A stretch of 49,811 bases of DNA, taken from a virus (lineage: Duplodnaviria > Heunggongvirae > Uroviricota > Caudoviricetes). The position numbers were made by a program, and so were the translations under genes. The notes under the pieces were generated by a model. That model ran no database searches, was not told the DNA's origin, and worked only from the letters and a program-made list of their open reading frames with translations. This document shows, piece by piece, positions 1 to 49,811 of the stretch (the first letter of the stretch is position 1; each line of letters opens with the position of its first letter). The stretch lies in IMG/VR virus record IMGVR_UViG_2579779084_000010. One strand, given 5' to 3'.

Positions 1-257
1 GAGGAACAATCAGGATAAAATCATTTAAATTCATATTAATACAAAGGCATAAAATCTCGTTTTATGCCTTTTTTCTCACGCGTTAAAGCGTTATTCGCTA
101 ATGTATAAAAAACCAGTCATACTAATAAAATCAGTCACTTATAAACCTGTGTACTTTTTCGCCTCTTGTTCGTGGTTGTTCCACGTTGTTTCACATTGTT
201 CGCCGTTGTATCTGTGTGCTTATCCAGTATGCGCATACTGAAAAAACACGAAAAAAA

Positions 258-1508
258 TTATTTTCTTCTGGCTACTGGTAGCGTGGTTACGTTTTCATGT
301 GCTCCCGCCAGTATCCCTAACCGCTCCGTCCACATATCCAGCGCATTGCGTTTCGCATCCAGATAACGGGAGTGATTATAGACTCGTTGCATCCCTGGCA
401 TCTGGTGTCCTGTAAGCTGCTCCACGACGTGAGGATCCACGCCTAAATCGTTCAGCATCGTTGTAAAGGTGCGCCGGATGTCATGCAATGACCAGTGAGG
501 GTGTTTAAGCCTCCTGTGCACCAATCTGCCGTACTGCGATACGCTGGTTTCCTGTTTCACTTCCCCCAGCAATAAGCCCGTGTGCCTGTTCTGCTCCACC
601 AGCTGCGTGACGAACGGCAGTATCGCTTCCGGTATGGGCCGGAATATGGCTACCTTCGTTTTGCTGTGCTCCTTCGGAACAGTCCAGAGCATTTCGGTAA
701 AATCCCACTCGCCGATCTCCGATAACCTCAGTTCTACTGTCCGGCATCCGAAAACAATCAGGAGGCGGATTAGTGCGACGTAGTAAGGGGAAAATATTTT
801 TTTGTCCAGTGCCTGCAATAATTCGCCCAGTTCTTTATTGCTTAAGACACGTTCGCTTATATCCGGTTTTTTCCCAACGTCAGCCACACTCATATCATCA
901 AGAACGTTGCTGATTGCATAGCGCCGCTTCCGGCAGAACTTAAGCGCCTGTTTGCATGTCTGTAGCAGGAACCCTGCGGAAACAGGGGCTTGCTTTGCCA
1001 CCCGATCAAAACAGGCCAGCCAGTGCCGTAGCTCGCATTTATCCAGCGGCATAGAGCCAATGTGCTGTATTACGTGATTATTTAGCCGCTTTTTCAGTGG
1101 GTCATAATCCACACGGTTTTCCTTTGCGTACGACTCAAGCCAGTAGGTGAGCGCATCGCCAACCGTTACCGGCTTTAACGCTTCCTGTACGGTGTAATTC
1201 ATCTCATGACGTGGATTTTTCCCCTCAGCCAGCCATGCGCGACACTGGGCGGCTTTTTCCCTGGCTGATTTCAGGCTCAGATCAGGATAATTTCCCAGCT
1301 TAATGCGTTCCGGTGGTGCCCCCCTTCCCGTTCCGGCCCTGTAAGTGAAATACCAGGTTAAAAGGCCGCTGGTTGAATGCCTGACGCTCAGGTTTCCACC
1401 GTCATTAAGAAAGGCTGTTTTTTGGGCGGGTGTGCCGTTGATTTTCCTCAGCTGTGTATCGCTCAGTTTGTTAAGTGCTCTGCTCATAATTTTGATTCCG
1501 GTCATCAC
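258..1508 (-). CDS. int: Tyrosine site-specific recombinase (phage-type integrase)
   Basis: 416 aa ORF; C-terminal region has the R..HxxR..Y catalytic pattern of tyrosine recombinases (HDIRRTFTT ... GHQMPGMQRVYNHSRY); N-terminal arm-binding-like region. Family assigned from motifs, not from a search. Confidence 0.85.
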   Translation of the reverse strand: MMTGIKIMSRALNKLSDTQLRKINGTPAQKTAFLNDGGNLSVRHSTSGLLTWYFTYRAGTGRGAPPERIKLGNYPDLSLKSAREKAAQCRAWLAEGKNPRHEMNYTVQEALKPVTVGDALTYWLESYAKENRVDYDPLKKRLNNHVIQHIGSMPLDKCELRHWLACFDRVAKQAPVSAGFLLQTCKQALKFCRKRRYAISNVLDDMSVADVGKKPDISERVLSNKELGELLQALDKKIFSPYYVALIRLLIVFGCRTVELRLSEIGEWDFTEMLWTVPKEHSKTKVAIFRPIPEAILPFVTQLVEQNRHTGLLLGEVKQETSVSQYGRLVHRRLKHPHWSLHDIRRTFTTMLNDLGVDPHVVEQLTGHQMPGMQRVYNHSRYLDAKRNALDMWTERLGILAGAHENVTTLPVARRK

Positions 1509-1735
1509 AATTAACTACACCATTAACTACACCGATCGTTGCACAAAGGGCTACAACGTGAAACAAGCTGGAACAAGGAAAATCACAAATCTGTTTATAA
1601 TCAGAAACATAATGAACAATCTGAAACATTATGAATCGGCAAAAAACACTAATTGATAAAATATGTCCATACTTCACGCATTACGTTAAGCATCCGTTAT
1701 AATCGGTTGCAGATACCAGCCTGTGGATGCTTAAC

Positions 1736-2857
1736 ATGGAATACCAACTCACTCTTAACTGGCCCGATTTTCTTGAACGTCACTGGCAGAAACGCCCGGT
1801 GGTGTTAAAACGCGGCTTTAATAATTTTATTGACCCGATCTCTCCAGACGAGTTGGCGGGTCTGGCGATGGAAAGCGAAGTCGACAGTCGACTGGTCAGT
1901 CACCAGGATGGCAAATGGCAGGTCAGCCACGGTCCGTTCGAAAGCTACGATCATCTCGGTGAAACTAACTGGTCATTGTTAGTGCAAGCAGTGAACCACT
2001 GGCATGAGCCGACCGCCGCGCTGATGCGACCGTTCCGTGAACTACCGGACTGGCGTATTGATGATCTGATGATCTCTTTTTCTGTACCTGGCGGCGGCGT
2101 CGGCCCGCATCTCGATCAGTACGACGTGTTTATCATTCAGGGTACCGGACGTCGTCGCTGGCGAGTGGGCGAAAAACTGCAAATGAAACAGCACTGCCCA
2201 CATCCAGATCTGTTACAGGTCGAGCCGTTCGAAGCCATCATCGATGAAGAGCTGGAGCCTGGTGATATTCTTTATATTCCGCCAGGATTCCCGCATGAAG
2301 GCTACGCTCTGGAAAATGCGATGAACTATTCCGTGGGTTTTCGCGCGCCAAATACGCGGGAATTGATTAGTGGATTTGCCGATTATGTGCTGCAACGTGA
2401 ACTGGGCGGCAACTACTACAGCGATCCTGATGTTCCACCTCGCGCTCATCCTGCGGATGTTCTGCCGCAAGAGATGGATAAACTGCGTGAGATGATGCTC
2501 GAATTGATTAACCAGCCGGAACACTTTAAGCAATGGTTTGGGGAGTTTATATCTCAGTCACGTCATGAACTGGATATCGCGCCGCCAGAGCCGCCTTATC
2601 AGCCGGATGAAATCTACGATGCGCTGAAACAAGGTGATGTGCTGGTGCGCCTGGGTGGTCTGCGCGTATTGCGCATTGGCGACGACGTGTATGCCAATGG
2701 TGAGAAGATCGATTCCCCGCACCGTCCGGCACTGGATGCACTCGCCAGCAACATTGCGCTGACTGCGGAGAATTTTGGCGATGCGCTGGAAGATCCGTCA
2801 TTCCTCGCGATGCTCGCGGCGCTGGTCAATAGCGGGTATTGGTTCTTCGAAGGGTAA
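1736..2857 (+). CDS. roxA: Ribosomal protein uL16 arginine hydroxylase (cupin/JmjC-type 2-oxoglutarate oxygenase), YcfD/RoxA
   Basis: Translation from the internal Met (MEYQLTLNWPDFLERHWQKRPVVLKRGF...) is recognised as E. coli YcfD; the ORF-track start 1727 is 3 codons upstream. Confidence 0.9.
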   Translation: MEYQLTLNWPDFLERHWQKRPVVLKRGFNNFIDPISPDELAGLAMESEVDSRLVSHQDGKWQVSHGPFESYDHLGETNWSLLVQAVNHWHEPTAALMRPFRELPDWRIDDLMISFSVPGGGVGPHLDQYDVFIIQGTGRRRWRVGEKLQMKQHCPHPDLLQVEPFEAIIDEELEPGDILYIPPGFPHEGYALENAMNYSVGFRAPNTRELISGFADYVLQRELGGNYYSDPDVPPRAHPADVLPQEMDKLREMMLELINQPEHFKQWFGEFISQSRHELDIAPPEPPYQPDEIYDALKQGDVLVRLGGLRVLRIGDDVYANGEKIDSPHRPALDALASNIALTAENFGDALEDPSFLAMLAALVNSGYWFFEG

Positions 2858-2867
2858 GTTTGGATTT

Positions 2868-2940
2868 AAGCCGGATGTGGCGCTGATTGCGCCTTATCGT
2901 GCCTACATGCACTGAACGCCTGTAGGCACGATAAGTATGT
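2868..2940. repeat. REP-like extragenic palindromic element between convergent roxA and pepT
   Basis: GCCGGATGTGGCGC...GCGCCTTATCGTGCCTAC and inverted partner GTAGGCACGATAAG resemble the enterobacterial REP consensus. Confidence 0.5.
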
Positions 2941-3002
2941 GGACCAGTGTCAATATAACGGTTTCATCCCGGTAATTGGCAGTCCACATACGCATCGGGC
3001 AA

Positions 3003-4232
3003 TTACGACTTCCGTTGCGCCGTTAACTCGGCAATACGGACGATCACCTGCACCGCTTTTTCCATACCTTCCAGAGTCACAAACTCATGCTTACCATGAT
3101 AGTTGTAACCGCCAGTGAACAGGTTCGGGCACGGTAATCCCATAAACGACAACTGCGCGCCGTCGGTACCACCGCGGATCGGTTTCAGTTCCGGTTCAAT
3201 ATCGCAGTCACGCATCGCCTGCTGGGCGATATCGAGAATATGCGGATGCTCAACCACTTTCTCGCGCATATTGTAGTAACTGTCTTCAATCGCCAATTCA
3301 ATGTAGCAATCAGGATGTAACCCTTTGCCCACTTTTTTGGCGATCTCCATCATTTTACGTTTACGCGCTTCAAACTGTTTACGGTCGAAATCACGGATGA
3401 TGTAGTGCATATCGGCCCGTTCAACGGTGCCTTTCATGCTCGCCAGGTGATAGAAACCTTCATAGCCTTCTGTCATTTCCGGGCTTTCATCCGCCGGAAC
3501 TTCCGCATGAATACGTGCCGCCAGCGACAGCGCATTTACCATCACTCCTTTCGCCGTGCCCGGATGAACATTGTTACCGACAATTTTGATATTGACCGAT
3601 GCGGCGTTGAAGTTTTCAAACTCCAGTTCGCCTACGCCACCACCATCAACAGTGTAAGCCCAGCGGGCATCGAAGGCATCAACATCAAAATGTTTCGCCC
3701 CTTTGCCCACTTCTTCATCCGGGGTAAAGGCGACGCGAATATCACCATGCGGAATGTTTTTCTGTTGCAATACCGCCAGCGCGGTCATGATTTCTGCAAT
3801 ACCTGCTTTGTCATCGGCACCTAACAAGGTTTTACCATCGGTGGTAATCAGCGTCTGACCCAGTAGCTGATGCAGCACCGGGAACATAACCGGTGATAAA
3901 ACTTCATCGCCGATACCCAGCGCAATATCGCCACCGCGATAGTTTTCAACAATTTGCGGATTCACATTTTTGCCGCTGCAATCCGGTGAGGTATCCACAT
4001 GAGAAATAAAGCCAATCGCCGGGATATCGCCAGGGACGTTAGCCGGTAACGTCGCCATCAAAGTGCCCTTCTCACTTAAGGTCACATTGATAAGCCCCAT
4101 CTCTTCGAGCTGCTCTTTCAGCAGATGCAATAACTTCCATTGGCCTTCCGTGCTGGGAACCTGTCTCACCCCTGCTTTTGATTGGGTATCCAGAGACACG
4201 TAGTTCAAAAATCGCTCAAGTAGTTTATCCAT
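3003..4232 (-). CDS. pepT: Peptidase T (tripeptide aminopeptidase, M20 family)
   Basis: Translation from internal Met [33 protein letters not shown]... is recognised as PepT; metal-binding HVDT and GADDKAG motifs present; convergent with roxA. Confidence 0.9.
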
Positions 4233-4481
4233 GTAGTCACCCTCACTTTTTGTGACAACATTATTAAGAAGCAAGAAAAGACAAATATTGCGTCAGGTCA
4301 CTTTTACCCCTGCAAGCGGGAATATTTATCAGCATTACCTTAATGAATATAAAGCTAAGCCAGTAATTCACAACAAAGATTGGCGATTCAAGCGGTTTGC
4401 CGTAGAATTACCGCCCTCATTAAGAGTCACCAAGGTGGTTAACCACAAACCCCGCATCGGTAAGCCATCCGTTGCGTTTAC

Positions 4482-5618
4482 ATGGGACAGAGTAAAAAAT
4501 TGAATAAACAACCGAGTTCGCTTTCACCGCTGGTGCAATTGGCGGGAATTCGCAAATGCTTTGATGGTAAAGAGGTCATTCCCCAGCTGGATCTGACTAT
4601 CAACAATGGCGAGTTCCTCACGCTGCTTGGCCCTTCTGGCTGCGGTAAAACAACCGTTCTTCGCCTGATTGCAGGTCTGGAAACTGTTGATTCCGGACGC
4701 ATCATGTTGGATAACGAGGACATCACCCACGTTCCGGCGGAAAACCGCTATGTGAACACTGTTTTCCAAAGCTACGCACTTTTCCCCCACATGACCGTGT
4801 TCGAAAATGTGGCCTTTGGGTTGCGCATGCAAAAAACCCCCGCTGCTGAAATTACGCCCCGCGTGATGGAAGCCCTGCGGATGGTGCAGCTGGAAACCTT
4901 CGCTCAACGCAAACCGCATCAGCTCTCTGGTGGTCAACAGCAACGCGTCGCCATTGCTCGCGCGGTGGTTAACAAGCCTCGTCTGTTGTTGCTGGATGAG
5001 TCGCTCTCAGCGCTGGATTACAAACTGCGTAAGCAAATGCAGAACGAGCTGAAAGCGTTACAGCGTAAGCTTGGCATTACATTCGTCTTCGTGACTCACG
5101 ATCAGGAAGAAGCACTCACCATGTCAGACAGGATTGTGGTGATGCGCGATGGTCGCATTGAGCAAGACGGCACGCCGCGTGAAATCTACGAAGAGCCGAA
5201 AAACCTGTTTGTTGCCGGGTTCATTGGCGAAATCAATATGTTTAACGCCACTGTCATCGAACGTCTCGACGAGCAGCGCGTACGCGCCAACGTTGAAGGC
5301 CGCGAATGTAATATCTACGTTAACTTCGCCGTTGAACCGGGGCAAAAACTGCATGTTCTGCTGCGCCCGGAAGACTTACGTGTTGAAGAGATTAACGACG
5401 ACAACCACGCTGAAGGGCTGATTGGTTACGTTCGCGAGCGTAACTACAAAGGCATGACGCTGGAGTCGGTTGTTGAACTGGAAAATGGCAAGATGGTGAT
5501 GGTCAGCGAATTCTTTAATGAAGACGATCCTGACTTTGACCACTCTCTCGACCAAAAAATGGCCATTAATTGGGTAGAAAGCTGGGAGGTCGTACTGGCT
5601 GATGAAGAACACAAGTAA
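4482..5618 (+). CDS. potA: Spermidine/putrescine ABC transporter ATP-binding protein PotA
   Basis: 378 aa; Walker [13 protein letters not shown] signature LSGGQQQR, Walker B LLLLDE; C-terminal TOBE-like regulatory domain. Confidence 0.9.
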
Positions 5619-6465
5619 GTTCCAGAATGTAGTGATTGTCACTATTGTCGGTTGGCTTGTGTTGTTTGTCTTTCTGCCCAACCTGATGATCATTGGCACC
5701 AGCTTTTTGACCCGCGACGACGCCAGTTTCGTCAAAATGGTCTTTACGCTGGATAACTACACGCGTCTGCTCGATCCGCTCTATTTTGAAGTGCTATTGC
5801 ACTCGCTGAATATGGCGCTGATCGCCACTCTCGCCTGCCTGGTGCTGGGCTACCCGTTTGCCTGGTTTCTGGCGAAGCTGCCACACAAGGTGCGTCCGCT
5901 GCTGCTGTTTCTGCTGATTGTTCCCTTCTGGACCAACTCACTGATTCGCATCTACGGGCTGAAAATTTTCCTCAGCACCAAAGGCTATCTCAACGAGTTT
6001 TTGCTCTGGCTGGGCGTTATCGACACACCAATCCGTATCATGTTCACGCCCAGTGCGGTGATTATCGGTCTGGTTTACATTCTGCTACCGTTTATGGTGA
6101 TGCCGCTGTACTCCAGTATCGAAAAACTGGATAAGCCGTTGCTTGAGGCGGCGCGCGATCTCGGTGCCAGCAAGTTACAGACTTTTATCCGCATCATTAT
6201 TCCACTGACGATGCCGGGGATTATTGCCGGATGTCTGCTGGTGATGCTGCCAGCGATGGGCCTGTTCTATGTGTCCGACCTGATGGGCGGTGCGAAAAAC
6301 CTGCTGATCGGTAACGTCATCAAGGTACAGTTCCTCAATATTCGTGACTGGCCGTTTGGTGCAGCCACCAGCATTACGCTGACTATCGTAATGGGCCTGA
6401 TGTTGCTGGTTTACTGGCGCGCTTCTCGTCTGCTGAATAAGAAGGTGAGCGAATTAGATGATTAA
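5602..6465 (+). CDS. potB: Spermidine/putrescine ABC transporter permease PotB (C-terminus may be reshaped by the prophage junction)
   Basis: Polytopic membrane protein with ABC permease EAA-like motif (EAARDLGAS); start overlaps the potA stop. No potC follows; prophage DNA begins directly downstream. The true start may be a downstream Met. Confidence 0.85.
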
Positions 6466-6696
6466 TCCTTTATATTCAATGCATTAAGTTTGTTTTTGAG
6501 TGGTTTTGCCGTTTAAGGTAACGGCGTTATAGATCCTATCAAAATCAATCAATTCCGTTCTGGTTTTGGAGAAAGATTTTTCGAGAGCTTCGGTCTTTAA
6601 CTAAAACTGATTGCGTATAATCCCAATCCCCCTCCCCGACTATCTGAATGGTCGGGGAGGCACTTCAAGCACAAAATATCATCCCTGCGCCGTTGA

Positions 6697-6963
6697 TTAC
6701 TCTGCAGGTGAGGTCGGCCACTCAATATCAGGTGCAGTTGATGTATCAACACGATTCAACAATACCCGATATTTATTCCATGCCTCCAGCAACGAGCTTT
6801 CTTCCTCCGTTGCGATTTCCAGATCTACAGCATCCTGCAGTGGCGCAATATACTCACTGAATTCCTGGGTGTAGAACTGTGTGGTGACGGTCTTCCAGCC
6901 ATTCGGCTCCTGCTGTATCGAAGCATACCAGGCTATTTCAATATCGCTATGCTGCGGCAGCAT
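6697..6963 (-). pseudogene. Truncated tail fibre assembly (Tfa) C-terminal fragment
   Basis: 88 aa ORF whose sequence (…[44 protein letters not shown]) parallels the C-terminal half of the intact Tfa at 9474-10049; DNA is roughly 85-90% identical over about 150 bp by eye. Confidence 0.6.
6700..6870. repeat. Direct repeat copy A (tfa 3-prime region)
   Basis: Near-identical to 9485-9655 by eye, for example GGTGCAGTTGATGTATCAACACG versus GTGCAGTTGACGTATCAACACGG and TTTCTTCCTCCGTTGC in both. Confidence 0.6.
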
Positions 6964-7019
6964 TTAACCCCTTGTAATTCATCGCCATAATTGATTTAAT
7001 TCACAAATAAAACTATAAC

Positions 7020-7688
7020 ATGGTGAAATCAATGAAAAAAAACACAGATGATGGGGCTAAAATTTACACACCACTTACCCTAAAGCTTTATGACTGGTGG
7101 GTTTTGGGAGTATCAAATCGGCTTGCATGGGGATGTCCTACAAAGGAACACCTTCTTCCACACTTTCTGGAACATGTAGGTAACAACCATCTGGATATTG
7201 GTGTTGGAACTGGGTTTTACCTTACTCACGTACCTGAGAGTAGTCTGATATCTTTAATGGATTTGAACGAAGCTAGCCTGAACGCGGCATCTACAAGGGC
7301 TGGGGAATCAAAAATTAAACATAAAATTAGCCATGATGTTTTTGAACCTTATCCCGCGGCGTTACATGGTCAATTTGATTCCATTTCCATGTTTTACCTT
7401 CTTCACTGCCTGCCTGGAAATATATCTACAAAAAGCTGTGTAATACGCAATGCGGCGCAGGCCTTAACTGACGATGGAACTCTATACGGAGCCACAATTC
7501 TTGGCGATGGAGTTGTGCACAATAGCTTCGGTCAAAAACTGATGCGCATTTACAATCAGAAAGGCATCTTTTCAAACACAAAAGATTCCGAAGAAGGCTT
7601 AACACATATACTCTCAGAGCATTTCGAGAATGTTAAAACCAAGGTTCAAGGTACTGTAGTAATGTTTTCCGCTTCAAGAAAAAAATAG
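7020..7688 (+). CDS. Class I SAM-dependent methyltransferase (small-molecule/RNA type, not an obvious DNA MTase)
   Basis: 222 aa; glycine-rich SAM-binding motif I LDIGVGTGFY followed by an acidic residue motif (LMDLNE). No DPPY or PCQ DNA-methyltransferase motifs seen. Confidence 0.6.
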   Translation: MVKSMKKNTDDGAKIYTPLTLKLYDWWVLGVSNRLAWGCPTKEHLLPHFLEHVGNNHLDIGVGTGFYLTHVPESSLISLMDLNEASLNAASTRAGESKIKHKISHDVFEPYPAALHGQFDSISMFYLLHCLPGNISTKSCVIRNAAQALTDDGTLYGATILGDGVVHNSFGQKLMRIYNQKGIFSNTKDSEEGLTHILSEHFENVKTKVQGTVVMFSASRKK

Positions 7689-8053
7689 CATCCAACCGCA
7701 GCACGTTCTTGCTTAAGACGTGTCTGCGGTTTTTCAACTATTCAGATACATCACTCCCATCACATTCATTCCTCCGCATCATAGGCATATAGGCTATATC
7801 ACCTTGATATTTTTCTTCTTCAGATAAAAACTGTTATCTATGTATACTTTTAAACCCAATCCGTGTAGAGTCTCTGCATAAGATAGTTTGCAGTTGCCAC
7901 TTCAGCTTGCGCCATAAACCGCCTGATTTTTGCTGCCACCTGTTAGCATTCCTGTATACCTGAAACGACAATGTTTATCTACGAACTTTAAGAACCCCCA
8001 GGATAAAAATTGTCAACTATATCATATATAACACATTACTAATTCGAGGCTAT

Positions 8054-8167
8054 ATGAACAGCATACTGATAATCACTTCGCTCCTTATCATATTCAGCAT
8101 TTTTAGTCATGCGCTAATAAAATTAGGGATTGGCATATCCAATAACCCAGACAAAACCGATGTATAA
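8054..8167 (+). CDS. Small hydrophobic peptide (37 aa, single predicted TM helix)
   Basis: ATG preceded by GAGG about 6 nt upstream; [39 protein letters not shown]-rich island; shorter than the ORF-track cutoff. Confidence 0.25.
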
Positions 8168-8202
8168 GTCAACATATCCTGAATCAGACATACAATATCG
8201 CA

Positions 8203-8469
8203 ATGAAAATCAATAATATTTTAAGGAATATCTTCATGAAATCAAAAGACACCCTAAAGTGGTTCCCTGCGCAGCTTCCTGAAGTAAGAATTATCCTAGG
8301 GGATGCTGTAGTGGAAGTAGCAAAACAGGGAAGACCTATCAATACCAGAACATTGCTTGATTACATTGAAGGAAACATAAAGAAAAAATCATGGCTGGAT
8401 AACAAAGAATTATTACAAACAGCGATATCAGTTCTTAAAGACAACCAAAATTTAAATGGTAAAATGTAA
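8203..8469 (+). CDS. Hypothetical protein in AT-rich island (start may be the internal Met MKSKDTL)
   Basis: 88 aa ORF, lysine-rich, no recognisable motif; GC content of the surrounding 7.7-8.8 kb is clearly below the rest of the window. Confidence 0.3.
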   Translation: MKINNILRNIFMKSKDTLKWFPAQLPEVRIILGDAVVEVAKQGRPINTRTLLDYIEGNIKKKSWLDNKELLQTAISVLKDNQNLNGKM

Positions 8470-8785
8470 TATAATAAACTTACTTTTTTATCATTTTTCC
8501 ACTTTAACAACATTTTGCTCCACTTTTCCACGACCAAACAACTTGAAATCTGGTTAAAATAACACGCAACACTATTCTTCTTCCTTGAGTCCGCCCGGAA
8601 CTCGAAAAACAAACCGAGTTAAAGCCATTTTTCACAAAATCGATTTTGGGTCTCACCAAAATTACGGGGTTGCATACGCATTCGTTTATTTTCGAACGTG
8701 TACATACAAATATGCACAAAAATAATCATAATTATTTTCTGAGATGCATTATGATATGAACACCAATTTCGTATAGAGTCTCACT

Positions 8786-9376
8786 ATGTCTCAAATTTTT
8801 GCTTACTGTCGGATATCAACGCTGGATCAGACCACCGAAAATCAACGCCGGGAAATCGAAAGTGCAGGTTTTAAAATCAAACCTCAGCAAATAATCGAAG
8901 AACACATTAGCGGCTCAGCAGCAACCAGTGAGCGTCCTGGTTTTAACCGGTTGCTTGCTCGCCTGAAATGTGGTGATCAATTGATTGTGACAAAACTGGA
9001 TCGCCTTGGTTGTAATGCAATGGATATCAGGAAAACAGTGGAACAACTGACCGAAACAGGTATCAGAGTGCATTGCTTAGCATTGGGGGGCATTGACCTG
9101 ACCAGTCCAACAGGAAAAATGATGATGCAAGTAATTTCAGCAGTCGCTGAATTTGAACGAGACCTTTTACTTGAACGCACTCATTCCGGGATAGTAAGAG
9201 CCCGCGGCGCAGGGAAACGTTTTGGTCGACCACCTGTGTTAAATGAAGAACAGAAACAGGCGGTATTCGAACGAATTAAGTCAGGTGTAAGTATAAGTGC
9301 CATTGCCCGGGAATTCAAAACCTCGCGGCAAACCATTTTAAGAGCCAAAGCAAAACTTCAGACACCTGACATATAA
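8786..9376 (+). CDS. Serine recombinase of the resolvase/DNA-invertase family
   Basis: 196 aa; N-terminal catalytic serine context YCRISTLDQ, conserved RLGR-like motif ([10 protein letters not shown]), C-terminal HTH ([17 protein letters not shown]). Sits beside the tail fibre genes like Pin/Gin/Cin. Confidence 0.8.
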
Positions 9377-9473
9377 AAAATAATCTCGGTGTGAGATGCT
9401 TTACGTCTTCCAAGCCCCCTTCCTTGCCGTAAATGGAAAGATACATCTAATTATAGAATTTATATGTTTTACC

Positions 9474-10049
9474 CTACGGCAGTGCTGGCCATTCAATATC
9501 CTGTGCAGTTGACGTATCAACACGGTTCAGCAATACCCGATACTTTTTCCATGCTTCCAGCAACGAGATTTCTTCCTCCGTTGCAATTTCCAGATCTGCA
9601 GCATCCTGAAGCGGCGCAATATGCTCACTGGCTACCTGCATCAGGTTGTTTTTTGTTTCTTCCGCCTCCCGGATCCGGAACAGTTTTTCTGCTTCTGCAT
9701 CTTTCACCCAAGCTGTGCCGTTCCACTTCTGAAACTCCCCTTCCGGGGATAACCAGGTGACATGTTCCGGTAGCGGTCCGAGTTCAGAAATAAATAACGC
9801 GTCGCCGGAAGCCACGTCATAAACCGTTTTACCCCGATGATCTTCAACGAGATGCCACGATGCCTCATTACTGTTGAAAACGGCTACAAATCCTGCCGGA
9901 ATATCTGGCGGTGCAATATCGGTACTGTTTGCAGGCAGACCTGTATGAGGTGGAATATATGCGTCACCTTCACCAATAAATTCATTAGTTCCGGCCAGCA
10001 GATTATAAATTTTTATGGTCCGTGGTTGTTCACTCATTCTGAATGCCAT
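9474..10049 (-). CDS. tfa: Tail fibre assembly protein (Tfa)
   Basis: 191 aa directly downstream of the side tail fibre gene; the stf stop region overlaps the tfa start; sequence typical of lambdoid Tfa chaperones. Confidence 0.8.
9485..9655. repeat. Direct repeat copy B (tfa 3-prime region)
   Basis: Partner of 6700-6870; the two copies flank the methyltransferase / AT-rich island / invertase segment. Confidence 0.6.
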
Positions 10050-12994
10050 TATGCAAGCCTCACAATGTAGTTAAATGCGATGTTTTTGACGGTGTTTTCC
10101 GCGTTACCAGCAGCGTTAACGGTGATGGTGTGTCCATGTGAGCCAATCGCAACAGAGTGCGTATGAGCACCAATACCGACAGTATGCGCGTGTGCACCTG
10201 CAGATGCTGCTGTGCCAGACAGTGAGTGGCTATGATTACCATCTGTACTGGTATTAGCTAAACACCCCGTAGACATACCTACTGAGCCTTGTACACCCCA
10301 AGTATTTTGACCTGAGCTTGTATAACCATATTGATAAGTATCTTTAAAAACACTGGGGTTAAATCGACGGCCATCTCTATGGCTGTGATTACCAGCTGCA
10401 TTCGTGCTGCCACTTAAACTATGGGTATGCGCACCAGTGTTATTCGTAGATTTAGTGCCGTAATCAAACGACGATGTGGTTTTCGTCCCCAAATCCGTAC
10501 TGGATGCGCTGGCGCTGTGGGTGTGCGATTTAATGCCGTCCTGTTCCTGAGACAATACGGCACGACCACTGGCGGGCTTGCCCTTAATCGTCCAGCCACG
10601 CATATCAGGAATAACGCCTGACGGATAAGCCGCTGCAAGTTTCGGGTATGCAGATTTGTCAAAAGTCTGCCCCTGCATCAGGGCATAACCAGACGGAACG
10701 GTATCTGATGGCCACGGGATTGGTGCACCGACTGGATAAAACTCTGCAGGAGGATGAGCTGAGGTGTAAAGCTGCGCCCACGGCGACCAGTTTGCGTCGG
10801 TCGTATCCCGTCGTGAACGAATAAATGCCGGAGCATGAGCACCGCTTGTACCACTCCAGCCGATGAGTAACTCACCTTCGCCAACGGCTGTCATCCCTTT
10901 CAGGTGAATGATATTTCCATACGCTGTTGGATATCCGTTGTTATACACCTCGTATAACTCAAGACCTGTTGCCCCCTGCGTATTGTCTGTCAGCGCGGTG
11001 ACCCGACCTTTTGAAGCCAGATTAACTGATGATACTGCTGTTCCACCTGACGGTAACGCCCCGATCTCTGATGCCGTTGGCTTATTTCTGGAGTTATAGT
11101 CCCTTCGCCAGCCAGGTGAATAATCTGTTCCGTGATTAATATAGGTAAACTGGGCGTTAGTTGTTCCGCCACCAGTGGAGGTGGTCGGTGTGGTAATGCG
11201 GATCGTCATCGCTGACTTTATCCCCATTACTTCAATGACAGCTCCTGCGAGATGAATATTACCGCAGCCAGTATCAGTAATGATTTTATTATTGCCATAA
11301 GACCAGGAACCCTTGCACATCCAGTATGGATGGTTAAATGCTCCCTGAGAATCCAGCCACTCGATAAACTGTGCAGTCGTCCAGTTTCCTGTTGTTGTGC
11401 TTACTGACCCACCGAAGGCACGACAGGCACCAATATTTTTCGTAAAGGTGTCTTTGCCAGGGATATCAGCACCGTTCTGGTCTTTCTGCAGACGTTTCTC
11501 TGCATTGTCATAGGCTGCTTTTACTGCCTTTGGCGTTGCCGCCAGCGTTTCAGACGTGCTGTTGGTCGCACTGCTGAGCTGTACTATCCCCTTTTTCGTC
11601 GTGCTCGCATCCTCAAGCGCCACGGCGGATGCAATATCCTCTGCCCGTTTTGCTGCTGTCTCGGCGCGCGTTGCCGCGGATTCCGCCGTACTTTTGCTCT
11701 GAGCTGCCGCCGTCGCACTGCCAGCTGCCTCTGTCGCCTTCGTGGATGCCGTCGTGGCGCTGCCTTTCGCTGCTGACGCCTGTCTGGTCGCCTCATCTTT
11801 TGAAGCAGACGCCGATGATGCCGATGACGCCGCCGAACTGGCGGACGATGCGGCAGCCGTTTTTGAGGATTCTGCGCTGGTTTCCGACGCTTTCGCGTTC
11901 GTCTCGGATGTCTTCGCTGCGGAAGCAGACCTCGCTGCTGCGCTGGCCTGTACAGCGGCTTCGCCAGCATTCGTTGTGGCTGTTGAAGCAGACGATGCGG
12001 CACTTTCTGCCGATTTTCCGGCGGCGGTGGCACTGGCTGAGGCCTGCCCGGCACTTGTTGACGCGGCACTGGCAGATGATGCAGCCGCTGTTTTTGAGCC
12101 TGCCGCAGCTGAGGCGCTCTGTCCCGCTGCCGTTTCAGAAGACCTGGCGTTCGTCTCGGACGTTTTTGCCGCCTTCGCGGAATTTCCTGCCGCCGTTGCC
12201 GAGGAAGCGGCATTACTGGCGCTCGAGGCTGCGCTCGTTTCTGATGATTTCGCTGCCTCTTTTGAGGCCGCCGCATCCCGGGCTGAGGTGGCAGCTTCTG
12301 ACGCTTTCGTGGTCGCGGTGGATGCAGAAGTGGCTGCAGATTTTTGTGACGCTGCCGCATTCGTTTCTGACGTTTTCGCCGCACCGGCACTGGTAGCCGC
12401 CGCGCTTTTTGAGGACTCTGCAGCGGCAGCACTTTTTGATGCTTCAGTAGCCTTTGTTGATGCCGTTCCTGCGCTGGAAGACGCTGACTGAGCCGACGTC
12501 GCGGCCTGCCCGGCTGATGTGCTGGCTGCACGAGCTGAGCCTGCAGCATCAGTCGCATGGGTTGCCGCCTCACGGGCTGATGTGCCGGCATCGCTGGCTG
12601 ACTTCTTCGCGGCTGCCGTGTTCTGTGCCACTGCGGACGCGTTACGCGCCACCTCTTCCACCATCAGTTCAAAGCGGCGCAGTGCCTCCGGACGGGCATC
12701 ATCCTCCGTCATGGCACCGAGAAAATCATTCAGCGTACCCGGTTGTGAGTCTTCATACACGGTGATGGTCCCGGCATGCGATGGCGGGAAGCCTTCCACC
12801 AACAGAATAACGCTGTACTGACCGTACTCAACGTCCATGCTGTAACGCCCTGCTTCATCCGGATTTTCAGATGCCACCGTGTTCACCACCACCGTGGTAC
12901 TGTTACGTTTCGCTTTCAGCTGGATTGTGCAGTTCTGTACCGGTTTTCCTGTGCCGTCTTTCAGTACACCTGAAATCTTTACTGCCATATTCAC
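10049..12994 (-). CDS. stf: Side tail fibre protein (Stf) with long Ala/Ser/Thr-rich repeat region and His-rich C-terminal domain
   Basis: 981 aa; N-terminal region like lambdoid Stf; about 350 aa of low-complexity A/S/T repeats; C-terminal HxH motifs (GAHTHS, GNHSHS, GAHAHT, GSHGHT). Confidence 0.8.
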
Positions 12995-12999
12995 CCCAC

Positions 13000-13026
13000 A
13001 AAAAAGCCCGCCTGAACCGGCGGGCT
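13000..13026 (-). terminator. Intrinsic terminator downstream of lom
   Basis: Minus-strand stem GCCCGCCGG / CCGGCGGGC with a 4-nt loop, followed by a T-run. Confidence 0.6.
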
Positions 13027-13052
13027 GTCATAACACTGTGTTACCTGGCTAA

Positions 13053-13652
13053 TCAGAATTTATAACCGACACCCATGATGAAACCGTCAGTGCGCCAGTC
13101 GCCACTGCCGGAGCCTTCATAAGCAATATCAATGGCCACGGATTCGGTCGGGTTAAACTGCACGCCAGCTCCCCACGCCAGAGACGTGTTGCTGTGGCGA
13201 CCGTCATCACTTCCGGTCAGCACGTCGTGCGTTTTCCCCTTGTTGTCAGTTACGCGGAGATAATCCCCGGAGAAAGTCGACACACGGCTGTAAGCCACAC
13301 CCGCCATCGCATACGCGCTGAACCATTCATTCACGCGTACAGACGGCCCCGCCATCACGCTGAACCAGCGGTTACGCACGGAATCTTCATGCCTGCGGGT
13401 ATCGCTGTAGCGCGTTTTTTGCTCATCCTCAGCATTGGCATAACTGAAGGACGTAATCAGCCCCAGCGCGTCCGTAAACTCATAACGGTATTTCACGTTA
13501 ATCCCGTTCAGATCATCACTACCGGGAACGTTCGTCGAGGCATGGAGATACCCCGCGCTCAGCGTGGACTGATGTTCTGCTGCACTCGCTGGCGTAGCAG
13601 CGACGACCTGCCAGACTACTGCGGACAAAATAACAGCACATAATTTACGCAT
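13053..13652 (-). CDS. lom: Lom/Ail/PagC-family outer membrane beta-barrel protein
   Basis: 199 aa; signal peptide then alternating beta-strand pattern, C-terminal aromatic residue (…GVGYKF); position between J and stf as in lambda. Confidence 0.8.
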   Translation of the reverse strand: MRKLCAVILSAVVWQVVAATPASAAEHQSTLSAGYLHASTNVPGSDDLNGINVKYRYEFTDALGLITSFSYANAEDEQKTRYSDTRRHEDSVRNRWFSVMAGPSVRVNEWFSAYAMAGVAYSRVSTFSGDYLRVTDNKGKTHDVLTGSDDGRHSNTSLAWGAGVQFNPTESVAIDIAYEGSGSGDWRTDGFIMGVGYKF

Positions 13653-13674
13653 AATTACCTCTCGCTTTTCTGCA

Positions 13675-13700
13675 ATAAAAAAGGCGCCATTTCTGGCGCC
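13675..13700 (-). terminator. Intrinsic terminator between J and lom
   Basis: Minus-strand stem GGCGCCA-GAAA-TGGCGCC followed by TTTTTT. Confidence 0.6.
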
Positions 13701-13719
13701 CGTATCTGGGTTATAAAAT

Positions 13720-16700
13720 TCAGCTAATCGTGATGCCTGCAGTGGCTTTCTTCATCACCACAACCAGCAAATCGCTGATACTTGCTGTGGGATACCAGTT
13801 ATTTACCAGCCATGCTGACACCGAAAACTCCAGTGTCATGTGACCGTGACCGGCAGGCATATCAATAACACCACTGTAAATCAGCGTATTATCCAGCGCG
13901 GTACGGTTATAAATTTCAGCACCGTTTTTCCGCACTATCAGACGGCATGAGGAGTAAATATCAGTATGCTCTTTCTCATGTTTAGCGCCGCTGAATGCCA
14001 CCGCCGGAATAACAATCTGCCGGTCAAACGGCTGATCGTCATAAACCCTGACGGTAATGGTTCCTGATGGCCACCGCTCCGGTGCACGGGAGTCCCGGGG
14101 GAAAGCTTTGCCCACTGTTTTAACGAGATCGCCTTCAATCTGGTTCGCGGACAATTTTCCCAGAACCCGACAGTTCTCGTTAATCGTGACGTTGTTGAGC
14201 GTCCCGGAGTTCGCATTCACGTTACCGCTGATATCGGCATTTTTCGCCGTCAGCCGCCCGTCCGGTGTCAGGGAAAATGCCGGAGGATTACCGCCGCTGG
14301 TAATGGTGGGAGCCGTCAGATATTTCAGGAACACTTCATTCATAAATATCTGATCGCCCTGACCAACAAACATCGGCTTTGTGTTGCCATTCGCAGGATT
14401 AATCATCGCAATCCTGTCTGCCGCCAGCAGCACCTGACTCTGCATTCCTGCTGGCGTATTCTCAATACCGGCACCGATACCCGCAATATAAAGGCGTCCG
14501 TCCTGCATCTGCTGCAGTTTCACGGCCCACATGCTGTTCAGGTTATTATTTGTATCAACCTGAACTTTCTGTATCTGCTGGATTGCCGCACTCTGATTTT
14601 CCAGTTTTTTATTGACGGTCTGCGTGATTTCATTGCTGACATTCGTAATGGACGTCCTGATTTCAGCCAGGTCCGGCGCAAGCTGACCGTTATCAATCTG
14701 CGTCCACAGCTCCTGGGCCAGATGTGTTTTCCCGATTTCTCCTTTGAAAAAATCCAGGTAACCTTCCGCATCATCGCTCGCCCGACCGACAGCCTCCACG
14801 AATGCCGATTTGCCAACGGTGTTCACACTGCGAACGTAAAAATAATAATCATGGCCCGGTTTGATATTGATACTGGCGGCTATCCAGTACAGCGCCGTAC
14901 CAAGATAGCGGGCTGTGGTTTCAACCTGCCTGATATCGGTAATCCGCTTTTCCGAGAACCAGAACTCAAACTGTACCGTCGGGTCATAAACGGCAAGATG
15001 CGGCGTGGCGGTTATCTGAAAATAGCCCGGCGTCAGCTCAATCCTCGACGGTGCTGCCGGTGCGGCAATCCGGAACGATACCGACGCCGGATCGCCCTGC
15101 TGCCCCCACGCATTTACCGCCCGGACTGTCAGCCTGTAGTTCCCCAGCGCCAGTTGCGTGAAGCGGTATGTGGTTTCCGTCGTCCGGGCCGTGCTGACCA
15201 GCCGCTCACTGCCGTCATCCGCTGTTACGGTCAGACGGAGCAGGAAGCTCACGCCCTTCACCACCTTCGGCGTGTCCCAGCGCGCCAGCACCTGATATTC
15301 CCCGCTGTCTGCGGTGACTTCGGCGGTCAGGTGCTGCACCGCTGGCGGCGTGACACCATTCACCGTGCCGCTCTGGTCGCCGTCAAAGTGCGCCCCGTTA
15401 TCCACGATGGCTTCTTTTTCCGGTACATGCTGCACGGCAGTGATGGCATACGTGCCGTCATCGTTATCACGGATACTCACACAGCGGAACAGGCGCTGAC
15501 GCAACGTCGGCAACTTCAGCCCCCACACACTGTATTCTGCAACGCCGTCAGGAACCCGGTTCACTTTCACCTTAAGTCCGTCGGTGACGGACTGAACCTC
15601 CACGCTGACCGGATTACCACTTCCGTCAACCAGGCTTATCAGCGTGGTACCGGAGGATGGCAGCGTGATTTCACGGTCGAGCGTCAGCGTCCGGGTCTGG
15701 CTGTTCACCGCCAGCACGCGACCACCGGTGCTGATACCGGCATAGTCATCATCGAAGATTTCAATAACATCGCCCGGTACATGGCGAAGCCCTTCAGCAC
15801 CCACGCTGAAATCCACGGTCTGCGTCTCCAGCAGTTCCGTTTTAATCAGCCACAGCCCGGCGCGGTGTGCCTGCCCCCGGCTGGTACAGCCAAAGGCATC
15901 CATCTTCGTGACATTACGACCGTAACGGGCAATGGCCTGCGTATCTTCAACAAGCTCTGTCGCCGTCTCCCAGCCGTTGTTCGGGTCAATCCAGTTCACC
16001 TCAACGGCATTATGGCGGTCCTTCAGGGCGCTGAAGCTGTAGCGGAACGGCGCGCCATCATCCGGCATCACCACATTACTGCGGTTATAGGTCCACACCT
16101 TATCTGATGGTCGGTCCTGCACGAACGTCAGCGTCTGCCCGTTCCATACCGGCATACAGCGCATCGCCGAGCAGAAATCACTGAGCACATCCCACGCCTT
16201 GCGCTGTGTGGTCAGGTATGCATTACAGGTGATGCGCGGCTCCGTGCCGCCAAAGCCGTCCGGTACTGACTGGTCGCAGTACTGGCCGATGACATACAGC
16301 GCCCATTTGTCCACATCCGCCGCACCAAGACGTTTCCCCATGCCGTAGCGTGGATGGGTCAGCATATCCCACAGACACCAGGCCATGTTGTTGCTGTATG
16401 CCGGTTTAAACGTTCCGTCCCAGATACCGCTGTATTGCCGCGTCTGCGGGTTATAATTCGACGGCACCTGCAGAATACGCCCGCGCAGATGATAATTACG
16501 GCTCACCTGCTGGCTGCCGAACTGCTCCGAATCCACCTGTACGCCGACCAGTGCCGTGTTCGGGTAGCACTGTTTCACATCGATGATTTCGGTGTATGAC
16601 GACCAGAGCGTTTTGTTCTGCAGCTGGTCTGTGGTGCTGTCCGGCGTCATCCTGCGCATCCGGATATTGAACGGGCGCGGAGGCAGGCTACCCACCACCA

Positions 16701-17199
16701 CCGAGGCCAGATACTGCGAGGTGGTTTTGCCCTTAATGGTGATGTCTTTTTCCGTCACCCAGCCACCGTTACGTTGTATCTGAACCAGCAGGCGGACTTC
16801 CGATGGATTCCTGTCACCCTTTGAGGTGGTTTCCACCAGTGCCTGCACACCGAAGGTAAAGCGCAGACGGTCGATGTTTGCAGACGTGATGGTCCGGGTG
16901 ATCGGCGTGTCGTATTTCACTTCCGTACCCAGCACCGTCTCGGAACCGGAGGATTCAAAGCCCTCCGGCGGCGTCTGCTCCTGCTCACCTGCCCGGAACA
17001 CCACCGTGACGCCGGAGATATTGGTATTCCCCTCACTGTCCAGCACCGGCGTACTGTTCAACAGCACGCTTTTTAATCCATCCACCGGACCTTCAACCGG
17101 CCCTTCGCTGATGACATCGATCACACTCAGCAGCTGCGTGGACTTCAGGTTGTCCTTCGCTTCGCGCGGGGTATGCCCCTTACTGCTGCCTTTACCCAT
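13720..17199 (-). CDS. Host specificity protein J (central tail fibre / tail tip)
   Basis: 1159 aa; recognisably lambda J-like along its length with fibronectin-III-like central region. Confidence 0.9.
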
Positions 17200-17259
17200 T
17201 CGTCACGCTCCATAAACGACAAAACCGCCCGCAGGCGGTTTCACATAAAATGTTTTGCA

Positions 17260-17907
17260 TCAGCGACCAATCACCACAACCTGACCACCATCCCCTTCGT
17301 CTGCCGTGCTGATCTCCTGAGAAACCACACGTGATCCCACGCGCATTTCCCCGTACAGAACAGGCAGAACATTGCCCTGGGCAACCATGTTATCCAGTGA
17401 CGAGAAATACGTGTTCTGTTTGCCGTTATCTGTACTGGCTGCCGTGGGCGTCCTGGCTTTCGGTGCCAGCATCTGCGCCACACCACCCAGGATCATACTG
17501 GCCCCTGCTGCATACATACCCGATACAGCCGCGGCCCCCAGCCAGCCCACAGGGTTCCACCATGCAACCGCAATCAGCGCCGCACCCAGCACCGCCTGAA
17601 ACACACCGCCACTTTTGGCACCCGCCAGACGCGGAACGACGTGGATCACGGCACCATTTGCCAGCGGTTCATTAAGACGGGCAGATAATTCATTTTCGCC
17701 TGCATCACGCCCGGAAATGCGCACCTGATACCAGCCCTCATTCAGTTTCTGGCGAAACGACGGAAGCTGTGTGGCCAGCGCCCGGATGGCTTCAGCCCCC
17801 GTTTTCACACGAAGGTCGATGCGGCGGCCAAATCGTTGTAAATCCCCGTAAAGGCAGATGCGTGCCATGCCCGGTGACGCCAGAGGGAGTGTGTGCGTCG
17901 CTGCCAT
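17260..17907 (-). CDS. Tail assembly protein I
   Basis: 215 aa; near-identical to lambda gpI at both ends (MAATHTLPLASPGMARICLYGDLQRFGRRIDLRVKTGAEAIRAL... GEMRVGSRVVSQEISTADEGDGGQVVVIGR). Confidence 0.85.
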   Translation of the reverse strand: MAATHTLPLASPGMARICLYGDLQRFGRRIDLRVKTGAEAIRALATQLPSFRQKLNEGWYQVRISGRDAGENELSARLNEPLANGAVIHVVPRLAGAKSGGVFQAVLGAALIAVAWWNPVGWLGAAAVSGMYAAGASMILGGVAQMLAPKARTPTAASTDNGKQNTYFSSLDNMVAQGNVLPVLYGEMRVGSRVVSQEISTADEGDGGQVVVIGR

Positions 17908-18548
17908 TTGTCGGTATACCTCTCTCGTTTGCTCAGTTGTTCAGGAATATGGTGCAGCAGCTCGCCGTCACCACAGTAAATGGCGGCATGATTCGGCACC
18001 GATGAACCAAAACAGCACAGCAGCACATCGCCCGGCTGCGCCGCTGACAACGGCACCTGATACAGCCCTGTGGCCTCCAGATTATCCAGATAGAGATTCT
18101 GACCGTGACGCCACCAGTCATCCTCGCGATGAAAATCCGGCATCTCAATCCCCGCCAGATGGTAAGCATCCCGGAACAGCGTGTAACAGTCCGTCACCCC
18201 GTGCTCAAAGCGCCGCCCGGTAAGATGTGGCACACAGCGGAACTTGTGAATCGCCCCCTGGCAGACCAGCCACCACGGCAAATCACTCTGCACCTGCAGC
18301 CGCCGGTCGGCCTCACTCAGCCAGGGCAGACCACCGGGGTGGCTGTGGCCCAGTGCCACAATCTCACCCTGCATCTCTGCCTGCAGCCAGTCTTCCGGCA
18401 ACATACGGAAATACGCCTCCGGCTCACCGGAGATATTCACGCAGGGGAAATATCTTTCCCCCTCCGGCGTTCTTACCACGAAGCCGCACGACTCCGCTGG
18501 CGCACATCGCCGGGCGTGCGCCAGAATCGCTGATTCTGTCTGTGTCAT
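17805..18548 (-). CDS. Tail tip assembly protein K (MPN/JAB plus NlpC/P60 domains)
   Basis: Lambda gpK-like; HSHPGG metal-binding motif; long overlap with I suggests the functional start could be the internal Met (MLPEDW). Confidence 0.85.
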   Translation of the reverse strand: MTQTESAILAHARRCAPAESCGFVVRTPEGERYFPCVNISGEPEAYFRMLPEDWLQAEMQGEIVALGHSHPGGLPWLSEADRRLQVQSDLPWWLVCQGAIHKFRCVPHLTGRRFEHGVTDCYTLFRDAYHLAGIEMPDFHREDDWWRHGQNLYLDNLEATGLYQVPLSAAQPGDVLLCCFGSSVPNHAAIYCGDGELLHHIPEQLSKRERYTDKWQRRTHSLWRHRAWHASAFTGIYNDLAAASTFV

Positions 18549-18553
18549 GGGAT

Positions 18554-19252
18554 TTACTGCGAAAGTTTGTTAATGGAAAGGAAGCCGCCAAAGTTGCCGA
18601 CGTTATTGCGGAACTTACAACCGCTCAGGCATTTGCTGCATTTATCCTTCGTGATGTCGGACGTTGGCTGGTCATATTCATCCGCGACCGCCGGACCGTG
18701 ATAACCGCACTCATCGCCGCGATAGGTCCAGGTGCAGGTGTTGGCCAGCATGATACGTCCCGGAAAAACGGCACCATCCGTTTCCGTCGGTGTGGACAAC
18801 ACAAAGGAGGCACTGACCGCACTCAGTTCGCTGCACTGCTCGATGCGCCAGCGGCTGATCACCTCCTGCTCTGGATCGGCGTCGCTGTTTCCGTTGACGA
18901 AGTTCACCGCATCCAGAAAACGGGCGTAAACCTTACGCCTGACCACCGTTCCGCCGACCAGACTCTGCAGGTCTTCCGCCATCCCGGTGACCATGCCGTG
19001 CAGGTTAGAAACCGTCAGTGTCGGACGGGCAGCACTGCCCTTGCCGTTCAGTTCAAATCCCGTCCCCTGAATGGGGTATGCCTGATACTGCCGCCCCTGC
19101 CAGGTAACCGGCTCACCTTTTTCGTTCTGCTCATTACAGAAAAAATAACGTTCACCACCGACCTCTGTCAGATCGATTTCCCAGAGCACCACCTGGGCTG
19201 ACTGAGTGAGGCGTGTCGTCTCATGATGTGTTTCCTGTGGAATATCCTGCAT
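18554..19252 (-). CDS. Minor tail protein L
   Basis: 232 aa, lambda gpL-like including C-terminal Cys cluster (CSKCLSGCKF). Confidence 0.85.
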   Translation of the reverse strand: MQDIPQETHHETTRLTQSAQVVLWEIDLTEVGGERYFFCNEQNEKGEPVTWQGRQYQAYPIQGTGFELNGKGSAARPTLTVSNLHGMVTGMAEDLQSLVGGTVVRRKVYARFLDAVNFVNGNSDADPEQEVISRWRIEQCSELSAVSASFVLSTPTETDGAVFPGRIMLANTCTWTYRGDECGYHGPAVADEYDQPTSDITKDKCSKCLSGCKFRNNVGNFGGFLSINKLSQ

Positions 19253-19261
19253 CAGAGCCTC

Positions 19262-19591
19262 CTATGCCACGACCTGTTCAAAATCTGCCGTTATGGTTAC
19301 CCACAGCGCCCCTACGCTCGCCGACCATTTACGACAAACCACCCTGATCGGCTTCCAGTCATAAGGTGGCGTCCACTGAAATGCGCGGACGCCACCGTGC
19401 CGTTCCAGAAAGGCTTTTAAAGATGGGTGTTCACATTTACGAACACGTATCGTCACGCTGTAAGTCGACAACTGGTTATTCAGTCCCGCCGCACGACGCT
19501 GTTCATAACCATCGCCCAGCTTCACTGTCACCACTTTCGGCTCTGATACCACATTCATATCCGGGCGCACTTTCCAGTGAAACGTCTCCAT
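19262..19591 (-). CDS. Minor tail protein M
   Basis: 109 aa, lambda gpM-like; position between H and L. Confidence 0.8.
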   Translation of the reverse strand: METFHWKVRPDMNVVSEPKVVTVKLGDGYEQRRAAGLNNQLSTYSVTIRVRKCEHPSLKAFLERHGGVRAFQWTPPYDWKPIRVVCRKWSASVGALWVTITADFEQVVA

Positions 19592-22500
19592 TACCGATAT
19601 GCTCCACTTAACCGACCACCATCACGGGCCTGCTGTTGCATAAAGTCCGCTGCTGCTTTTTTCCCGAGGTCATAAACCACCTTCAGGGCAGCCGGACCTA
19701 TCTGCCCGTTCGTGCCATCGTTATTGATCTCTATGTTGTACTGCGGGGCAAACATCGCCATACCTGAACCACCAATATCCGCCACAACCCCCAGCTTACC
19801 GTCAGCATCACGACGCAGTGGCAGAATGGCTTCAGGTCCAGCTTCCCCCATCACACCCGCGCCTTTTGCAAAAGCAAAAAACGTCGGACGGTTAACCACC
19901 GTGCCACTGTAACGACTCAAATCAGCAGACTGATAAATCCCCCCATTGGCATTCAGGGAAAGGCTGCTGAGATCAAATCCCAGTACACTGCCAATCCCTT
20001 TTATCGATTTCATCATGGTTGCCTGCGCCAGGATTTTCGCCATATCTGACAGCACAGAAGAGGTGAAGGATTTGAAATTGAGTTTGCCGGTAGTGACAAA
20101 AGTGGCCAGGCCATTTCCCATGTTGCTGAAGGCTGACGAGAACCCCTGTTCTGCTGTTCCTGCCGTATTATCTGCATCCACGGTAAAATCCTGAAATGCA
20201 CGCAGGACTCCGTTTTTCCAGTTACCCTGCACAACTTCAAGCTGTTGCCAGTAACGGCGATTCTCATTCAGTTGACGGTTCAGGCTCTCCGTCAGCGCCT
20301 GCTCGGCCTTTCTGTAGTCATCCGTGTTATATGTCCCTTTCTGCTCACTATCCCGCCTCAACTGCTCCAGCTGTTGCTGGTATTTCTGGCGAAGACTCAG
20401 TTGTACCTGATATCGCTGCTGCTGCTGATCACCCATACCCACCGTGGCGATATCCAGGTCATGTTGCTGACGCTGAGCGCGCTCTTCTTCAGCCAGTTGA
20501 CTGGTCAGCTGAATTGTTTTTTTCTTCAGCTGGTTGAGTGCCGTCTGTTTCTGAAGCTCCTGCTGTTTTACATCCAGCAGCGTCAGTGCCTGAATCAGTT
20601 CATCTTTACGGGCCAGTACACTCTTTTCATCTGCCGTCAGTTTTTTCCCGTCCAGGTCGCTGATGCGCTGCTGCAGAGCCAGAAGCTGTTTATGCGCTTC
20701 TGTCATCCTTTCCGTGGCAATGCCTGCTGACTGTCTGGCAGCAGCAATCTGTCCTTCCACCTGTGCCTGTTGCTGACTGTACTGCAGCAATAACCGGGTG
20801 GCCTCATCATTACGGGTTTCGCGTGTTTTTTTCTTACCGGATGCCAGGGCTTTCTCGTAACGTTCATTTTCACGTTGTATCGCCGCATCCCTGACAGCCT
20901 GATCGGCGTACTGCATGGCATTAATACGCGCAATTTCACGCTGATGTCGTGCTGCTTCCGTTTCATTCATCCGGTTCAGTGCAGCATTTTCAGCATTACG
21001 GCGTTTCTGTTGCTCCTGATAATTCCGCTCTGCCTGCTCTTTTGCATCCTGCAAATCCTTCTGGCTTTTTTTCTCCTGAAGATCGTTAAGACGCTGCTGA
21101 TCGTATTCAACCTGAGAAGATGATGCCGTCCAGGGGAGTCTTTTCGCCCGCGACACTTTCTCCTGTAAAGCGGCAATCTGTTCATCCAGCGAGTCTTCAC
21201 GACCAATATTCATGGCCGCATCCCAGAAACGACTCCATAAATCAGACAGATACTTCAGCGTACTGCCCAGCGCATTGAGGTTATTATCAATATCCGCAGC
21301 ACGCCGACCGGTTTCCTCTGCCAGTGCAGACATGGCTATCCGTGCCGCATCACTGGACCGCCCCTGATCCCCAAGGACGCGTATCTGCTCAAGCTGAGTG
21401 GCAGTAAGAAAATGCAGCTCATTGTCCAGAGCCTTCGCGGCATTTACAGGATCATCCTTCAGCCGCTTAAACTGATTTATGGTATCGCTGACCGACTGGC
21501 CAACCGATCGCTCCATCTGTGCGGCAGCTCTCGCCACCATACCGATATCGTTTCCACGAAATGCACCACTCCCCACCACCTGAGCCAGCGCACCGGCTGC
21601 AGCATGTTGCGTGATACCATTCCCGGAAATAGCACGACTGAGCGTCCACAGCTGCCCGGCAGTGACTCCGGCATAATGCCCCGTCAGTGACAGCTGGCGG
21701 TTAAATTCTTCCCCCTCCTTCTGACCGTCATACCAGGCTTTACCCAGACCATAGACGGCCGCGGCAATACCGCCAATAACCCCGCCCAGCATCATGCCTT
21801 TCGGTGACATCAGTGTGTCTATCCATCCGGCACGGTTAGCCAGCGTTATCCCGGATCCCCTCAGCGCTCCTAAATTGCCACGGGCCAGTTCACCTATCAG
21901 AACGCCTATCTCCTGGCGGGCTGCTGCACTTTTCAGACCCAGCGAATGCGTGGCTTTTCCTGCCTGCTCCATTTTGCGGATATACACTTCTGCAGCACTG
22001 CTTACCCCCAGCTGGGCTGCCTTGGCACGAAGCAACTCAGAAGATGAAAGATTCTGGCGGGTTGCCTGCTCTTTAAGCTGACGGATAAACGCCACTTTCT
22101 GTCGGGTAGCCTCTTCCTCAGCCTGTGTAAGAACACGGGTTTTCGCCGTAACCTCAGAAATCAGCGCCAGATAATCCTGCTGACCAATCCCGCCACTGTT
22201 TCTGGCCTGTCGGACCTGCTGCTGAATACGCTGTAATTCCTGCAGCCCCGCACTGGCCTGTTTCACACTGTCAATCTGACGATAAAACGCAGCAGCCGCT
22301 TTATCCTGAGCCTCCGCCAGAGCCATGGCCTGCGCCTGTTCCTCACGCATTTTCTGGCTCAGTGCCTCCATGCGCTGGCGGGTTTTCTCCACCTCGCGGG
22401 CCATGCGTTCATGAGCCTGTGCGTTCTTCTCCACCGTCTGCGCATGGACGGATGCGGCTGTTGCAGCCGAAGAAGCCGCCTGCGTTGTCTGCCGGGCGGC

Positions 22501-22686
22501 CTGAGTCTGACGCTCCATAAAACGCTGCATACGGGCAGAAGACCGTTCTGCATCGCTGGCTGCACCATTCAGAAGTTTTTTGATACGGGGAATTTCATTT
22601 TTAAACTCTGCCGCATCAATCCCCAAATCAATGACCAGGTTGGCTATCTGGTCCATAACGCACACCTCCGGAAATACCTTCCCCAA
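19591..22686 (-). CDS. Tail tape measure protein H
   Basis: 1031 aa, coiled-coil-rich middle, Gly-rich transmembrane-like segment, lambda gpH-like C-terminus; start may be the downstream Met (MDQIANL). Confidence 0.85.
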   Translation of the reverse strand: MGKVFPEVCVMDQIANLVIDLGIDAAEFKNEIPRIKKLLNGAASDAERSSARMQRFMERQTQAARQTTQAASSAATAASVHAQTVEKNAQAHERMAREVEKTRQRMEALSQKMREEQAQAMALAEAQDKAAAAFYRQIDSVKQASAGLQELQRIQQQVRQARNSGGIGQQDYLALISEVTAKTRVLTQAEEEATRQKVAFIRQLKEQATRQNLSSSELLRAKAAQLGVSSAAEVYIRKMEQAGKATHSLGLKSAAARQEIGVLIGELARGNLGALRGSGITLANRAGWIDTLMSPKGMMLGGVIGGIAAAVYGLGKAWYDGQKEGEEFNRQLSLTGHYAGVTAGQLWTLSRAISGNGITQHAAAGALAQVVGSGAFRGNDIGMVARAAAQMERSVGQSVSDTINQFKRLKDDPVNAAKALDNELHFLTATQLEQIRVLGDQGRSSDAARIAMSALAEETGRRAADIDNNLNALGSTLKYLSDLWSRFWDAAMNIGREDSLDEQIAALQEKVSRAKRLPWTASSSQVEYDQQRLNDLQEKKSQKDLQDAKEQAERNYQEQQKRRNAENAALNRMNETEAARHQREIARINAMQYADQAVRDAAIQRENERYEKALASGKKKTRETRNDEATRLLLQYSQQQAQVEGQIAAARQSAGIATERMTEAHKQLLALQQRISDLDGKKLTADEKSVLARKDELIQALTLLDVKQQELQKQTALNQLKKKTIQLTSQLAEEERAQRQQHDLDIATVGMGDQQQQRYQVQLSLRQKYQQQLEQLRRDSEQKGTYNTDDYRKAEQALTESLNRQLNENRRYWQQLEVVQGNWKNGVLRAFQDFTVDADNTAGTAEQGFSSAFSNMGNGLATFVTTGKLNFKSFTSSVLSDMAKILAQATMMKSIKGIGSVLGFDLSSLSLNANGGIYQSADLSRYSGTVVNRPTFFAFAKGAGVMGEAGPEAILPLRRDADGKLGVVADIGGSGMAMFAPQYNIEINNDGTNGQIGPAALKVVYDLGKKAAADFMQQQARDGGRLSGAYR

Positions 22687-22957
22687 GATGCATCAGTTCT
22701 TCGTCCGTTCGCTCCGGTATCCCGTTCTCTTCCGGTAAAAGGCTGAAATCAGCCACCGCAGCATCACTGCTACCGGACACCATTCTCACGATCAATGCCT
22801 TCAGCGAGGCAAACTGCGCATCCATCCACACATCACTGAAGCTCTGCATCCGGAAATAATCGCCCCACTCACCAAGCTCAGTGGCCGACATTTCCGACAG
22901 CATCCGCCGCCAGTCTGCCCGCCGGAACTCCCGGGCAAGCCGCATGACAAACTGCAT
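22628..22957 (-). CDS. Tail assembly chaperone T frame (expected to be expressed as G-T fusion by -1 frameshift)
   Basis: ORF in the -1 frame relative to G, overlapping the G stop; the arrangement matches the conserved G/GT tail chaperone pair. Confidence 0.6.
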   Translation of the reverse strand: MQFVMRLAREFRRADWRRMLSEMSATELGEWGDYFRMQSFSDVWMDAQFASLKALIVRMVSGSSDAAVADFSLLPEENGIPERTDEELMHLGEGISGGVRYGPDSQPGH

Positions 22958-22965
22958 TTCCCGCG

Positions 22966-23355
22966 TCAGGACTTTTCCGGCGTCAGCACCTCATGCTCCA
23001 AATCCCCGGCATTCTCAATGGCTCCCATACCGCTCAACGACAGAACCATCTCCGCCCCCGCTCCCAGGGCATCATACGACCATGTTGTAATAACGGATGC
23101 GCAAAGCGTCTCAACATCCTGAGACTGTTCCGCATTCCACAGTGAGCGGGAAACCAGCCAGGCATTGATATCCATCCCCATCCGCAGAAAAGCAATCTGT
23201 CGTTCAGCCTCCGGCAGTTCTCCCTCTTCGGCATCAAACTTTGCCGTTCGCTGCTGAACAAACGCCAGATATTCAATTCTCTGCAGCCCGGACAGCTCAC
23301 TGAGCACCACGGACTGCTTTTCATAATTAAACGTGCCCTGTTTCAGAAACATCAT
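22966..23355 (-). CDS. Tail assembly chaperone G
   Basis: Lambda gpG-like (LSELSGLQRIEYLAF). Start placed at the internal Met pair because the ORF-track start at 23394 lies inside the upstream terminator hairpin. Confidence 0.65.
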   Translation of the reverse strand: MMFLKQGTFNYEKQSVVLSELSGLQRIEYLAFVQQRTAKFDAEEGELPEAERQIAFLRMGMDINAWLVSRSLWNAEQSQDVETLCASVITTWSYDALGAGAEMVLSLSGMGAIENAGDLEHEVLTPEKS

Positions 23356-23368
23356 GTTCTCCACCTGC

Positions 23369-23392
23369 AAAAAAGCCCCGGATAACCGGGGC
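23369..23392 (-). terminator. Intrinsic terminator downstream of the major tail gene V
   Basis: Minus-strand stem GCCCCGG-TTAT-CCGGGGC followed by TTTTTT. Confidence 0.6.
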
Positions 23393-23412
23393 AAATGATG
23401 AGTATCGTCCTG

Positions 23413-24162
23413 TTAACCTGCGGCGCTGACAGCCACCGCAGCCACTGCCACAAAATCGCCGTCAGAAGTCATGCCCACAATGCTGACACTGCCCTGCTTC
23501 ACGCCTTTCACCGTGGCCACAAGCCCGTTCAGGGTCACCGTGGCAGTCTGTGGATCTGTCGAATGCACACTGATCGCTTTGTCACTGGCTCCGTCAGGTT
23601 TTACTGTAAAGGTCAGCGTGGTGGTTGCTCCCACTTTTACACTGGCAGATGCCGGTGCCACCGTCAGCCCGGTAACGCTCACTGTTTCAGTGCCTTCCTC
23701 TGCCAGATACGGACGCCCCACACCGCTGATTTTCACTGTGCGGGTCATCACGTCTTTTGAGGCAATGGTTTTACCCAGTGAGCTCAGCCAGCCACGGAAA
23801 ACATCAACAGTGCCGTTGGGATATTTGATACGAAACGCGCAGACTTCACCGGAGTCGAACAACTGAACCAGTTTTTTCTGTCCGCTGTCACCCGGACGCC
23901 AGGCCAGCGTCGCCGAAGTATCACCGACGGATTTCTGCCCCTGGGTTGTCGTTTTCCAGTCTGCATCTTCATCATCGAGATAAGTGTCATCTTCTGCATC
24001 AGCGGTCATTTCGCCAGGTTGCAGATCCTTCACCATCGCAAGACGCAGCCAGTCAGTGTCCGATAAAGGGTTCGCAAACGCATCGCCCTTGCCGGTGTAC
24101 ATCCAGAACGTCGTTCCCGCACCTTTCGTTTTTGCCAGTGGATTTGGTGTGGTCATTGCCAC
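23413..24162 (-). CDS. Major tail protein V with C-terminal Ig-like domain
   Basis: 249 aa, lambda gpV-like N-terminal region and Big_2-like C-terminus (VTGLTVAPASASVKVGATTTLTFTVKP). Confidence 0.8.
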   Translation of the reverse strand: MAMTTPNPLAKTKGAGTTFWMYTGKGDAFANPLSDTDWLRLAMVKDLQPGEMTADAEDDTYLDDEDADWKTTTQGQKSVGDTSATLAWRPGDSGQKKLVQLFDSGEVCAFRIKYPNGTVDVFRGWLSSLGKTIASKDVMTRTVKISGVGRPYLAEEGTETVSVTGLTVAPASASVKVGATTTLTFTVKPDGASDKAISVHSTDPQTATVTLNGLVATVKGVKQGSVSIVGMTSDGDFVAVAAVAVSAAG

Positions 24163-24167
24163 CTCCT

Positions 24168-24581
24168 TTAATTCGTGTACGTGATCTGGTACGTGATTTC
24201 CGCCATCGCCCAGGTGGCCATCTCATTATCACGTTGATAGTTAAAACCGAGAGGGATCAGGGTGTCGATGAGTCCGGAAAGTGCCGGTATATCATTCAGA
24301 GCCGGGAAAATGGTGCTCTCCATCCACATATCCAGCTCTGAATCCGGTGCCTGTGCCCGGATGAAGACAGCAATATGCAGAACAGCCTGCCAGTCATCTT
24401 CATCCGTCATTTTTCCGGTGTACTGAGCATCACTCAGCCACACCGCCACGGCAGGCAGTTCCTGCGCATCAATAAATGCCGGAAGCCCGTCAAAAAACGT
24501 GGCGCTGTCTCCACACTGTTCCCGAAGGCGTGCCAGTACGGCCTGGCGGATTTGTGTATGTCGGTTCATCGGGTCAGCCAT
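24168..24581 (-). CDS. Minor tail protein U (tail terminator)
   Basis: 137 aa, size and position match lambda gpU. Confidence 0.7.
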   Translation of the reverse strand: MADPMNRHTQIRQAVLARLREQCGDSATFFDGLPAFIDAQELPAVAVWLSDAQYTGKMTDEDDWQAVLHIAVFIRAQAPDSELDMWMESTIFPALNDIPALSGLIDTLIPLGFNYQRDNEMATWAMAEITYQITYTN

Positions 24582-25144
24582 AACCTCAGTTGTTGTTTCA
24601 GTGCATACCCCAGCTGTTTCGGCATTTCCGCAGCAATGATGCGGTCGCGGGCATCTTCAAATGCCTGTGTCAGCGGTCCGGAAAGCGGGATTTTCACCAC
24701 ATCAATGGGGTAACGATTTTTGCCATCAATACGCCGCATCACATGCCAGCGACCATTCGCCAGTTGCTGAATAAACGCATCCCGGAAAAGATATTTACCC
24801 ACCTTCAGCACACTGCCACGGTACTGCAGTTTTCCACCACGCCGGGTCAGTCTGACCCGGGCGGTCCCCAGCTTAATGGCAGGCAGATTGCCCCTGTTAA
24901 CGCGGATCCTGGCCGTCATTTTTCCTGACGGACTGGCTTTAAACACCCGGACACGCTGACGTACCAGTTTCAGGGGTATCCCTTTCACCTGGTTATCTCC
25001 CGCAACGGTATTCCCGGCAACCTGCCGGGTGGCAACCGAGACCGCTTTCTGTGCCACACGGTTTATCGCCCATGCGCTGGCCTGTGGCACCATACGGGTA
25101 TCAAGGCTGTTCAGATTGCGGATGGCATTCTCAAGCCCCTTCAT
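24566..25144 (-). CDS. Tail completion protein Z
   Basis: 192 aa, same length and position as lambda gpZ. Confidence 0.65.
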   Translation of the reverse strand: MKGLENAIRNLNSLDTRMVPQASAWAINRVAQKAVSVATRQVAGNTVAGDNQVKGIPLKLVRQRVRVFKASPSGKMTARIRVNRGNLPAIKLGTARVRLTRRGGKLQYRGSVLKVGKYLFRDAFIQQLANGRWHVMRRIDGKNRYPIDVVKIPLSGPLTQAFEDARDRIIAAEMPKQLGYALKQQLRLWLTR

Positions 25145-25155
25145 CCCACACCTCT

Positions 25156-25431
25156 TTACTCAATAAAGATCATTGGCTTACCGTTAAAGCGTTCATGCCG
25201 TGTGACCGTCCAATGTTGTCCGTCATAAACAACGCGATCCCCGCGCCGTGGGCGGTATCCCGAAGAAAACACCACCAGAGAGACCGCAGGTCCGGACAGA
25301 GCATTCAGCTCTGCCAGTGTTTCTCCCGGGATCACAGTCATATCGACATCATTAATCGAGGCTGTCTTTCCCATCTTTCTGACCGTGATCGCATCCATAC
25401 GCGCTGCCAGCCGGGAAAAGGGATCAGACAT
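25156..25431 (-). CDS. Head-tail joining protein (FII-like position)
   Basis: 91 aa ORF between head and tail modules; assignment by position only. Confidence 0.4.
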   Translation of the reverse strand: MSDPFSRLAARMDAITVRKMGKTASINDVDMTVIPGETLAELNALSGPAVSLVVFSSGYRPRRGDRVVYDGQHWTVTRHERFNGKPMIFIE

Positions 25432-25747
25432 TGAGTTTTACCGGCACTTCTTCTGCACTGGTTCCGGCATCTGCCCAGACAACCCCGACCAGCGGATCAG
25501 AGCCGCTGTTAGTCAGCTGAACTTTTCCGGACTTCAGATAAACCTTCTTACCCGTTTTCATGTCATCCGTTTTCAGCTTAGGCAGCATAAACACACCTTC
25601 GGTCAGGCCGTCGCCTGTTTCACCCTGTGGAATATCGGTCAGCGCCACCGCAAAAACATCACCCACCTGCACCAGGTCTCCGCTGCTGATGGCTGCACTG
25701 GCAACAATCGCCACCGTTTTTCCTTCTTCTACAAAATTCTTTGCCAT
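25424..25747 (-). CDS. Head-associated small protein (decoration or head fibre-like), start at internal Met MAKNFVEEGK
   Basis: About 107 aa, directly downstream of the capsid gene and its terminator-like hairpin; assignment by position. Confidence 0.4.
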   Translation of the reverse strand: MAKNFVEEGKTVAIVASAAISSGDLVQVGDVFAVALTDIPQGETGDGLTEGVFMLPKLKTDDMKTGKKVYLKSGKVQLTNSGSDPLVGVVWADAGTSAEEVPVKLNV

Positions 25748-25790
25748 AACTGTCTCCGCACAGCCCCGTTCAGGGGCTGATTTCAGGTAC

Positions 25791-25810
25791 AAAAAAAGCC
25801 CTTACGGGCC
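25791..25810 (-). terminator. Weak terminator-like hairpin plus T-run downstream of the capsid gene
   Basis: Minus-strand GCCC-GTAA-GGGC followed by TTTTTTT; stem is short. Confidence 0.35.
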
Positions 25811-25833
25811 ATCAGAGTTGTTGTCTGCGACGT

Positions 25834-27792
25834 TTACGCCGTACATTTCACCAGACCGCGGTGATCAACTGGCGCGACACCGGCGTCAATACGCACTTTC
25901 GTTGTCACGCCATCCACACTGAAGCCCTCCATCTGATCAATATATGGCGTATCCACACCGTTGAGATAAGCCACTTCAATCGTATCGGAGCCTTTTGACG
26001 CAGCCAGGTAGAAGGTGGTCTGGCTGTTATCATCAAGACGAGGCTCTGCAATAACGGTCGCAAAATCTTTCACCGGGTTAATAATACCGGCGTTAATGTC
26101 AGCCCCCTTGACACTTGAGGAGCGAATGACCTGGTTAGCAACAGACTCCATCGCCGTCGGTACCAGTACGAACGCAGGACGAATATTCAGATGACGCTCC
26201 CCCTCTTTCTGAACGCGCATCAACTGGCGGGCTTTATCCAGCGATGCCACATCCATTGCAGCGCTCTCCAGTACGTTTGCATGTTTCGCTTTATCGAACA
26301 GACTTACATTATCTGTGGAGATTTTCGGGTTAGACGTCAGAATGGCATAAACCAGATCGGCAATAGTAGATTTCGCCGCACGGCCCAGTTTCATCGGGAC
26401 ATCGGTCAGCATATTCAGATCATCATTGATAATGGCCTGACGGGTGATACTGAACAGCTCGCCATAGGTCGCCAGTGCAATAGTGGCCTGTTTATCTCCG
26501 GTGGTGACGTATTTATATTCCGCCCCTTCACGCACCTGCCGCAGAGCACTGAAGCCCCCCATACCCACACGATGGGCAATTTTAAAATCAGACAACTGAC
26601 CTTTCCGCGTCCACTGTTCATAGGTTTCAGGGGCATCTTCCCAGCCCTGCAGAATGGCTTTGTTCGCAACATCCAGCAGAATATTACCGAAGTCAGACGT
26701 ACTGTGTGTGAACGCCGCACCGACCATCTGCATCGGGTTATAACTGGAAACCCCAATACCCCGTTCAGTCAGTGACATACGGGCATATTCACGCAGGGTC
26801 ATCCCGTTGTAGACATTATCACGTTCGGTTTTTTCAAATCCGGCACGCGCCATCAGCGCCTGGCGGATCCCGTCCCCCACAAAATTACCGTTACCGGCAT
26901 AAATATGAGCCGGGGTATTTTTATTGGATGGCGTGGACTCGCGCCCCATCTCGTTCAACAGCTTTTCGCGGGCCTGCTCCAGCGAACATTCAGGATCGGC
27001 AAGACACTGAGCCTGCAGCGTCTGATAACGCCCGCCAAACATGGCAAACAGATCATTAATACCGTTTACACGCGCTTTTTGCTCTGCCAGTACCTGCGCA
27101 CGGATGCTGTTTTCATCCACCACGGGTGCTGCTGCCTGCACTGGCGTCCGGGAGGCTTCAGGTTCATTATCCTGTACGCGTGGAGCACTGTTGCGTGGCG
27201 GAGTAATCATGTTTCGAATGGATTCCGGCATCTTTTTAAATTCCTCTGTACGTTTTGACTGAATACATGCCATTGCCTTAACGGCTGGCGTTACCTGATC
27301 AGCAAATCCATGTGCCAGACATTCGGCACCGGACATCCAGGTCTCATCCGCCAGCATGGCAGCAATTTCATCGGTGGTTTTCCCGGTTTTCTGTGCATAA
27401 GCGGGTAACAGAACCGCCTCAACTTTATCGAGCAGGTCGGCATAGGTGCGCATGTCCTCCGCATCACCGCCCGTAAAGCCAAATGGTTTATGAATCATCA
27501 TGAAGGTGTTTTCCGGCATAATGACCGGGTTTCCCACCATCGCAATGACCGACGCCATTGACGCCGCCACACCGTCGACATAAACGGTAATGGACGCACC
27601 ATGTGTTTTCAGTGCATTAAAAATGGCGATGCCTTCAAAGACATCGCCACCCGGTGAATTAATATGGAGATTAATGTGGGTGATATCGCCCAGTGCATTC
27701 AGATCACTGATAAACTGCTTCGCTGTAACACCCCAGAAACCAATCTCGTCATAAATATAAATATCCGCGTCACTCTGGTGACCAGCCTGCAT
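25834..27792 (-). CDS. Head maturation protease (ClpP/S49-like) fused to scaffold-like linker and HK97-fold major capsid protein
   Basis: About 652 aa from the Met at 27792 (the ORF track extends to 28053 through the portal gene). N-terminal ClpP-like region (INSPGGDVFEG), Ala/Pro-rich linker, C-terminal capsid-like region. Confidence 0.75.
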   Translation of the reverse strand: MQAGHQSDADIYIYDEIGFWGVTAKQFISDLNALGDITHINLHINSPGGDVFEGIAIFNALKTHGASITVYVDGVAASMASVIAMVGNPVIMPENTFMMIHKPFGFTGGDAEDMRTYADLLDKVEAVLLPAYAQKTGKTTDEIAAMLADETWMSGAECLAHGFADQVTPAVKAMACIQSKRTEEFKKMPESIRNMITPPRNSAPRVQDNEPEASRTPVQAAAPVVDENSIRAQVLAEQKARVNGINDLFAMFGGRYQTLQAQCLADPECSLEQAREKLLNEMGRESTPSNKNTPAHIYAGNGNFVGDGIRQALMARAGFEKTERDNVYNGMTLREYARMSLTERGIGVSSYNPMQMVGAAFTHSTSDFGNILLDVANKAILQGWEDAPETYEQWTRKGQLSDFKIAHRVGMGGFSALRQVREGAEYKYVTTGDKQATIALATYGELFSITRQAIINDDLNMLTDVPMKLGRAAKSTIADLVYAILTSNPKISTDNVSLFDKAKHANVLESAAMDVASLDKARQLMRVQKEGERHLNIRPAFVLVPTAMESVANQVIRSSSVKGADINAGIINPVKDFATVIAEPRLDDNSQTTFYLAASKGSDTIEVAYLNGVDTPYIDQMEGFSVDGVTTKVRIDAGVAPVDHRGLVKCTA

Positions 27793-27805
27793 CCTGAACC
27801 AGGAA

Positions 27806-29314
27806 TTATTCTTCGGACTGGTCGTCGGTGTGCTGCGGCTCCTGTCGTTTCGTTGCGGCACTGCTGCCTCCTTTATCACTGGCCGGATCGGTATCAAATA
27901 CCAGATCCAGCTTGCGGTTTTCATCAATTTCGGCCTTGCGCCGACGTTTGACATCATCCGGATTACGACCACCAGCACGTACCCAGTCTGATTCTGTCGC
28001 CGCTCCACCACGAATCTGGATTTTCCAGGCCTCAGCCTCCTTAACAGGGTCAATCCACGGCATCACCGGTCCGGAATACACCGCGGTATACAGTGAAGAA
28101 AGGTCAAGATCGCGGGGTAGCCTGATAACACCGGATGCCACAGCCTGTTTCAGCCAGGCACGATACATCGGACGGGTGACGGCACCAATAAACCAGTCCT
28201 GCAGGATCAGGTAGCCATCAGTGGATTCAACCAGCTCCTGACGCTGGGCGCTGTAAGTGCCGTTATAGTTGCGCGCTGTACTGGAAAAACTCAGACGACT
28301 GCCCGCCGCCACGGCACGCAACTGACCATTACGAAAAGTTTCAAGGTTAGGATTTGGGCGATCCGACTTCACCATTCCGATTTCTTCGCCGGGTTTCAGA
28401 TCATCGTAAATAATGCCTGGCTGAATGGTAAGCTCGCGTTCCTTATCCTTGCTGCCATTACCATCCGCTTCATAGCTCTGCCCGTCGCCTTTCCGGATGT
28501 ACATCCCCAGAGCAGCGGCGATCCTTGCTGCAGTCAGCTCAGAATCTTCATACTCTTTCAGGGCACTGAGGCGGATCAGCACACCGGACAATAAAGACGT
28601 CCCGCGCATCTGGTGCAGACGGCGAACAAATTTAAGATGCAGCATTCGCTCTGCATCCACTTCTTTGGTTTCCATCTGCCGTCCGGATACGGGACGGCTT
28701 TTATACACCAGATATTTTTCGGGACGCCCCCAGTCATCAACAAACACGCCCTGATTCAGCCTGTTGCTCTCATCACTGGTCATGGGAATAAAGTCTGGCT
28801 CGAGCGCCTCCAGCCAGAAATGAACACCGGCAGAAGGCGTCAGGCTGTTTATGCGCCCGGAAACCATCTGGGCAAACACCTCACCATCGCGCAGCCAGGT
28901 ACGCAGCATCAGACGTTCCAGCATCGGACGGGTAAACTGCCCGGTGACTTCCGGGCTGACAGACCATTCACTCCATCGGGTGCGAATCTCCGCTGCCAGA
29001 TCACGGGCAATGGCCCCATTGCGTAATACCGGATGTGGCTCGACAATAATCCCGTTTTTCCCCACCACCCGTTCTTCCAGCTTGTCAAATACACCAATAA
29101 CCAGATCGTGGTTGTTATCAAGGTAACGGGCCTGCTCACGTAACGACACGGCCCCGTACTGGCTTAGCTGGTCGGCAGTTCGGTTCTCCCGTCGGGCTTT
29201 GTGTGTCCGCGTCGTTTTTACGGCTTCATAAGCCTGGATCACCGCACGGGAACGCAGCCTTGCCGCTTTCCATCCAGGTGAAAAAACGCCAATCACATCA
29301 TCAAGAATTGCCAT
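27806..29314 (-). CDS. Portal protein (lambda B-like family)
   Basis: About 502 aa from the Met overlapping the W stop (ATGA overlap); size and position between W/terminase and protease-capsid. Confidence 0.8.
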   Translation of the reverse strand: MAILDDVIGVFSPGWKAARLRSRAVIQAYEAVKTTRTHKARRENRTADQLSQYGAVSLREQARYLDNNHDLVIGVFDKLEERVVGKNGIIVEPHPVLRNGAIARDLAAEIRTRWSEWSVSPEVTGQFTRPMLERLMLRTWLRDGEVFAQMVSGRINSLTPSAGVHFWLEALEPDFIPMTSDESNRLNQGVFVDDWGRPEKYLVYKSRPVSGRQMETKEVDAERMLHLKFVRRLHQMRGTSLLSGVLIRLSALKEYEDSELTAARIAAALGMYIRKGDGQSYEADGNGSKDKERELTIQPGIIYDDLKPGEEIGMVKSDRPNPNLETFRNGQLRAVAAGSRLSFSSTARNYNGTYSAQRQELVESTDGYLILQDWFIGAVTRPMYRAWLKQAVASGVIRLPRDLDLSSLYTAVYSGPVMPWIDPVKEAEAWKIQIRGGAATESDWVRAGGRNPDDVKRRRKAEIDENRKLDLVFDTDPASDKGGSSAATKRQEPQHTDDQSEE

Positions 29315-29532
29315 CAGAACCTCGCCAGCCGGTACCCGGAATGCCCCCGTCGTCGTGTAATCAGAGCCGCAAGGCGGCGCTCCCACTCCTGCCGTCCCTG
29401 CCGGATCTCAGATAAGTTTTCCATGGTCATCTGCTGACCATTAAAGGTGACGGATTTTCCGTCCAGCACCGCCATTTCAGCTTCCATATAACGCTGAATC
29501 ATGGCTTCGATATCATTCTGGTTCATAACCAT
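29314..29532 (-). CDS. Head-tail joining / head completion protein W-like
   Basis: 72 aa small protein between terminase large subunit and portal, overlapping both, as for lambda gpW. Confidence 0.6.
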   Translation of the reverse strand: MVMNQNDIEAMIQRYMEAEMAVLDGKSVTFNGQQMTMENLSEIRQGRQEWERRLAALITRRRGHSGYRLARF

Positions 29533-31625
29533 CCTCCGGAAGTCAGCCAGGGGTTAACATCGTCAGTTACTGTTTTCTTCCGTTTTTGTTTTTTAACAGG
29601 CGTGGATACCGGTTCCGGTGAGGATGACGGTTCGGTACTGTCCTGGACACACTCCAGCCAGGTTTCCCGGCTCGCCCACTCCGGTGCATCCGGCCAGCGG
29701 ATCTTTTCGTATCCATGCAGAATGACCAGAGCCTCGGCATACACCATCAGGTCAAAAGCTTCGTTGGCACCGCGACCCGGCTTACTCCATTTCCCGTCAC
29801 TGCTCCGCTCTTCATACGTCAGTTCGTCGTAAAACCAGCTCCCCAGCCAGTCAGGGAAATGCACATAGCCGGGACCTGGCGAGTCACGCCATAACGCGTT
29901 ATTCACCCGGTCTTTCAGTGCATCCGTCTGAAGAAGCCAGAGCGGCACATCACCTGCGGCCTGCGCCCGTCGGCCCGTTCGTCCGGTGTTATCAGGGAAT
30001 GTACGGGTGATCAGTTTTGAGCGCCGGATGCTGTCGCCCTTAAACAGGTAAATACGTTTACCAAGGCCATCACGACGGCAACGACGCCAGAATTTATAGG
30101 CATTATCAGTGACCCCGTCTTCACCGCCGGAGTCCACCGCCATTGCCATCAGTCGCATTTGTTGAGAAGGATCGGAGGCCAGCGGCCAGCTTTTATGAAA
30201 AACATCCGTCAGCAGGACATCCCAGTCTTCCGGATAGCTGGCCGGATCAATTCGCTGGCTCTCCCCGTCGCTGTCACCGCGCAATGACTGCGTGATGTTG
30301 TAACGATCAATAATCCAGCGTTCGCCACGGCTGCCATAGCCCGTTACCTGAACCACAAAACGGCGATGACGTCCCGCCTGCACATCCACTGTCGCCACAA
30401 GGAAATTAACGCCATCCGGCACACTGCGGGAAGGAACTGGCTCTGCCCGCTGCTCAAGCAGTTCACTTTTTCGTTGCTCCATGCTGGCGCGGGGAAGATA
30501 AGGTAATCCCCAGTCGGTATTGATAACCGTCTTGAGTGTTTCTTCACTTCCGGTTGTCTCGTATTCCTGTTCTGCAGTAAGCAGTTTGTAAACGAGTTGC
30601 GAGAGTGTCTGGTAAGCAGCTGCCGGACCCTCCATCCAGAATGACGCAATACGTGAGCGTCGGGGATCACCATAACGACTGCCATCCGCATTGATGGATT
30701 CACCATCCCGCAACCAGACCCCACGTCCGTTCAGCTCACGTTTTTGTTCAGGCATAATCCGTCCTGAACAGGAAGGACACTGAATATAAGCCGCCTCACT
30801 TGCCAGCACGGGATCGGCAATATCACGGAAACCAGCAACCACATCGCCGCAGGGCTGAAAATACTCACCACAGTGTGGACAGGGCCAGTACCAGCGACGG
30901 CGATCACCACGGTTATAGAGCGACAGGATCCCCGTGGTTGGTGGAGCCTCATGCGGTGAAGTCCGTCGCCATTTCACATCCTTCACATCCCTGCCGGGGG
31001 AACTCTCCACCAGCGTCATACCGCTGGACATAAATGTGGTGGTACGTTTTGAGGCAAGAGAGAAAGCATCCCCCTCGCCATCAATATCTTCCGGAAAACG
31101 GTCATAATCCGTCAGCGCGACGCATTTATAATCTGATGAGGACATGATATTGACTGACGGCCAGCCGATTTTCAGGTAGTTACCAGCAAGGAATGTTCTG
31201 TCATAAACGTTGTTGTCATTTTTGTTCGGACTCAGGCGACTGACCACTTCCGGGCTGACGCGAAACGTTCTGGCGAGTCGTTTTTTGGAGTGTTCGCGGG
31301 CTTTTTCCTCCGTCATCTGAATGATCAGCATATCAGCAGGATCGCAAATCACGTTGTAAATCACCCAGCCGTCAATCAGGCCGATAGTCTTGCCGGTTCG
31401 TGCCGGGCCAACAAATATCACTGCGTCGTATTCACGCGAGGCCAGGCAGTTCATCGGCTCAATAACATACGGTGCCACCAGCGGATCCCACGGGACTGAG
31501 TTCCCTGCCCCCATGGGCACCCGCATATACTGAGCAACGGCATCAGCAACCCGCATTCGTCTCGGTGCGCGAAGGATATAACCTGAATCGGTTCGTGCTG
31601 CCTTTGCGGTTTCCTGATTCAGCAT
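29523..31625 (-). CDS. Terminase large subunit (lambda gpA-like)
   Basis: 700 aa; Walker A-like segment (VFVGPARTGKT), C-terminal nuclease region; start overlaps the small-subunit stop. Confidence 0.85.
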   Translation of the reverse strand: MLNQETAKAARTDSGYILRAPRRMRVADAVAQYMRVPMGAGNSVPWDPLVAPYVIEPMNCLASREYDAVIFVGPARTGKTIGLIDGWVIYNVICDPADMLIIQMTEEKAREHSKKRLARTFRVSPEVVSRLSPNKNDNNVYDRTFLAGNYLKIGWPSVNIMSSSDYKCVALTDYDRFPEDIDGEGDAFSLASKRTTTFMSSGMTLVESSPGRDVKDVKWRRTSPHEAPPTTGILSLYNRGDRRRWYWPCPHCGEYFQPCGDVVAGFRDIADPVLASEAAYIQCPSCSGRIMPEQKRELNGRGVWLRDGESINADGSRYGDPRRSRIASFWMEGPAAAYQTLSQLVYKLLTAEQEYETTGSEETLKTVINTDWGLPYLPRASMEQRKSELLEQRAEPVPSRSVPDGVNFLVATVDVQAGRHRRFVVQVTGYGSRGERWIIDRYNITQSLRGDSDGESQRIDPASYPEDWDVLLTDVFHKSWPLASDPSQQMRLMAMAVDSGGEDGVTDNAYKFWRRCRRDGLGKRIYLFKGDSIRRSKLITRTFPDNTGRTGRRAQAAGDVPLWLLQTDALKDRVNNALWRDSPGPGYVHFPDWLGSWFYDELTYEERSSDGKWSKPGRGANEAFDLMVYAEALVILHGYEKIRWPDAPEWASRETWLECVQDSTEPSSSPEPVSTPVKKQKRKKTVTDDVNPWLTSGGWL

Positions 31626-32119
31626 TACTCCTCCTGCTGTAATTCCTCCTCATCATCCGCACCTGCTTCAGTCACCCGCAGGGCTATCTGATCGCGCAGA
31701 TCATCAATAATGGACTGAACACGGCTCACAGCGGCAGGCTGCAGACCGCAGTCACGTTCCAGAATATCCGGTAATGTCTCCAGCACCTGCACGACCGCTT
31801 TTGCCCAGATGGCAAACTCCCGTCTGACATCACTGGCCGGAATGAGTTGTGCCGTTTCCTGTTCGAACTTAAGACGCTCACGTTCAGACTGATACCAGGC
31901 TTTGCGCTCATGCGCGTCCATTTCGCCTTCTGCAACCGGCGGTGGCAATGCCAGAAATGCCGACACAATATCAACCACCCGATAAAGCTTGAGGTTGCTT
32001 TCATGCCCCCCTGCAACGGGTAGATTTTGCAGCCTTGCCGCAGCAGTCTGGCGATGTACACCTGACAGTGCCGCCAGTTGACTGATATTCAGCGTCAGAT
32101 TTTTTAACTCTCGATCCAT
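31625..32119 (-). CDS. Terminase small subunit (Nu1-like)
   Basis: 164 aa with N-terminal winged-HTH-like region (LNISQLAALSGVHRQTAAARL) and acidic C-terminus; immediately upstream of the large subunit. Confidence 0.65.
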   Translation of the reverse strand: MDRELKNLTLNISQLAALSGVHRQTAAARLQNLPVAGGHESNLKLYRVVDIVSAFLALPPPVAEGEMDAHERKAWYQSERERLKFEQETAQLIPASDVRREFAIWAKAVVQVLETLPDILERDCGLQPAAVSRVQSIIDDLRDQIALRVTEAGADDEEELQQEE

Positions 32120-32671
32120 ACCCGCTCCAGAATGTTTTAAACATGCATCTTGCGAACAACTTTAGGCAAACGGTGTTAGTGATGAACAAAAAACAATCAA
32201 AATCGACACCATAAAAATAAAACAACTGTAATATCAATCTATTACAGTGGTGGTGATGACGAATGAAATTTCAAAAACTAGCCTTTTTCCGCGATGCTCC
32301 CGCCCCGTGGCAGGGCCCCTCACTGGTAGGACCCGACAGCCTGACAACCGTGACGAGCATCTGAAACAGAGCTTTACATAATGGCATGGGGATAATTCAG
32401 AAGGACATCACAGCATGCCCACACAAATTAGTGTGAGTGTCCTGTTTCTTACTACGCGCAGGACTGACGAGCATGAGGGGAAAATACGAGAACCGAAATG
32501 CCTTATCTTCAGAAATGCAGCCAGCATCCGAACTGGACGATATTGTAAATTCACCTAAATACGAGGCATTGCTGTAGTTGAATTACAGTACTGTATTAGC
32601 CTGACAGTGACAGAATACGATATTGACTCTGTCACTTGTGAAATGGTCAGAATGGTTAGCAGTTATGGTGA

Positions 32672-32878
32672 TCAATCAACCACCAGGGAATAATCCTTCG
32701 TATTCTTATCGTGCTTCACTAACGCTGCCTCAATTGCCCTGAATGCTTCCAGAGATACTTGATGTTCTATACATGCAATTATAACATCCGGGTAACTCAT
32801 CGAAATGGTGCTATTAAGCATAGTTTTTACACGAACCTGCTCTTGGGAGGGGGCCTCAGTACATTGATCTTTATGCAT
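32672..32878 (-). CDS. Hypothetical small protein (moron region between cos and lysis genes)
   Basis: 68 aa ORF, no recognisable motif; the real start may be the internal Met. Confidence 0.2.
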
Positions 32879-33135
32879 TTTGTCGCTCCATGCGTTTGTT
32901 CTTCACTTGTCGCTAAAAATATAACTTCAAATCTTTGAGCGTGGAAGTGTGGAAGTCACTGCGCGTTGATCTTGCATACATCGGTCGTTTGTTTCCCCCC
33001 TGGCATATCAGAAAAACCAGGTTTTATAGCGGAATCAATACTATGTATTTTCCACCTGACTTTTGACATAAATCATCAATAAAACATATAAAGGTCAGAC
33101 CAGATTGAAACGATAAAAACGATCTTGCAAACTAC

Positions 33136-33576
33136 GTGCCCTCATACCATATGGAAGGTTTATCTATGGATCAGGTAGTCATTTTTAAACAAATATTTGA
33201 TAAAGTTCGAAACGATTTAAACTATCAATGGTTTTATTCTGAGCTAAAACGTCACAATGTCTCACATTACATTTACTATTTAGCTACAGATAATGTTCAT
33301 ATTGTATTAAAAAATGATAATACAGTGTTATTAAAGGGCCTAAAAAACATTGTGTCTGTCAAATTTTCAAAGGATAGGCATCTTATAGAAACGACCTCTA
33401 ATAAGCTGAAATCCAGTGAGATCACATTTCAGGAATACAGAAGAAACCTTGCTAAAGCAGGAGTTTTTCGGTGGGTTACAAATATCCACGAACAAAAAAG
33501 ATATTACTATACCTTTGATAATTCATTACTCTTTACTGAAAACATACAGAGCACATCACAAATATTTCCACACTAA
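33136..33576 (+). CDS. Hypothetical protein on the opposite strand to the late operon, possibly YdfO/YbcV-like (DUF1398)
   Basis: 146 aa, AT-rich, Lys/Asn-rich; family guess is from position (equivalent to ydfO in Qin) and size, not from sequence recall. Confidence 0.3.
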
Positions 33577-33895
33577 ACCATAACGTCCGGTTTTTTCTAC
33601 CCCAGCACCGGACTGGCTGACATAAAGAGCAACCCCACGTTAAGTTGACGCGTTAATAACCCGGTGTACATCGTTTTTGATTATTCCCCCACACTCGCGC
33701 AGAAGGAGTTCCGCGTCAGGCTACAGTCATAATTAATGCAAGAGTACAGCGACGATACAGCGCACAGAAATAAATCAGGTATCCATTGACTTCACAAAGA
33801 CGGTGCATAGCATCGACAGGAGTAATTGCGTAAATTGAACTCTTGGCACACTTTAGCCACCGGCGAATCTTCAGCGGATTATCCTTGGCCGGTTT

Positions 33896-34360
33896 TTATC
33901 TGAGGCATTGCTCTCGAATGTATAGCTGTGCCCCTTCAAGTTGTTTTTGCATTATTATCAGTCGCGCTCTGAGGGTGAAATAATCCCGTTCAGCGGTGTC
34001 TGCCAGTCGGGGGGAGGCTGCATTATCCACGCCGGAGGCGGTGGTGGCTTCACGCACTGACTGACAGACTGCTTTGATGTGCAACCGACGACGACCAGCG
34101 GCAACATCATCACGCAGAGCATCATTTTCAGCTTTCGCATCAGCTAACTCCTTCGTGTATTTTGCATCGAGCGCAGCAACATCACGCTGACGCATCTGCA
34201 TGTCAGTAATTGCCGCGTTCGCCAGCTTCAGTTCTCTGACATTTTTGTCGCGCTGGGCTTTGTAGGTAATGGCGTTATCACGGTAATGATTCAGCCCCAG
34301 ACTAAGCGCACCACAGGCCGCCAGCAGGGCAATGATGACCACGCACAGTACGCGGTTCAT
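33896..34360 (-). CDS. Rz inner-membrane spanin subunit
   Basis: 154 aa; N-terminal TM helix ([16 protein letters not shown]), coiled-coil periplasmic region; contains the embedded Rz1 frame. Confidence 0.75.
33958..34140 (-). CDS. Rz1 outer-membrane lipoprotein spanin subunit, embedded in Rz in the +1 frame
   Basis: 60 aa; lipobox LVVVGC, proline-rich mature part ([15 protein letters not shown]). Confidence 0.7.
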
Positions 34361-34361
34361 T

Positions 34362-34460
34362 TCACCACCAGCGTATCTGACCGATGAAATAACCGGAGGC
34401 CATAATCACAAACACCAGCCAGATAAGAATGAACTTCCAGGTGGATAATTTTTCAGCCAT
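34362..34460 (-). CDS. Small hydrophobic peptide between endolysin and Rz (32 aa)
   Basis: [32 protein letters not shown]; GGGAGA about 8 nt upstream of the ATG; stop overlaps the Rz start. Confidence 0.2.
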
Positions 34461-34658
34461 CACTCGAATCTCCCGAATCAGTTTGCTAAAATCAAACACA
34501 CTTTCTCCTTTGACTTTTCCGGAGTCAGGAAACACAAAACCCCGCTTGGTGCCAACAAACGGGGTTTTTACTTTTATTCACTTACGTTTCGCCAGTTCGC
34601 AGGATTTCATGTTATCCGCCCGCGTGGCCATGCCTTATTTTTCAGCAAAATATTCTGC

Positions 34659-35192
34659 TTATCTGTCGATACCCCAGCACGCCAGCGCGCTCTCCTGGTC
34701 ACGACGGGATACCTGACCGTAGCAGTTGTTTGAACGAATACGGCAGTCTCTGCCACCGTCCTTAATCCACCAGCGAATCGCCTCACACGCTCCCCTGCGA
34801 TCACCTGCATTAATTCGTTTATAAAACGTCGACGGGAAACACTTACTGGGACCAATGTTGTACGGACAGAATGACGCGATCCCCGCTTTCTGGGGTTCGC
34901 TCAATGGCACTTTGATGTTTTTCTCCACCCATGCCAGCGCCTTATCACGCTCAATGGCGTTGACCTGGTCGCATTTTTCCTTCGACAGTTTCATACCGGG
35001 AAAAACGGGTTTTCCATCCACCATCGTGGCCCCCCGACAGATGGTCCAGATGCCGAAACCATCGCGGTATGCCGTTGTGTGGTTACCCTCTTTTTCGTCC
35101 AGAAACTGGTCAAGTATCTGAGGAGCAGACGCGCCTGCAGCAATCAGCGCCAGAACAGCAGCTGACAGGGCGTATTTGATTTTTGCGCTCAT
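34659..35192 (-). CDS. SAR (signal-anchor-release) endolysin, T4-lysozyme-like family
   Basis: 177 aa; N-terminal weakly hydrophobic Ala/Gly-rich SAR segment (YALSAAVLALIAAGASAP) followed by the lysozyme catalytic region (EGNHTTAYRDGFGIWTICRG). Confidence 0.85.
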   Translation of the reverse strand: MSAKIKYALSAAVLALIAAGASAPQILDQFLDEKEGNHTTAYRDGFGIWTICRGATMVDGKPVFPGMKLSKEKCDQVNAIERDKALAWVEKNIKVPLSEPQKAGIASFCPYNIGPSKCFPSTFYKRINAGDRRGACEAIRWWIKDGGRDCRIRSNNCYGQVSRRDQESALACWGIDR

Positions 35193-35247
35193 GGATATTT
35201 ATCAGGATGCTACCAATGAAAGATACCGGAAAGCCAACTGCAAAAAG

Positions 35248-35562
35248 CTAACAACCCGTAATCGAGTTATCAGAACTGTTAATTTTTATGGTATACCGCG
35301 CCTCTGAACAGGGGCGCGTTTCTGGCAACAGCTCGTCCCCTTCACATAACCCGGCAGCAACATCCAGGAAGACCTGTCTGATGCTCCTTCTGGCTGCTGA
35401 CTCATAAAACTCCAGCGCGGCACCTTCAACACGGTCCAGCGAGATGTCCAAGTCAAAAATTTCACCGTCAAAGCGTTTTTTGTCCCGTAACGCTAAAGTT
35501 ACCGTAACTTTATTCTCAAAATTGCGGATCCCTTTCACAATCAGTTCATATTTTTGAGTCAT
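35248..35562 (-). CDS. Hypothetical protein between holin and endolysin (YdfR-like position)
   Basis: 104 aa soluble protein; Qin has a gene of similar size (ydfR) in this slot. Function unknown. Confidence 0.4.
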   Translation of the reverse strand: MTQKYELIVKGIRNFENKVTVTLALRDKKRFDGEIFDLDISLDRVEGAALEFYESAARRSIRQVFLDVAAGLCEGDELLPETRPCSEARYTIKINSSDNSITGC

Positions 35563-35566
35563 TGAA

Positions 35567-35782
35567 TTACTCTCCCCGTGCAGCCTTACGCTTGTCTTCT
35601 TTAATCTTGAAATAAAGGTTTGTCAGGTACGTCAGCAGGCCAAATACCAGGCTACCCAGCACACCTATTGCTGCCCACTGTGAGGGCGTGACTTTATCGA
35701 GCAGCTGTAAAAACCAGTAGCCAGCACTGCCTGCGGAGGTGCCGTAGGCAATGCCTGTTGAAATTTTGTCCATGGATTTCAT
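35567..35782 (-). CDS. Holin, phage 21 S-like pinholin with dual-start motif
   Basis: 71 aa from [26 protein letters not shown]...; two in-frame Mets three codons apart; two TM segments; strong SD GGAGGT upstream; basic C-terminus [11 protein letters not shown]. Confidence 0.8.
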
Positions 35783-36033
35783 AGCCTCACCTCCGCACGG
35801 AACGGATGGCATAGTTATTATGTGTAGGCTTCCAGACACATCAATCAGAGCCATAATTGATATATATGCTGGAGACGATGCAATATAAAAAGCTCGCCGT
35901 AGCGAGCTAATAAAATGTATTTCTCTGATATTATGTTTATTTGTATTAGCTCAGACTTGACATCACAGGTTTCGTATATAGAACATCATCAAATCTGTCA
36001 GTTTGCTATGAATGAGATATAGTAATTGAAGAG

Positions 36034-36429
36034 CTAACCTCGCATGTCAAAGCCAGATTTCTGAAAATCTCTGTAGACTTCCGGATTGTTGAAGGCCGGA
36101 AATTTGGCTTTATGAGCTGCGGACTTTATCGCTTCGCAATAGGCTTTATCACCGTTACTGGTAGATATTTTTAACGCCGTGCCATCCTGAGAGAATTCCA
36201 TATGCAACCTGCATTTTTTCCCTTTCCAGTTATGCGGCTCATCAAGTTTGGCATTAATTGCAGCTCTGATTCCCCGCGCTTGCGCCCCCCATTCATCCTG
36301 ATCATCCCAGCGTCCTGAACTGCAACTACCTGTAGCAGTAGTTTTGTGGCAATCTGAAGGGTGTAAAGGTGTGCATCCCGCAACAAAACCGACCCAAAAA
36401 GTCAACATGACGATTTTCTTTAATCCCAC
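36034..36429 (-). CDS. Lipoprotein with TolA C-terminal (domain III)-like fold, copy 1
   Basis: 131 aa; signal peptide with lipobox-like FVAGC; C-terminal GKKCRLHMEFSQDGTALKISTSNGDKAYCEAIKSAAHKAKFPAFNNPEVYRDF follows the TolA domain III pattern C-x-L-R ... G-D-x-x-x-C ... P-x-P ... VY..F. Confidence 0.6.
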   Translation of the reverse strand: MGLKKIVMLTFWVGFVAGCTPLHPSDCHKTTATGSCSSGRWDDQDEWGAQARGIRAAINAKLDEPHNWKGKKCRLHMEFSQDGTALKISTSNGDKAYCEAIKSAAHKAKFPAFNNPEVYRDFQKSGFDMRG

Positions 36430-36579
36430 TTCTTGCTCCTCAATCCATTAAAATCTCAGCAATAGTAGTTGTTACGTCCGCCACTGGCTCAGAGCTGACT
36501 ATCCGCTAAATTTAGCTCAGTGCCGTAGTTGTGTCAGAACAAACCTAAGCCGAAACCGTTTATTACAAAACAATAAATA

Positions 36580-37008
36580 TCAGGGTTTAAAATCCAGCAC
36601 CCCATTTTGAAATACTTTATATACTTCCGGCGAAGGGGGGGCAGGTATATCAGCATTCTTTATCGCATTCATCGCTTCACGACATAAATCGAGGTCTCCA
36701 CTTTCTCTTTTAACCTCCAGTAGAAGGCCATTCGGGGCCATATGCATTCTCAGTGTACACTCTTTTCCTGAATACTTACTCGCATCCCCGAACTGTTTTT
36801 CGATGGCGCTCTTGATTTGATGGGCATACAGACGGATATCCTCACTAACATCAGAAGTACGTTCAGATGAACTCACATACTGTGTCTCTATTGCTTTATC
36901 GGAGTAATATGATGTACGGTCATGATAATTTGTCGATACAGCATCAGTGCACCCGATAATAATCCCACTAATAATCAACGTAAGAATTGATGCGCTACGA
37001 AAACCCAT
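36580..37008 (-). CDS. Lipoprotein with TolA C-terminal (domain III)-like fold, copy 2
   Basis: 142 aa; lipobox IIGC; C-terminus GKECTLRMHMAPNGLLLEVKRESGDLDLCREAMNAIKNADIPAPPSPEVYKVFQNGVLDFKP closely parallels the C-terminus of E. coli TolA as I recall it. Confidence 0.6.
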   Translation of the reverse strand: MGFRSASILTLIISGIIIGCTDAVSTNYHDRTSYYSDKAIETQYVSSSERTSDVSEDIRLYAHQIKSAIEKQFGDASKYSGKECTLRMHMAPNGLLLEVKRESGDLDLCREAMNAIKNADIPAPPSPEVYKVFQNGVLDFKP

Positions 37009-37541
37009 TTTTCCTCACATATGTCATATAGTAAAGGATTATATATACCGTTGTTTTGGACGCTCAAACAGCGAATCAGATCAAATAAAACGCACATTTG
37101 TTAACATTTACACAAAGTCTGCGTGGGATATTCTGAAAGAATATCCATAATGTGGAGAGAATCTATTGAAGTGCATGGTGCCGGGTGCCTCCCGGTGAAT
37201 TCAGTACCAGCACCTGAATCCGCGATTATCCCATATACCTACTCGCTGATTGCCCCTCCGCACAGGGGGATTCACCATGCCAGTTTCTTTTAACAAACTC
37301 CCCGCAAACCAGACAACAGTCAACCGCCTGAATTGTGAAGTATTTAAAAATTTCTCCCGCTAACTGATACCCGGCTAACAGTCCGGCGTTTTCTTTTTCA
37401 GCAACGGGAAAGCAATAACCACCACACCCGCCACCAGCACACCGTCAGCCAGCACTGACATTATCCGGCTGCTGCAATGCCATTCACAAAAACAGTAAGC
37501 AATAACTTTTTACCGTAACAGGTGATAATCCAGATATGTAT

Positions 37542-37895
37542 CTACCCCAGATGAGTAATCCGAAGTTCATCCATACCACAGGTCCTGGCTATTCTGTTGT
37601 ACTCCTGAACAAGAGCAAATAATTCTGAATTAGCAACCATGAACTCATCGCAAACCCTCTGTATAGCATCACTATTCAGAATAATAACGTCTCTTCCCGA
37701 AAGACGATCAGGAGTACAAAACAAAACTGTCAAACGGCTGAAGGCCTTTGCTCGTGCTGCATTGACTATATCAATACGCTGCCTAAGGATGAAACACCCC
37801 GACGCCTCATCAATATTCACTCTACCCACACCATATGAATGATAAATATTTAATGCTGAAAAAACCATTAGACGGTATAACAAACACTCAATCAA
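37542..37895 (-). CDS. Hypothetical protein (cargo gene downstream of Q and tRNAs)
   Basis: 117 aa ORF in an AT-rich stretch; no recognisable motif. Confidence 0.3.
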   Translation of the reverse strand: MIECLLYRLMVFSALNIYHSYGVGRVNIDEASGCFILRQRIDIVNAARAKAFSRLTVLFCTPDRLSGRDVIILNSDAIQRVCDEFMVANSELFALVQEYNRIARTCGMDELRITHLG

Positions 37896-38005
37896 TACTT
37901 AACAGAACTTTTATTTTTGACAAACATATAATATTTTCAACAAGATCCTGAGCCAGGTATATTTCAGTATAAGGCTCTGCCGGAAGTAATCTGGAAGAAT
38001 GAATA

Positions 38006-38082
38006 TGGCGCGCTGTACTGGATTCGAACCAGTGACCGATTGCTTAGAAGGCAATTGCTCTGTCCGGCTGAGCTAACAACGC
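38006..38082 (-). tRNA. tRNA-Arg (anticodon UCU)
   Basis: Cloverleaf folded by hand: acceptor GCGTTGT/ACAGCGC, D-arm GCTC..GAGC, anticodon stem ATTGC/GCAAT with loop CTTCTAA, T-arm ACTGG-TTCGAAT-CCAGT, 3-prime GCCA. Confidence 0.8.
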
Positions 38083-38182
38083 TGAATACCGATAATGGAC
38101 CGCCATCGGGGACCCGCCCCCGCACCAACAACCCTGTTATCGCGTCGTCTGCTCTTCCTGATAAGCTAATGGCGGTTTGTGA

Positions 38183-38258
38183 TGGTGGCCCTTGCTGGAT
38201 TTGAACCAGCGACCTGGCGATTATGAGTCGCTCGCTCTCACCACTGAGCTAAAGGGCC
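38183..38258 (-). tRNA. tRNA with CAU anticodon (Ile2/lysidine-type by similarity to E. coli ileX, or Met)
   Basis: GGCCCTTTAGCTCAGTGGTGAGAGCGAGCGACTCATAATCGCCAGGTCGCTGGTTCAAATCCAGCAAGGGCCACCA on the minus strand; anticodon loop CTCATAA. Confidence 0.8.
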
Positions 38259-38295
38259 GTGAGCAGAATAATAACGGTCCGTAATTAATTCCGCA

Positions 38296-38320
38296 ATAAA
38301 AAACCCGCTCGGCGGCGGGT
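38296..38320 (-). terminator. tR-prime-like intrinsic terminator downstream of the late promoter
   Basis: Minus-strand AACCCGCCGCCGAGCGGGTTTTTTATTG: GC stem followed by a T7 run. Confidence 0.7.
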
Positions 38321-38368
38321 TGTAGAAACTCTTCTAACGTCAGGCATAAAAAGCCCATCGTTATGACG

Positions 38369-38396
38369 AATTTACCACAGATTCCGGAAAAATCAA
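38369..38396 (-). promoter_or_regulatory. Late promoter, pR-prime-like (Q-dependent antitermination start region)
   Basis: Minus-strand TTGATT, 16-bp spacer, TAAATT; same -35/-10 character as lambda pR-prime; immediately downstream of Q and upstream of the terminator. Confidence 0.6.
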
Positions 38397-38401
38397 CCTT
38401 G

Positions 38402-39223
38402 TTACCTAGTTACCTTTTTTAACTGCCGCTCAGCCCATGCTTCTTCAATATCAAACCGGGTCACCAGCGCATCATAGAATTTCTTAACTGTTTTTTCCCA
38501 TGACGCGCGTGTTATCTGGTTTGTCACCTCGCATATAGCATTAAATGCCTCCGTTGATGGTAGTCTTTCATAGCCACGACCACCACAACGCTGGCAGTCT
38601 CTGATAACAGGCATACCACGTTTTACCGACTCTTCACGGTGAATGGCGACACCACGCCCACGGCAATCCTTACAGGCGGTGGAAACCTCACCCTTTCCGC
38701 CACACTCCGGACAGGCAACTTTTACCACCTCCCTGACTTTTTTCCATTCTTCCCAGTAAGACGGATACACACCTTTCGTACACTTTGCCCATACCGGCGG
38801 CTTACCATCCGGATACTGGACCTTGTTTGTAAAAACTACGCTTTCAATAAATTTTTCCCCATAGCAACAAGGGCACTGCTTTTTACTCGCTGCGCTGCGG
38901 GCATAATCCTCAAAAGCGTACGAAGCCATAATGCGCATCACTACCGGTTTTATTTCTGCCGGAAGTTTTCTCAACGCCGCCACACGATCGCACCGACTGA
39001 GTGCATAATCTGCCAGTAATTCTGTTGCCCGCGCCCTGTCATTCATACTGATGCCCATTTTCCCCAGGAACGCAGAAAACCCCATCTCAGCCCGATTCTG
39101 TGTCATGCCCTGCGCGGCCATCACATCAGTGATACTCAGCGCATCTTTTGACGTTGAGGCCGATGCATCGGTCAGGCAAGGGGATTTTGGGGAGTAGTAT
39201 TTCGGTAAATCTTCCAGTTTCAT
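38402..39223 (-). CDS. Late gene antiterminator Q (Qin/phage-21-type, Cys-rich)
   Basis: 273 aa with multiple CxxC pairs (CPCC, CPECGGKG, CKDCRGRG, CQRCGGRG); position between rusA and pR-prime/lysis genes. Confidence 0.75.
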   Translation of the reverse strand: MKLEDLPKYYSPKSPCLTDASASTSKDALSITDVMAAQGMTQNRAEMGFSAFLGKMGISMNDRARATELLADYALSRCDRVAALRKLPAEIKPVVMRIMASYAFEDYARSAASKKQCPCCYGEKFIESVVFTNKVQYPDGKPPVWAKCTKGVYPSYWEEWKKVREVVKVACPECGGKGEVSTACKDCRGRGVAIHREESVKRGMPVIRDCQRCGGRGYERLPSTEAFNAICEVTNQITRASWEKTVKKFYDALVTRFDIEEAWAERQLKKVTR

Positions 39224-39594
39224 TTTTTGACCTGCTCTTCATGCATTATGGGGTAAATCTTCACCCCCAGACGTCCACCAGATACTGGCTGACCACGAAC
39301 GATATTGATTTCATCAAACTGCTCATCGTCCATTAACACTCCCGCATGCGTCAGCGCATCCAGCGGTGCTTTCAGGATATTGTCCAGGTCGCGACGACGC
39401 TTATCCGGTGGCTCTGCAATCACCTTTATCGCCAGCCTTCCGGACAGGCTTAATTTCAGCCGCTGCTGGCGAACAATAAGCGCCACAGCCCGGCGATAAC
39501 GCTTTCCCTCCTCCGAGATAAAATATGTGCTGCCACGGCGTCGCCAGTAAGTGTTCACCGTCGGCGGGTAAGGTAAAACCAAATCTATGAGCAT
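39220..39594 (-). CDS. rusA: Holliday junction resolvase RusA
   Basis: 124 aa; conserved RRRDLDN motif with acidic catalytic residues; nin-region position. Confidence 0.8.
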   Translation of the reverse strand: MLIDLVLPYPPTVNTYWRRRGSTYFISEEGKRYRRAVALIVRQQRLKLSLSGRLAIKVIAEPPDKRRRDLDNILKAPLDALTHAGVLMDDEQFDEINIVRGQPVSGGRLGVKIYPIMHEEQVKK

Positions 39595-39606
39595 CAGTCA
39601 CCTCTT

Positions 39607-40656
39607 TTACCCAAGCACGCCAGTTGCAAAGGCGTGATCAAGAAAACGAAAAATTAAATCAACCTGAGAACCATGCTTTTCTTCGAACGCCAGCGGATCC
39701 GCATGAAGCTCGTTGTGATGCTCCCGACACAGCGGTAGCGTGAAAATATCGTGAGATTTTGTCCCCATTCCGCCCTGACCATGACCAATCAGGTGATGGG
39801 GATCGTCGGCTGGCTTACCACAACACGCACACGGCTGTGTCTTCACCCAGCGAGTGTATTTCTCGTTAACCCAGCGGCGACGTTTAGGTCGTTTCATGAA
39901 AGATTCCGGAGACTCAGGATCAACGGCAATGCTGACCACCGTCTTTTCCTGTGGTGGGTTCTGTTGCTGGTGGGCGTGAGGCAGCGGCGCAAGATTTTTT
40001 GTGCGCTGTTTCAGTATGCTGGTGGCGGTCTGCTCTCCCGGTACGATGTCGCTTTCACGGTACATGGAGCGGATTTTTTCCGCACGCAACCCCAGCGAAC
40101 GACGTAATACCGCTTCCGGTAGCGCGTCCGCCACCTGATTGCGGACCGCCCACCAGGATAATTCAGCCAGAGATAATTCACGCTCCTGCGTACCGCTTAT
40201 TGCGTGACCGATGACGTCAATCATCCATGCTGACAGGTTTTGATGAGCAAGTTGCTCGAGTGATTCGGATGTCTGGTCACGCAGCTGGTTGTCGCAGTGC
40301 CAGCACAACACCATTGCACCGGTACCATAACGGTGAATAACGGTTTCGCTGTGATGATAATCGCCGTGTGGCCACTGGCAGGATTTAATATGGCGCAACA
40401 GCCAGTCAGACAATGCACCAGCACCACCAGCAGCACGAATTACCCGTGCATTACTGAAAAACGGCAGCAATATTTTGTCTTCCACCAGCGGCTGGCGAAC
40501 GGCAGGAACGATCCCGGACGGCAGATTACGCATGCTTTTCGGTTCCGGCTCCACCAGTACCCGGGTATTGTGGAATACCGGCATGGATTCACGGCCCGGC
40601 TTAACGACCACCAGCCCGAGTTCCGGTACCAGAACAGGTCGAAGTAATACCCGCAC
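39607..40656 (-). CDS. DUF968-type nin-region protein with C-terminal Cys/His (HNH-like) motif
   Basis: 349 aa; C-terminal CACCGKPADDPHHLIGHGQGGMGTKSHDIFTLPLCREHHNELH; position equivalent to ydfU in Qin. Confidence 0.6.
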   Translation of the reverse strand: MRVLLRPVLVPELGLVVVKPGRESMPVFHNTRVLVEPEPKSMRNLPSGIVPAVRQPLVEDKILLPFFSNARVIRAAGGAGALSDWLLRHIKSCQWPHGDYHHSETVIHRYGTGAMVLCWHCDNQLRDQTSESLEQLAHQNLSAWMIDVIGHAISGTQERELSLAELSWWAVRNQVADALPEAVLRRSLGLRAEKIRSMYRESDIVPGEQTATSILKQRTKNLAPLPHAHQQQNPPQEKTVVSIAVDPESPESFMKRPKRRRWVNEKYTRWVKTQPCACCGKPADDPHHLIGHGQGGMGTKSHDIFTLPLCREHHNELHADPLAFEEKHGSQVDLIFRFLDHAFATGVLG

Positions 40657-40657
40657 G

Positions 40658-40936
40658 TTACCTCCAGATGCGTTGCTGGAATGTACGGGACGGACGCGGT
40701 GGGCGTTCGGAGTAAGGCAATCTGACTGAGATTATCCAGTGACGGTAGTCGAGACTAAGGGCTTTCTTAACCTCGTATCCGCGCCTGCGGTAACACTGAA
40801 TTATCCATTCAGCCTGCTCTTCAGTGCATGGAGGGTGCTGGAACCATTCAGACTTGAATGCGTGAGAATACCGCTCGTGCGTGCAGGCAAGAACGGGCGA
40901 ATTATCAGAATTGTAATATTTTACGTTGCGTGCCAT
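40658..40936 (-). CDS. Hypothetical nin-region protein
   Basis: 92 aa ORF, Cys/His-containing, no assignable family. Confidence 0.35.
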   Translation of the reverse strand: MARNVKYYNSDNSPVLACTHERYSHAFKSEWFQHPPCTEEQAEWIIQCYRRRGYEVKKALSLDYRHWIISVRLPYSERPPRPSRTFQQRIWR

Positions 40937-41002
40937 CGGTTTTCTCCGGTGGCACGGTGTTACTCAGCGGGAGTTCAGCCCCGCGCAAGATTGTAGATGA
41001 GT

Positions 41003-41254
41003 TTATTCTTCTGCAAAAGCTGAAAAGCCTGCTTTTATTCCGATCTCTTTCAGTGCCTGTAATGAAGTGACAAACTCACCTTCGCGCAAGATAAATCCGT
41101 CCGTGACCCGAGCATCCACAAAATTAATTAACGCAGCCCCATTCTTTCGCAAACACAGAATGCGGTAATGACTAACAATGTTTCCATTTTCAACGCACAC
41201 AGCATAGAGGCCATCTTCACAAAAAATTTTACGCAGTTCTTCGATGTTCATCAT
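41003..41254 (-). CDS. Hypothetical small protein (Rem-like by size and position)
   Basis: 83 aa ORF located between hok and the DUF968 gene, as rem is in Qin; identity not verified. Confidence 0.35.
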   Translation of the reverse strand: MMNIEELRKIFCEDGLYAVCVENGNIVSHYRILCLRKNGAALINFVDARVTDGFILREGEFVTSLQALKEIGIKAGFSAFAEE

Positions 41255-41374
41255 CAGAATCCTTCCGGATAATTAGCTCTCCCCTTTAAGGGACCATCCC
41301 TCTTATCCCTGCGCGCTACTTAAGTATTTTTGATTCTATTCCGGCACCGTCCAGAACTTCAAACGCGTTGAAAA

Positions 41375-41400
41375 TAAAAACAAAACCCCGCCGAAGCGGG
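41375..41400 (-). terminator. Intrinsic terminator downstream of hok
   Basis: Minus-strand CCCGC-TTCG-GCGGG followed by TTTTGTTTTTATTTT. Confidence 0.65.
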
Positions 41401-41470
41401 TTAAGTGCGGGTGCGTTGAGGATGCCTGCCACATCAGAGGTGGCGAGGGATTTATCCCTCGCCGGGTCTC

Positions 41471-41626
41471 TTACTCCTCAGGTTCGTAAGCTGTGAAGAC
41501 AGCGACCTCCGTCTGGCCGGTTCGGATTCGTACCTCGCAGAGGTCTTTCCTCGTTACCAGTGCCGTCACTATGACGGTTAAACAGATGACGATCAGGGCG
41601 ATTAACATCGCCTTTTGCTGCTTCAT
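41471..41626 (-). CDS. hok: Hok-family type I toxin (small membrane-depolarising peptide)
   Basis: 51 aa MKQQKAMLIALIVICLTVIVTALVTRKDLCEVRIRTGQTEVAVFTAYEPEE; strong SD AAGGAG; the ORF-track entry (70 aa) is an in-frame upstream extension. Confidence 0.8.
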   Translation of the reverse strand: MKQQKAMLIALIVICLTVIVTALVTRKDLCEVRIRTGQTEVAVFTAYEPEE

Positions 41627-42091
41627 AGCCTGCTTCTCCTTGCCTTTCGGCACGTAAGAGGCTAACCTACATGTGTCTAGCATGAAATTGGCCTCAGATT
41701 AATGTTAAGCGTCTTGCAGGACGCGTAATGTTAACTGGGGCTTTTCTCTATCTGCCGTTGGTGTTCATGCCCGAGGCAGATAGCCTCAAGCACCCGCAGC
41801 CATTCTACTTAACTACCGTTACCTCGCCAATGTGAAATCAGTCAGAAAGGCGATCCATAAGAACAATAGCAAGACAATAAATCGCCATTACAGCCGTAAT
41901 AGCCAGCGCACATTTGAGAACCAGCACCACAACCTCCTGTATTGGACGTACACCAGTCCTGATGAATATGAGGCTGTCTCGTCAGTGATTCAATACAACT
42001 ATTGGGTATAGTTTCTCTGATTTTTTCTGTGGAAATGGGGCTCAACCACTAGTCATTTAATACGCAAAGTCCGATACAAGCTAACCTTCTA

Positions 42092-42115
42092 GTCCGCTTT
42101 GAGCGAAAAGCGGAC
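42092..42115. repeat. Palindromic hairpin GTCCGCTTT-GAGCGA-AAAGCGGAC bounding the HAD/NUDIX cassette (downstream side)
   Basis: Perfect 9-bp inverted repeat; shares the GTCCGCTT/AAGCGGAC arms with the hairpin at 43558-43581. Confidence 0.55.
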
Positions 42116-42175
42116 GTTGGAAGTTTAAAACTCGCGAACTACTCAGCGTCCATTGATGCGTATTGTGTAACGTGA

Positions 42176-42820
42176 TTAACCACAGATGATATTGAAACGT
42201 TCTCCGGAAATCTTGACCATAATGTCAGACAGTTCGCTGACGGCATGGGCTTCAGATGATCCCAGAGCGTCAGGCTGAACAGCTATTACCGAAGCTCCAC
42301 TTGCCAGCCCTGCTTTTATACCCGCAGATGCATCCTCAAATACCACGCATTCACCAGGCTCAAGGCCCAAAGCCAAAGCTGCTTTGATGTAACCCTCGGG
42401 ACTTGGTTTTCCCGTCATTACATCTTCTGCACACACCATTACTCTGGGTAAGGGGAGATTAGCCGCTTTCATCCTGTTTTCGGCAAGCATTCTGCCTGCA
42501 GAAGTGACAAGTGCCCAGCTATCCGGTGGCAGTTTTGATAAGAGTGCAGCGGCCCCTTTTACTTCAGTAACGCCTTCTGTCGTGTTGATTTCAACCTCTT
42601 CGAGTGAGGCCGCGATTTTATTGGTTTTCTCACCTGCACCAATAAAATGCGTTAGTGTATCAATCGTTTGCCGCCCGTGTGCGTAAGCAATCACAGCCTG
42701 AGAATCAAGACCGTATTCTGCACAAAAATCTCTCCAGACGCTTTCCACTACGGCTGTTGAATCAACCAGCGTACCGTCCATATCGAATAAAAAACCCTTA
42801 GCGTTGAATATCATTGCCAT
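42176..42820 (-). CDS. HAD-superfamily hydrolase (subfamily IA phosphatase/phosphomutase-like)
   Basis: 214 aa; motif I FDMDGTLVDS (nucleophile Asp and Asp+2), motif II-like TSAG, motif III/IV K...EDASAG. Confidence 0.75.
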   Translation of the reverse strand: MAMIFNAKGFLFDMDGTLVDSTAVVESVWRDFCAEYGLDSQAVIAYAHGRQTIDTLTHFIGAGEKTNKIAASLEEVEINTTEGVTEVKGAAALLSKLPPDSWALVTSAGRMLAENRMKAANLPLPRVMVCAEDVMTGKPSPEGYIKAALALGLEPGECVVFEDASAGIKAGLASGASVIAVQPDALGSSEAHAVSELSDIMVKISGERFNIICG

Positions 42821-42843
42821 TCCTTAATGGTTGCAGAAGAAAG

Positions 42844-43482
42844 TTAATCAAACCATGTTTTTTCATCACCTTTCGCTACTCTCAGGCTGACAGCAATCTG
42901 CTCAGGCACAATTCTTGAAAGCGACAATTCAGGCAGGTCGTTGACATCAAAAAAATCAGCATCGAGTGACTCATGGCTGATTGACAGGCTGCCACCTACT
43001 TCTTCACAGAGAAAAATCAGCTTGTAAACATGCCAGGGTAAAGGCGGATGGCCGTGAAGATTACGATCCCAAACTCCCAATAGTTTAGTCACTCTGACTT
43101 TTAATCCGGTTTCTTCTTCGACCTCTCGACGCACAGCTTCAGAAGGTGTATCTCCAACATCTGCCCATCCGCCAGGAAGACTCCATAATCCATCTGCAGC
43201 CTCTTTCACCATCAGAATACGATTATTACGCAGGATAAACGCACGCACATCTGTTTTGGGCGTCGCGTAACCCGTTTCCGATACATGAAACAAATCATTG
43301 CGGCTAATATCAAACTGCGAACTCAGCAGTCCAGCGGCAATTTCACGCAAGGCTTCATAGCGTTCCTTGTCAAAGACGTCTTTTGAATAGGTCAGGCCTG
43401 ACTGCGCGAGGGCCTTTAGTCTCTGGGCAACAAAAATAAGCTTTTCTTGGGTCAACACTTCAGACATGTTTTTCATCTTCAT
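42844..43482 (-). CDS. NUDIX hydrolase with N-terminal accessory domain
   Basis: 212 aa; Nudix box GGWADVGDTPSEAVRREVEEETG matches GX5EX7REUXEEXGU; about 85-aa N-terminal domain before the catalytic fold. Confidence 0.75.
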   Translation of the reverse strand: MKMKNMSEVLTQEKLIFVAQRLKALAQSGLTYSKDVFDKERYEALREIAAGLLSSQFDISRNDLFHVSETGYATPKTDVRAFILRNNRILMVKEAADGLWSLPGGWADVGDTPSEAVRREVEEETGLKVRVTKLLGVWDRNLHGHPPLPWHVYKLIFLCEEVGGSLSISHESLDADFFDVNDLPELSLSRIVPEQIAVSLRVAKGDEKTWFD

Positions 43483-43557
43483 TTATGTATTCAGAGTTCC
43501 TGTTAAGGATACTGCTCAATTCAATGAAGAATAACAAATGCATCTGGCACCTGCTAT

Positions 43558-43581
43558 GTCCGCTTCTGGCACAAAGCGGAC
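43558..43581. repeat. Palindromic hairpin GTCCGCTT-CTGGCACA-AAGCGGAC bounding the HAD/NUDIX cassette (upstream side)
   Basis: 8-bp inverted repeat with the same arms as 42092-42115. Confidence 0.55.
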
Positions 43582-43678
43582 AACCACGCCAGATCTACCC
43601 TGTGCCATGAAAAATGAGAATGTCAATTCACTCCTGAACTAATGCTTTTTAATCTAGTAACGTCTAAAATACCTAACA

Positions 43679-44080
43679 TTATCCCTGATAAAATGCCAGT
43701 ATGCGCTGCATAACTTCACTCATCCGGCACTCGCGACAGATTATGTTTAGGCGACTGTCGTAGCGACGTATTTCTCCATCAGGTAACGACCAGATAAGGT
43801 CCGGATCAACCACAGCTGTTTTCTTCACCTTTGCCCTCGATAGTTTTTTGCGGGCGTTTTGCCAGTCCTTACGCGCCTGTTCAGACGGGAATAACCCGTA
43901 GCCGGAGTTGTATACATCGCCACTGGCTACCAGCTCTCTGGCAAGAACGCTCATCAGATATCTAGTCGCACCTGTTTTAGCTTCCAGTTGCCGTAACGTC
44001 TCACGACCGCTCTGGCGCACGAGTTCCACCACCTGCCCTTTAATTTTTTCCCGCTCTTCTTGTGTAAAAACTTTTGCCAC
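43679..44080 (-). CDS. Hypothetical protein downstream of the replication initiator (possible replication accessory protein)
   Basis: 133 aa basic protein with a C-terminal CRECR pair; function assigned only by position. Confidence 0.35.
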   Translation of the reverse strand: MAKVFTQEEREKIKGQVVELVRQSGRETLRQLEAKTGATRYLMSVLARELVASGDVYNSGYGLFPSEQARKDWQNARKKLSRAKVKKTAVVDPDLIWSLPDGEIRRYDSRLNIICRECRMSEVMQRILAFYQG

Positions 44081-44120
44081 AAGTCCCCCTTAAAATTACC
44101 TCATGACCTGAAATCAAAAC

Positions 44121-45140
44121 TTATCCTCTGAAACCAGGCGGAATTTCTGTATCCGGTTCAGAAATATGATTCACACAACGCTGTACAGGTGAACGTCCCA
44201 GGCGGATGACCAGTTCGTCCCATTTTTCGCGGAGTTTTGACGGGCTCATGATGTTTTTTACCCAGAATGGATCCCGCTGTACCCGACCAAACATTTCGCA
44301 AATTTGTCTGTGGCTTCTGCCATCCAGCATCCGCATTGTGCGCACGTCATTGGCCCAGGCTGTCCAGTTAGGCTCTTTTGGTCGCATGATCTCTCCATCG
44401 TCGCTGGCAGCCTGTTCGTAAAGGTTCACGATCCGCCCCCAAATCCACTGCGCACACGCCAAATCCTCCCTGCTACCCCACTGGCATTTTTTCACACTAA
44501 ACACAACCGCGTCGGGGTTCCGGGTTAAAAAATCCTGTTCAGTCGTCTGCGGGTCCGGTTGCGAAGCTTCCGGACGAAAAGTGTTTTTATTCTCTGTAGT
44601 AATCTCTGTTGTATTCTCTGTAAGATCATCAGGCCATTTTGACCCGATGACATTGGGTCGTTTTGAACCAATGGAGCGTTTCATTTTGACCTCTTCCATC
44701 GTGTCATTTTGACCTGATGGAGCGGCGCATTTTGAACCGATGGATTCGTTCAATTTGCCACCATCTAAAAGCTCGCTCCCATAGTTGATCGTGTAGAAAT
44801 TGGTCATATCGCGCTTTGATTTATTGAGCTTTTCACAACGCAAAAGCCCCAGCGTTTTCAGACTTGCAAACGCGCGTTTTAACGTTGACTCTGACCAGAA
44901 TGGGAACTGTTCCAGCCATTGTTCCGTTGTGTTATAAATCCAGCGAACACCATCACATTCCATACCGGAGTTGGTATCTCTCAACCAGTAGTGCAGTTGT
45001 TGCAAAACAATGGCTTCGTTTAAGCCGATTTTCATTGCCAGCTGCGTGTTTATAACCAGTGGGCGTTCAGCAAAAAGAAGACTCATAATTCCATCCAGCT
45101 TTTTGTTGGTATTGCTGTCGATACGCAAGCTTGAAAGCAA
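44121..45140 (-). CDS. Replication initiator, lambda O-like (replisome organiser) with internal origin iterons
   Basis: 339 aa (true start possibly the internal Met MSLLFAERP near 45086); the coding sequence contains the iteron array at 44634-44765, as lambda ori lies within O. Confidence 0.65.
   Translation of the reverse strand: MLSSLRIDSNTNKKLDGIMSLLFAERPLVINTQLAMKIGLNEAIVLQQLHYWLRDTNSGMECDGVRWIYNTTEQWLEQFPFWSESTLKRAFASLKTLGLLRCEKLNKSKRDMTNFYTINYGSELLDGGKLNESIGSKCAAPSGQNDTMEEVKMKRSIGSKRPNVIGSKWPDDLTENTTEITTENKNTFRPEASQPDPQTTEQDFLTRNPDAVVFSVKKCQWGSREDLACAQWIWGRIVNLYEQAASDDGEIMRPKEPNWTAWANDVRTMRMLDGRSHRQICEMFGRVQRDPFWVKNIMSPSKLREKWDELVIRLGRSPVQRCVNHISEPDTEIPPGFRG
44634..44765. repeat. Origin-like iteron array: about six direct repeats of CATTTTGA(C/A)C(N)GATGG at roughly 23-bp spacing
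   Basis: CCATTTTGACCCGATG, CGTTTTGAACCAATGG, TCATTTTGACCTCTTCCATCG, TCATTTTGACCTGATGG, GCATTTTGAACCGATGG, TCAATTTGCCACCATC read directly from the plus strand. Confidence 0.7.
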
Positions 45141-45588
45141 TTGCTTTTTCTATAAGTTCGTCAGTTTCACGATCTACAACGGCAGGATCTGCAAAAAGCA
45201 GTCCAGATTCCACCACATCGCCATATTCTTTATTTAACCCGGCGATCATGTACGTAATACTTTTTCCATCACTGATCTCACGATACAACCTGAAATCACT
45301 AATCCGGATAGCCTCCATAATTGCAGGCACTAGCGCTGTGAACTTTTCACGCTTATCCCTGGTGTCGATAGCCTTCCAGCGTTCGAATATCTTCACTCGA
45401 TTAACGCTAAGCGCTCGCTGATCAACCGCGCCACCTTCATATGTGACACGCTGAACATCGATGTTCGGGCGCTCTTTCAAAGCCCAGAATGCTTCAGTGA
45501 TTAATATCGTCGCCTGCTCCTGTGTCATTCCTGGTCGACATATCCAGGCATCCAGAGCCTCACGAGCCTGTTCAGGAGTGATTTTCAT
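45067..45588 (-). CDS. YdaT-like early protein (CII-position gene of Rac/Qin-type immunity regions)
   Basis: 173 aa directly downstream of the Cro-analog; assignment by position and size. Confidence 0.45.
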   Translation of the reverse strand: MKITPEQAREALDAWICRPGMTQEQATILITEAFWALKERPNIDVQRVTYEGGAVDQRALSVNRVKIFERWKAIDTRDKREKFTALVPAIMEAIRISDFRLYREISDGKSITYMIAGLNKEYGDVVESGLLFADPAVVDRETDELIEKAIAFKLAYRQQYQQKAGWNYESSFC

Positions 45589-45802
45589 TGTTCAACCGCC
45601 CCGTCCGCTTCGTCTTACGATATTCGTCATAAACTTTGGGATCATACTGAAGCTCCCCGCCAGATGCCTCCTGTAGACGCATCGCGCGACCTTCAGGAAC
45701 CAGTATCCCCCAAGCAGCAACACTTGCCAGTCTCACTCCTGCGGCATTGGCAAGCTTTGTTTTGCTGCCAAAAAAAGTAATTGCGTCAACTTTAAGCATC
45801 AA
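45572..45802 (-). CDS. dicC: DicC-like (Cro-analog) small DNA-binding protein
   Basis: 76 aa, divergent from the DicA-like repressor across an operator-containing intergenic region; HTH-like FGSKTKLANAAGVRLASV. Confidence 0.6.
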   Translation of the reverse strand: MMLKVDAITFFGSKTKLANAAGVRLASVAAWGILVPEGRAMRLQEASGGELQYDPKVYDEYRKTKRTGRLNNENHS

Positions 45803-45810
45803 AGCCCCCT

Positions 45811-45830
45811 CTTGTTAGACCTTTCTAACA
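45811..45830. promoter_or_regulatory. Operator-like palindrome TGTTAGA-CCTT-TCTAACA in the dicC/dicA divergent promoter region
   Basis: Perfect 7-bp inverted repeat read from sequence; half-site recurs at 46324-46342 and 46361-46377. Confidence 0.6.
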
Positions 45831-45879
45831 TTATTGTGCGCGGGATACCTAAGTCAAGAAAAATTAGAATTACCTAACT

Positions 45880-46287
45880 ATGGATACAAGAACCCTAGGC
45901 CAGCGAGTTCTGGCGCGACGAAAAGAATTACGCTTAACACAACGAGAAGCTGCGCGCCTCGCTGGAGTTGCTCACGTCACAATTTCACAATGGGAAAGAG
46001 ACGAAACCCAGCCAGTCGGAAAACGATTGTTTGCTTTAGCGGATGCTCTGAAGTGCTCACCTACATGGCTAATGTTTGGTGATGAAGACAAGGCACCAGT
46101 GCCTGCACAAGAACTTCATGTGGAAACAGAGCTAACTCCCAACCACAAAGAATTGATCGAATTATTCGATGCTCTTCCATCTTCCGAGCAGGAAGCCTTG
46201 CTGTCTGAAATGCGCGCAAGAGTAGAAAACTTCAACAAACTCTTCGAAGAAATGCTTAAAGCGCGTAAAAATAAATCAATAAAATAA
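45880..46287 (+). CDS. dicA: DicA-like XRE-family HTH repressor (CI-analog without peptidase domain)
   Basis: 135 aa; N-terminal HTH (LTQREAARLAGVAHVTISQWE); C-terminal region resembles DicA as I recall it (NFNKLFEEMLKARK). Confidence 0.75.
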   Translation: MDTRTLGQRVLARRKELRLTQREAARLAGVAHVTISQWERDETQPVGKRLFALADALKCSPTWLMFGDEDKAPVPAQELHVETELTPNHKELIELFDALPSSEQEALLSEMRARVENFNKLFEEMLKARKNKSIK

Positions 46288-46323
46288 CATTCTTTTCAAG
46301 TGATTAGTTGCGCTCACTCTTTT

Positions 46324-46342
46324 TGTTAGACTAACCTAACAA
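46324..46342. promoter_or_regulatory. Operator-like palindrome TTGTTAG-N5-CTAACAA upstream of ydfA
   Basis: Same half-site as the 45811-45830 palindrome; a third related dyad GTTAGATTATTCTAA sits at 46361-46377. Confidence 0.5.
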
Positions 46343-46455
46343 AAAACACTTGCCTATCATGTTAGATTATTCTAAATTAATTTCCATCAAGACACCGCAC
46401 GGTGTTCTCAGCAAACAGTTCCGCTACCCCGGCGTTAAGGGGAAATGAGGTCAGC

Positions 46456-46611
46456 ATGGATACTATCGATCTTGGCAACAGCGAATCTCTGGTATGTGGC
46501 GTGTTCCCCAACCAGGACGGTACGTTCACCGCGATGACGTATACCAAAAGCAAAACGTTTAAAACCGAAAATGGTGCCCGTCGCTGGCTGGAAAGAAACT
46601 CAGGTGAGTGA
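46456..46611 (+). CDS. ydfA: YdfA-like small protein
   Basis: 51 aa MDTIDLGNSESLVCGVFPNQDGTFTAMTYTKSKTFKTENGARRWLERNSGE with SD GGAAATGAGG; first gene of the dicB-type operon. Confidence 0.55.
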   Translation: MDTIDLGNSESLVCGVFPNQDGTFTAMTYTKSKTFKTENGARRWLERNSGE

Positions 46612-46612
46612 T

Positions 46613-47188
46613 ATGGATTTCGACACAATCATGGAAAAGGCTTACGAAGAATACTTCGAAGGTCTTGCCGAAGGCGAAGAAGCTCTCAGCTTCAGTGAGT
46701 TTAAACAGGCACTCAGAATAAGAATGTGCTCTCACAATGACGCTGAGCACAAATATGAGAAGCAAAATCAGACCGCAGAAAATTTTGTTCTGGAACCCGG
46801 AGAAACGCTTTTCAAAATTCCCGTTACGTGCCCCATTTGCGGTTTTACATCAGAAGAACTTGACGAACCCTGTAACAATCAGGAAACAACCAAGTATGTC
46901 GAAGATGATACCGAGTGCGCACGAAGAACGATTATATCCACGAGTCCAAACTCCAGGACCAATAAATCTCACTTTGAGAGGGTGATTAATCCACTCCCCC
47001 AAACCAATAAAAAAGATGCCGGAGGACAAAAAACCCAATGGAACAACGGGATATCTGTCAAAAAAAGACGTTCCATTAAAGACAAACAACGCAGCGCCAA
47101 CAACTGTAAGCGCTTTATACCAGTAATCAATTTTCATGTTCTTAAGCGGATTTATTGGTGGTTGCGACATTGCTTAATGAATCCTTAA
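46613..47188 (+). CDS. YdfB/YdfC-like protein, apparently fused, with CPICG...C zinc-ribbon-like motif
   Basis: 192 aa from MDFDTIMEKAYEEYFEGLAEGEE; basic, low-complexity C-terminal tail may reflect a frame change rather than real protein. Confidence 0.4.
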   Translation: MDFDTIMEKAYEEYFEGLAEGEEALSFSEFKQALRIRMCSHNDAEHKYEKQNQTAENFVLEPGETLFKIPVTCPICGFTSEELDEPCNNQETTKYVEDDTECARRTIISTSPNSRTNKSHFERVINPLPQTNKKDAGGQKTQWNNGISVKKRRSIKDKQRSANNCKRFIPVINFHVLKRIYWWLRHCLMNP

Positions 47189-47439
47189 AACTGTGGTGAT
47201 TTTAAGGATACCACCTCGCCTGACGTGGTTAAAAGCAGGCACACAACACGAAAGCGCACGGCGAAGTTCGTCTCACTGTACGGTGTCGGTAAATTTAATT
47301 CGACCGTGCGCTTCCGGTTGTGGCACTCCGCGAAATGGCGCGGCGGTAAGTATGGCGGGGGTATTCCTTCCCCGTTGAGGACACCGGGTTGTCAGGTTGA
47401 CCATACGCCTGAGTGACAACTCCGCTACAACAACCCATG

Positions 47440-47495
47440 TTGATTACCTTTTGGCGGGTATTCGTTTTGTTTTTCCCGTGATACCCGCCCCTTTT
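47440..47495 (+). ncRNA. dicF: DicF-like small RNA (3-prime terminator hairpin and downstream region resemble K-12 dicF)
   Basis: GGCGGGTAT...ATACCCGCC hairpin followed by CCTTTTAAAGTGAATTTTGTGATGCGGTGAATGCGGCTCAGCGCACGCGGAAC, closely resembling my recollection of the dicF 3-prime region; 5-prime part diverged; boundaries approximate. Confidence 0.4.
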
Positions 47496-47672
47496 AAAGT
47501 GAATTTTGTGATGCGGTGAATGCGGCTCAGCGCACGCGGAACAGTTAAAACAAGCGGTCTTTTACTTGCGTAACAGACATCAACTAACAATCCGGCGTTA
47601 ATGGTTTACTGGTTAACGTCACCTGGAGGCACCAGGCGCCGCATCACAAAATTCATTGTTGAGGACGCGATA

Positions 47673-47861
47673 ATGGAAACGTTATTACCAAACGTTAATA
47701 CGTCTGAAGGTTGTTTTGAAATTGGTGTCACTATCAGTAACCCAGTATTTACTGAAGATGCCATTAACAAGAGAAAACAAGAACGGGAGCTATTAAATAA
47801 AATATGCATTGTTTCAATGCTGGCCCGTTTACGCCTGATGCAAAAAGGATGCTGGCAATGA
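47673..47861 (+). CDS. dicB: Cell division inhibitor DicB
   Basis: 62 aa METLLPNVNTSEGCFEIGVTISNPVFTEDAINKRKQERELLNKICIVSMLARLRLMQKGCWQ; SD GAGGA upstream; the ORF-track start at 47601 is an upstream extension. Confidence 0.75.
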   Translation: METLLPNVNTSEGCFEIGVTISNPVFTEDAINKRKQERELLNKICIVSMLARLRLMQKGCWQ

Positions 47862-48061
47862 ATACTACATTTGCACTTGTTCTGACGGTTTTTCTTGTTT
47901 CCGGTGAACCGGTTGACATGGTTACTGGCGTATACGGCTCAATGAAAGAATGCATGGTTGCCGCAGCGGAACAGAAAATTCCCGGTAACTGTTATCCGGT
48001 CGATAAAGTTATTCACATGGATAATAACGAAATCCCGGCAGGACTTAAAACAGCACCGTAA
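47858..48061 (+). CDS. ydfD: YdfD-like small membrane (lysis-associated) protein
   Basis: 67 aa MNTTFALVLTVFLVSGEPVDMVTGVYGSMKECMVAAAEQKIPGNCYPVDKVIHMDNNEIPAGLKTAP; start overlaps the dicB stop (ATGA). Confidence 0.6.
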   Translation: MNTTFALVLTVFLVSGEPVDMVTGVYGSMKECMVAAAEQKIPGNCYPVDKVIHMDNNEIPAGLKTAP

Positions 48062-48141
48062 TTAATATCCGGTTTCATTTTTATATGCCAGCAATGGCAG
48101 GGATTTGTTCACCCTTAAATCTGTAATGAGGTTAAAACAAC

Positions 48142-49811
48142 ATGAGTAAAGTCTTTATTTGCGCCGCCATTCCGGACGAACAGGCAATAAAGGAAGAAGG
48201 TGCAGTCGCTGTAGCCACTGCCATTGAAGCTGGCGACGAACGCCGCGCCCGTGCCAAATTTACCTGGCAATTCCTGGAGCAATATCCGGCTGCTCAGGAC
48301 TGCGCTTATAAATTTCTTGTTTGCGAGGATAAACCCGGTATACCCCGCCCTGCCCTCGATTCCTGGGATGCTGAATATATGCAGGAAAACCGCTGGGATG
48401 AGGAGTCAGCTTCCTTTGTCCCGGTTGAGACTGAATCAGATCCGATGAACGTCACTTTTGACAAGCTGGCCCCTGAAGTGCAGAACGCTGTCATGGTTAA
48501 GTTCGACACATGTGAAAACATCACCGTTGATATGGTGATTAGTGCACAGGAACTGTTGCAGGAAGACATGGCAACATTCGACGGACATATCGTTGAAGCG
48601 TTGATGAAAATGCCAGAAGTTAACGCCATGTATCCAGAACTTAAGTTGCATGCCATCGGGTGGGTTAAGCATAAATGTAAGCCTGGAGCTAAATGGCCCG
48701 AAATTCAGGCAGAGATGCGCATCTGGAAAAAACGTCGCGAAGGTGAACGCAAGGAAACCGGAAAATACACGTCTGCTGTTGATCTCGCCCGCGCCAGAGT
48801 CAACCGACAGCACACTGAAAACTCAGCAGAAAATATCCCCCCTGTCACTGCAGTCATTCGTCGCGAATATAAGCAGACATGGAAAACACTGGATGATGAA
48901 CTGGCCTACGCTCTGTGGCCTGGTGACATTGATGCCGGAAACATTGACGGCAGCATCCATCGCTGGGCAAAAAATGAAGTTATCAACAACGACCGCGAAG
49001 ACTGGAAGCGTATCTCAGCATCAATGCGCAAACAGCCTGATGCCCTTCGCTACGACCGCCAGACTATTTTTGGCCTTGTCCGTGAGCGTCCGATCGACAT
49101 TCACAAAGACCCTGTGGCACTGAACAAATACATTACTGAATACCTGACTACAAAGGGCGTGTTTGAAGATGAAGGAACAAATCAGATCGCAACTGATACT
49201 CTCTCGTCGCCAGTACCAGAAACTGATGCAGTGGAAACGGCAATTCCGGACAACGAAAAAACCGAATGCAAAGTGGAAGTCGAACCATCTGTAGAGCGTG
49301 AGGGGCCGTTCTACTTCCTCTTCACCGACAAGGATGGTGAAAAATACGGTCGCGCAAACAAACTTTCTGGTCTGGATAAGGCACTGGCTGCCGGGGCTAC
49401 TGAAATCACGAAAGAAGAATATTTCGTCCGCAAAAACAGTACATACTCAGGTTCACAACAAAATACTGGTGCATCTGACACGACCGCACAACCAGGGCCG
49501 GTAAAAGTTACCGCTGACGAAGTAAACAACATTATGCAGGCAGCCAATATCAGCCAGCCTGACGCCGATGAACTGCTTGCAGTATCACGTGGTGAATTTG
49601 TTGCAGGAATTAGCGATCCGAATGATCCGAAATGGGTGAAGGGGATGGAAACCCGCGATTCTGTGAACCAGAACCAGCAAGAAACGGAACAGAACGGCCA
49701 GAAAGCGGAACAAAACAGCCCAAATGCGTTACAAAATGAGCCAGAAACGAAACAACCTGAACCAGTAGTGCAACAGGAACCGGAAAAGATCTGCACCGCC
49801 TGCGGTCAGAC
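48142..49811 (+). CDS. RecE-like (exonuclease VIII family) protein, 5-prime partial view: ORF runs off the right edge
   Basis: Open frame of at least 556 codons, not in the ORF track because it has no stop in the window; segment DELLAVSRGEFVAGISDPNDPKWVKGMETRD resembles a RecE internal segment; N-terminus differs from K-12 RecE. Confidence 0.55.
   Translation, partial: MSKVFICAAIPDEQAIKEEGAVAVATAIEAGDERRARAKFTWQFLEQYPAAQDCAYKFLVCEDKPGIPRPALDSWDAEYMQENRWDEESASFVPVETESDPMNVTFDKLAPEVQNAVMVKFDTCENITVDMVISAQELLQEDMATFDGHIVEALMKMPEVNAMYPELKLHAIGWVKHKCKPGAKWPEIQAEMRIWKKRREGERKETGKYTSAVDLARARVNRQHTENSAENIPPVTAVIRREYKQTWKTLDDELAYALWPGDIDAGNIDGSIHRWAKNEVINNDREDWKRISASMRKQPDALRYDRQTIFGLVRERPIDIHKDPVALNKYITEYLTTKGVFEDEGTNQIATDTLSSPVPETDAVETAIPDNEKTECKVEVEPSVEREGPFYFLFTDKDGEKYGRANKLSGLDKALAAGATEITKEEYFVRKNSTYSGSQQNTGASDTTAQPGPVKVTADEVNNIMQAANISQPDADELLAVSRGEFVAGISDPNDPKWVKGMETRDSVNQNQQETEQNGQKAEQNSPNALQNEPETKQPEPVVQQEPEKICTACGQ

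Follow-up and report, generated by a model that had tools for sequence, protein, structure and literature searches.

The closest described counterparts of the locus reported here are the attachment sites of phage lambda and of the phages that enter icd, together with the prophages already known from the potABCD operon of Escherichia coli. In lambda, the target lies between gal and bio, and the attP and attL sites combine a short common core with an arm, away from int, that carries arm-type and IHF sites; three further arm-type sites lie on the P′ arm. Phages 21 and e14 integrate into icd, each carrying a substitute 3′ end of the target gene. The junction of potB and potC has itself been recorded as a target several times: Sp6 of strain Sakai lies between potC and potB (PMC8190617), Stx2a and Stx2d phages of O113:H21 strains occupy the potC/potB site (PMC9453080), prophage J of O104:H4 lies at potB/potC (PMC3486847), and potC is listed as a Stx-phage site in a review (PMC8065619).

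The window analysed in this work, the whole 49,811-nucleotide stretch of IMG/VR record IMGVR_UViG_2579779084_000010, carries a prophage at this junction. Positions 6434–6600 are very probably an attL, formed when a temperate lambdoid phage integrated site-specifically within the final potB codons. The insertion site is a documented and frequently occupied one, and as such is already known. Like Sp6, the O113:H21 phages and prophage J, the present prophage has the same target and the same orientation, with potB at its tail-fibre end, and relatives with this attL share the same type of integrase, with an arm-binding domain, next to potC. Unlike them, its body is a different mosaic, in which the late genes resemble those of prophages at the prfC site and the early genes those of Qin-site prophages. 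No stx gene was noted among the open reading frames examined in the window.

Chromosomal identity ends in the last codons of potB

The left part of the window is bacterial, with pepT and roxA preceding potA and potB. The potA gene (4482–5618, + strand), the first gene of the split potABCD operon, is intact in the list of open reading frames (378 amino acids) and shares 99% DNA identity with its counterparts in K-12 and TD225-C4. It is followed head to tail by the contiguous potB (5602–6465, + strand; Pfam BPD_transp_1), so that the description of the two genes in the earlier note as intact and contiguous agrees with both the reading frames and the alignments. In BLAST comparisons, identity with the K-12 pepT-potA-potB region spans 3008–6447, with none past 6447, and potC and potD have no match anywhere in the window; the DNA that follows potB is phage DNA in place of potC, as had been claimed. 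In the genomes in which the site is unoccupied, the match to window positions 6250–6700 stops at query position 198, which corresponds to 6447, and a three-way alignment places the breakpoint at 6447/6448, directly after ...AATAAGAAGGTG and 12 nucleotides ahead of the native potB stop. Identity with the unoccupied chromosome thus ends abruptly at the core described below.

The potB of the window is therefore a hybrid gene, bacterial to 6447 and phage-derived from 6448 to 6465. Its product is identical to K-12 PotB over 282 of 282 consecutive residues up to ...RLLNKKV (V282), after which the two diverge: K-12 PotB ends in VELE*, while the protein encoded here ends in VSELDD*, its last five codons and stop (6448–6465) being encoded by phage DNA. 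This is what the earlier note had suspected in proposing that the final PotB codons might be supplied by the phage. The arrangement resembles that of phage 21 and e14 in icd in that integration falls in the 3′ end of a coding sequence, the phage brings replacement codons, and a near full-length protein results. It differs from icd in that only three residues are replaced, by five unrelated ones, and in that downstream operon genes are displaced at potB/potC, which is not the case at icd. For annotation, the boundary at 6447/6448 defines the left end of the prophage, accounts for the variant PotB C terminus (SELDD) found in RefSeq, and flags potABCD as split.

The common core and the phage arm

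Alignment to an uninterrupted potBC sequence, which had been suggested as a check, located both the crossover and the sequence shared by the recombining partners. Comparison of the window attL with the attB of K-12 and the attR of TD225-C4 delimits a common core, TGAATAAGAAGGTG, at 6434–6447, and identifies it as the site of strand exchange; integration at the junction of the potB 3′ end and the potC 5′ end, inferred earlier from gene order, is thus borne out, with the crossover inside these 14 bp. The core, TGAATAA(G/A)AAGGTG, is common to the K-12 attB, the window attL and the attR of TD225-C4 and O157 strains. Its flanks are reciprocal: in attL the sequence left of the core is bacterial and that to its right is phage, and in attR the reverse holds. 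The attB reads ...CTGAATAAGAAGGTG|GAACTCGAATGATCGG, the potB stop TGA overlapping the potC ATG; the window attL reads ...CTGAATAAGAAGGTG|AGCGAATTAGATGATTAATCC, and the attR reads ...CCTTATGAATAAAAAGGTG|GAACTCGAATGATCGG, that is, TGAATAAAAAGGTG followed by bacterial GAACTCGAATG, the start of potC. The single polymorphic core position is G, the bacterial base, in attL and A, the phage base, in attR. In a diverged attL from O145 the match to attB extends only as far as ...AAGG, so the exchange most likely takes place within its 3′ portion. The last codons of potB overlap the core, and so does the potC Shine–Dalgarno sequence (AAGGTGG). Because the latter lies inside the core, the translation start of potC remains intact at attR; in related lysogens the potC ribosome-binding site and ATG are indeed retained at attR.

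The phage arm of attL, the equivalent of the lambda P arm, extends over 6448–6600 and contains three elements. An inverted-repeat scan found a partner of the core, CCTTTATATTCA (CTTTATATTCAA), at 6467–6478; an IHF-like site, recognized by sequence likeness, lies at about 6541–6554 (AAAATCAATCAATT; AAAATCAAnCAnTT); and a match to an arm-type Int-site motif, TTTTGGAGA (TTTTGGAGAA), lies at 6564–6572. All three are kept in the otherwise diverged O145 attL. We propose TTTTGGRGA as a candidate arm-type Int-binding motif. It occurs once in the arm (at 6564), and its two matches in the whole window, against 1.08 expected, are by themselves not above chance. At the attR of the O157 strain NE1092-2, on the stretch running from int to the core, three copies stand in tandem with a spacing of 11–13 bp, a number reached in 0 of 200 shuffles. 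The integrase adjoining potC in relatives is annotated with an arm DNA-binding domain.

In these respects the site is built like that of lambda: a short common core is joined to an arm, away from int, that carries an IHF-like site and a candidate arm-type repeat, the three tandem copies of this candidate on the int side mirror the three P′ arm sites, and relatives encode an integrase with an arm-binding domain. It is unlike lambda in that its target lies inside an operon and in that its core and arm motifs have different sequences, the Int and IHF sites here being predictions from sequence. The inverted repeat 6434–6445/6467–6478 was also considered as a pair of core-type sites flanking the overlap, and was rejected: its spacing of 21 bp is at odds with the lambda model, and the crossover falls within or beside its left arm.

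A hairpin beside the junction

The earlier note had drawn attention to a strong hairpin in the junction region, at 6633–6662. The hairpin exists, but its coordinates are 6631–6660, 2 nucleotides off those given. It is GC-rich, with a perfect stem of 10 bp (CCTCCCCGAC/GTCGGGGAGG) that extends to 13 bp in + strand RNA through one G–U pair, closed by a loop of 4 nucleotides, with a folding energy of −24.2 kcal/mol. The + strand fold has a z-score of −4.98, and 0 of 200 shuffles were as good; the − strand forms 10 bp with z = −2.39. No terminator-like site was detected on either strand within 6200–7200: there is no T-run, and the stem is followed by CACTTCAAGC. An Rfam search returned no family for the hairpin, the sole nearby match, IS009, being the coding remnant of tfa. 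Its sequence is 100% conserved in the Stx1a phage EH2115 and in phage cdtI, while the flanks vary, and it is missing from the diverged attL of the O145 strain RM8995, where the other att elements remain. Wherever it is present the hairpin is invariant, a property that leaves no room for a test of covariation.

There is no sign that the hairpin belongs to the recombination site. Most likely, though on rather slender grounds, it is a transcript-ending or insulating structure, acting on an uncertain strand between the rightward potAB or int-sense transcription and the leftward transcription of the tail-fibre genes. A more specific proposal is that it is the counterpart of lambda tI/sib, a structure downstream of int across attP that ends or destabilizes int transcripts in the circular phage; in the prophage, integration would then have carried the hairpin to the opposite end, and it would cap the potAB transcript there instead. 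The geometry agrees with this proposal, as the hairpin stands on the arm opposite int at a distance of 187–216 nucleotides from the centre of the core, and the lambda tI hairpin lies at about 146–196 nucleotides, just past the P1 arm site; in both cases a hairpin stands across attP from int, some 150–200 nucleotides from the core. The longer and more exceptional fold on the int-sense (+) strand, and the conservation in EH2115 and cdtI between variable flanks, also speak for it. Yet the hairpin lacks the U-tract that follows lambda tI, its 13 bp are short for an RNase III substrate, it is not conserved with the att site in relatives, being absent from the O145 attL that keeps the core partner and the IHF-like and arm-type sites, and in cdtI the hairpin block lies in the cargo region, 3.3 kb from int. 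We consider the identification with tI/sib doubtful.

The cdtI block is of some interest in its own right. In phage cdtI (NC_009514, 23696–23889 plus about 50 nucleotides upstream), a relic of an att region lies between cdtA and cif, in which the core-proximal GAAGGTGAGCGTATTAGATGATTAATCCTTTTTTATTCAA adjoins the hairpin block directly, the arm-type site having been deleted. This similarity suggests that the cdtI cargo region may have captured what was once an end of a potC-type phage. An interpretation of the hairpin as no more than the 3′ flank of tfa was considered after the cdtI match, and was set aside; the core-proximal att relic in cdtI leaves the association ambiguous.

The prophage body and its cargo

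From 6448 to 49811 the window is occupied by the lambdoid prophage body (43,364 bp), the window end cutting its exonuclease gene. The body holds Lom, J, tail, head, terminase and lysis genes, a Q-like antiterminator region, a NUDIX/HAD cassette, immunity genes, tRNAs and dicB. Next to the phage arm lies a remnant of a tail fibre assembly gene, tfa (6697–6963, − strand), already recognized as such in the earlier note. It is a C-terminal part matching positions 77–131 of the 131-position Pfam profile Caudo_TAP, and the equivalent stretch of TD225-C4 is annotated in RefSeq as a partial tail fibre assembly protein. The remnant marks a joint in the mosaic of the prophage. Complete late genes begin with an intact tfa (9474–10049, − strand; Caudo_TAP) and a side tail fibre gene (10049–12994, − strand; Pfam phage_tail_N and Collar), which together form the block 9474–12994.

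Decay next to attL, seen in the tfa remnants at 6697–6867 and about 7743–7862, raises the question of a dead scar, in which the int end and potCD have been deleted, or the prophage is a remnant that cannot excise, and the strain lacks PotC and PotD. Compound and deleted prophages at potC have been described in O157 (PMC10925052). However, late, lysis, regulatory and early genes are all represented in the 43 kb of the window, in what looks like a complete set, and potC is retained in 5,425 of the 5,426 complete genomes searched, which makes a dead scar highly improbable.

Several features of the body may be recorded beside this. A serine DNA invertase of the Pin/Gin type (8786–9376, + strand; Pfam Resolvase and HTH_7) adjoins the tail fibre genes, and the two C-terminal tfa remnants lie outward of the invertase and the intact tfa and stf; together they look like a decayed region for tail-fibre switching by host-range inversion. 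The tfa fragments coincide with mosaic joints common to prophages elsewhere (DLP12/appY, prfC), and the block 6717–9900 is also found beside appY/ompT in strain S10, the top match among 283 genomes (complete genomes whose best match covered at least 80% of the query 6300–9900). Between the tfa remnants sits a cargo gene for a class I SAM-dependent methyltransferase (7020–7688, + strand; Pfam Methyltransf_12/23/25 and RefSeq annotation), and in TD225-C4 the stretch 6448–7729 is joined to a myovirus prophage. The early region contains a NUDIX and HAD hydrolase gene pair (42176–43482, − strand). The identical NUDIX protein, accompanied by its HAD partner, is also encoded in P2-like prophages, with the tail fibre assembly gene on one side and the tail sheath gene on the other, so that the pair behaves as a mobile two-gene cassette. 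Further cargo typical of lambdoid phages lies at 36034–37008 (− strand), 37119–37309, 38006–38258 and 41621–41795, and comprises two adjacent open reading frames with TolA C-terminal domains, a match to the sRNA STnc100, a tRNA-Arg(tct), a tRNA with anticodon cat, and hok/sok (a match to sok RNA).

The right end and the integrase

The window ends within the exonuclease gene (48142–49811, + strand), of which the 5′ two-thirds, 556 of about 823 codons, form an open frame to the last nucleotide; the position of int and potC beyond 49811 is inferred from relatives. Two of these with the same attL, TD225-C4 and E203449, have the order exonuclease-xis-int-attR-potC-potD about 43 kb away from it, in keeping with the prediction that potCD would be separated from the potA promoter by a distance of this size. 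In YL3, of which the attR end was examined, the same arrangement of exonuclease, potC-type int and potC is present. In E500002, E400634 and strain A2, the same exonuclease leads to an rspB-type int. Homology between the two kinds of module extends through the exonuclease gene to its 3′ end and gives way only at xis, about 1.2 kb past the window. Because the exonuclease segment is common to both, the type of the following integrase cannot be read from the window, and an assignment from the last 2.6 kb was rejected on this ground.

This raises a second possibility, that the attL is genuine but the prophage is a hybrid, formed by homologous recombination between a prophage at the potB/potC site and an oppositely oriented one at the Qin (rspB) site, with a large inversion. 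An rspB-type xis-int and then rspB would follow past 49811, and potC would lie hundreds of kilobases away. From the K-12 gene order, prophages at the potC and Qin sites presumably have opposite orientations, so that recombination between the two would reverse the stretch of chromosome separating them; the gene orientations within the window would be the same under either arrangement. For the early region (36.5–47.2 kb), the nearest counterparts are prophages at the rspB site. Every far-reaching contig that carries the rare 205-residue open reading frame at 46571–47188 ends in a 426-residue integrase beside rspB, as do most loci with the immunity or NUDIX/HAD genes of the window, and the best complete-genome matches to the last 2.6 kb (47231–49811; dicB, DUF1482 and exonuclease), at 99.0–99.1% identity, are rspB-site prophages. 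Inversions between a potC prophage and another prophage have been reported in O157 (PMC10925052). On the other hand, both module types have the exonuclease segment in common up to its 3′ end, so that these similarities do not discriminate; the same 2.6 kb are 98.4% identical to the potC-site prophage of YL3, and the final 411 nucleotides are 100% identical to that of TD225-C4. Moreover, the att/int module of the potC type occurs on widely differing phage bodies, that of TD225-C4 being a myovirus, which shows that ordinary mosaic exchange is common. By our estimate, inversions between prophages affect a minority of genomes. The hybrid with a large inversion therefore seems improbable.

In all likelihood, then, the window derives from an ordinary lysogen of a mosaic phage, a reading favoured by the promiscuity of the potC att/int module across phage bodies and by the regular structure of the relatives that were checked. 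In such a lysogen, xis, a potC-type int of about 372 residues, attR and potC would follow about 2.4–3.2 kb beyond the window. The regular end would read core ATGAATAAAAAGGTG and then potC GAACTCGAATG, with ...CCTTATGAATAAAAAGGTGGAACTCGAATG ahead of potC-potD, and the attP circle would join ...AAAAAGGTG to window position 6448 onward. Adding 2.4–3.2 kb by synteny to the 43,364 bp in the window, the prophage would measure about 45.7–46.6 kb.

The mosaic structure of this end is visible at 47231, where a sharp joint occurs: 46200–47230 is 100% identical to a contig of an rspB-site prophage, and the sequence to the right shares 99–100% identity with the prophages of E500002, YL3 and TD225-C4. The contigs with the rare 205-residue frame diverge from the window after 47231. 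Over 6 kb at the right end of the window, the best match among complete E. coli genomes does not exceed 96%. At the site itself, 207 genomes carry a DUF2335 gene and a small open reading frame between int and the int-side attR arm (37062–37710 in TD225-C4), the pair facing away from potC; most other occupied sites, for example those of O157 strains and YL3, are without it.

Integration and the fate of potCD

The sequence elements described above are consistent with the following mechanism. The recombinase would be a tyrosine integrase of the lambda family with an arm-binding domain, and the core TGAATAA(A)AAGGTG would be common to the phage attP and the chromosome. Exchange of strands within it would join bacterial potB to the phage arm opposite int, providing PotB with a substitute tail of five codons and a stop, and attR would retain the core-borne Shine–Dalgarno sequence and the ATG for potC. 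Integration thereby splits the potABCD operon physically: potAB would stay on the potA promoter, and potCD would come to lie behind a prophage of roughly 46 kb, directly downstream of int and in the same orientation.

In relatives, a spacer of 166 bp separates int from potCD, which lie downstream of it and are read in the same direction. Consensus scans of this 166-bp spacer, in its O157-type form, revealed neither a promoter-like nor a terminator-like site on the potC strand, and in the TD225-C4 variant with the DUF2335 pair only weak consensus promoter matches were present. Since the int–potC spacer has no promoter-like site, we infer that read-through from int or other prophage transcripts would be the simplest source of potCD expression in lysogens, if these genes are expressed. 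It is also conceivable, though we regard it as unlikely, that prophage transcription drives potCD in lysogens in such a way that PotAB and PotCD depend on unlinked promoters. This is proposed because int reads into potC across 166 bp with no terminator-like site, and because the hairpin, by which int transcripts may be ended in the free phage, has moved to the other end of the prophage. If true, it would couple spermidine uptake to the regulatory state of the prophage in roughly 30% of E. coli strains.

The PotABCD spermidine importer requires all four subunits, and potCD are cut off from the potA promoter in about 30% of complete E. coli genomes. The high frequency of occupancy argues that the cost of an occupied site is small. 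Since E. coli can synthesize polyamines itself and possesses further importers, a small cost is plausible. In the literature that we searched, no paper gave measurements of potCD expression or of spermidine uptake in lysogens of this kind. Expression of potCD in them is a modest and testable question, and one that would not surprise specialists.

Distribution of the site

An uninterrupted potB–potC junction, scored by a criterion of 80% coverage, is present in 3,800 of 5,426 complete E. coli genomes; in about 30% the junction is occupied or otherwise broken. The same attL, including the hairpin, occurs at 97–99.8% identity in 915 of the 5,426, a recurrence of the junction far beyond chance, and a 2.1-kb stretch running through the methyltransferase gene is common to 817 genomes. 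In a second lineage, found in O145 and O80 strains, similarity to this attL reaches only 32 bp beyond the crossover, and PotB acquires the tail ATEIDN*.

The window also touches another site of this kind. Its first 1,659 positions (1–1659) include a 416-residue tyrosine integrase of the P4 type (open reading frame 258–1508, − strand; Arm-DNA-bind_3 and Phage_integrase), which takes the place immediately upstream of roxA that phoQ occupies in K-12 and TD225-C4. The left edge of the window seems to fall within a second integrative element, inserted at phoQ/roxA, which is listed as an integration site for O157 (PMC8190617).

Follow-up and report, generated by a model that had tools for sequence, protein, structure and literature searches.

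The DNA analyzed here, a stretch of 49,811 nt from a tailed virus (hereafter the window), carries a lambdoid prophage in which the 3′ end of a tail fiber assembly gene (tfa) occurs twice in direct orientation. How did a methyltransferase gene, an AT-rich stretch and a serine recombinase gene come to lie between the two copies? The initial annotation proposed a single module captured by recombination. All the elements that it listed between the tfa copies, namely the methyltransferase, the AT-rich stretch with its 37- and 88-aa open reading frames (ORFs) and the serine recombinase, are present, and the region is indeed the tail-fiber-distal cargo end of a lambdoid prophage; the single three-part module, however, gives way to two independent cassettes, each of which occurs alone in phages and in Escherichia coli K-12. 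With a probability of about 80%, we regard window positions 6448 to 9473 as the accessory and non-essential end of a prophage of the lambdoid type that has integrated into the potB 3′ end, assembled as a mosaic from two pre-existing, separately circulating cassettes.

Prophage end and the two tfa 3′ ends

Homology to K-12 potA-potB (98.9%) stops at position 6447, 12 nt short of the K-12 potB end, and the host/prophage junction (6447-6448) thus falls inside the potB 3′ end. The same junction was found in 916 of the 5426 complete E. coli genomes over which all genome counts were taken. The att-proximal prophage end (6448 to 6696) is specific to potB-integrating prophages: it is common (99.5%) only to the potB prophage of strain TD225-C4, is missing from DLP12-type and Nesevirus-type copies, and contains a GC-rich hairpin predicted by folding at about 6637 to 6669. 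On the tail side, the side tail fiber gene stf (10049 to 12994, minus strand), for which strain S10 and K-12 Rac have an annotated stfR homologue, is the last structural gene ahead of the cargo end. Next to it lies an intact tfa of the TfaQ/TfaR type (9474 to 10049, minus strand), as the initial annotation had recognized; its 191-aa product matches Pfam Caudo_TAP (E 9e-43) and is 97 to 98% identical to K-12 TfaQ/TfaR.

The 3′ end of this gene (9487 to 9638, minus strand) recurs on the same strand at 6716 to 6867, with 134 of 152 nt (88%) identical, and blastn aligns the core of the repeat (6716 to 6859 against 9487 to 9630) at 89.6% identity (E 7e-49); the repeat reflects homology, not chance. 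It had been described as a near-identical repeat of roughly 150 bp. Its length (144 to 152 bp) and direct orientation are as described, but the copies are not near-identical, since they share 88 to 90% identity and a longest exact run of only 16 bp. This short longest match also makes RecA-mediated loop-out between the repeats unlikely, the minimal efficient homology for RecA being about 23 to 27 bp. Three distinct mosaic breakpoints, at about 6790, 6740 and 6717, fall within the left copy, and mosaic breakpoints around conserved tfa 3′ ends support the earlier proposal that recombination shaped the region. The Rfam IS009 matches are mere marks of tfa 3′ ends.

The left copy is part of an 88-aa ORF (6697 to 6963, minus strand) that is homologous to K-12 tfaX and matches phrog_2341 over its full length (E 3e-59). 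Its former description as a truncated tfa remnant is right for the C-terminal 55 residues and wrong for the first ~33 codons, which come from another family. Residues ~34 to 88 are a tfa 3′ end: Tfa PHROGs and Pfam Caudo_TAP match residues 31 to 87, the Caudo_TAP match to the C-terminal 55 residues (E 1.6e-24) covers profile positions 77 to 131 of 131 only, and a full-length Tfa domain was not found in the ORF with this Pfam model. Residues 1 to ~33 are of phrog_3893-family origin, the phrog_3893 match covering residues 3 to 37, and BLASTP aligned tfaX with a 79-aa ORF of a Klebsiella phage (50% over 36 aa, E 2e-11). Full-length members of this 79-aa family lie beside a Peptidase_S24 gene, next to int and divergent from cargo such as gtrABC.

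By this sequence comparison, tfaX is a chimeric ORF, most probably a recombination scar, rather than a truncated tfa, and for annotation use the name "tfaX" should be read in that sense. It is very unlikely that tfaX instead encodes a functional short tail fiber chaperone or another small protein. A function would agree with its RBS-like AAGGGG and ATG, with the PHROG family of its own, with a promoter listed in K-12 genomic-SELEX data (PMC3946193), and with its open state (88 to 89 aa, in three in-frame C-terminal variants) in 55 of the 80 IMG/VR loci examined. Exchange with functional tfa alleles can, however, account for the open variants; the N-terminal two thirds of Tfa are absent; and independent events have broken the ORF, namely a TGA at codon 62 in K-12, S10 and phage PhiR68_2, the loss of 7 bp in phage 2G7b and the replacement of the 3′ part in ev243, some of them in sequenced phages with named hosts.

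Two cassettes and their joint

Cassette 1 (6717 to 7729) is the DLP12-type tfaX-ybcY of K-12, with 96.8% DNA identity over 1013 bp and with homology that runs from tfaX through the spacer and ybcY to the terminator in unchanged order and orientation. Cassette 2 (7678 to 10245) is the Qin-type ynfT(ynaM)-ydfK-pinQ-tfaQ, with 97.9% DNA identity to K-12 (about 2.55 kb); it is also 98.3% identical to K-12 Rac from position 7692, and shows the Qin/Rac-type order of ynaM/ynfT, ydfK/ynaE, pin and a convergent tfa. The two cassettes overlap by 52 bp (7678 to 7729). This overlap is the mosaic joint and holds a hairpin (7694 to 7731) predicted to be a bidirectional intrinsic terminator, with dG values of -22.9 (plus strand) and -27.6 (minus strand) kcal/mol, z scores of -5.5 and -4.6, respectively, and T runs on both strands (T5 after the hairpin on the plus strand); cassette 1 thereby has the predicted terminator of a moron. 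The hairpin also ends the Rfam CssrB model, and a CssrB match at 7697 to 7834 (minus strand) is due to this shared terminator hairpin alone and is not a real CssrB, the true CssrB body following the hairpin in other prophages, beside ipaH.

Each cassette circulates on its own. Cassette 1 is present in 3797 of the 5426 genomes (70%) and cassette 2 in 2731, while the joint was found in 317; the potB att site and the joined form occurred together in 0/5426 complete E. coli genomes. Among sequenced phages, three (PhiR68_2, Kati and Turner) have the joined form, 2G7b, ev243, phage 204576 and PhiR26_1 have cassette 1 only, and mEp460_ev081, Tritos, HannyBb, 2H10 and PhiR34_1 have cassette 2 only. 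The tfaX-ybcY block is present in S10, PhiR68_2, 2G7b, ev243 and TD225-C4. To the right of the hairpin, the IMG/VR loci have a tfa 3′ end (70 of 80, straight after the methyltransferase terminator and without pin, ydfK or ynaM), the CssrB/ipaH region (8), cassette 2 (1) or another sequence (1).

The idea that the methyltransferase, the AT-rich island and the invertase were captured at once, by Campbell-type homologous recombination at the tfa 3′ end, is quite unlikely in light of this distribution, and a three-part single-capture module is already contradicted. Direct repeats of tfa 3′ ends do flank the region, and a single crossover with a circular DNA that bore a piece of the tfa 3′ end would leave exactly one intact and one truncated tfa; such a Campbell-type origin may apply to the methyltransferase cassette alone. 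But K-12 Rac, Qin and several phages have pin-ydfK-ynaM and lack both the methyltransferase and tfaX, the converse is also seen, and the right-hand tfa 3′ end usually follows the methyltransferase terminator directly. Moreover, the two tfa copies are different alleles and not an in-place duplication, and the truncated copy is fused to an unrelated gene 5′ end, so that an illegitimate event is required.

Alternatively, the joined architecture could be ancestral, the methyltransferase-only and pin-only forms being deletion derivatives whose end-points are marked by the hairpin. All three forms contain the 52-bp overlap, and deletions do happen here, as seen in phage Ayreon, where the block is common only down to position 6877 and the methyltransferase body (6994 to 7652) has been lost. 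We nevertheless consider this history unlikely: the joined form is the rarest of the three in the genomes and accounts for 1 of the 80 IMG/VR loci, and the hairpin also abuts unrelated right-hand neighbors such as CssrB/ipaH, so that a reused mosaic joint fits better than repeated identical deletions.

Under the mosaic reading that we favor, cassette 1 (about 6717 to 7729) would be a stand-alone "moron" comprising a SAM methyltransferase, its own sigma-70 promoter and a bidirectional terminator, and the chimeric ORF, a phrog_3893-family 5′ end fused to a tfa 3′ end, would form its outer edge. The adjoining part of cassette 2 (7678 to 9473) would be a Qin/Rac-type ynfT(ynaM)-ydfK-pinQ block, joined to cassette 1 through the shared 52 bp of the terminator hairpin, most probably by a crossover at the hairpin itself. 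With the cassettes joined there, the tfa direct repeat becomes a by-product, which would record an ancient illegitimate fusion and recurrent exchange within the conserved 3′ end of tfa, rather than a target duplication or two sites that function as a pair. Since both cassettes are already annotated in K-12, the stretch is a routine mosaic: K-12 names exist for every gene, and the joined arrangement is already in phage and genome records. As it stands, the joined stretch matters little.

Genes of the two cassettes

The divergent spacer between tfaX and ybcY (6964 to 7031) holds a predicted plus-strand promoter, TTGATT-17-TATAAC (6991 to 7019), which is an exact string match to the K-12 ybcY promoter, listed by RpoD genomic SELEX and marked as H-NS-bound (PMC3946193). 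The ybcY ORF opens at 7020 (7020 to 7688), but the start is most likely M5, at 7032, because homologues have 218 aa and the promoter string ends at 7019. The resulting intact gene (7032 to 7688, plus strand) encodes a class I SAM-dependent methyltransferase of 218 aa that matches Pfam Methyltransf_12/23/25/11 above cut-off and phrog_2132 (E 4e-156), and that has a Rossmann-like SAM-binding fold, motif I (DxGxGxG), the acidic motif II residue and motif IV. Its AF2 model (pLDDT 88) has a generic small-molecule methyltransferase fold, and bacterial phospholipid N-methyltransferases are both the top Foldseek match and a weak NCBIfam match. Pfam, NCBIfam and fold comparison therefore support the original view of YbcY as an enzyme of the small-molecule type and not a DNA methyltransferase of a restriction-modification system. 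No DNA methyltransferase family was found for it in Pfam or NCBIfam, no nuclease ORF adjoins it, and PADLOC, which returned no meaningful match for any of the six ORFs, gave only a marginal one here (mad2, E 0.009, 12.8 bits). The substrate of YbcY is probably a small molecule or lipid.

The possibility that the gene is a common housekeeping paralogue, which the initial annotation named as a point against its own reading, is borne out in part: the gene is extremely common (70% of complete E. coli genomes) and has stand-alone chromosomal homologues in other Enterobacterales. E. coli genomes carry up to four copies, and ybcY lies at the tail fiber end of prophages, where the cargo beside it varies (ompT/appY, ipaH, an alpha/beta hydrolase or ynaM-ydfK-pin). 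A partner gene common to eight chromosomal contexts (in Salmonella, Enterobacter, Erwinia, Yersinia, Testudinibacter, Pantoea and Cedecea) was not found. A methyl-ester/esterase pairing, suggested by hydrolases lying nearby in Enterobacter, Erwinia and Nesevirus phages, was dropped because the hydrolase association failed to hold. Our literature search found ybcY only in lists, and no paper joining tail fiber assembly, moron, methyltransferase and lambdoid.

YbcY is among the most widespread uncharacterized prophage enzymes of E. coli, and to define what it methylates would be a genuine, if modest, gain for the knowledge of lysogenic conversion. It is conceivable, if rather doubtful, that YbcY is a true enzyme of lysogenic conversion, one whose methylation of a small molecule or membrane lipid of the host alters envelope properties, stress tolerance or susceptibility to phages. 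If so, the flanking tfa 3′ end and terminator would be homology handles that move ybcY between unrelated tail modules.

The AT-rich stretch (7689 to 8785) has a GC content of 0.356, against 0.50 for the window. It begins with the leader of the ynaM-ydfK unit (7732 to 8053, plus strand), which has a promoter-like site at 7819 to 7848; RpoD and H-NS bind upstream of K-12 ydfK/ynaE (PMC3946193). The 37-aa ORF (8054 to 8167, plus strand) is ynaM/ynfT, encoding a small membrane-type protein (Pfam YnaM, E 6.5e-28; NCBIfam YnaM_YnfT_fam) identical at 37/37 residues to K-12 YnaM and YnfT. The 88-aa ORF opening at 8203 (8203 to 8469) should be annotated as the 77-aa cold-shock protein YdfK (8236 to 8469, plus strand; phrog_2718), identical at 77/77 residues to K-12 YdfK and at 76/77 to YnaE; with the start at 8236, the monoisotopic mass is computed as 8772.80, in agreement with the intact mass of 8772.78 published for this protein, seen by mass spectrometry (PMC5594050). 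By analogy with K-12, the genes in this region are presumably expressed from the lysogen.

These identities do not favor the earlier suggestion, itself drawn from sequence, that the 37-aa peptide and the small protein might form a toxin/immunity or abortive-infection cassette, which we now regard as highly improbable. In this AT-rich, H-NS-bound end of the prophage, a small hydrophobic peptide and a small, soluble protein are indeed encoded side by side, and neither YnaM nor YdfK has a defined molecular function. However, both products are 100% identical to K-12 proteins, the ynaM-type and ydfK-type genes are constitutive K-12 residents with two copies each, and neither gene matched any PADLOC model or any Pfam or NCBIfam toxin. 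Translation of K-12 YnaM has been shown, and the tagged protein is readily detected in growing cells (PMC6001520); cold storage is followed by an accumulation of YdfK and YnaE, which persist with no toxicity reported (PMC5594050).

The pin recombinase and comparison with known systems

The last gene before tfa (8786 to 9376, plus strand) encodes a small serine recombinase of the pinQ/pinR type, identical at 196/196 residues to K-12 PinQ, with Resolvase and HTH_7 domains and a match to phrog_125 (DNA invertase). The AT-rich spacer ahead of it (8470 to 8785, plus strand) contains a predicted promoter, TGTACA-16-AATAAT (8699 to 8726), exactly matching the string listed for K-12 pinQ and pinR (PMC3946193). 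A resolvase/invertase-family enzyme that adjoins tfa, and whose nearest solved structure is the Gin invertase (followed by gamma-delta resolvase, ~20 bits lower), could act here by inverting a tail fiber segment, as a host-range switch of the kind operated by Gin, Cin and e14 Pin, or by excising the cargo between the direct tfa repeats. We consider either activity extremely improbable. Close kinship of Pin to the Hin/Gin/Cin/Pin group was not found: it reaches 85 bits with the NCBIfam invertase model, for which the cut-off is 272. The pin gene is mostly found without tfaX. Searches for invertase sites with the AAACCNNGGTTT core, a 26-bp degenerate hix/gix-type consensus (3 mismatches allowed) and the pix site derived from K-12 e14 returned nothing beyond chance, a lone half-site-like match at 7636 to 7647 lying within chance expectation. 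General inverted-repeat searches found no convincing inverted repeats linking stf, tfa and the pin flank. Pin is probably without a target in this prophage.

Like Mu G/Gin, P1 C/Cin and e14 P/Pin, the locus has a small serine recombinase beside tail fiber and tfa genes and more than one tfa-related sequence. It differs from them in that there is a single stf-tfa set, with neither an alternative stf 3′ end nor an inverted tfa, the sole second tfa-like sequence being direct and on the tfa strand; in that no crossover sites were found; and in that its recombinase is only 38% identical to e14 PinE.

According to the definition reportedly given by Hendrix and colleagues, a moron is an independent promoter-gene-terminator unit in a late-region or cargo position of lambdoid phages. 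Like lambdoid morons, ybcY has its own predicted terminator, a lower GC content than its neighbors (0.41, against 0.48 to 0.55 in tfa and stf and 0.50 in the window), an orientation against the tail operon, and a presence or absence that varies among otherwise related phages, and the string at 6991 to 7019 would be its own promoter; unlike them, it has no known lysogen phenotype.

The arrangement resembles K-12 DLP12 tfaD-ybcY-tfaX (b0561-b0563) in having a tfa, a convergent methyltransferase and a direct tfaX remnant, with the same promoter string and terminator. In DLP12, however, ybcY is a pseudogene and tfaX is interrupted by the codon 62 stop, while both are open here; the terminator there abuts tfaD, whereas 1.7 kb (ynaM-ydfK-pin) intervene here; and the outer flank is appY-ompT instead of the potB att site. 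As in Qin (ynfT-ydfK-pinQ-tfaQ-stfQ) and Rac (ynaM-ynaE-pinR-tfaR-stfR), pin and tfa converge. In phages and K-12, cassette 2 normally has tfa on one side and the att site immediately on the other, and the hairpin of Qin and Rac is about 190 to 240 bp from the prophage end, whereas tfaX-ybcY is attached at the hairpin here. The full joined arrangement, tfaX-methyltransferase-ynaM-ydfK-pin-tfa-stf, is shared at 98.4 to 99.3% with PhiR68_2 (PV340576), Kati (PP925833), Turner (PP925837) and the DLP12-site prophage of S10, which differ from the present prophage in having the appY-ompT side in place of the potB outer flank and integration site, and a tfaX with a TGA stop where ours is open.

A joint between two common cassettes

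The initial annotation had placed a methyltransferase gene (ybcY, 7032-7688, +), an AT-rich core and a serine recombinase gene (pin) in one three-part module captured between two tfa 3' ends. While its coordinates are largely correct, its interpretation is only partly right: the stretch joins two cassettes that are both long known and very common rather than forming a newly captured module, and public records of phages and genomes already contain this arrangement with its annotation. Sequenced lambdoid phages display three architectures. The methyltransferase cassette (tfaX-ybcY) occurs without pin in phages 2G7b, ev243, 204576 and PhiR26_1, in the cryptic prophage DLP12 of Escherichia coli K-12, and in the potB-site prophage of strain TD225-C4, which is 99.5% identical over 6300-7729 but carries a baseplate-type (e14/Mu-like) tail module. 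The ynaM-ydfK-pin cassette lies beside tfa without the methyltransferase in mEp460_ev081, Tritos, HannyBb, 2H10, PhiR34_1 and the K-12 prophages Rac and Qin, and the joined form is found in PhiR68_2, Kati, Turner and the DLP12-site prophage of strain S10. Because each cassette thus occurs alone in phages and in K-12, a single module is not supported.

Among 5426 complete E. coli genomes, 3797 contain the methyltransferase cassette, 2731 the ynaM-ydfK-pin cassette and 317 the joint between them; each half is thus common, yet none of the 5426 has the joined form at the potB site. Homology to the methyltransferase-only form ends at 7729 and homology to the pin-only form begins at 7678. The resulting 52-bp overlap contains a hairpin (7694-7731) flanked by T runs on both sides, with a strong predicted fold on both strands (dG −22.9 and −27.6 kcal/mol, z −5.5 and −4.6). 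The two-strand fold, the T runs and the position within the overlap point to a predicted bidirectional terminator that is also the mosaic joint. Among 80 IMG/VR loci whose methyltransferase shares at least 99% identity, four different kinds of neighbor follow the hairpin on its right: a tfa 3' end (70 loci), a CssrB-like sequence with ipaH effector cargo beyond it (8 loci), the ynaM-ydfK-pin cassette (1 locus) and something else (1 locus).

The Rfam model of CssrB, a Shigella sRNA, closes with a 3' end that the ybcY hairpin matches almost exactly. A real CssrB-like body follows the hairpin beside an ipaH type III secretion effector gene in the 8 loci, e.g., in E. coli O121 strain 201805972. 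Thus, one terminator is common to convergent units in several cargo contexts.

The tfa repeat and the chimeric tfaX

The open reading frames lie where they were first placed. Intact tfa (9474-10049) encodes a full Caudo_TAP protein, while the match of tfaX (6697-6963, −) is restricted to the final 55 profile positions. The direct repeat between them is real (6716-6867 versus 9487-9638, 134 of 152 positions identical; blastn core of 144 bp, 89.6%, E 7e-49), but with a longest exact run of 16 bp it is not nearly identical as had been claimed. Likewise, “truncated tfa remnant” holds for residues ~34 to 88 of tfaX only, since residues 1 to ~33 match phrog_3893 and not tfa; they are 50% identical (E 2e-11) to the N-terminus of a 79-aa ORF of Klebsiella phage Kp4882-3. 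Full-length members of this 79-aa family occur with a Peptidase_S24 (UmuD-like) gene beside an integrase, divergent from cargo such as gtrABC, and the ybcY/tfaX spacer with its divergent promoters therefore looks, by sequence comparison, like the original boundary between cargo and operon. The fusion point at about 6860-6870, where a phrog_3893-type 5' part meets a tfa 3' end, resembles an illegitimate joint. Both readings are supported by phage Ayreon, which shares the block with the window down to 6877 only and is devoid of the tfa-like part.

Ayreon (MF807953.1, 3246-3587) retains the 5' part of tfaX together with the promoter spacer; of ybcY the final ~36 nt remain, and the hairpin and a tfa 3' end are present too. 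The equivalent of 6994-7652 is gone, so that nature has cleanly deleted the methyltransferase gene here.

Identity to DLP12-type copies falls to 74% left of about 6790, inside the tfa-like part of tfaX; divergence of Nesevirus-type copies begins left of about 6740; and only potB-type copies continue past 6717. Since lineages break at different points of tfaX, the conserved tfa 3' end has been a repeated recombination site, and the proposal that recombination at tfa 3' ends shaped this cargo end of the prophage was upheld. We read tfaX as a dispensable scar: it has a TGA at codon 62 in K-12, S10 and PhiR68_2, has lost 7 bp in 2G7b, and in ev243 its 3' end has been replaced. It is open in 55 of the 80 IMG/VR loci (88 to 89 aa, three C-terminal variants), and tfaX may still have a function. 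On the tfa 3' end (9508-9706, −), the Rfam model for IS009, a predicted sRNA of E. coli, reaches 221 bits, above the gathering score; on tfaX (6737-6940, −) it reaches 110 bits. The supposed RNA family overlies conserved coding sequence of tfa.

The potB site and the Pin recombinase

The host genes potA (4482-5618) and potB (5602-6465) lie left of the tail end of a lambdoid prophage whose genes J, lom, stf and tfa run leftwards on the minus strand. Homology to K-12 potAB stops at 6447, a few codons short of the potB stop, which places the prophage insertion within the 3' end of this gene; the same junction is found in 916 of the 5426 genomes. No integrase was seen within the window, and the prophage extends past its end. 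In the early/replication region, a HAD-type hydrolase (42176-42820, −) adjoins a NUDIX hydrolase with a Nudix_N domain (42844-43482, −), and this pair may be a second cargo spot. A Rac-like control region (43679-46287) includes a DUF977 protein, a YdaT_toxin-family protein (45067-45588, −) and a divergent HTH_3 repressor-like gene (45880-46287, +).

The recombinase is PinQ (196 of 196 residues identical) and is only 38% identical to PinE of the K-12 prophage e14; its similarity to solved structures lies between Gin and gamma-delta resolvase. The window was searched for crossover sites with a consensus and with the pix site taken from K-12 e14 itself, and neither yielded any. No convincing inverted repeats connect stf/tfa to the pin flank, no alternative tail-fiber end is present, and the second tfa piece runs in the same direction as tfa; Pin is mostly found without it. 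Given these absences, the direct second tfa piece and the divergence of Pin, an inversion or excision switch is unsupported. One hix/gix/pix core-like sequence with 1 mismatch, AAACCAAGGTTC (7636-7647, inside the 3' end of ybcY), was rejected as a crossover site: it occurs as a single copy, phages that lack pin have it too, and such matches are within chance expectation (4 found versus 2.1 expected in the window).

YbcY and the K-12 counterparts

YbcY is a class I SAM enzyme matching four Pfam families above the cut-off, and its motif I (DIGVGTG) and other motifs are invariant in 29 homologues. Neither NCBIfam nor PADLOC profiles revealed a DNA-methyltransferase or defense-system signature, in agreement with the small-molecule type initially assigned. 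Among proteins of solved structure, juvenile hormone acid methyltransferase and UbiG come closest to it in sequence (E about 1e-3). Homologues with 55 to 70% identity stand alone on the chromosomes of Salmonella, Enterobacter, Erwinia, Yersinia, Pantoea, Cedecea and Testudinibacter, and no neighboring gene is conserved among them. YbcY is best described as a putative methyltransferase of the cytoplasm that would act on a small molecule or lipid and that the lysogen probably expresses as a moron.

RpoD genomic SELEX in K-12 reported promoter strings for ybcY (TTGATT-17-TATAAC) and pinQ/pinR (TGTACA-16-AATAAT), in spacers marked as H-NS bound (PMC3946193). Both strings match the window exactly, at 6991-7019 and 8699-8726. 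The island at 7689-8785 is indeed strongly AT rich (GC 0.356 versus 0.50 for the whole window). Its two small ORFs, suggested as a toxin/immunity pair, are known K-12 proteins and not toxin candidates. The 37-aa peptide is YnaM/YnfT (37 of 37 identical), whose translation was demonstrated by epitope tagging (PMC6001520). The “88-aa ORF” is YdfK (77 aa, start at 8236, 77 of 77 identical), with a computed mass of 8772.80 that agrees with the intact mass from top-down mass spectrometry; YdfK and YnaE are described as cold-shock proteins appearing after refrigeration (PMC5594050). A ydfK “K>T mutation” has been reported in phage-resistant MG1655 derivatives (PMC12844343). The same K/T substitution is the sole difference between YdfK and YnaE, and the reported change may therefore stem from mis-mapped reads or from gene conversion instead of a new mutation.

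All genes of the stretch have counterparts in K-12. Over 7678-10245, identity to Qin (ynfT-ydfK-pinQ-tfaQ-stfQ) is 97.9%, and Rac is 98.3% identical from 7692. Window 6717-7729 is 96.8% identical to tfaX-ybcY of DLP12, where the gene order is tfaD, ybcY (a pseudogene in K-12) and tfaX.

Follow-up and report, generated by a model that had tools for sequence, protein, structure and literature searches.

The window analysed here is the whole 49,811-nucleotide stretch of the Caudoviricetes record IMGVR_UViG_2579779084_000010. Two small lipoprotein genes of this E. coli prophage lie in it between the phage antiterminator Q and the holin, away from any tolQRA-tolB-pal cluster, and all features of the locus are on the minus strand. 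In the order of transcription, the gene of antiterminator Q (PF03589; 38402..39223) is followed by a predicted terminator-like hairpin, possibly tR' (38302-38321), and by two tRNAs found with ARAGORN (38006-38258), one with a CAT anticodon and the other tRNA-Arg(TCT). The CAT-anticodon tRNA is called Met by ARAGORN and Ile by RefSeq. A 117-residue reading frame at 37542-37895 matched no Pfam or PADLOC model and is treated as lying outside the unit. The two lipoprotein genes, recognised from their reading frames, Pfam matches and predicted structures, are copy 2 (142 residues; 36580..37008) and copy 1 (131 residues, GTG start; 36034..36429). Both are exactly where the initial annotation had placed them, and the C-terminal sequence that it quoted for copy 2 is also exact. 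Downstream are a P21-type holin S (35567..35854), then lysozyme and Rz, and the prophage has a complete Rz/Rz1 spanin. The P21-type holin comes after the gene pair in 76 of the 77 IMG/VR loci with room for it.

The interval between Q with its tRNAs and the holin had been likened to the site at which Stx phages carry stx, and the comparison holds. In the Stx2e phage phiP27 the counterpart of the tRNA pair, ileZ-argO, at 91.6% identity, is followed directly by stxA2e and stxB2e and then by the holins. A phage that shares Q at 99% identity has other cargo in the same slot.

A sigma-70-like promoter, TTGAGC-18-TATAAT (37038..37067), is predicted about 30 nucleotides upstream of the copy 2 ATG from a match to the consensus only, at 10 of 12 positions. 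In a 91% allele from another prophage the -35 element is kept and the -10 element reads TGTAAT. Across the region 10 promoter-like sites were found, which is no excess over the 7.2 ± 2.8 expected from shuffled sequence. The gap between copy 1 and the holin contains an intrinsic terminator (35885..35908) with a 7-bp GC-rich stem, AGCUCGC/GCGAGCU, followed by UUUUUAU and folding at -13 kcal/mol (z = -3.3). The 150-nucleotide spacer between the two reading frames contains no terminator-like structure and folds like its shuffled versions (z = -0.44), so that copy 2 and copy 1 are probably co-transcribed. The GTG start of copy 1 is supported by a Shine-Dalgarno sequence, GAGGAG, 6 nucleotides upstream (36436..36441).

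The GC content of the two genes is 0.38-0.47, compared with about 0.50 in the flanking genes. Each copy occurs alone elsewhere, and the homology to those loci ends at the borders of the reading frame. The copy 2 cassette (36579..37341) consists of the reading frame and 333 nucleotides upstream, and matches prophages carrying copy 2 alone at 88.6%. The copy 1 cassette (36031..36464) consists of the reading frame and about 35 nucleotides upstream, and matches pO157, IncK/Z plasmids and chromosomes of Citrobacter and Serratia at 82-87%. With a terminator of its own, a slot that takes alternative cargo, a distinct GC content and cassette borders at the ends of the reading frames, the pair has the anatomy of a moron-like, probably bicistronic unit, of which the promoter is predicted.

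The two proteins are 27-28% identical to each other. A local tandem duplication is ruled out by this low identity, by the separate cassette borders and by the independent occurrence of the two genes, which are members of two separate families that also travel apart. Of the "tandem pair of paralogues" in the initial annotation, the adjacency and the diverged TolAIII domains stand, and the implied local duplication does not.

Copy 2 begins with a lipoprotein signal peptide, MGFRSASILTLIISGIIIG/C (MGFR...IIIG/C), in which the lipobox IIGC ends at Cys20 with Thr at position +2. A linker of about 35 residues, rich in Ser, Thr and Tyr and predicted to be disordered, leads to the TolAIII domain (residues 55-142), which is 59% identical to residues 334-421 of E. 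coli TolA (52 of 88 residues, E = 5e-28, phmmer against PDB sequences). Copy 1 begins with M(GTG)GLKKIVMLTFWVGFVAG/C (MGLKK...FVAG/C), with lipobox VAGC, Cys19 and again Thr at +2. Its linker (residues 20-48) is highly conserved, contains Cys, Trp and acidic residues and is also predicted to be disordered; within it the sequence SSGRWDDQDEWG is invariant. The TolAIII domain of copy 1, at about residues 41-131, is more diverged, with 34% identity to TolA (27 of 80 residues, E = 5e-9, phmmer against PDB sequences). The lipobox Cys is invariant across both families. The signal peptides can be read directly from the sequence, as had been claimed: each has a positively charged n-region, a hydrophobic h-region and a lipobox of the form [LVI][ASTVI][GAS]C. 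Under the Lol-avoidance rule, Thr rather than Asp at +2 predicts that both proteins are sorted to the outer membrane, where they would face the periplasm.

[quoted passage not shown] Against PF06519, the TolA C-terminal family with a gathering score of 25 bits, copy 2 scored 82.6 bits (2.4e-23) and copy 1 54.6 bits (1.3e-14). In AlphaFold models, with pLDDT of about 90 over the domain in both cases, a three-stranded sheet packs on helices and superposes on the solved TolAIII structures. The top PDB match of copy 2 is 2X9A_B (rmsd 0.6 Å, TM 0.94) and that of copy 1 is 3QDP (rmsd 1.1 Å, TM 0.92), both of them E. coli TolAIII. Both copies keep a Cys pair that aligns with Cys363 and Cys388 of TolA and is invariant in the family alignment. 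The profile, the sequence and the predicted structure thus all identify the two domains as genuine TolAIII.

The rest of TolA is missing. TolA is about 400 residues long with a long helical domain II, and only the last 80-100 positions of the NCBIfam TolA models match the two copies. Copy 2 scored 107.8 bits against NF007065, below the equivalog cut-off of 213 bits, and 75.6 bits against TIGR02794, above the cut-off of 59.45 from its C-terminal stretch alone; copy 1 scored 53.7 and 47.2 bits against the same two models. Because both proteins have a lipoprotein signal peptide in place of the TolA transmembrane anchor and lack domain II, they are not coupled to the TolQR motor and cannot transduce force. 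RefSeq labels copy 2 a pseudogene, "tolA, incomplete, missing N-terminus", a flag that arises because the reading frame was compared with a full-length TolA model.

The initial annotation had described the pair as prophage lipoproteins, which is correct for this locus and too narrow for the families. Members of the copy 1 family were located on about 600 plasmids, among them pO157 and conjugative plasmids of the I-complex, and they also stand alone on chromosomes of Citrobacter and Serratia; the family is mainly not phage-borne, being carried by plasmids and by chromosomal islands of several genera. Among 50,697 phage genome records, only a single one has copy 1 or copy 2. About 14% of complete E. 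coli genomes have the pair, and 23% have copy 1 or its plasmid orthologue, including on pO157 of O157:H7. The same pair, at least 99% identical, occurs in Qin-like, Rac-like and intact prophages, and a decayed Qin-like remnant that is no longer able to lyse the cell has kept both reading frames unbroken. In Serratia, copy 1 adjoins GmrSD/HEPN defence genes. A third family of lipoprotein TolAIII proteins was found on Klebsiella Col plasmids beside a Sec-exported TonB C-terminal domain, and this TolAIII/TonB pair adjoins a colicin-like bacteriocin operon. One paper mentions a cloacin-like plasmid of Klebsiella with a "TolA protein". Relatives form hundreds of clusters at 90% identity across genera, and a lipobox was found in 44 of the 69 short relatives from a library of 1.84 billion representatives. 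The two copies are members of a large class of lipoproteins in which TolAIII stands alone.

Purifying selection acts on both families, with dN/dS of about 0.1-0.4: 0.09-0.14 for copy 1, where dS reaches 0.89, and 0.26-0.39 for copy 2. Copy 1 is nearly invariant across genera and does not track the TolA of each host. The PADLOC defence models did not match either gene, the PHROG family to which the genes belong is labelled as of unknown function, and the BFVD viral structure library gave no match of TolAIII fold. A search of the full-text literature found no study of these proteins and no report of a phenotype; nor did the searchable full texts contain a characterised phage TolAIII decoy, in agreement with the initial annotation.

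The surfaces by which TolAIII binds its ligands are known. At the β3 edge of TolA, g3p, ColN and TolB bind through backbone hydrogen bonds to D418 and K420, and proline mutants of β3 have a full tol phenotype (PMC4339652). Both copies keep the β3 edge and have residues other than proline at the two positions, namely D139 and K141 in copy 2 and D128 and R130 in copy 1. In copy 2 the edge reads L-D-F-K-P, so that the published ligand site is kept, and 11 of 16 residues of α2 are identical to TolA. Among the TolA features that ColA uses (PMC3365938), the strand LLDIKP reads LLEVKR in copy 2, and lysines K379 and K396 are unchanged. In copy 1 the three lysines of the ColA cation-pi contacts are all replaced (K368E, K379S and K396H), and the N-terminal half of α2 is lost. 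Copy 2 is identical to TolA at 22 of 34 ligand-site residues and at 30 of 54 residues in the rest of the domain. Since the former is not clearly above the latter, no selective retention of the interface is claimed, and descent alone could explain the kept ligand sites.

The tip of TolA is what colicins and filamentous phages must grab in order to enter the cell. Based on the predicted folds and signal peptides, we propose, at a probability of roughly 0.45, that the pair would serve as motor-less decoys, tethered to the outer membrane, which intercept Tol-dependent colicins and the pIII protein of filamentous phages. Both lipoproteins would be anchored to the outer membrane at its inner leaflet and would show a TolAIII domain that has no TolQR motor behind it. 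The decoy domains would thus stand just beneath the outer membrane and offer the same surfaces for β-strand addition as the real TolAIII. Their targets would be the N1 domain of pIII and, in group A colicins and related bacteriocins, the translocation domain. An invader bound to a decoy would not be pulled inward, its import would stall, and the lysogen would be protected. Of the two, copy 2 would imitate E. coli TolAIII closely. Copy 1 would be a more diverged module of broad host range whose linker holds another conserved epitope; it may bind a different ligand, for which the N-terminus of TolB is a candidate.

By analogy, periplasmic titration has a precedent: cells with pIII-N1 in the periplasm resist colicin A, and their uptake of phage falls by 4 logs, which was ascribed to sequestration of TolA (PMC10424213). 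The surrounding genes and the carriers plausibly fit a protective accessory gene, and this strengthens the decoy idea. Among the carriers of copy 1 are I-complex plasmids, whose pili are the receptor of phage If1, and the g3p of If1 binds TolAIII (PDB entry 2X9A). A TolAIII decoy should compete for TolB as well, which could impose a fitness cost on Tol-Pal. The case for copy 1 is weakened by the loss of the ColA lysines and of half of α2 and by its invariance across genera, which as sequence features count against a decoy role. Furthermore, pO157 bears an orthologue of copy 1, yet O157:H7 strains are reported to be still sensitive to several Tol-dependent colicins (E1, E7 and K), which speaks against copy 1 as a source of strong tolerance to a broad range of colicins. 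The conserved linker of copy 1 suggests a second, specific contact. Compared with PDB sequences by phmmer, this short motif gave a chance match only (E = 1.6), and it is speculation that SSGRWDDQDEWG may be an epitope that engages TolB.

The same contacts could serve a different purpose. The proteins might bind the N-terminus of TolB, or Pal, and partly uncouple TolA from TolB-Pal, so that a looser outer membrane with more vesiculation and leakage would, on late read-through from Q, aid the release of phage or cargo. We regard this as unlikely, although several observations fit it. TolB shares with g3p and ColN the β3 edge that both copies keep, and the full tol phenotype of the β3 proline mutants shows that the contact is sensitive (PMC4339652). 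The invariance of copy 1 across genera suits a conserved host ligand such as TolB, and the genes lie in the late operon directly upstream of the lysis cassette, in tight linkage to the P21-type holin. Against it, copy 1 resides on plasmids and chromosomal islands that have no lysis genes, a terminator separates the pair from the holin, the genes stay intact in the prophage remnant that cannot lyse, and the Rz/Rz1 spanin, being complete, already deals with the outer membrane. A constitutive tol-like defect would also be costly, yet the genes are kept in 14-23% of complete E. coli genomes. The suggestion in the initial annotation that the proteins aid envelope disruption at lysis fits poorly with the loci that have no lysis genes, with the intact genes in the remnant and with the complete spanin.

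Somewhat less probable still is a role as a receptor plug. The known prophage exclusion proteins directed against FhuA-dependent phages, Cor and Llp, are small outer-membrane lipoproteins. In their manner, the fold would dock from the periplasm by strand addition to an outer-membrane protein, perhaps at a TonB-box or Tol-box segment, and inactivate the receptor, so that tailed phages or other import would be blocked and no invader titrated. The TolAIII and TonB C-terminal folds are related: TonB C-terminal domains are among the fold-search matches, and copy 2 also matches Pfam TonB_2 (5.6e-5). The second specific contact suggested by the linker of copy 1 would suit such docking. However, no result points to a candidate receptor, copy 2 resembles TolAIII specifically, at 59% identity, and not TonB, and there is no homology to Cor or Llp, since Pfam and PHROGs give only TolA and the family of unknown function. 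That the genes are non-functional relics, a captured 3' end of tolA riding passively in a recombination hot spot, as the RefSeq pseudogene label would have it, is very improbable and is contradicted by intact reading frames with their own starts, ribosome-binding sites and lipoboxes, by dN/dS of 0.09-0.39, by the hundreds of clusters over genera with lipoboxes in 44 of 69 short relatives, and by the origin of that label as an artefact of the full-length model.

It is possible, and put forward more tentatively than the decoy role itself, that the two genes are part of a large, unrecognised defence class of mobile elements, "import-machinery decoys", with TolAIII or TonB C-terminal heads. Such proteins would be motor-less heads of the Tol and Ton transducers, periplasmic or tethered to the outer membrane, and would catch bacteriocins and filamentous phages after receptor binding and before energised import. 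Their carriers would be prophages, conjugative plasmids, pO157 and bacteriocin plasmids. On conjugative plasmids the decoys would shield pilus-bearing cells from pilus-specific filamentous phages.

Were the decoy reading true, exclusion would take place by mimicry of a periplasmic co-receptor and not by receptor masking or repressor immunity, colicin tolerance would be transferable in a form distinct from immunity proteins and receptor loss, and Tol-Pal research would gain proteins shaped by natural evolution to compete for the contacts of TolA with TolB, colicins and g3p. The genes are common (14-23% of complete E. coli genomes) and therefore could affect interventions based on colicins or filamentous phages.

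The closest known relative is E. coli TolAIII (PDB 1TOL, 3QDP/3QDR, 2X9A and 1S62). The proteins share with it the Pfam domain, the predicted fold (rmsd 0.6-1.1 Å) and the Cys pair, and copy 2 also has LDFKP and most of α2; TolA itself differs in having a membrane anchor, the helical domain II, a place in the tolQRA-tolB-pal operon and coupling to a motor driven by the proton-motive force. As cargo, the pair is comparable to stx and other genes between Q and the holin, which also lie 3' of Q and of ileZ/argO-like tRNAs and 5' of the holin and are subject to Q-dependent read-through, as the pair would be. The product of stx is unrelated, and the TolAIII pair has its own promoter-like site and terminator.

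Among exclusion systems, Cor (phi80, N15 and HK022) and Llp (T5) are phage-encoded superinfection-exclusion lipoproteins that inactivate FhuA from the periplasmic side. They resemble the proteins described here in being small, phage-encoded lipoproteins of the outer membrane, a location that is predicted in the present case. They differ in sequence and fold, they inactivate FhuA and mimic no host protein, and an exclusion phenotype is known for Cor and Llp alone. Levengood-Freyermuth, Click and Webster reportedly made cells colicin-tolerant and leaky in 1993 with an artificial periplasmic TolAIII, which embodies the principle of the proposed decoy. That construct was soluble and overproduced in the laboratory, whereas the present proteins are natural, predicted to be lipid-anchored and carried on mobile elements.

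A Pseudomonas prophage is reported to encode a mimic of FimU that enters the type IV pilus machinery, alters the receptor and serves defence (PMC12952977). It too is prophage-encoded and homologous to a part of the host envelope on which incoming phages depend, but it is incorporated into the pilus and is not a motor-less periplasmic co-receptor decoy. In the exclusion exerted by pIII of filamentous phages, as in the proposal made here, one partner of the contact between pIII or colicin and TolAIII is titrated in the periplasm (PMC10424213). The direction is reversed: in pIII exclusion the ligand of the invader occupies the receptor of the host, whereas in the present proposal the ligand of the invader would be bound by a receptor copy, and the TolA of the host would stay free.

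The minus strand of the prophage carries, at exactly the positions given in the initial annotation, copy 2 (36580-37008, 142 aa, ATG start) and copy 1 (36034-36429, 131 aa, GTG start). The C-terminus quoted there matches the window exactly, and the proposed lipoprotein signal peptides are read in both N-termini: MGFR, a hydrophobic stretch and IIG/C in copy 2, and MGLKK, a hydrophobic stretch and VAG/C in copy 1. The GTG start of copy 1 is supported by a strong ribosome-binding site, GAGGAG, 6 nt ahead of it. PGAP places this start at an internal ATG, which shortens the protein to 124 aa and removes the charged n-region. The +2 residue after the lipid-modified Cys is Thr in both copies, which by the E. 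coli +2 rule predicts their sorting to the outer membrane.

Each protein ends in a domain resembling the C-terminal domain of host TolA (TolAIII). The Pfam profile PF06519, with a cut-off of 25 bits, gives 82.6 bits for copy 2 and 54.6 bits for copy 1, and NCBIfam full-length TolA models match only over their last 80-100 positions. When PDB sequences were searched with phmmer, residues 55-142 of copy 2 aligned with E. coli TolA 334-421 (E 5e-28; 52/88 residues identical) and copy 1 matched the same protein with an E value of 5e-9 (27/80 identical). The AlphaFold models have a pLDDT of ~90 over the domain, and the first 40-52 residues are unconfident. E. coli TolAIII is the top Foldseek match of both predicted structures (copy 2 on 2X9A_B, rmsd 0.6 A, TM 0.94; copy 1 on 3QDP, rmsd 1.1 A, TM 0.92), and the Cys pair aligned to TolA Cys363 and Cys388 is present in each. 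On every testable feature, both domains belong to the TolA C-terminal domain family.

Neither copy is a TolA protein, as each fails on the anchor, on domain II, on operon context and on equivalog score. A predicted disordered linker of ~35 residues (copy 2) or ~22 residues (copy 1) follows the signal peptide. The TolA transmembrane anchor and helical domain II are absent, and the copies are therefore TolA 'heads' unconnected to the TolQR motor. The TolA homology is already visible to annotation pipelines: RefSeq/PGAP labels copy 2 a pseudogene, 'tolA, incomplete, missing N-terminus' (comparison loci L004, 14681-14941, and L022, 9001-9261). The ORF behind this label is intact, encodes 142 aa with its own signal peptide and is 100% identical to copy 2 of the window; the flag is an artefact of comparison with a full-length TolA model.

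The gene order on the minus strand is Q (PF03589), a terminator-like hairpin, tRNAs, a gap of ~0.9-1 kb, a promoter-like site, copy 2, a 150-nt spacer, copy 1, a terminator, a P21-type holin, DUF1327, lysozyme and Rz/Rz1. The sigma-70-like site (TTGAGC-18-TATAAT, minus strand, ~30 nt before copy 2) is largely kept in one other prophage. No terminator-like fold was found in the 150-nt spacer (z = -0.44), and the intrinsic terminator between copy 1 and the holin is strong (-13 kcal/mol, z = -3.3). The GC content is 0.38-0.47 over the pair versus ~0.50 in the flanks. As read from the sequence, with a putative promoter that is a consensus match only, this is the architecture of a moron, an independent cargo unit. 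The two tRNAs found by ARAGORN and RefSeq (38006-38258, minus strand) are one with a CAT anticodon, called Met by ARAGORN and Ile by RefSeq, and tRNA-Arg(TCT). They are 91.6% identical to ileZ-argO of the Stx2e phage phiP27, where stxA2e and stxB2e come directly next and are followed by holins, and the earlier assignment to the stx slot is correct. More than 170 Stx-converting phages have a tRNA block with 88-92% identity to the pair in the window, and a phage with a 99% identical Q has different cargo in its Q-to-holin slot.

Between the tRNAs and copy 2 (37009-38005) no convincing gene was found; a 117-aa ORF at 37542-37895 has no match in Pfam or PADLOC, and RefSeq calls only a 29-aa DUF3927 peptide. 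The stretch 37164-37347 is found again in other prophages (L016-L018, 6561-6760), there downstream of copy 2. A HAD-family hydrolase gene (42176-42820, minus strand; PF13419, E 2e-22) lies ~3 kb beyond Q and may be another cargo gene or outside the prophage.

Of the initial description as a tandem pair of paralogues, the tandem order stands. Copy 1 comes after copy 2 in 77/77 IMG/VR loci with room for it and the P21-type holin is next in 76 of these. This Q type is common to only 33 of 80 IMG/VR loci. At one of the 77 (among L025-L104) a 1.35-kb insertion, perhaps an insertion sequence, separates the copies in place of the usual 154 nt. An origin by local duplication was rejected: the copies share only 27-28% identity, each occurs alone elsewhere, and they lie in cassettes with separate borders (copy 1, 36464-36031; copy 2, 37341-36579), whose nucleotide homology to the solitary loci ends at the ORF boundaries. 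In other lambdoid prophages, alleles of copy 2 with 91% and 66% identity occupy the Q-to-holin slot by themselves, one of them immediately upstream of nanS-p.

Carriage by prophages is likewise confirmed, but not restriction to them, since copy 1 is also plasmid-borne and a solitary chromosomal gene, with orthologues of 84-88% identity on pO157, on IncK/Z plasmids and in Citrobacter and Serratia. On pO157 it lies between hok and toxB; on the IncK/Z I-complex conjugative plasmids it is 68 nt downstream of the nikB relaxase gene in the same orientation, and so possibly part of the relaxase operon (L003, 4815-5246; L011, 6965-7396; L012, 3555-3986; 88% aa identity on both plasmid types). The Serratia gene adjoins a GmrSD_N (DUF262) gene and a HEPN-domain gene (L008/L009, 5001-7736), a neighbourhood that looks like a defence island.

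Of 5,426 complete E. coli genomes, 888 carry copy 2, 1,269 carry copy 1 (525 of its places are on plasmids) and ~780 have the pair at an identity of at least 99%. Copy 2 is confined to E. coli and Shigella. The identical pair occurs in a decayed Qin-like remnant, a Rac-like prophage and the full-length prophage of the window. Carriage by sequenced free phages is near nil, with one case in 50,697 phage genome records, mEp460_ev081 (LR597641.1, L001), which is 98.6-99.9% identical to the window across the stretch from rusA/Q to the lysis genes, these included. Its strain name points to a recombinant evolved in the laboratory, and this would mean that a resident prophage can be the source of the module. 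No TolAIII-fold match was found in the BFVD viral structure library.

Two ligand sites have been defined on TolAIII in the literature. At the first, the beta3 edge and helix alpha2, g3p, ColN and the TolB N-terminus bind by strand addition; the TolA substitutions D418P and K420P eliminate these three contacts and produce a full tol phenotype (PMC4339652). The second, for colicin A, comprises the beta2 strand 375-LLDIKP-380 with K368, K379 and K396 (PMC3365938). Copy 2 has FQNGVLDFKP at the beta3 edge versus FKNAPLDFKP in TolA, keeps 11 of 16 alpha2 residues, has LLEVKR as its ColA strand and retains K379 and K396. Its interface identity (22/34) is not clearly higher than that of the rest of the domain (30/54), and the claim is therefore limited to retained, not selectively retained, sites. 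In copy 1 the beta3 edge is plausible (FQKSGFDM; the Asp is conserved, and prolines are absent), and the three ColA lysines have all been lost, as has the first half of alpha2. Copy 2 closely mimics TolAIII of E. coli. Copy 1 is the broad-host module, possibly with a different ligand.

The pair is a real, well-defined feature, and the decoy hypothesis of the initial annotation is reasonable. Our likeliest but still tentative reading, with a probability of roughly 0.45, is that the pair is a bicistronic moron that would supply outer-membrane-tethered TolAIII decoys in the lysogen. Colicin translocation domains or filamentous-phage pIII-N1, emerging just under the outer membrane, would encounter the decoy ahead of genuine TolA and be bound through the same strand addition, and would not be drawn inward because the decoy has no motor. 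Levengood-Freyermuth is said to have obtained colicin-tolerant cells in 1993 with an artificial periplasmic TolAIII. The plasmid contexts of copy 1 fit the decoy reading, as I-complex plasmids make pili used by phage If1. The g3p of If1 binds TolAIII (PDB 2X9A). Experimental precedent for periplasmic titration, as a mirror image of the proposed decoy, comes from periplasmic pIII-N1, which makes cells resistant to colicin A and lowers phage uptake by 4 logs (PMC10424213). Against decoys speak the divergence of copy 1 at two of the three ligand sites and the competition with TolB to be expected of them. O157:H7 strains bearing pO157 remain sensitive to several Tol-dependent colicins, which also argues against the decoy reading.

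Modulation of Tol-Pal that aids vesiculation or release would be plausible for a burst of late expression, but is unlikely. The occurrence of the genes on plasmids and chromosomes, the terminator ahead of the holin, the survival of the pair in a prophage remnant and the presence of a full spanin all sit poorly with it. The TonB-like fold and lipoprotein nature would allow the proteins to plug a receptor as Cor or Llp do, which is rather improbable; no result points to any candidate receptor. That the pair is a relic is scarcely credible, as both selection and the gain of signal peptides contradict this.

The dN/dS of copy 1 is 0.09-0.14, at dS up to 0.89, and that of copy 2 is 0.26-0.39, with the changes gathered in the signal peptide and linker. 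Two segments of copy 1 are invariant from E. coli to Serratia, the C-terminal 40 residues and the linker segment PLHPSxCHKTTAxGSCSSGRWDDQDEWG, so the linker is not just a spacer. In the window (residues 20-48, 36286-36372) it reads TPLHPSDCHKTTATGSCSSGRWDDQDEWG; it is almost invariant at dS ~0.9, contains two extra Cys and a W-acidic-W motif, and bears a faint likeness to the colicin TolB box. A search of PDB sequences with the linker found nothing.

Stand-alone TolAIII proteins form a wider class. Against 1.84 billion cluster representatives, copy 2 gave 333 phmmer matches; among the best 146 of these, 69 are 100-175 aa long, 44 of the 69 with a lipobox, and others have Sec signal peptides. 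The two whose loci were looked up are chromosomal orphans. On 10-kb Klebsiella ColRNAI plasmids, many of them near-identical among the tblastn matches listed, there is a third gene for a TolAIII lipoprotein, with the lipobox LLLTAC and the C-terminus FKNAPLDFRP. This gene shares 4 nt with the gene of a Sec-exported TonB C-terminal domain (NZ_CP028788.2, L002, 4908-5641), and a colicin-like tRNase, immunity and lysis operon adjoins the two genes. An import-decoy strategy would be expected to take this form: motor-less heads of both import motors next to a bacteriocin operon.

In the searchable literature, which includes few subscription journals, no description or test of the pair was found, and earlier work may exist. 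Under the decoy reading, the pair might be classed with exclusion or tolerance determinants that act by mimicry. The closest functional concepts are the Cor and Llp lipoproteins, pIII-mediated exclusion, as the mirror image of the decoy, and mimics of host components, among them the prophage FimU homologue.

What the first reader, a model, noticed from the sequence alone, without database searches (positions are those of the whole stretch)
41375..41841. Solitary hok toxin gene without relBE, with strong ribosome binding site and terminator
The encoded peptide is recognised as a Hok-family toxin. In K-12 Qin hokD follows relBE; here the upstream neighbours are instead the HAD/NUDIX cassette and a non-coding stretch of about 200 bp, which would be the long hok mRNA leader. 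Functional hok loci need an antisense Sok RNA and mok translational coupling; an in-frame 19-codon upstream extension exists but I cannot tell from sequence whether a sok promoter is intact. If sok is absent the gene would have to be silent or regulated differently.
Basis: partly seen in the sequence, partly recalled or inferred. Interest (0 to 1): 0.45.

Follow-up and report, generated by a model that had tools for sequence, protein, structure and literature searches.

The report
Complete hok/mok/sok toxin-antitoxin module in prophage
The hok toxin gene is not solitary: it lies on the minus strand inside a complete, well-known hok/mok/sok type I toxin-antitoxin cassette, about 94% identical to the tested hokW-sokW of phage Sp5, so the finding is real but ordinary.

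Summary
Window 41375-41841 brackets one hok/sok locus on the minus strand.

- **Toxin:** the 51-aa Hok is identical to E. coli K-12 HokD.
- **Other parts:** These are the hok promoter, the 169-nt leader, the in-frame 19-codon mok extension, an antisense sok gene, the 5'-3' end pairing (tac/fbi) and a terminator.
- **Leader:** it scores 115 bits against Rfam RF01794 (threshold 59).
- **sok promoter:** it is base-for-base identical to the sokW promoter of Sakai prophage 5, whose -10 element was mutated in published experiments.
- **Overall similarity:** the mRNA from its start to fbi is 94.1% identical to hokW-sokW, a demonstrated type I toxin-antitoxin system.
- **K-12 comparison:** the relBE-hokD arrangement is the truncated one. 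Homology to this window stops 14 nt upstream of the hok ATG, inside the sok -35 box.
- **Frequency:** the leader plus hok start occurs in 4036 of 5426 complete E. coli genomes. The relE-hokD junction occurs in 1165.

Verdict: observation confirmed, the "possibly sok-less" reading rejected, already known, low interest.

One side observation may be worth a follow-up. The Sok 5' tail is about tenfold more variable than the rest of Sok among close relatives. That pattern could reflect pressure to keep co-resident modules from cross-reacting.

The parts
41802..41830 (-). hok/mok promoter: TTGGCG, 17 nt, TAGAAT. It places +1 at G 41795.
   Evidence: Promoter scan. The -10 TAGAAT is shared with Sp5 hokW and aligns with comparable A/T-rich hexamers in most relatives. 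+1 coincides with position 1 of the Rfam model.
41379..41795 (-). Full-length hok mRNA, about 417 nt.
   Evidence: MFE -170.1 kcal/mol, z = -6.78, 0 of 100 shuffles fold as well. Both the MFE and the centroid structure pair the two ends.
41621..41795 (-). hok mRNA leader matching Rfam RF01794. The model is written in the hok-sense direction, from +1 to the hok AUG.
   Evidence: 115.3 bits against a gathering score of 59, model positions 1-157 of 157. Controls: hokC 118, hokW 113.5, R1-type 87, and no hit at K-12 hokD.
41784..41795 (-). tac element, GGGUGCUUGAGG, at the mRNA 5' end.
   Evidence: Pairs with fbi in the full-length fold. Pairs with ucb in the 5' fragment.
41767..41777 (-). ucb, GCCUCGGGCAU: the partner of tac in the 5' hairpin.
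   Evidence: A 33-nt 5' fragment folds into an 11-bp hairpin, -18.8 kcal/mol, z = -5.1. Element roles follow PMC9841398.
41692..41695 (-). mok Shine-Dalgarno GAGG, 8 nt before the mok AUG.
   Evidence: Read from the sequence. It pairs with dcb in the leader fold.
41471..41683 (-). mok ORF: 70 codons, in frame with hok, sharing its stop codon.
   Evidence: ORF list. Identical to Sp5 MokW at 18 of the 19 N-terminal extension residues (D3N). This exact protein is seen on at least 1000 contigs.
41658..41662 (-). dcb, GCCUC: the partner of the mok SD in the leader fold.
   Evidence: The GAGGC/GCCUC helix closes the hairpin that carries the mok AUG. The same helix is in the Rfam consensus.
41640..41668 (+). 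sok promoter: -35 TTGCCT (41640-41645), 17 nt, -10 TAACCT (41663-41668).
   Evidence: Identical to Sp5 sokW over this stretch. Aligns with the promoters upstream of the annotated sokB, sokC and sokE RNAs and with the R1-type locus. The sokW -10 was mutated in PMC8621323 (primer YO-421). The generic scan missed it because the -10 matches only 3 of 6.
41675..41751 (+). Sok antisense RNA, about 71-77 nt: a 16-nt single-stranded 5' tail, a long hairpin and a U-rich end.
   Evidence: The 5' end and the 71-nt extent come from the GenBank sokW annotation. The longer 3' end comes from alignment with K-12 sokC. Fold -30.5 kcal/mol, z = -5.25. Consensus structure with compensatory pairs.
41709..41726 (-). 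18-nt extra hairpin at the tip of the Sok-complementary stem-loop. It is specific to the hokD/hokW prophage clade.
   Evidence: Absent from hokC, hokB, hokE and R1. Present in hokW. Pairing is kept through two-sided changes.
41636..41641 (-). hok Shine-Dalgarno AAGGAG.
   Evidence: Read from the sequence. Partly paired in the predicted full-length fold. It overlaps the sok -35 on the other strand.
41471..41626 (-). hok CDS: 51 aa, identical to HokD.
   Evidence: Pfam PF01848, 82.9 bits. PHROG 251 'MokW-like host killing'. 100% identical to K-12 HokD and 48 of 51 residues identical to HokW.
41409..41421 (-). fbi element, CCUCAACGCACCC.
   Evidence: Forms 12 bp with tac, with one bulged C, -21.1 kcal/mol. 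The tac/fbi pair covaries across loci: GGGUGC/GCACCC, GGGCGC/GCGCCC, GAGA/UCUC, UUAAGG/CCUUAA.
41377..41400 (-). Intrinsic terminator: CCCGCUUCGGCGGG followed by a U-run.
   Evidence: Terminator scan.

Best explanation
This is a complete hok/mok/sok type I toxin-antitoxin cassette. It carries the HokD allele of the toxin with its full regulatory RNA apparatus. It sits in the early-rightward region of a Qin/mEp460-like lambdoid prophage, between the replication-region genes plus a NUDIX/HAD cargo pair and rem-ydfU-rusA-Q.

Proposed mechanism:
1. The minus-strand promoter makes a roughly 417-nt hok mRNA.
2. The 5' end (tac) pairs with a 3' element (fbi). This closes the molecule and keeps mok and hok untranslated.
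3. Slow 3' trimming removes fbi. tac then pairs with ucb, and the mok ribosome site becomes usable. Translation of mok delivers ribosomes to hok.
4. The plus-strand promoter makes the roughly 71-77-nt Sok RNA. Its 5' tail is complementary to the mok start region. Sok binding blocks mok and hok translation and marks the duplex for RNase III.
5. When Sok supply stops, for example after loss of the element or during prophage induction, Hok is made and damages the inner membrane.

Shown here: every sequence element, the predicted folds, the covariation, and near-identity to a validated locus.

Inferred from the family and from hokW-sokW: expression, 3' processing, toxicity and the biological role.
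For: - Pfam HOK_GEF 82.9 bits, and identity to HokD.
- Rfam RF01794 115 bits over the full model. Positive controls hokC, hokW and R1 score 87-118 bits. K-12 hokD is negative.
- The full-length fold pairs nt 1-12 with nt 375-387, z = -6.8. tac/fbi covaries across about 50 loci from Escherichia, Photorhabdus, Pantoea, Erwinia, Kluyvera and Citrobacter.
- The leader alone folds into the three helices of the Rfam consensus, and the 5' tac/ucb hairpin forms.
- 94.1% identity to Sp5 hokW-sokW from the transcription start to fbi, with an identical sok promoter and Sok body.
- hokW-sokW is an experimentally shown type I toxin-antitoxin system (PMC8621323).
- HokD is listed among Hok peptides shown to be toxic and used as assay controls (bioRxiv 10.1101/2025.08.07.668861).
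- The locus is 99.4% identical in phage mEp460 and occurs in 79 phage records.
- The leader plus hok start is found in 4036 of 5426 complete E. coli genomes.
Against: - There are no expression or toxicity data for this exact allele.
- The sok -10 (TAACCT) matches the consensus at only 3 of 6 positions, so the generic scan did not call it.
- Native chromosomal hokA, hokB and hokC loci were reported not to mediate post-segregational killing (Pedersen and Gerdes, as summarised).
- The Sok tail differs from sokW at 6 positions. The mRNA target changes with it, since both are the same DNA. The efficiency of this particular pair is untested.
- The genomic position differs from hokW, which lies near attR in Sp5. 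The role shown for hokW may therefore not transfer.
Confidence: 0.88

Rival explanations
1. Solitary hok without an antitoxin RNA. The gene would be silent, or controlled only by read-through from the upstream HAD/NUDIX genes, as hokD is from relBE in K-12.
For: PGAP annotates only 'hokD' here, with no sok or mok feature. The generic promoter scan finds no plus-strand promoter.
Against: The sok promoter and Sok body are identical to the annotated and tested sokW (PMC8621323). The Rfam leader model matches end to end. K-12 hokD, which really lacks sok, gives no Rfam hit.
Confidence: 0.02
2. The locus is structurally complete but functionally inert. Like the native chromosomal hokA, hokB and hokC loci tested by Pedersen and Gerdes, it would not kill on Sok depletion and would simply ride along with the prophage.
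For: Chromosomal hok/sok loci were reported not to give post-segregational killing or rifampicin activation (summarised). No functional data exist for this allele.
Against: - The nearest relative, hokW-sokW, is active from its native prophage (PMC8621323).
- Every regulatory pairing is conserved, with compensatory changes. That indicates ongoing selection.
- The module is kept in inducible phages.
Confidence: 0.1
3. The architecture is the same, but the selected role is defence against superinfecting lytic phages (abortive infection), not prophage addiction or help with lysis.
For: R1 hok/sok on a high-copy plasmid reduces T4 plating (cited). Prophages often carry defence cargo. The site just upstream is a variable cargo slot.
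Against: The 2025 Hok survey found no enrichment of hok near defence systems. The only direct test of a prophage hok/sok found a positive effect on the phage's own release.
Confidence: 0.2

Closest known systems
hokW-mokW-sokW of Sakai prophage 5 / phage VT2-Sakai (AP000422, 59815-60089)
   Same: - The architecture is the same element for element.
- 94.1% nucleotide identity from +1 to fbi.
- Identical sok promoter and hok SD, and a Sok stem-loop differing at one loop base, including the 18-nt extra hairpin.
- Hok is identical at 48 of 51 residues.
   Different: - 6 of the 7 leader differences cluster at 41677-41690, the Sok 5' tail and mok start.
- Hok C-terminus is TAYEPEE here and VDYESEK in HokW.
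- The sequence downstream of fbi, including the terminator, is unrelated.
- hokW lies near attR, opposite in orientation to the late genes. This locus lies in the early-rightward region, co-oriented with it.
relB-relE-hokD (relF) of the K-12 Qin cryptic prophage
   Same: Identical HokD protein. Only 3 mismatches in 327 nt from the hok ATG through the 3' UTR and terminator. The downstream neighbours rem and ydfU are the same.
   Different: K-12 homology ends 14 nt upstream of the ATG, at window position 41640/41641, inside the sok -35. The promoter, tac, ucb, mok start, dcb and sok are replaced by the relE 3' end. There is no RF01794 hit.
hok/sok of plasmid R1 (parB), the family archetype
   Same: Same set of elements: tac/fbi, ucb, dcb, mok, antisense Sok, and a sok -35 overlapping the hok SD.
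   Different: Hok is identical at only about 25 of 52 residues (alignment). The tac/fbi sequences differ in a compensatory way (GGCGC/GCGCC). R1 has no 18-nt Sok hairpin insert. It is plasmid-borne.
hokC(gef)/mokC/sokC of E. coli
   Same: In-frame mok, a closely related leader (RF01794 118 bits) and a similar Hok.
   Different: Chromosomal rather than prophage-borne. No Sok loop insert. In K-12 its 3' end, including fbi, is cut by IS186.

Membership tests
[quoted passage not shown] | Small hydrophobic Hok/Gef-family toxin peptide. | tested here: met
   PF01848, 82.9 bits against a cut-off of 22. Identical to HokD.
[quoted passage not shown] | Overlapping mok reading frame that starts upstream of hok with its own Shine-Dalgarno. 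| tested here: met
   70-codon ORF 41683..41471. GAGG lies 8 nt upstream. 18 of the 19 extension residues match MokW.
[quoted passage not shown] | cis-encoded antisense Sok RNA gene with its own promoter, complementary to the mok translation start. | tested here: met
   The promoter and 59-nt body match annotated sokW except for one loop base. The 5' tail covers the mok AUG. Transcription itself was not tested.
[quoted passage not shown] | Leader sequence and structure of Rfam RF01794. | tested here: met
   115.3 bits against 59, full-length match. Controls.
[quoted passage not shown] | 5'-3' end pairing (tac/fbi) that closes the full-length mRNA. | tested here: met
   12 bp in the MFE and centroid structures. 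Compensatory changes across loci.
[quoted passage not shown] | Alternative tac/ucb hairpin and mok-SD/dcb hairpin of the processed form. | tested here: met
   The folds of nt 1-33 and nt 1-141 give exactly these helices. Definitions from PMC9841398.
[quoted passage not shown] | Hok toxicity neutralised by Sok; activation by 3' processing after transcription stops. | not testable with these tools
   Only by analogy. HokD is reported toxic. hokW-sokW was shown to work as a toxin-antitoxin pair.
relBEF (relB-relE-hokD) operon of Qin | hokD lies immediately downstream of relE and is transcribed from the relB promoter, with no own leader. | tested here: not met
   No relB or relE within the window segment examined. 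HAD and NUDIX lie upstream, and the full leader is present.

The most novel reading that the evidence does not exclude
The 16-nt Sok 5' tail, which is also the mok start region, may be a fast-evolving specificity determinant. It would keep the several near-identical prophage hok/sok modules in one cell from cross-repressing each other.

- Mean pairwise difference is 0.40 in the tail and 0.04 in the rest of Sok among the 10 closest relatives.
- It is the most variable 15-nt bin of the whole locus across 70 unique sequences.
- In the two genomes sampled that carry two or three such loci, the tails are all different.

A second, weaker idea concerns position. This copy is co-oriented inside the early-rightward region, so read-through at induction could override the convergent sok promoter and time Hok release.
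Probability: 0.35. Interest if true: 0.35.

Novelty: already known. Interest (0 to 1): 0.1.

Why it matters
It matters mainly as an annotation point. Pipelines label this gene only 'hokD', and the K-12 reference shows hokD fused behind relBE. A reader can therefore mistake the intact module for an orphan toxin.

The intact form is the common one, and the K-12 form is a truncation whose breakpoint lies inside the sok -35 box. No new biology is implied. The hok/sok mechanism and the prophage hokW-sokW system are already described.

The only item that might repay work is the concentrated variability of the Sok recognition tail among co-resident prophage copies.

Tried and rejected
1. The generic sigma-70 scan did not report the sok promoter, because its -10 matches only 3 of 6. 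I located it by aligning the regions upstream of the annotated sokB, sokC and sokE RNAs with the R1-type and sokW sequences.
2. I first labelled CUCUUAC (just upstream of the hok SD) and GUAAGAG (at the stop codon) as ucb and dcb, because they pair in the MFE structure. PMC9841398 showed this was wrong. ucb is the tac partner near the 5' end, and dcb is the GCCUC partner of the mok SD. I re-tested with fragment folds.
3. hokW was not in the first 30 kb of AP000422. It lies near attR.
4. The 29/30-aa hydrophobic ORF upstream (41930..41838) has no Pfam, PHROG or NCBIfam match. It is called only 'hypothetical' in a few records. Divergence is too low to judge selection: 2 synonymous and 4 non-synonymous nucleotide changes against the most distant copy.
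5. The viral-contig scan returned mostly identical copies, because hits are ranked by Mok identity. It therefore under-samples Sok tail diversity.
6. A cognate versus non-cognate tac/fbi duplex comparison gave only a modest mean difference (-19.7 against -17.7 kcal/mol), because tac varies little. The individual compensatory changes are the more informative evidence.

Full report
**What is at the coordinates**

The hok gene lies on the minus strand. Its CDS is 41626..41471 and encodes MKQQKAMLIALIVICLTVIVTALVTRKDLCEVRIRTGQTEVAVFTAYEPEE. The protein matches Pfam HOK_GEF at 82.9 bits and PHROG 251 'MokW-like host killing'. It is identical to K-12 HokD.

A 70-codon ORF, 41683..41471, extends hok by 19 in-frame codons. 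A GC stem, UUCG loop and U-run terminator lie at 41400..41377. A TTGGCG-17-TAGAAT promoter lies at 41830..41802.

Upstream on the same strand are a HAD hydrolase and a NUDIX hydrolase. Downstream are rem, a 92-aa ORF, ydfU (DUF968), rusA and Q. An E. coli chromosome matching the 901-nt query (window 41300-42200) at 99.8% shows the same gene order. In K-12 Qin the order is relB-relE-hokD-rem-ydfU.

**Is the regulatory apparatus there?**

Rfam RF01794 ('sok') matches 41795..41621 on the minus strand at 115.3 bits. The gathering score is 59, and all 157 model positions are matched. The model is written in the hok-mRNA sense. It starts at the mRNA 5' end and finishes at the hok AUG, so the hit shows the whole leader is present.

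Controls behave as expected. K-12 hokC scores 118.3, Sp5 hokW 113.5 and an R1-type plasmid locus 87.2. The K-12 hokD region gives no hit.

The antisense sok gene was located by alignment with the annotated sokB, sokC and sokE RNAs, with the R1-type locus and with sokW.
- -35 TTGCCT at 41640-41645.
- A 17-nt spacer.
- -10 TAACCT at 41663-41668.
- Start at about 41675.
- End at 41745 by the sokW annotation, or about 41751 by alignment with sokC.

The Sok 5' tail, GUCUAGCAUGAAAUUG, is the complement of the mok start region. The rest of Sok folds into a long interrupted hairpin followed by a U-rich end (-30.5 kcal/mol, z = -5.25).

**RNA switches**

Folding the 417-nt mRNA pairs nt 1-12 (tac, GGGUGCUUGAGG) with nt 375-387 (fbi, CCUCAACGCACCC, window 41421..41409). 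This holds in both the MFE and the centroid structure. The fold has z = -6.78, and no shuffle does as well.

About 50 unique related loci were fetched from the species-representative genome collection, and in them tac and fbi change together. Examples are GGGUGC/GCACCC, GGGCGC/GCGCCC (Photorhabdus, Pantoea), GGCGC/GCGCC (R1), GAGA/UCUC, UUAAGG/CCUUAA and GAAG/CUUC.

The first 33 nt form the tac/ucb hairpin (-18.8 kcal/mol, z = -5.1). The first 141 nt fold into the three helices of the Rfam consensus. These include the hairpin in which the mok SD (GAGGC) pairs with dcb (GCCUC) and the mok AUG sits next to the loop. Element definitions come from PMC9841398. I had first mislabelled ucb and dcb and corrected this.

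**Comparison with a validated locus**

Phage VT2-Sakai (Sp5) carries annotated hokW, mokW and sokW. The window is 94.1% identical to it from +1 to fbi.

The sok promoter and hok SD are identical. The Sok stem-loop differs at one loop base and includes an 18-nt extra hairpin absent from hokC, hokB, hokE and R1.

Takada et al. showed three things (PMC8621323).
- HokW is toxic.
- sokW expressed from its own promoter neutralises it.
- Mutating the sokW -10 releases toxicity. Their primer YO-421 shows TAACCT changed to GAGCCG, and TAACCT is the same hexamer found here.

HokD is listed among the previously characterised toxic Hok peptides used as assay controls in the 2025 Hok survey.

**Relation to K-12**

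K-12 hokD is identical to the window from 14 nt upstream of the ATG, with only 3 mismatches in the 327 nt from the ATG through the 3' UTR and terminator. Upstream of window position 41640 the K-12 sequence is the relE 3' region. The breakpoint lies inside the sok -35 box. K-12 therefore lost the promoter, tac, ucb, the mok start, dcb and sok.

The relE-hokD junction occurs in 1165 of 5426 complete E. coli genomes. The leader plus hok start occurs in 4036. The locus is 99.4% identical in phage mEp460 and is present in 79 phage records. It is common and already annotated in phage records as hokW/mokW/sokW.

**Likely function**

The mechanism follows the family: a stable closed mRNA, 3' trimming, Sok-blocked mok translation, and Hok damage to the inner membrane. 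This is inferred, not shown, for this allele.

The role could be prophage addiction, help with lysis at induction as found for hokW-sokW, or exclusion of other phages. The data here do not separate these.

**Side observations**

- Among close relatives the Sok 5' tail and mok start is by far the most variable part. Pairwise difference is 0.40 in the tail against 0.04 in the Sok body. It is the top 15-nt bin along the whole locus. Six of the 7 leader differences from hokW fall at 41677-41690. Co-resident copies in two genomes carry different tails.
- The sequence upstream of the hok promoter is mosaic. Only 2 of 120 related loci carry the HAD gene.
- A 29/30-aa hydrophobic ORF with an AGGAGG site lies just upstream of the promoter. 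It stays open in the 86%-identical copies found, but has no family match.

**Verdict**

It is an already known kind of element, and interest is low.

Noticed in passing
window 41676-41690 (plus-strand Sok 5' tail; minus-strand mok start): This is the most variable segment of the locus among near-identical prophage hok/sok copies. Pairwise difference is 0.40, against 0.04 in the Sok body. Co-resident copies in S. flexneri SFBU1023 and E. coli ECMA0423 have different tails. This could reflect diversification that avoids cross-repression.
   Followed up: partly
window 41709-41726: An 18-nt extra hairpin sits at the tip of the Sok stem-loop. It is shared with hokW and the prophage clade and is absent from hokB, hokC, hokE and R1. 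Pairing is kept by two-sided changes in Kluyvera-like and other copies.
   Followed up: partly
window 41838-41930, minus strand: A 29/30-aa hydrophobic ORF, (M)VLVLKCALAITAVMAIYCLAIVLMDRLSD, lies behind an AGGAGG site just upstream of the hok promoter. It stays open in the 86%-identical copies found. It has no family match and is called 'hypothetical' in a few records. A terminator-like hairpin (41903-41884) lies inside it.
   Followed up: partly
window 41640/41641, compared with L002 (K-12 Qin): The K-12 relE-hokD fusion breakpoint falls inside the sok -35 box. The fused form occurs in 1165 of 5426 complete E. coli genomes, and the intact leader in 4036.
   Followed up: yes
window 41486-41488 (hok codon Tyr47, TAC within CUUACGAA): A UACG motif resembling the TadA editing context sits at the C-terminal tyrosine codon. 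The 2025 Hok preprint says hokD mRNA is A-to-I edited to recode a tyrosine to cysteine near this position. I did not examine this further.
   Followed up: no
window 41796-42400, compared with loci L012-L154: The sequence upstream of the hok promoter is mosaic. Only 2 of 120 related loci carry the HAD 3' end, 37 share the small-ORF spacer, and 83 have unrelated sequence. The slot upstream of hok looks like a variable cargo site: relBE in K-12, HAD/NUDIX here, and a 449-aa ORF in mEp460.
   Followed up: partly
L072 (Shigella flexneri SFBU0723, 4182978-4184449): This locus has a leader of the window type, but the sequence diverges right after GGCTAT at the hok start codon. It looks like a hok disrupted by a rearrangement or an insertion.
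   Followed up: no
L016, L020, L048, L063: Near-identical E. coli-type hok loci appear on contigs of 275-22874 bp in records titled Veillonella parvula MAG, Xanthomonas pisi, Acinetobacter idrijaensis and Haemophilus MAG. This probably reflects assembly contamination or mis-binning.
   Followed up: no
window 9508-9706, 37119-37309, 38009-38258: Other Rfam hits in the window are IS009 (221 bits), STnc100 (114 bits) and two tRNA genes just downstream of Q, all on the minus strand.
   Followed up: no
window 41333-41362, minus strand: A promoter-like site, TTGAAG-18-TAGAAT, lies between the hok terminator and rem. It may be a rem promoter.
   Followed up: no

Follow-up and report, generated by a model that had tools for sequence, protein, structure and literature searches.

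The window studied here, i.e., the whole stretch of 49,811 nucleotides, lies in a Qin/Rac-like lambdoid prophage of E. coli and carries an exchangeable two-gene cassette. Its ends are two hairpins, inverted relative to each other and differing in loop type (A and B), at which cargo is exchanged. Our main reading, to which we give a probability of about 60%, is that of a hairpin-bounded cassette whose cargo is a chromosomal NUDIX-HAD pair for the breakdown of NDP-linked compounds (NDP-X), acting as a drain on an envelope or sugar precursor or carried as a passenger, and not as a counter-defence module. The enzymes look ordinary and it is the boundaries that matter: (i) one hairpin family marks cargo junctions in Pantoea replicons and in phage hotspots of at least three kinds (lambdoid prophage, P2-like phages and UmuC|SRAP); (ii) a typed and oriented pair of hairpins with breakpoints in the loop is a testable candidate mechanism for the swapping of cargo in P2/P4 hotspots; (iii) the hairpins offer a simple sequence by which to locate cargo hotspots, hence new defence or conversion genes, in prophages.

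Two minus-strand open reading frames, NUDIX then HAD-IA, are enclosed by two GTCCGCTT-N8-AAGCGGAC hairpins (Table 1). The gene order of the prophage is cI-like, cro-like, YdaT, replication gene, DUF977/LygF, cassette, sok/hok, rem, DUF968, RusA and antiterminator. The HAD gene is located 23 nt downstream of the NUDIX gene, and the GC content is 46.6% for the cassette vs. 50.2% for the window. The original prediction of a NUDIX protein with an N-terminal accessory domain and of a HAD-IA protein with a DxDGT motif is correct: both frames are present, with Pfam matches to Nudix_N, NUDIX and HAD_2, and the HAD motif reads FDMDGT. A promoter/terminator scan gave no convincing sigma-70 promoter in the interior of the cassette and no recognisable terminator of its own. 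Rfam, searched with the region and with the whole window, gave nothing at the hairpins, the only matches being sok, IS009, STnc100 and two tRNAs.

Table 1. Position of the cassette, its genes and its boundary hairpins in the window.
Feature	Position	Strand	Description
Whole cargo cassette, hairpin to hairpin	42092..43581	-	1,490 bp
Hairpin B	42092..42115	-	8-bp stem, minus-strand loop TTCGCTCA; sequence at 42092-42115 GTCCGCTTTGAGCGAAAAGCGGAC; downstream boundary of the cassette, hok/sok side
HAD-IA phosphatase, YfbT/PRK11587-like sugar or polyol phosphate type	42176..42820	-	214 aa; HAD_2 2.2e-22
NUDIX hydrolase with N-terminal helix-loop-helix domain (Nudix_N)	42844..43482	-	212 aa; Pfam Nudix_N 7.6e-18, NUDIX 7.9e-19
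Hairpin A	43558..43581	+	8-bp stem, loop CTGGCACA; sequence at 43558-43581 GTCCGCTTCTGGCACAAAGCGGAC; upstream boundary of the cassette, DUF977/LygF side

The two hairpins are the sole matches in the 49.8 kb, even when 2 mismatches are allowed, for 0.02 expected (100 shuffles). Folded as single-stranded DNA, each of them gives -8.9 to -10.3 kcal/mol (z -3.1 to -5.5). At 43558 the + strand has a type A loop, YTGGCACA, whereas at 42092 it is the - strand that has a loop of type B, YTCGCTCA. Read by these loops, the copies stand in inverted and not in direct orientation, with 79% complementarity over 33 nt in the inverted sense. Hairpins with the same arms had been announced at both places and both are found there, with loops of two distinct types. 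The sequences following the hairpins (GTTGGAAG / CTAGAAGG and AACCACGC / ATAGCAGG) have no T tract on either strand. Intrinsic terminators were considered and rejected, as no T run comes after the GC-rich stem and the terminator scan makes no call.

The segment 42091-43581 of the window (1,491 bp) is 99.3% identical in the P2-like phages P2_4C9 and 10W, where it is localized at the G|FI (Z/fun) site, i.e., between the tail-fibre assembly gene G and the sheath gene FI. In another P2-like contig (L095) the cassette, more than 99% identical, is found downstream of Phage_GPA and Dam; locus L012 places this gpA/Dam-side hotspot between gpA and the portal/terminase genes. The cassette is thus a cargo of P2-like hotspots, at Z/fun in the first two phages and on the gpA/Dam side in L095. 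Alignments of the lambdoid and P2 copies have no common flank outside the hairpins. At hairpin A, the homology with P2_4C9 and L095 stops within the hairpin, the left arm and the loop going with the cargo and the right arm with the flank. At hairpin B, it starts within the hairpin and the outer arm varies by context. In the phage collection, two P2-like phages are the only carriers of the NUDIX protein, besides relatives of less than 47% identity. Intact and conserved at more than 99%, the cassette occurs in at least three phage contexts and 21 genomes; partly deleted copies also occur, with a HAD-like remnant or with HAD only. Altogether, 22 of the 5,426 complete E. coli genomes (0.4%) carry the cassette. 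It must be noticed that a neutral passenger would be just as compatible with such a rarity as a useful gene.

The prophage site between DUF977/LygF and hok/sok is a hotspot of variable cargo. At least six other cargos replace the cassette there, and seven occupant sizes are found. The other occupants include HEPN, DUF7380/DUF4209 (PDC-S39), SIR2 (ThsA-like) with Ham1 and adenosine deaminase, GNAT with XRE, and an unknown low-GC gene. The lambdoid phages mEp460_ev081 and Tritos have a different cargo at the same site. An empty site, i.e., both flanks joined, was found in none of the 5,426 E. coli genomes. Sites carrying the cassette otherwise hold cargo of the defence type, not of the anti-defence type. 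The prediction of a discrete acquired cassette is borne out by the identical hairpin-to-hairpin segment of P2-like phages and by the other cargos at the prophage site.

The hairpins are not private to the cassette. They form a REP/BIME-like family with loop types A and B: the palindrome is short, intergenic and multi-copy, and the two types are arranged in inverted doublets with short linkers. There are 236 unique combinations of hairpin and flank, with up to 10 inner flanks for one outer flank and 16 inner flanks having at least two outer flanks. All the distinct doublets (38/38) are B(+)-spacer-A(-), the spacer being of 18 nt in 21 of them, and B–18 nt–A doublets stand between neighbouring cassettes. 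Pantoea megaplasmids and plasmids contain up to 22 copies each. Within 50 kb of a Pantoea agglomerans plasmid, every one of the clear copies is intergenic (8/8); they have the same A and B loops and form B-14 nt-A doublets. Pairs of A and B bound intergenic cassettes of Pantoea replicons as well as the Z/fun and gpA/Dam-side hotspots of P2-like phages; in other phage contigs, a type A hairpin is seen at the UmuC|SRAP site, and P4 is without such a hairpin. Degenerate copies flank fun(Z) of P2 and the Z-region of P2-EC67. For the Z-region of P2-like coliphages, Nilsson, Karlsson and Haggard-Ljungquist (2004, Mol Biol Evol 21:1) propose site-specific recombination in the title of their article. 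GenBank AJ512685 (P2-EC67, 2004) has the type A and B hairpins within two features annotated there as 'left inverted repeat' (3-115) and 'right inverted repeat' (1255-1345).

About 140 exact hairpin matches are expected by chance in 596 Gb. Chance was rejected for most of the matches in the huge collections, recurrent loops, AT flanks and doublets arguing against it. An element of the IS110 family is inserted exactly within a hairpin loop. IS elements targeting REP sequences are known to insert likewise. A tblastn search of Pantoea plasmids gave no RayT homologue. When the ORFs near 120 alphaproteobacterial hairpin loci were clustered, the recurrent neighbours were only paralogues of ABC-binding proteins and a few IS110 transposases, with no linked recombinase. 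A full-text search for the GTCCGCTT/AAGCGGAC motif returned unrelated primer matches only.

Positions 2-7 of the loop core are essentially invariant (at most 0.04 of the pairs differ), and the stems vary. Pairs sharing the outer flank vary at loop position 1 and left-arm position 8. For type A, pairs sharing the cargo side have a nearly constant left arm and loop, and right-arm position 1 differs in 56% of them; this loop-level breakpoint comes from few independent events, i.e., only 9 such pairs with a different outer flank. For type B, the cargo-side arm varies too (up to 52% at position 8) and one cluster dominates. The cargo-side arm goes with the cargo, as does most of the loop, and the other arm remains with the flank. 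We propose that the exchange itself would take place inside the invariant core of the loop, through recombination at short homology on the common element of about 24 nt or through a hairpin-specific enzyme.

It seems very improbable that the hairpins are merely terminators or insulators, the cargo being swapped by homologous recombination in conserved flanking genes. Hairpins are common at the end of operons, and kilobases of flank homology are available within one phage family. However, there is neither a T tract on any strand nor a call by the terminator scan, and the annotated V-operon terminator of P2 is a separate site. Moreover, the identity of the lambdoid and P2 cassettes ends inside the hairpins while the flanks are not in common, the stems vary from context to context but the loop core essentially does not, and the doublet architecture is fixed, B(+)/A(-). 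The IS110-family element, sitting exactly in the loop as do REP-targeting IS elements, also speaks against it. Unrelated terminators, named as one of the findings that would refute the original prediction, are contradicted by the missing T tract and by the identity ending inside the hairpins.

Only tentatively can A and B be considered as paired hetero-specific sites, which an unlinked trans-acting enzyme (e.g., HUH/Y1-type, IS110-like) would cut and rejoin in the loop core on folded ssDNA. If this is true, it would amount to an integron-like traffic without resident integrase, carrying defence genes, T6SS effector-immunity pairs and metabolic operons across temperate phages, plasmids and chromosomes of Enterobacterales. 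At the P2/P4 hotspots, defence genes are swapped very fast, including with unrelated mobile elements, and the mechanism of exchange is stated to be unknown (PMC13586616, Moura de Sousa et al. 2026); a hairpin-directed exchange would explain this swapping, and the lack of the hairpin in P4 might explain why cargo exchange between P4 and P2 is rare.

The comparison with known systems starts from the P2-like cargo hotspots (Z/fun, tin/old; PMC9122126, Rousset et al. 2022; PMC13586616), which have the same cassette at Z/fun and the same rapid turnover of cargo between conserved flanks; here, on the contrary, the cassette sits in a lambdoid (Qin-like) prophage, between LygF/DUF977 and hok. A text search of the main texts of PMC9122126 and PMC13586616 gave no mention of hairpin, palindrome, inverted repeat or Nudix, and the supplements of PMC9122126 contain HAD-only cargos and an unrelated HNH-NUDIX. 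The record AJ512685 concerns the P2 Z-region only, with the same A/B hairpins inside its annotated inverted repeats. Beyond that record are seen here the hairpins of the lambdoid prophage, a second P2-like site, the UmuC|SRAP site, the Pantoea repeat family, the A/B typing and the loop-level breakpoints. The inverted repeats described in 2004 are thus revived, the two recent hotspot papers being silent on them.

With REP/BIME (E. coli REP Y/Z with RayT; GTAG-, CGTC/TGTC-tagged REPs, Di Nocera et al. 2013, PMC3733652) the hairpins have in common that they are short imperfect intergenic palindromes with many copies per replicon. Two types alternating in inverted doublets, short stereotyped linkers and targeting by the IS110 family are further likenesses. 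A C or T precedes many hairpin copies, giving CGTC/TGTC, and the CGTC class is without dedicated transposase (PMC3733652). The differences are that the hairpin sequence is unrelated to the REP of E. coli K-12, that the loop is of 8 nt here and of 4-5 nt in the CGTC families (PMC3733652), and that the E. coli copies seen here are in phage or prophage hotspots, with only two in the 49.8-kb window. Integron cassettes and their attC are comparable as regards promoter-poor cassettes in arrays, structured imperfect palindromes between them and exchange at a folded site. They differ in that the hairpin measures 24 nt and its doublet about 66 nt, vs. 57-141 nt for attC, with no R/L boxes and with two different half-sites per cassette. 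An integron cassette was rejected, there being no adjacent integrase, attI or Pc (window, P2-like loci and L002) and no GTTRRRY box in the 24-nt hairpin. An element of the IS200/IS605 type was rejected as well, since no transposase gene adjoins the site in the loci examined. As in lambdoid morons, an extra non-essential block with a GC content below that of its surroundings stands between conserved early genes. The cassette is not retained as a moron: neither a promoter nor a terminator belonging to it can be recognised, and it is bounded by a common repeat family instead of transcription signals.

By its motifs, the NUDIX protein belongs to the CDP-Chase/UDP-X diphosphatase subfamily, whose enzymes are described as asymmetric homodimers with NDP-X diphosphatase and 3'-5' RNA exonuclease activities. 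This subfamily is characterized by a length of about 200-210 aa, a helix-loop-helix motif G-U-X-Xar-X2-D-X-Xar-D-X-[E/D]-R-Xar, a YXTP hinge, LPXLS (PMC3655063, Duong-Ly et al. 2013) and the Nudix signature G-Xar-Xsm-[E/D]-U-X2-[S/T]-X2-E-X3-K-E-U-X-E-E-X-G-U (PMC3655063). All these motifs are found, i.e., GLTYSKDVFDKERY, YATP, LPELS and the signature GWADVGDTPSEAVRREVEEETGL with Arg for Lys, in a protein of 207-212 aa. The same box fits the general GX5EX7REUXEEXGU of the superfamily, except for a conservative Asp in place of the first Glu. As the homologues have 207 aa, translation may in fact start at an ATG located five codons further in. The PDB matches are 3Q1P/6NCH (7.2e-50) and 4HFQ (2e-37), i.e., CDP-Chase of B. 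cereus and the UDP-X diphosphatase SP_1669 of S. pneumoniae, respectively, which have the two-domain layout and every subfamily motif in common with it; roughly half of the residues aligned with CDP-Chase are identical. The subfamily has been described as Gram-positive only, whereas the present protein belongs to an enterobacterial, phage-borne clade; it also differs from these two enzymes by the canonical Arg, not Lys, in the signature and by its pairing with a HAD phosphatase. Characterised members act on CDP-choline, UDP-sugars or UDP-MurNAc, and UDP-Xase cleaves both UDP-glucose and UDP-MurNAc (PMC3655063).

HAD-IA phosphatases are characterized by motifs I (DxDGT), II (S/T), III (K) and IV (acidic pair) and by a small cap domain. 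The HAD protein has the motifs FDMDGT (I), LVTSA, GKPSPEGY and FEDASAG of a HAD-IA enzyme, and scores 61 bits with TIGR01509, above the 29.4-bit cut-off. With the NCBIfam 'sugar phosphatase' (PRK11587) it reaches 190.9 bits, under the 282-bit equivalog cut-off. By this score it is a relative of the YfbT-type sugar phosphatase of E. coli and not the same enzyme. The best solved relative is the yeast glycerol-3-phosphatase 2QLT (6e-23).

The closest relatives of the cassette enzymes are chromosomal, in Erwiniaceae and Enterobacteriaceae; those of NUDIX (66-84% identity) are ordinary genes on the chromosomes of Cedecea, Pseudescherichia, Leclercia, Pantoea and others. Ordinary chromosomal homologues without phage association had been named as a finding that would refute the original prediction, and these relatives are in part such a finding. 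Single NUDIX genes without paired HAD are found on chromosomes. Diverged NUDIX-HAD pairs (80%/72% identity; HAD 84%) are found elsewhere in chromosomal contexts, and therefore the pairing is not accidental. One locus (L438), among Pantoea/Rouxiella-like neighbours, has the order GGACT-NUDIX-HAD, preceded by an A-like hairpin and followed, directly after the HAD gene, by a B-A doublet; another (L248) has a lone NUDIX between two exact A hairpins.

A two-step breakdown of NDP-X by NUDIX then HAD is plausible on these sequence features. NUDIX would convert an NDP-linked compound, most likely a sugar or alcohol activated by a pyrimidine nucleotide, into NMP and X-phosphate, this substrate class being suggested by two characterised Gram-positive relatives, one of them identical at about half of the aligned residues. 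HAD would then remove the phosphate from X-phosphate. The predicted route, in which a phosphatase acts after a pyrophosphatase, is chemically reasonable for NDP-X, and the diverged pairs support the pairing. The cargo is a NUDIX-HAD operon that comes from an enterobacterial chromosome, with Erwiniaceae-like neighbours. In the lysogen, one could speculate on a drain on an activated envelope or sugar precursor, i.e., a function of the lysogenic-conversion or exclusion type, or on a neutral passenger.

The original prediction had favoured another role, i.e., counter-defence, NUDIX cleaving an immune signal derived from ADP-ribose or NAD (Thoeris, CBASS, NADase) and HAD completing the degradation, so that the phage is protected. 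Cleavage of ADPR-type molecules is within the reach of Nudix enzymes, and an action against ADPR-derived signals has been proposed for the Nudix domains of phages (PMC9503650), the structural-genomics relative 3O8S is labelled 'ADP-ribose pyrophosphatase', and the gene order offers a two-step route. This role is however very unlikely: the characterised members of the subfamily use CDP- and UDP-linked substrates (CDP-choline, UDP-X), the closest NUDIX relatives are chromosomal, the sites of the cassette otherwise carry defence-like cargo expressed in the lysogen, and the phage collection has the protein in just the two P2-like phages, the other relatives being below 47% identity. Literature searches found no NUDIX-HAD pair described in counter-defence papers, and Tad, Acb and NARP1-3, as counter-defence or NAD-reconstitution modules, match neither by domain composition (Nudix_N+NUDIX and HAD only) nor in the literature.

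An anti-phage or lysogenic-conversion role is less remote, though still unlikely as a specific function. Hydrolysis of UDP-glucose, CDP-glycerol or CDP-ribitol, e.g., would alter a surface receptor or starve incoming phages of a precursor (e.g., UDP-glucose, needed for DNA glucosylation). The cassette stands at the Z/fun site of P2 and at the gpA/Dam-side site of a P2-like contig, and P2 has at its Z and A-side positions fun(Z), tin and old, annotated as lysogenic-conversion or exclusion genes; these are the hotspots described in PMC9122126 and PMC13586616. In addition, the other occupants of the prophage site are defence-like, including the nucleotide-metabolism trio SIR2, Ham1 and adenosine deaminase, and UDP-Xase hydrolyses UDP-glucose and UDP-MurNAc. 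On the other hand, the location is the sole argument, and the same operon is found in ordinary chromosomal settings; the cassette has no sensor or regulator and no evident promoter. In PADLOC-DB v2 the Nudix domain has only a weak match to the candidate family PDC-S07 (6.6e-10) and HAD has none; a known anti-phage defence system was thus rejected, no model fitting the NUDIX–HAD cassette. Somewhat better placed, though we would not bet on it, is a neutral passenger in the strict sense, i.e., a chromosomal NUDIX-HAD operon of an Erwiniaceae-like genome captured into phage hotspots merely via its REP-like hairpins. The hairpin-associated genes of L438 and L248, the rarity in E. coli and the partly deleted copies are in line with it. 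Space in a phage genome is limited, so that neutral cargo is usually lost, and the conservation above 99% of intact copies in at least three phage contexts and 21 genomes suggests either recent spread or selection.

The hairpins that bound the NUDIX-HAD cassette are a REP/BIME-like repeat of two types (A and B) delimiting swappable cargo across unrelated temperate phages, and the two enzymes are new cargo in known hotspots. The ORFs, Pfam and a pattern scan confirm the arrangement of the original prediction, i.e., a NUDIX gene and a HAD gene (23 nt apart in the ORF listing) between two hairpins. In the 49.8-kb window the pattern GTCCGCTT-N8-AAGCGGAC matches at these two places only, with up to 2 mismatches, for 0.02 matches expected from shuffles of the window. 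Each hairpin, folded as ssDNA, has about -9 to -10 kcal/mol (z -3.1 to -5.5). The palindromes had been described as matching: they are indeed related and bound the cassette, but their loops show inverted copies of two types and not direct copies. They do not qualify as transcription terminators (no trailing T run, no call by the terminator scan). The upstream neighbours are a cI-like repressor, a Cro-like protein, YdaT, a replication protein and DUF977 (LygF in phage records); the downstream ones are sok/hok (Rfam RF01794), rem, DUF968, RusA and an antiterminator. Because of these neighbours, the host element is classified as a Qin/Rac-like lambdoid prophage.

Coordinates of the features in the window and in three compared records
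Feature	Record	Position	Strand	Description
NUDIX ORF, 212 aa	window	42844-43482	-	Pfam Nudix_N (7.6e-18) and NUDIX (7.9e-19)
HAD ORF, 214 aa	window	42176-42820	-	Pfam HAD_2 (2.2e-22)
Hairpin type A	window	43558	+	loop YTGGCACA
Hairpin type B	window	42092	-	loop YTCGCTCA
Left outer flank	window	42062-42091		ACGCAAAGTCCG and 18-nt spacer, then hairpin B
Right outer flank	window	43582-43615		after hairpin A, 18-nt spacer, then CTGTGCCAT (type A loop)
Hairpin relics	window	36476-36530		degenerate copy (GTCCGCCACTGGCTCAGAGCTGAC), then second hairpin-like relic
Paralogous small genes	window	36034-36429 and 36580-37008	-	one on each side of the relics
Rfam matches	window	9508-9706, 37119-37309, 38006-38258		IS009 RNA, sRNA STnc100, tRNA-Arg(tct), tRNA-Met(cat)
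Cargo with IS110-family element	L028	6632-9571		element (DEDD_Tnp_IS110 and Transposase_20) at cargo positions 1419-2939
SIR2 cargo	L030 (rc)	9549-13062		GC 37%; SIR2 (ThsA-like by PADLOC), Ham1-type NTP pyrophosphatase, adenosine deaminase, 177-aa possible regulator
PAAR/Imm74 cassette	L441 (Pantoea agglomerans plasmid NZ_CP134762)	25254-27783		A(-) and B(+) hairpins bracket PAAR-domain toxin, Imm74 immunity protein and DcrB-related protein

By megablast, the cassette with its flanks is found in full arrangement in 19 of 5,426 complete E. coli genomes, and the cassette alone in 22. In the phage collection, the P2-like phages P2_4C9 and 10W match it hairpin to hairpin (query 192-1682, i.e., window 42091-43581) with 99.3% identity; in P2_4C9 it lies between the tail-fibre assembly gene G and the sheath gene FI, i.e., at the Z/fun position. 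A third copy, in the viral contig L095, directly follows genes for a P2-type gpA replication protein and a Dam methylase. The same hotspot falls between gpA and the portal/terminase genes in the related contig L012, and resembles the P2 tin/old position, adjacent to cos. When both boundaries are aligned, the three copies prove identical within the cassette and unrelated beyond it, and the changeover falls within the hairpins. The idea of a discrete cassette bounded by palindromes is thus borne out, and these alignments and the copies in P2-like phages make the case stronger.

The prophage site accepts other cargo. In other E. coli prophages a HEPN-annotated protein replaces the cassette between the same flanks. 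Among the hairpin-pattern matches listed (~120 viral contigs), one outer-flank pair encloses occupants of seven sizes: 1,228 bp (protein annotated as HEPN domain-containing by RefSeq), 1,490 bp (NUDIX-HAD), 1,731 bp (low-GC unknown gene), 2,104 bp (DUF7380/DUF4209, matching the PADLOC candidate PDC-S39), 2,939 bp (GNAT, XRE and IS110-family element), 3,513 bp (SIR2 (ThsA-like), Ham1, adenosine deaminase and possible regulator) and 4,063 bp (the 2,104-bp occupant enlarged by an insertion bearing two extra ORFs). Yet another gene occupies the site between LygF and hok in the sequenced lambdoid phages mEp460_ev081 and Tritos. Flanks joined without cargo, i.e., an empty site, are found in none of the 5,426 complete E. 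coli genomes. In the viral contig L030 the adenosine deaminase matches the deaminase part of CARF_ADA; this SIR2/Ham1/deaminase cargo looks like a nucleotide-targeting defence candidate. Type A hairpins also occur at a further hotspot, between a UmuC-like polymerase gene and a SRAP (YedK-like) gene (L035, L086, L100 and L022). Among the cargos there are an MFS transporter, a putative AbiC and the DUF4209 protein of the prophage site.

The exact hairpin pattern is present in at least 120 viral contigs and at least 120 species-representative genomes. Chance would give in the order of 140 matches in 596 Gb; most matches are not due to chance, because loops, AT flanks and doublet arrangements recur among them. 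The enterobacterial set, after two further scans, comprises 236 unique hairpin-plus-flank combinations. The number of different inner flanks found with one outer flank is 10 (P2 G side), 9 (P2 FI side), 8 (hok side of the prophage site) or 6 (LygF side), and 16 inner flanks are found with at least two outer flanks. Adjacent cassettes are separated by a doublet, which is B(+)-spacer-A(-) for 38 of 38 distinct doublets, with a spacer of 18 nt resembling CTTCAGCTCAGTTACCTG in 21 of them. The two types, the inverted doublets and the short linkers are the features shared with REP/BIME elements. In Pantoea, identical A and B loops and doublets recur as intergenic repeats: up to 22 places per megaplasmid match a 30-nt probe, and 50 kb of a P. 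agglomerans plasmid contain 8 clear copies, all intergenic (8/8), with a PAAR-toxin/Imm74 cassette between two of them. In the plasmid collection, the 30-nt hairpin A probe matches 2,964 records (1,774 from Klebsiella), the majority being conjugative. The PAAR/Imm74 cassette of L441 has the hairpin topology of the phage cassettes.

Insertion sequences of the IS110 family are known to target REP elements. The one in contig L028 is inserted in a type A hairpin, exactly after loop position 1 (GTCCGCTTC, then the IS, then TTTGGCACAAAGCGGAC). IS110-type transposases are recurrent near alphaproteobacterial hairpin copies. In Alphaproteobacteria (Pseudolabrys, Xanthobacteraceae, Sphingomonas) and Xanthomonadales (records L123-L242) the stem is shared, with a loop TTGACCCA and AT flanks (ATGTCCGCTTTGGGTCAAAAGCGGACAT); these copies are often paired ~20 nt apart and yield spurious ORFs starting with MSALG.KRT. 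CGTC/TGTC-tagged REPs, mostly of alphaproteobacteria, have no dedicated transposase (Di Nocera et al. 2013, PMC3733652). Compared by description only, many hairpin copies likewise have C or T just before, whereas the loops of the tagged REPs are shorter.

When the outer flank is shared and the cargo differs, left-arm position 8 and loop position 1 vary in 38-71% of pairs, and loop positions 2-7 in at most 4%; the right arm of type B is near constant. When the cargo is shared and the outer flank differs, the left arm and loop of type A are near constant (at most 1/9 pairs differing per position) and right-arm position 1 differs in 56% of these nine pairs, which represent few independent events. 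The corresponding type B pairs show variation in the cargo-side arm as well, and one cluster dominates them. It is because of this small number of events and of the uneven type B pairs that we only infer the exchange mechanism. The boundary alignments of NUDIX-HAD agree with the pair comparisons. The simplest reading is that joints would form within the near-invariant loop core, either by a hairpin-specific cleavage-and-joining enzyme or, alternatively, by recombination over short homology around the best-conserved bases. No enzyme linked to the hairpins was found among ORFs near 120 listed alphaproteobacterial loci or by tblastn of RayT on Pantoea plasmids.

In GenBank AJ512685 (P2-EC67 Z-region), hairpins of types A and B lie within the annotated "left inverted repeat" and "right inverted repeat"; flanking inverted repeats of the P2 Z-region are therefore already on record. 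Judged by its Z-region description, this record is probably that of Nilsson, Karlsson and Haggard-Ljungquist 2004. The finding is thus partly anticipated by a 2004 annotation. Hairpins or inverted repeats are absent from the texts of two recent P2/P4 hotspot studies (Rousset et al. 2022, PMC9122126; Moura de Sousa et al. 2026, PMC13586616), the latter giving the exchange route with unrelated elements as unknown and transposable elements as nearly absent from hotspots. The hairpins are a testable candidate for this mechanism. The literature searched (other than the paper behind AJ512685) has no description of them in a lambdoid prophage, a second P2-like hotspot or a UmuC-SRAP site, nor of their REP/BIME-like character in Pantoea, their division into A and B, the constant doublet arrangement and the loop-level junctions. 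Phage P2 (NC_001895) has two degenerate copies only, one on each side of fun(Z). The one P4 genome searched (NC_001609) has no copy, relaxed criteria included, and this could be related to the reported near absence of P2-P4 cargo exchange.

Closest to the NUDIX, at 66-84% identity, are the 207-aa products of chromosomal genes in Cedecea, Pseudescherichia, Leclercia, Enterobacter, Pantoea and Kluyvera; the gene is alone, without HAD, in 3/3 contexts examined. Diverged NUDIX-HAD pairs are found near integrase genes (L436/L437; NUDIX 80% and HAD 72% identical) and in L438 (HAD 84% identical), where the surrounding genes are ordinary ones with their closest named relatives in Pantoea and Rouxiella. 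In L438 GGACT-NUDIX-HAD is preceded by an A-like hairpin, and a B-A doublet directly follows HAD. In L248 NUDIX alone lies between two exact type A hairpins, and the adjacent gene has named relatives from Erwinia, Pantoea and Kosakonia. The cassette therefore looks like a chromosomal operon of an Erwiniaceae-like genome, moved into phage hotspots with or by its flanking repeats.

The closest solved protein to NUDIX is B. cereus CDP-Chase (3Q1P/6NCH; 7.2e-50, about half of the aligned residues identical), followed by S. suis 3O8S, labelled ADP-ribose pyrophosphatase (4.1e-42), and S. pneumoniae UDP-X diphosphatase (4HFQ; 2e-37). The cassette NUDIX has all the motifs of the CDP-Chase/UDP-X diphosphatase subfamily as defined by Duong-Ly et al. 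2013 (PMC3655063), i.e., N-terminal helix-loop-helix, YXTP, LPXLS and modified Nudix signature. Characterised members use CDP-choline or UDP-MurNAc, UDP-MurNAc-L-Ala and UDP-glucose, and also have 3'-5' RNA exonuclease activity (PMC3655063). HAD is of class IA; among curated families the E. coli YfbT-type "sugar phosphatase" comes nearest to it (190.9 bits, under the 282-bit equivalog cut-off), and among solved proteins yeast glycerol-3-phosphatase. On the basis of family membership, the likely chemistry is NDP-X -> NMP + X-phosphate, then X-phosphate -> X + phosphate, the substrate being most likely a pyrimidine-nucleotide-activated sugar or alcohol.

The two enzymes had been proposed to act together in counter-defence. 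This is not supported, and such a module of the phage is unlikely in view of the known substrates of the subfamily, the chromosomal NUDIX relatives and the other cargo of the same sites, which is lysogen-expressed and defence-like; moreover, no NUDIX-HAD anti-defence module is described in the literature searched. A lysogen-side role (conversion or exclusion), to which only the location points, and a neutral passenger are about equally likely. The latter agrees with the rarity of the cassette (0.4% of genomes), the existence of partly deleted copies and the lack of an evident promoter in the cassette by promoter scan.

The conserved outer flanks resemble decayed partner hairpins, and both cassette ends may therefore be old doublets. 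The hairpin relics downstream of the antiterminator/tRNA region may mark a second, decayed cargo site in the prophage. It must be noticed that the tRNA-Arg(tct) and tRNA-Met(cat) genes are directly downstream of the antiterminator gene.

Follow-up and report, generated by a model that had tools for sequence, protein, structure and literature searches.

Is the RNA element that precedes dicB and ydfD in this prophage DicF itself, a remnant of DicF, or a different RNA in the same position? A first-pass annotation of this DNA had proposed a DicF-like RNA, diverged from K-12 DicF in its 5' half and followed by dicB and ydfD with overlapping start and stop codons. We have followed up this proposal by computational analysis of the whole stretch of 49,811 nt (referred to as the window). 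Positions 47400-48061 form part of the early-left operon of a lambdoid prophage resembling Qin, whose late genes are encoded on the minus strand, and the host genes potA/pepT are located at the left end of the window.

The dicB operon and its surroundings

The features discussed in this report are listed in Table 1. The position under study, which we call the slot, corresponds to that of K-12 DicF, between the ydfA-B(-C) genes and dicB-ydfD and under a DicA-type repressor; the order ydfA-C genes, slot, dicB, with a dicA/dicC immunity region upstream, is that of the dicB operon. The regulatory circuit expected around this operon was found to be present, and comprises a DicA-like repressor, a DicC/Cro-like protein, a promoter region, ydfA and, elsewhere in the prophage, a rem homologue. 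The dicC/Cro-like gene is divergent from the dicA-like gene, the same arrangement as in K-12 Qin. The interval between the dicA-like gene and ydfA is 78.8% identical to the K-12 dicA-ydfA interval, carries allele-specific TTAG..CTAA operator-like repeats, and would act as promoter, as inferred from this homology. In K-12 Qin, Rem is an antirepressor of DicA and turns the dicBF operon on (PMC10448788).

Table 1. Positions of features in the window, in order along the plus strand
Feature	Position	Strand	Basis or remark
rem homologue	41003..41254	-	95% identity to annotated Rem of E. coli 55989
dicC-like Cro-type regulator, 76 aa	45575..45802	-	Pfam P22_Cro, 45.8 bits
dicA-like repressor, 135 aa	45880..46287	+	Pfam HTH_3, 54 bits; position matches K-12 dicA
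Putative promoter/operator region	46288..46455	+	homologous to K-12 dicA-ydfA interval, site of dicBp
ydfA (DUF1391), 51 aa, first gene of operon	46456..46611	+	Pfam DUF1391, 96 bits
Predicted membrane protein, 106 aa	46850..47170	-	ORF list; occupies K-12 ydfC position
Conserved untranslated leader	47193..47433	+	alignment; counterpart of K-12 region with RNase III site, 190-nt DicF precursor
5' module II, CCCAUGUUGAUUACCUUUU	47434..47452	+	stands in place of K-12 ..AUCAAUUUUCUGGUGACGUUU
Hairpin B1: 10-bp stem 47453-47462 / 47480-47489, 17-nt loop 47463-47479	47453..47489	+	individual folds
Terminator tail, CC + U4 tract	47490..47495	+	sequence, alignment; one U fewer than K-12
Structured dicB leader	47496..47672	+	fold -70 kcal/mol, z -5.2
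dicB, 62 aa	47673..47861	+	Pfam DicB (PF05358), 136.2 bits over 1-62 of 62
ydfD-like DUF1482 gene, 67 aa	47858..48061	+	Pfam DUF1482 (PF07358), 81.1 bits
Exonuclease (RecE-like) gene	48142..49811	+	frame open to window end, cut there

That dicB and ydfD follow the slot with overlapping start and stop codons was borne out. The dicB product is identical to K-12 DicB at 59 of 62 residues (95%), with a full-length Pfam match above the curated cut-off; the ydfD-like product is 76% identical to K-12 YdfD, its match likewise exceeding the curated cut-off; and the ATGA at 47858-47861 joins the dicB stop to the ydfD start. On sequence grounds, this protein-coding module looks intact.

Several neighbouring features may be recorded here. 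ydfB is truncated at about 46715, upstream of the 106-aa ORF, and the closest genomes annotate ydfB as partial. The ORF itself, which is antisense to the dicB operon, resembles an inserted accessory gene of unknown function; a Pfam search with its product gave no match, and we found 60 homologues of about 102 aa, including proteins from Yersinia, Herminiimonas and Reinekea at 40-50% identity. Downstream of ydfD, related genomes annotate "exonuclease" at the position of the gene that runs off the window. In the nin region, the rem homologue adjoins a hokD/sok toxin-antitoxin locus at 41471-41795 (minus strand; Rfam sok, 115 bits). A tRNA gene with a CAT anticodon at 38183-38258 (minus strand), which ARAGORN calls Met and whose syntenic counterpart in E. 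coli 55989 is annotated by RefSeq as tRNA-Ile of the lysidine-modified type, adjoins a tRNA-Arg(TCT) gene. Finally, a full-length Rfam match to IS009 (221 bits) is located at 9508-9706 (minus strand), in the left half of the window and among or near the prophage tail genes.

Sequence and fold of the element in the slot

We searched the window with the Rfam DicF model, RF00039. The whole window gave no match at the gathering score (48 bits), and a permissive scan of 47150-47700 (551 nt) gave none at E<=10; the positive controls, the loci of K-12 and of strain ST2350, each scored 76.7 bits. The Rfam families found in the window were five: IS009, sok, STnc100 and two tRNAs. This search had been set beforehand as a check able to refute the proposal, and by its outcome the element fails as a member of the DicF family; it is certain that it lies outside that family as now modelled. 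Alignment to the K-12 and ST2350 loci explains the missing match, in that the core of the element has been replaced. Missing RefSeq annotation of the element is uninformative, because two PGAP records that we examined leave canonical dicF unannotated as well.

The extent of this replacement is evident from the alignment to K-12. The core of ~57 nt (47439-47495) is only 64% identical to the K-12 DicF stretch (41 of 64 aligned positions, with four indels), as against 95.8% for the upstream flank (47301-47420) and 84% for the downstream flank (47496-47675). Positions 47439-47452 read GTTGATTACCTTTT, where the K-12 counterpart is UUUCUGGUGACGUUU, so that the 5' part does differ from K-12 as had been claimed; with it, the 5' single-stranded seed of DicF for pairing with xylR, UUUCUGGUGACGUUU, is missing and GUUGAUUACCUUUU is found instead. 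The divergence is, however, not limited to the 5' half, since the loop and the 3' arm have also been replaced. K-12 DicF and the window core have in common a terminal GC-rich hairpin with basal GGCGG/CCGCC pairs, a loop motif GUUUU..CC(C)GUGA and a U tract, and differ in sequence in the 5' single-stranded part, the upper stem and the entire 3' arm; the 17-nt loop of the window allele is unstructured, and the inner CAGU/ACUG helix of K-12 DicF is absent from it. The supposed close resemblance of hairpin and downstream sequence to K-12 therefore applies to the downstream sequence, and to the hairpin only in its basal pairs, loop motif and U tract. Similarly, the view that a DicF-like RNA precedes dicB and ydfD is correct as regards an RNA element in the dicF position, but the core of this element is not that of K-12 DicF with a changed 5' half only.

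The replaced core is a well-formed structure. Hairpin B1, whose stem arms are GGCGGGUAUU/GAUACCCGCC, has a U/C-rich loop that includes GUUUUUCCCG at 47469-47478 and is followed by CCUUUU, which is the order of terminal GC-rich hairpin and U tract looked for in a DicF. The hairpin alone folds at -16.0 kcal/mol, compared with -15.1 kcal/mol for the canonical hairpin, and the 68-nt stretch 47430-47497 has an MFE of -18.3 kcal/mol (z -3.9), which was equalled in none of 200 shuffles. A generic terminator scan of the window did not call the B1 hairpin, because its loop is longer than 8 nt. That the element is a hairpin of the terminator type is certain. By analogy, a putative RNase E site, GA/UUAC, is located at 47443/47444.

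The processing leader upstream of the slot and the dicB leader downstream of it are nearly identical in K-12 and the window, and alignment and folds indicate that the flanking processing structures are conserved between the two. Processing in the upstream leader, at the RNase III site of the 190-nt DicF precursor, is known for K-12 only (PMC10448788). In the dicB leader, 47498-47518 pairs with 47637-47657 in a perfect duplex of 21 bp, in which a compensatory change is seen on comparison with K-12. The duplex closes a multibranch domain, which extends to just short of the dicB Shine-Dalgarno sequence, GAGGA (47661-47665). This duplex fits the RNase III processing on the 3' side of DicF that has been published for K-12 (PMC5069750). 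Most of the differences from K-12 in the downstream leader are contained in a variable island, 47532-47571. This island, which is inside the domain closed by the duplex, is wholly different in the window, in K-12 and in the kil-linked copies described below.

The dicB leader also resembles STnc100 (RF02076). Its segment 47502-47650 scored 29.9 bits (E 1e-4) over model positions 21-154, below the gathering score of 47, and shares with STnc100 the outer stem and the CACCNGGAGGCACCNGGC hairpin. The late operon of this prophage contains a full STnc100 copy (114 bits) at 37119-37309 (minus strand), which follows Q and two tRNA genes, and the sequence GGUGAAU...UCACCNGGAGGCACCNGGC is common to this copy and to the dicB leader. 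From these shared sequences, the early-left dicB leader and the late-operon STnc100 leader appear to be related. Prophage sRNA families have been described whose structure is retained despite divergence of their sequences and seeds (Zhu, Shabalina & Storz 2026 bioRxiv); that preprint makes no mention of DicF, dicB or kil. The likeness to STnc100/PasD concerns the dicB leader, and not the hairpin of the DicF slot. We considered, and rejected, the idea that the DicF-slot element is itself a Pas sRNA, since Pas sRNAs are located in the late region beside Q and the lysis genes.

An allele series at the dicF slot

It has reportedly been noted by Faubladier and Bouche (1994) that dicF-like sequences occur in Rac and in other bacteria. 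We examined the slot in a sample of ~280 loci, drawn from one genome per species together with IMG/VR viral contigs, and located by two conserved anchors with a free gap between them plus patterns from the new core. The slot cores sort into discrete modules, namely several 5' modules and hairpin types A-G, which make up at least seven hairpin classes. Among the 5' modules, I (UUUCUGGUGACGUUU) is canonical and II (CCCAUGUUGAUUACCUUUU) is that of the window and is shared with class C alleles; several others are rarer. Hairpin A is canonical; B is GGCGGGUAU..AUACCCGCC, with loop subtypes B1 (that of the window), B1', B2 and B3; C is GGCGGCAUCAG..CUGAUGUCCGCC; D is GGUGGCA..UGCCACC with the canonical loop; F is a minimal hairpin with a 6-bp stem and an 8-nt loop; and E and G are further types. 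The combinations observed were II+B, II+C, I+A, I+G, I+F and other 5' modules with B. In these terms, segment 47434-47495 of the window is a non-canonical allele of the prophage's dicF element, combining module II with hairpin B1. Rfam recognises the canonical class and D only, D (58.9 bits) being the sole non-canonical allele so recognised.

The alleles share an architecture. All fold to a terminal hairpin of -10 to -20 kcal/mol, and the other slot alleles (C, D, E, F, G, Shigella and kil-linked) have the same flanks and the same hairpin-plus-U-tract arrangement as the window allele, with stem extension and loop specific to each class. Stem pairs were tabulated from individual folds, as a MAFFT alignment left the hairpins out of register. 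The stems change by compensatory pairs: at rank 3, C-G or U-A is found; at rank 6, U-G, G-C, C-G or A-U; and at each of ranks 7-10, three or four pair types. All B subtypes have a loop of 17-22 nt, while the 8-nt loop of allele F suffices for a hairpin at the slot.

In most loci the slot is upstream of dicB, but in Rac-SA53, Stx phage 75/02 and phage pPE4 it is upstream of kil, the pPE4 copy being a II+B allele. The latter (phage vB_Apl-pPE4, ~560-830) is preceded by a duplicated piece consisting of the hairpin 3' arm and the start of the leader; the phage sequence is E. coli-like, though the recorded host is Actinobacillus. In three loci (L054, L077 and L007), the slot is followed by matches to isrK and C4 antisense RNA and by no dicB, and a DicF-type slot is thus also found beside an immunity RNA region of the P1/P7 type. 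One of these copies, L007 from Shigella, has a disrupted stem. Two other loci (L247 and L264) carry decayed copies, in which the 5' arm of hairpin C has been deleted and the flanks are intact; these may serve as a model of what a true remnant looks like.

As to frequency, the subset of loci found by the anchors only (n=125), which is unbiased with respect to the core, contained 110 canonical and 5 II+B alleles. Module II cores, B and C taken together, were present in 205 of 5,426 complete E. coli genomes. Twenty-four complete E. coli genomes are identical to the window over 76 nt; human O166:H15 isolates and isolates named as ETEC are among the examples listed, and the identical allele is carried, for instance, by FDAARGOS_1077 (NZ_CP068155.1, core at 311058-311133) and by the O166:H15 JNE strains; a further ~126 are 90-99% identical (class B), and the remainder of the 205 are below 90%. 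The core was also found in about 60 IMG/VR prophage contigs. The first-pass annotation had allowed that the region might be only a terminator remnant. Such a reading does not hold in the sense of decay, since an intact hairpin recurs, and is conserved within its class, in many genomes. It is certain that the element is homologous to dicF in position and flanks, that its core has been replaced, and that it is recurrent and structurally intact.

Per-site diversity gives a measure of constraint on the core. When all alleles are taken together, no local segment diverges more than the core (0.14-0.31, compared with 0.02-0.07 for the flanks next to it). In class A taken alone, the core ranks with the best conserved segments (0.01-0.02), and the canonical loop is as conserved as its flanks. 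Within class B, the 5' module and stem are nearly invariant, and local variability is highest in the loop (0.12 versus 0.01-0.03 for its neighbours), mainly through changes in the length of U runs; these class B loci were partly picked by core-internal patterns, so that the 5' module and stem, but not the loop, appear less diverse than they would otherwise. The variation of the class B loop looks like relaxed constraint. The picture that these sequence comparisons suggest is one of discrete and maintained hairpin classes, with weaker evidence for selection on the sequence of the B loop itself.

Target pairing and the role of the element

DicF of K-12 pairs with xylR through its 5' end, and with ftsZ and pykA through its loop and 3' arm (PMC5069750); it also represses manX (PMC10448788). 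We used a pairing model that combines windowed hybridisation with opening energy (accessibility). Plain duplex energies without accessibility were dropped, as they gave long, unrealistic duplexes and zero discrimination. With canonical DicF, the model regained the published xylR site (+9..+20 with DicF nt 6-15, -13.4 kcal/mol), the pykA RBS site (-11.7 kcal/mol) and manX +34..+53 (-12.5 kcal/mol). The best pairings of the window allele with these three mRNAs were -3 to -6.3 kcal/mol at unrelated positions (-3 to -5 kcal/mol on xylR; -3.4 to -6.3 kcal/mol, off the published sites, on pykA and manX). The validated xylR, pykA and manX sites are thus predicted to be lost to the window allele. An altered target set, as had been suggested for this RNA, is a reasonable expectation, should the RNA act in trans, in view of the absent 5' xylR-pairing seed.

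For ftsZ, the results are less clear-cut. GUUUUUCCCG in the B1 loop can pair with CGG(A)GAGAAAC at -12..-2 of ftsZ (10 bp and one bulge, -7.7 kcal/mol), across the Shine-Dalgarno sequence and in a manner resembling the first pairing block of canonical DicF. However, 6% of random segments of 140 nt equalled this match, as did 32% of shuffles of the B1 loop that preserve its composition; for the canonical loop, the proportion of such shuffles was 3.9%. Subtypes B2 and B3 paired worse with ftsZ (-3.5 kcal/mol). The second ftsZ pairing block, upstream of the RBS, which has been shown by compensatory mutation to matter in K-12, is largely lost in the window allele. Together, these results indicate that the ftsZ match is that of a pyrimidine-rich, anti-Shine-Dalgarno-like loop without demonstrable specificity. 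Energies alone cannot decide on ftsZ, because the model does not separate even the validated DicF-ftsZ pair from random segments, 55% of which are as good. Complementarity to the B1 loop and 5' tail was also sought within the window, where only G-U-rich matches in coding regions, at chance level, were found.

These observations, and homology with K-12, suggest how the element may work. Transcription from a DicA-repressed promoter upstream of ydfA would pass through the slot; some transcripts would stop at the hairpin and others would read through into dicB-ydfD, and we propose that, through this partial stop, the hairpin sets the amount of DicB and YdfD. Processing on the 5' side would then free an RNA of ~50 nt (approximately 47444-47495), in which a short 5' tail, rich in U, precedes the hairpin with its pyrimidine-rich loop of 17 nt. 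By analogy, then, the element is likely to be a partial terminator before dicB-ydfD that releases an RNA of this size. The pairing models predict that the freed RNA would be unable to perform most tasks of K-12 DicF, as the xylR seed and the 3'-arm sequences for pykA and manX are gone and a generic anti-Shine-Dalgarno match is all that would remain for ftsZ. If the RNA acts in trans, it would do so through the UUUUUCCC loop and UACCUUUU tail, on targets unlike those of DicF.

We regard it as an even chance that the element is both a terminator and an sRNA with an altered target set. Divergence of the core against identity of the flanks, stability of the hairpin relative to shuffles, recurrence, discrete classes with compensatory stem changes, modules that recombine, near invariance of 5' module and stem within class B, a loop of 17-22 nt in all B subtypes, and the outcome of the pairing model for xylR, pykA and manX are the observations that speak for this explanation; the variability of the class B loop, the weak ftsZ match, which is poorer still in B2 and B3, and the U tract of just four residues speak against it. 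A substantial possibility, to which we give somewhat less than even weight, is that the element works in cis only, as a partial intrinsic terminator or a 3'-end-forming or processing signal of the early-left operon that gates dicB-ydfD (or kil in other phages), with the RNA as a by-product whose loop and 5' tail have no sequence-specific function. A GC-rich stem and a U tract are all that is kept over the alleles, before dicB and kil alike, while loops and 5' tails are swapped freely; allele F has a minimal stem of 6 bp and an 8-nt loop; the class B loop is conserved less than any other local segment, its variation being by slippage in U runs; and ftsZ complementarity is no better than that of composition-matched shuffles. 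On the other hand, an unstructured loop of 17-22 nt is present in every B subtype although such a loop weakens a terminator, the allele classes are discrete with low diversity of the 5' module within a class, and the U-rich stretch just before the hairpin is kept together with the 3' U tail. These two U-rich elements are features of Hfq-binding sRNAs. Moreover, the canonical allele of this very slot is a proven trans-acting sRNA (PMC5069750). The cis-only reading and that of a terminator plus sRNA are not exclusive, canonical DicF being both.

A decaying, non-functional dicF remnant in a cryptic prophage would agree with the lack of recognition by Rfam and with the existence of truly decayed copies of the slot, such as those with a deleted 5' arm or, in Shigella, a disrupted stem. 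We consider this very improbable for the window allele, in which an intact hairpin matches the canonical one in stability (-16.0 vs -15.1 kcal/mol), the stem changes are compensatory pairs rather than mismatches, and dicB and ydfD are intact, as are the leader structures and the regulators; furthermore, the same 76 nt are found in 24 complete genomes, with close variants in some 130 more. Canonical DicF masked by a sequencing or assembly error is refuted by recurrence, as the identical sequence is present in independent complete genomes and in viral contigs, and we attach practically no weight to it. A more far-reaching form of the terminator-plus-sRNA explanation is doubtful, but merits statement. 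It holds that the dicF position of lambdoid prophages is a modular sRNA cassette, in which a conserved scaffold and leader flank a core of ~55 nt whose seed and loop modules are exchanged, and that allele II-B1, which is carried by a few percent of E. coli, with enrichment among human isolates of the ETEC-like type, would be a functional Hfq-dependent riboregulator that has lost xylR, pykA and manX, has a weakened or lost ftsZ interaction, and has gained new targets through the UUUUUCCC loop and UACCUUUU tail.

DicF is handled as one sequence in the searchable literature, and the main comparative survey of it took copies that were >99% identical (PMC5069750). We did not find an allele series at the dicF slot described in that literature, and text searches with allele sequences and with "DicF-like" returned nothing relevant. 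One of the oldest known bacterial sRNAs, usually taken as a single sequence, thus occupies a slot with at least seven hairpin classes. The natural alleles act like seed-swap mutants, in that D keeps the loop without the 5' seed, F and G keep the seed without the loop, and B and C keep neither. With such a series, it could be possible to tell apart what DicF does to division, to metabolism and in toxicity, and to show whether strains considered to lack dicF bear a different regulator before the same dicB gene. If, instead, the element acts in cis only, the differing terminator strengths of the alleles would set different levels of DicB and Kil.
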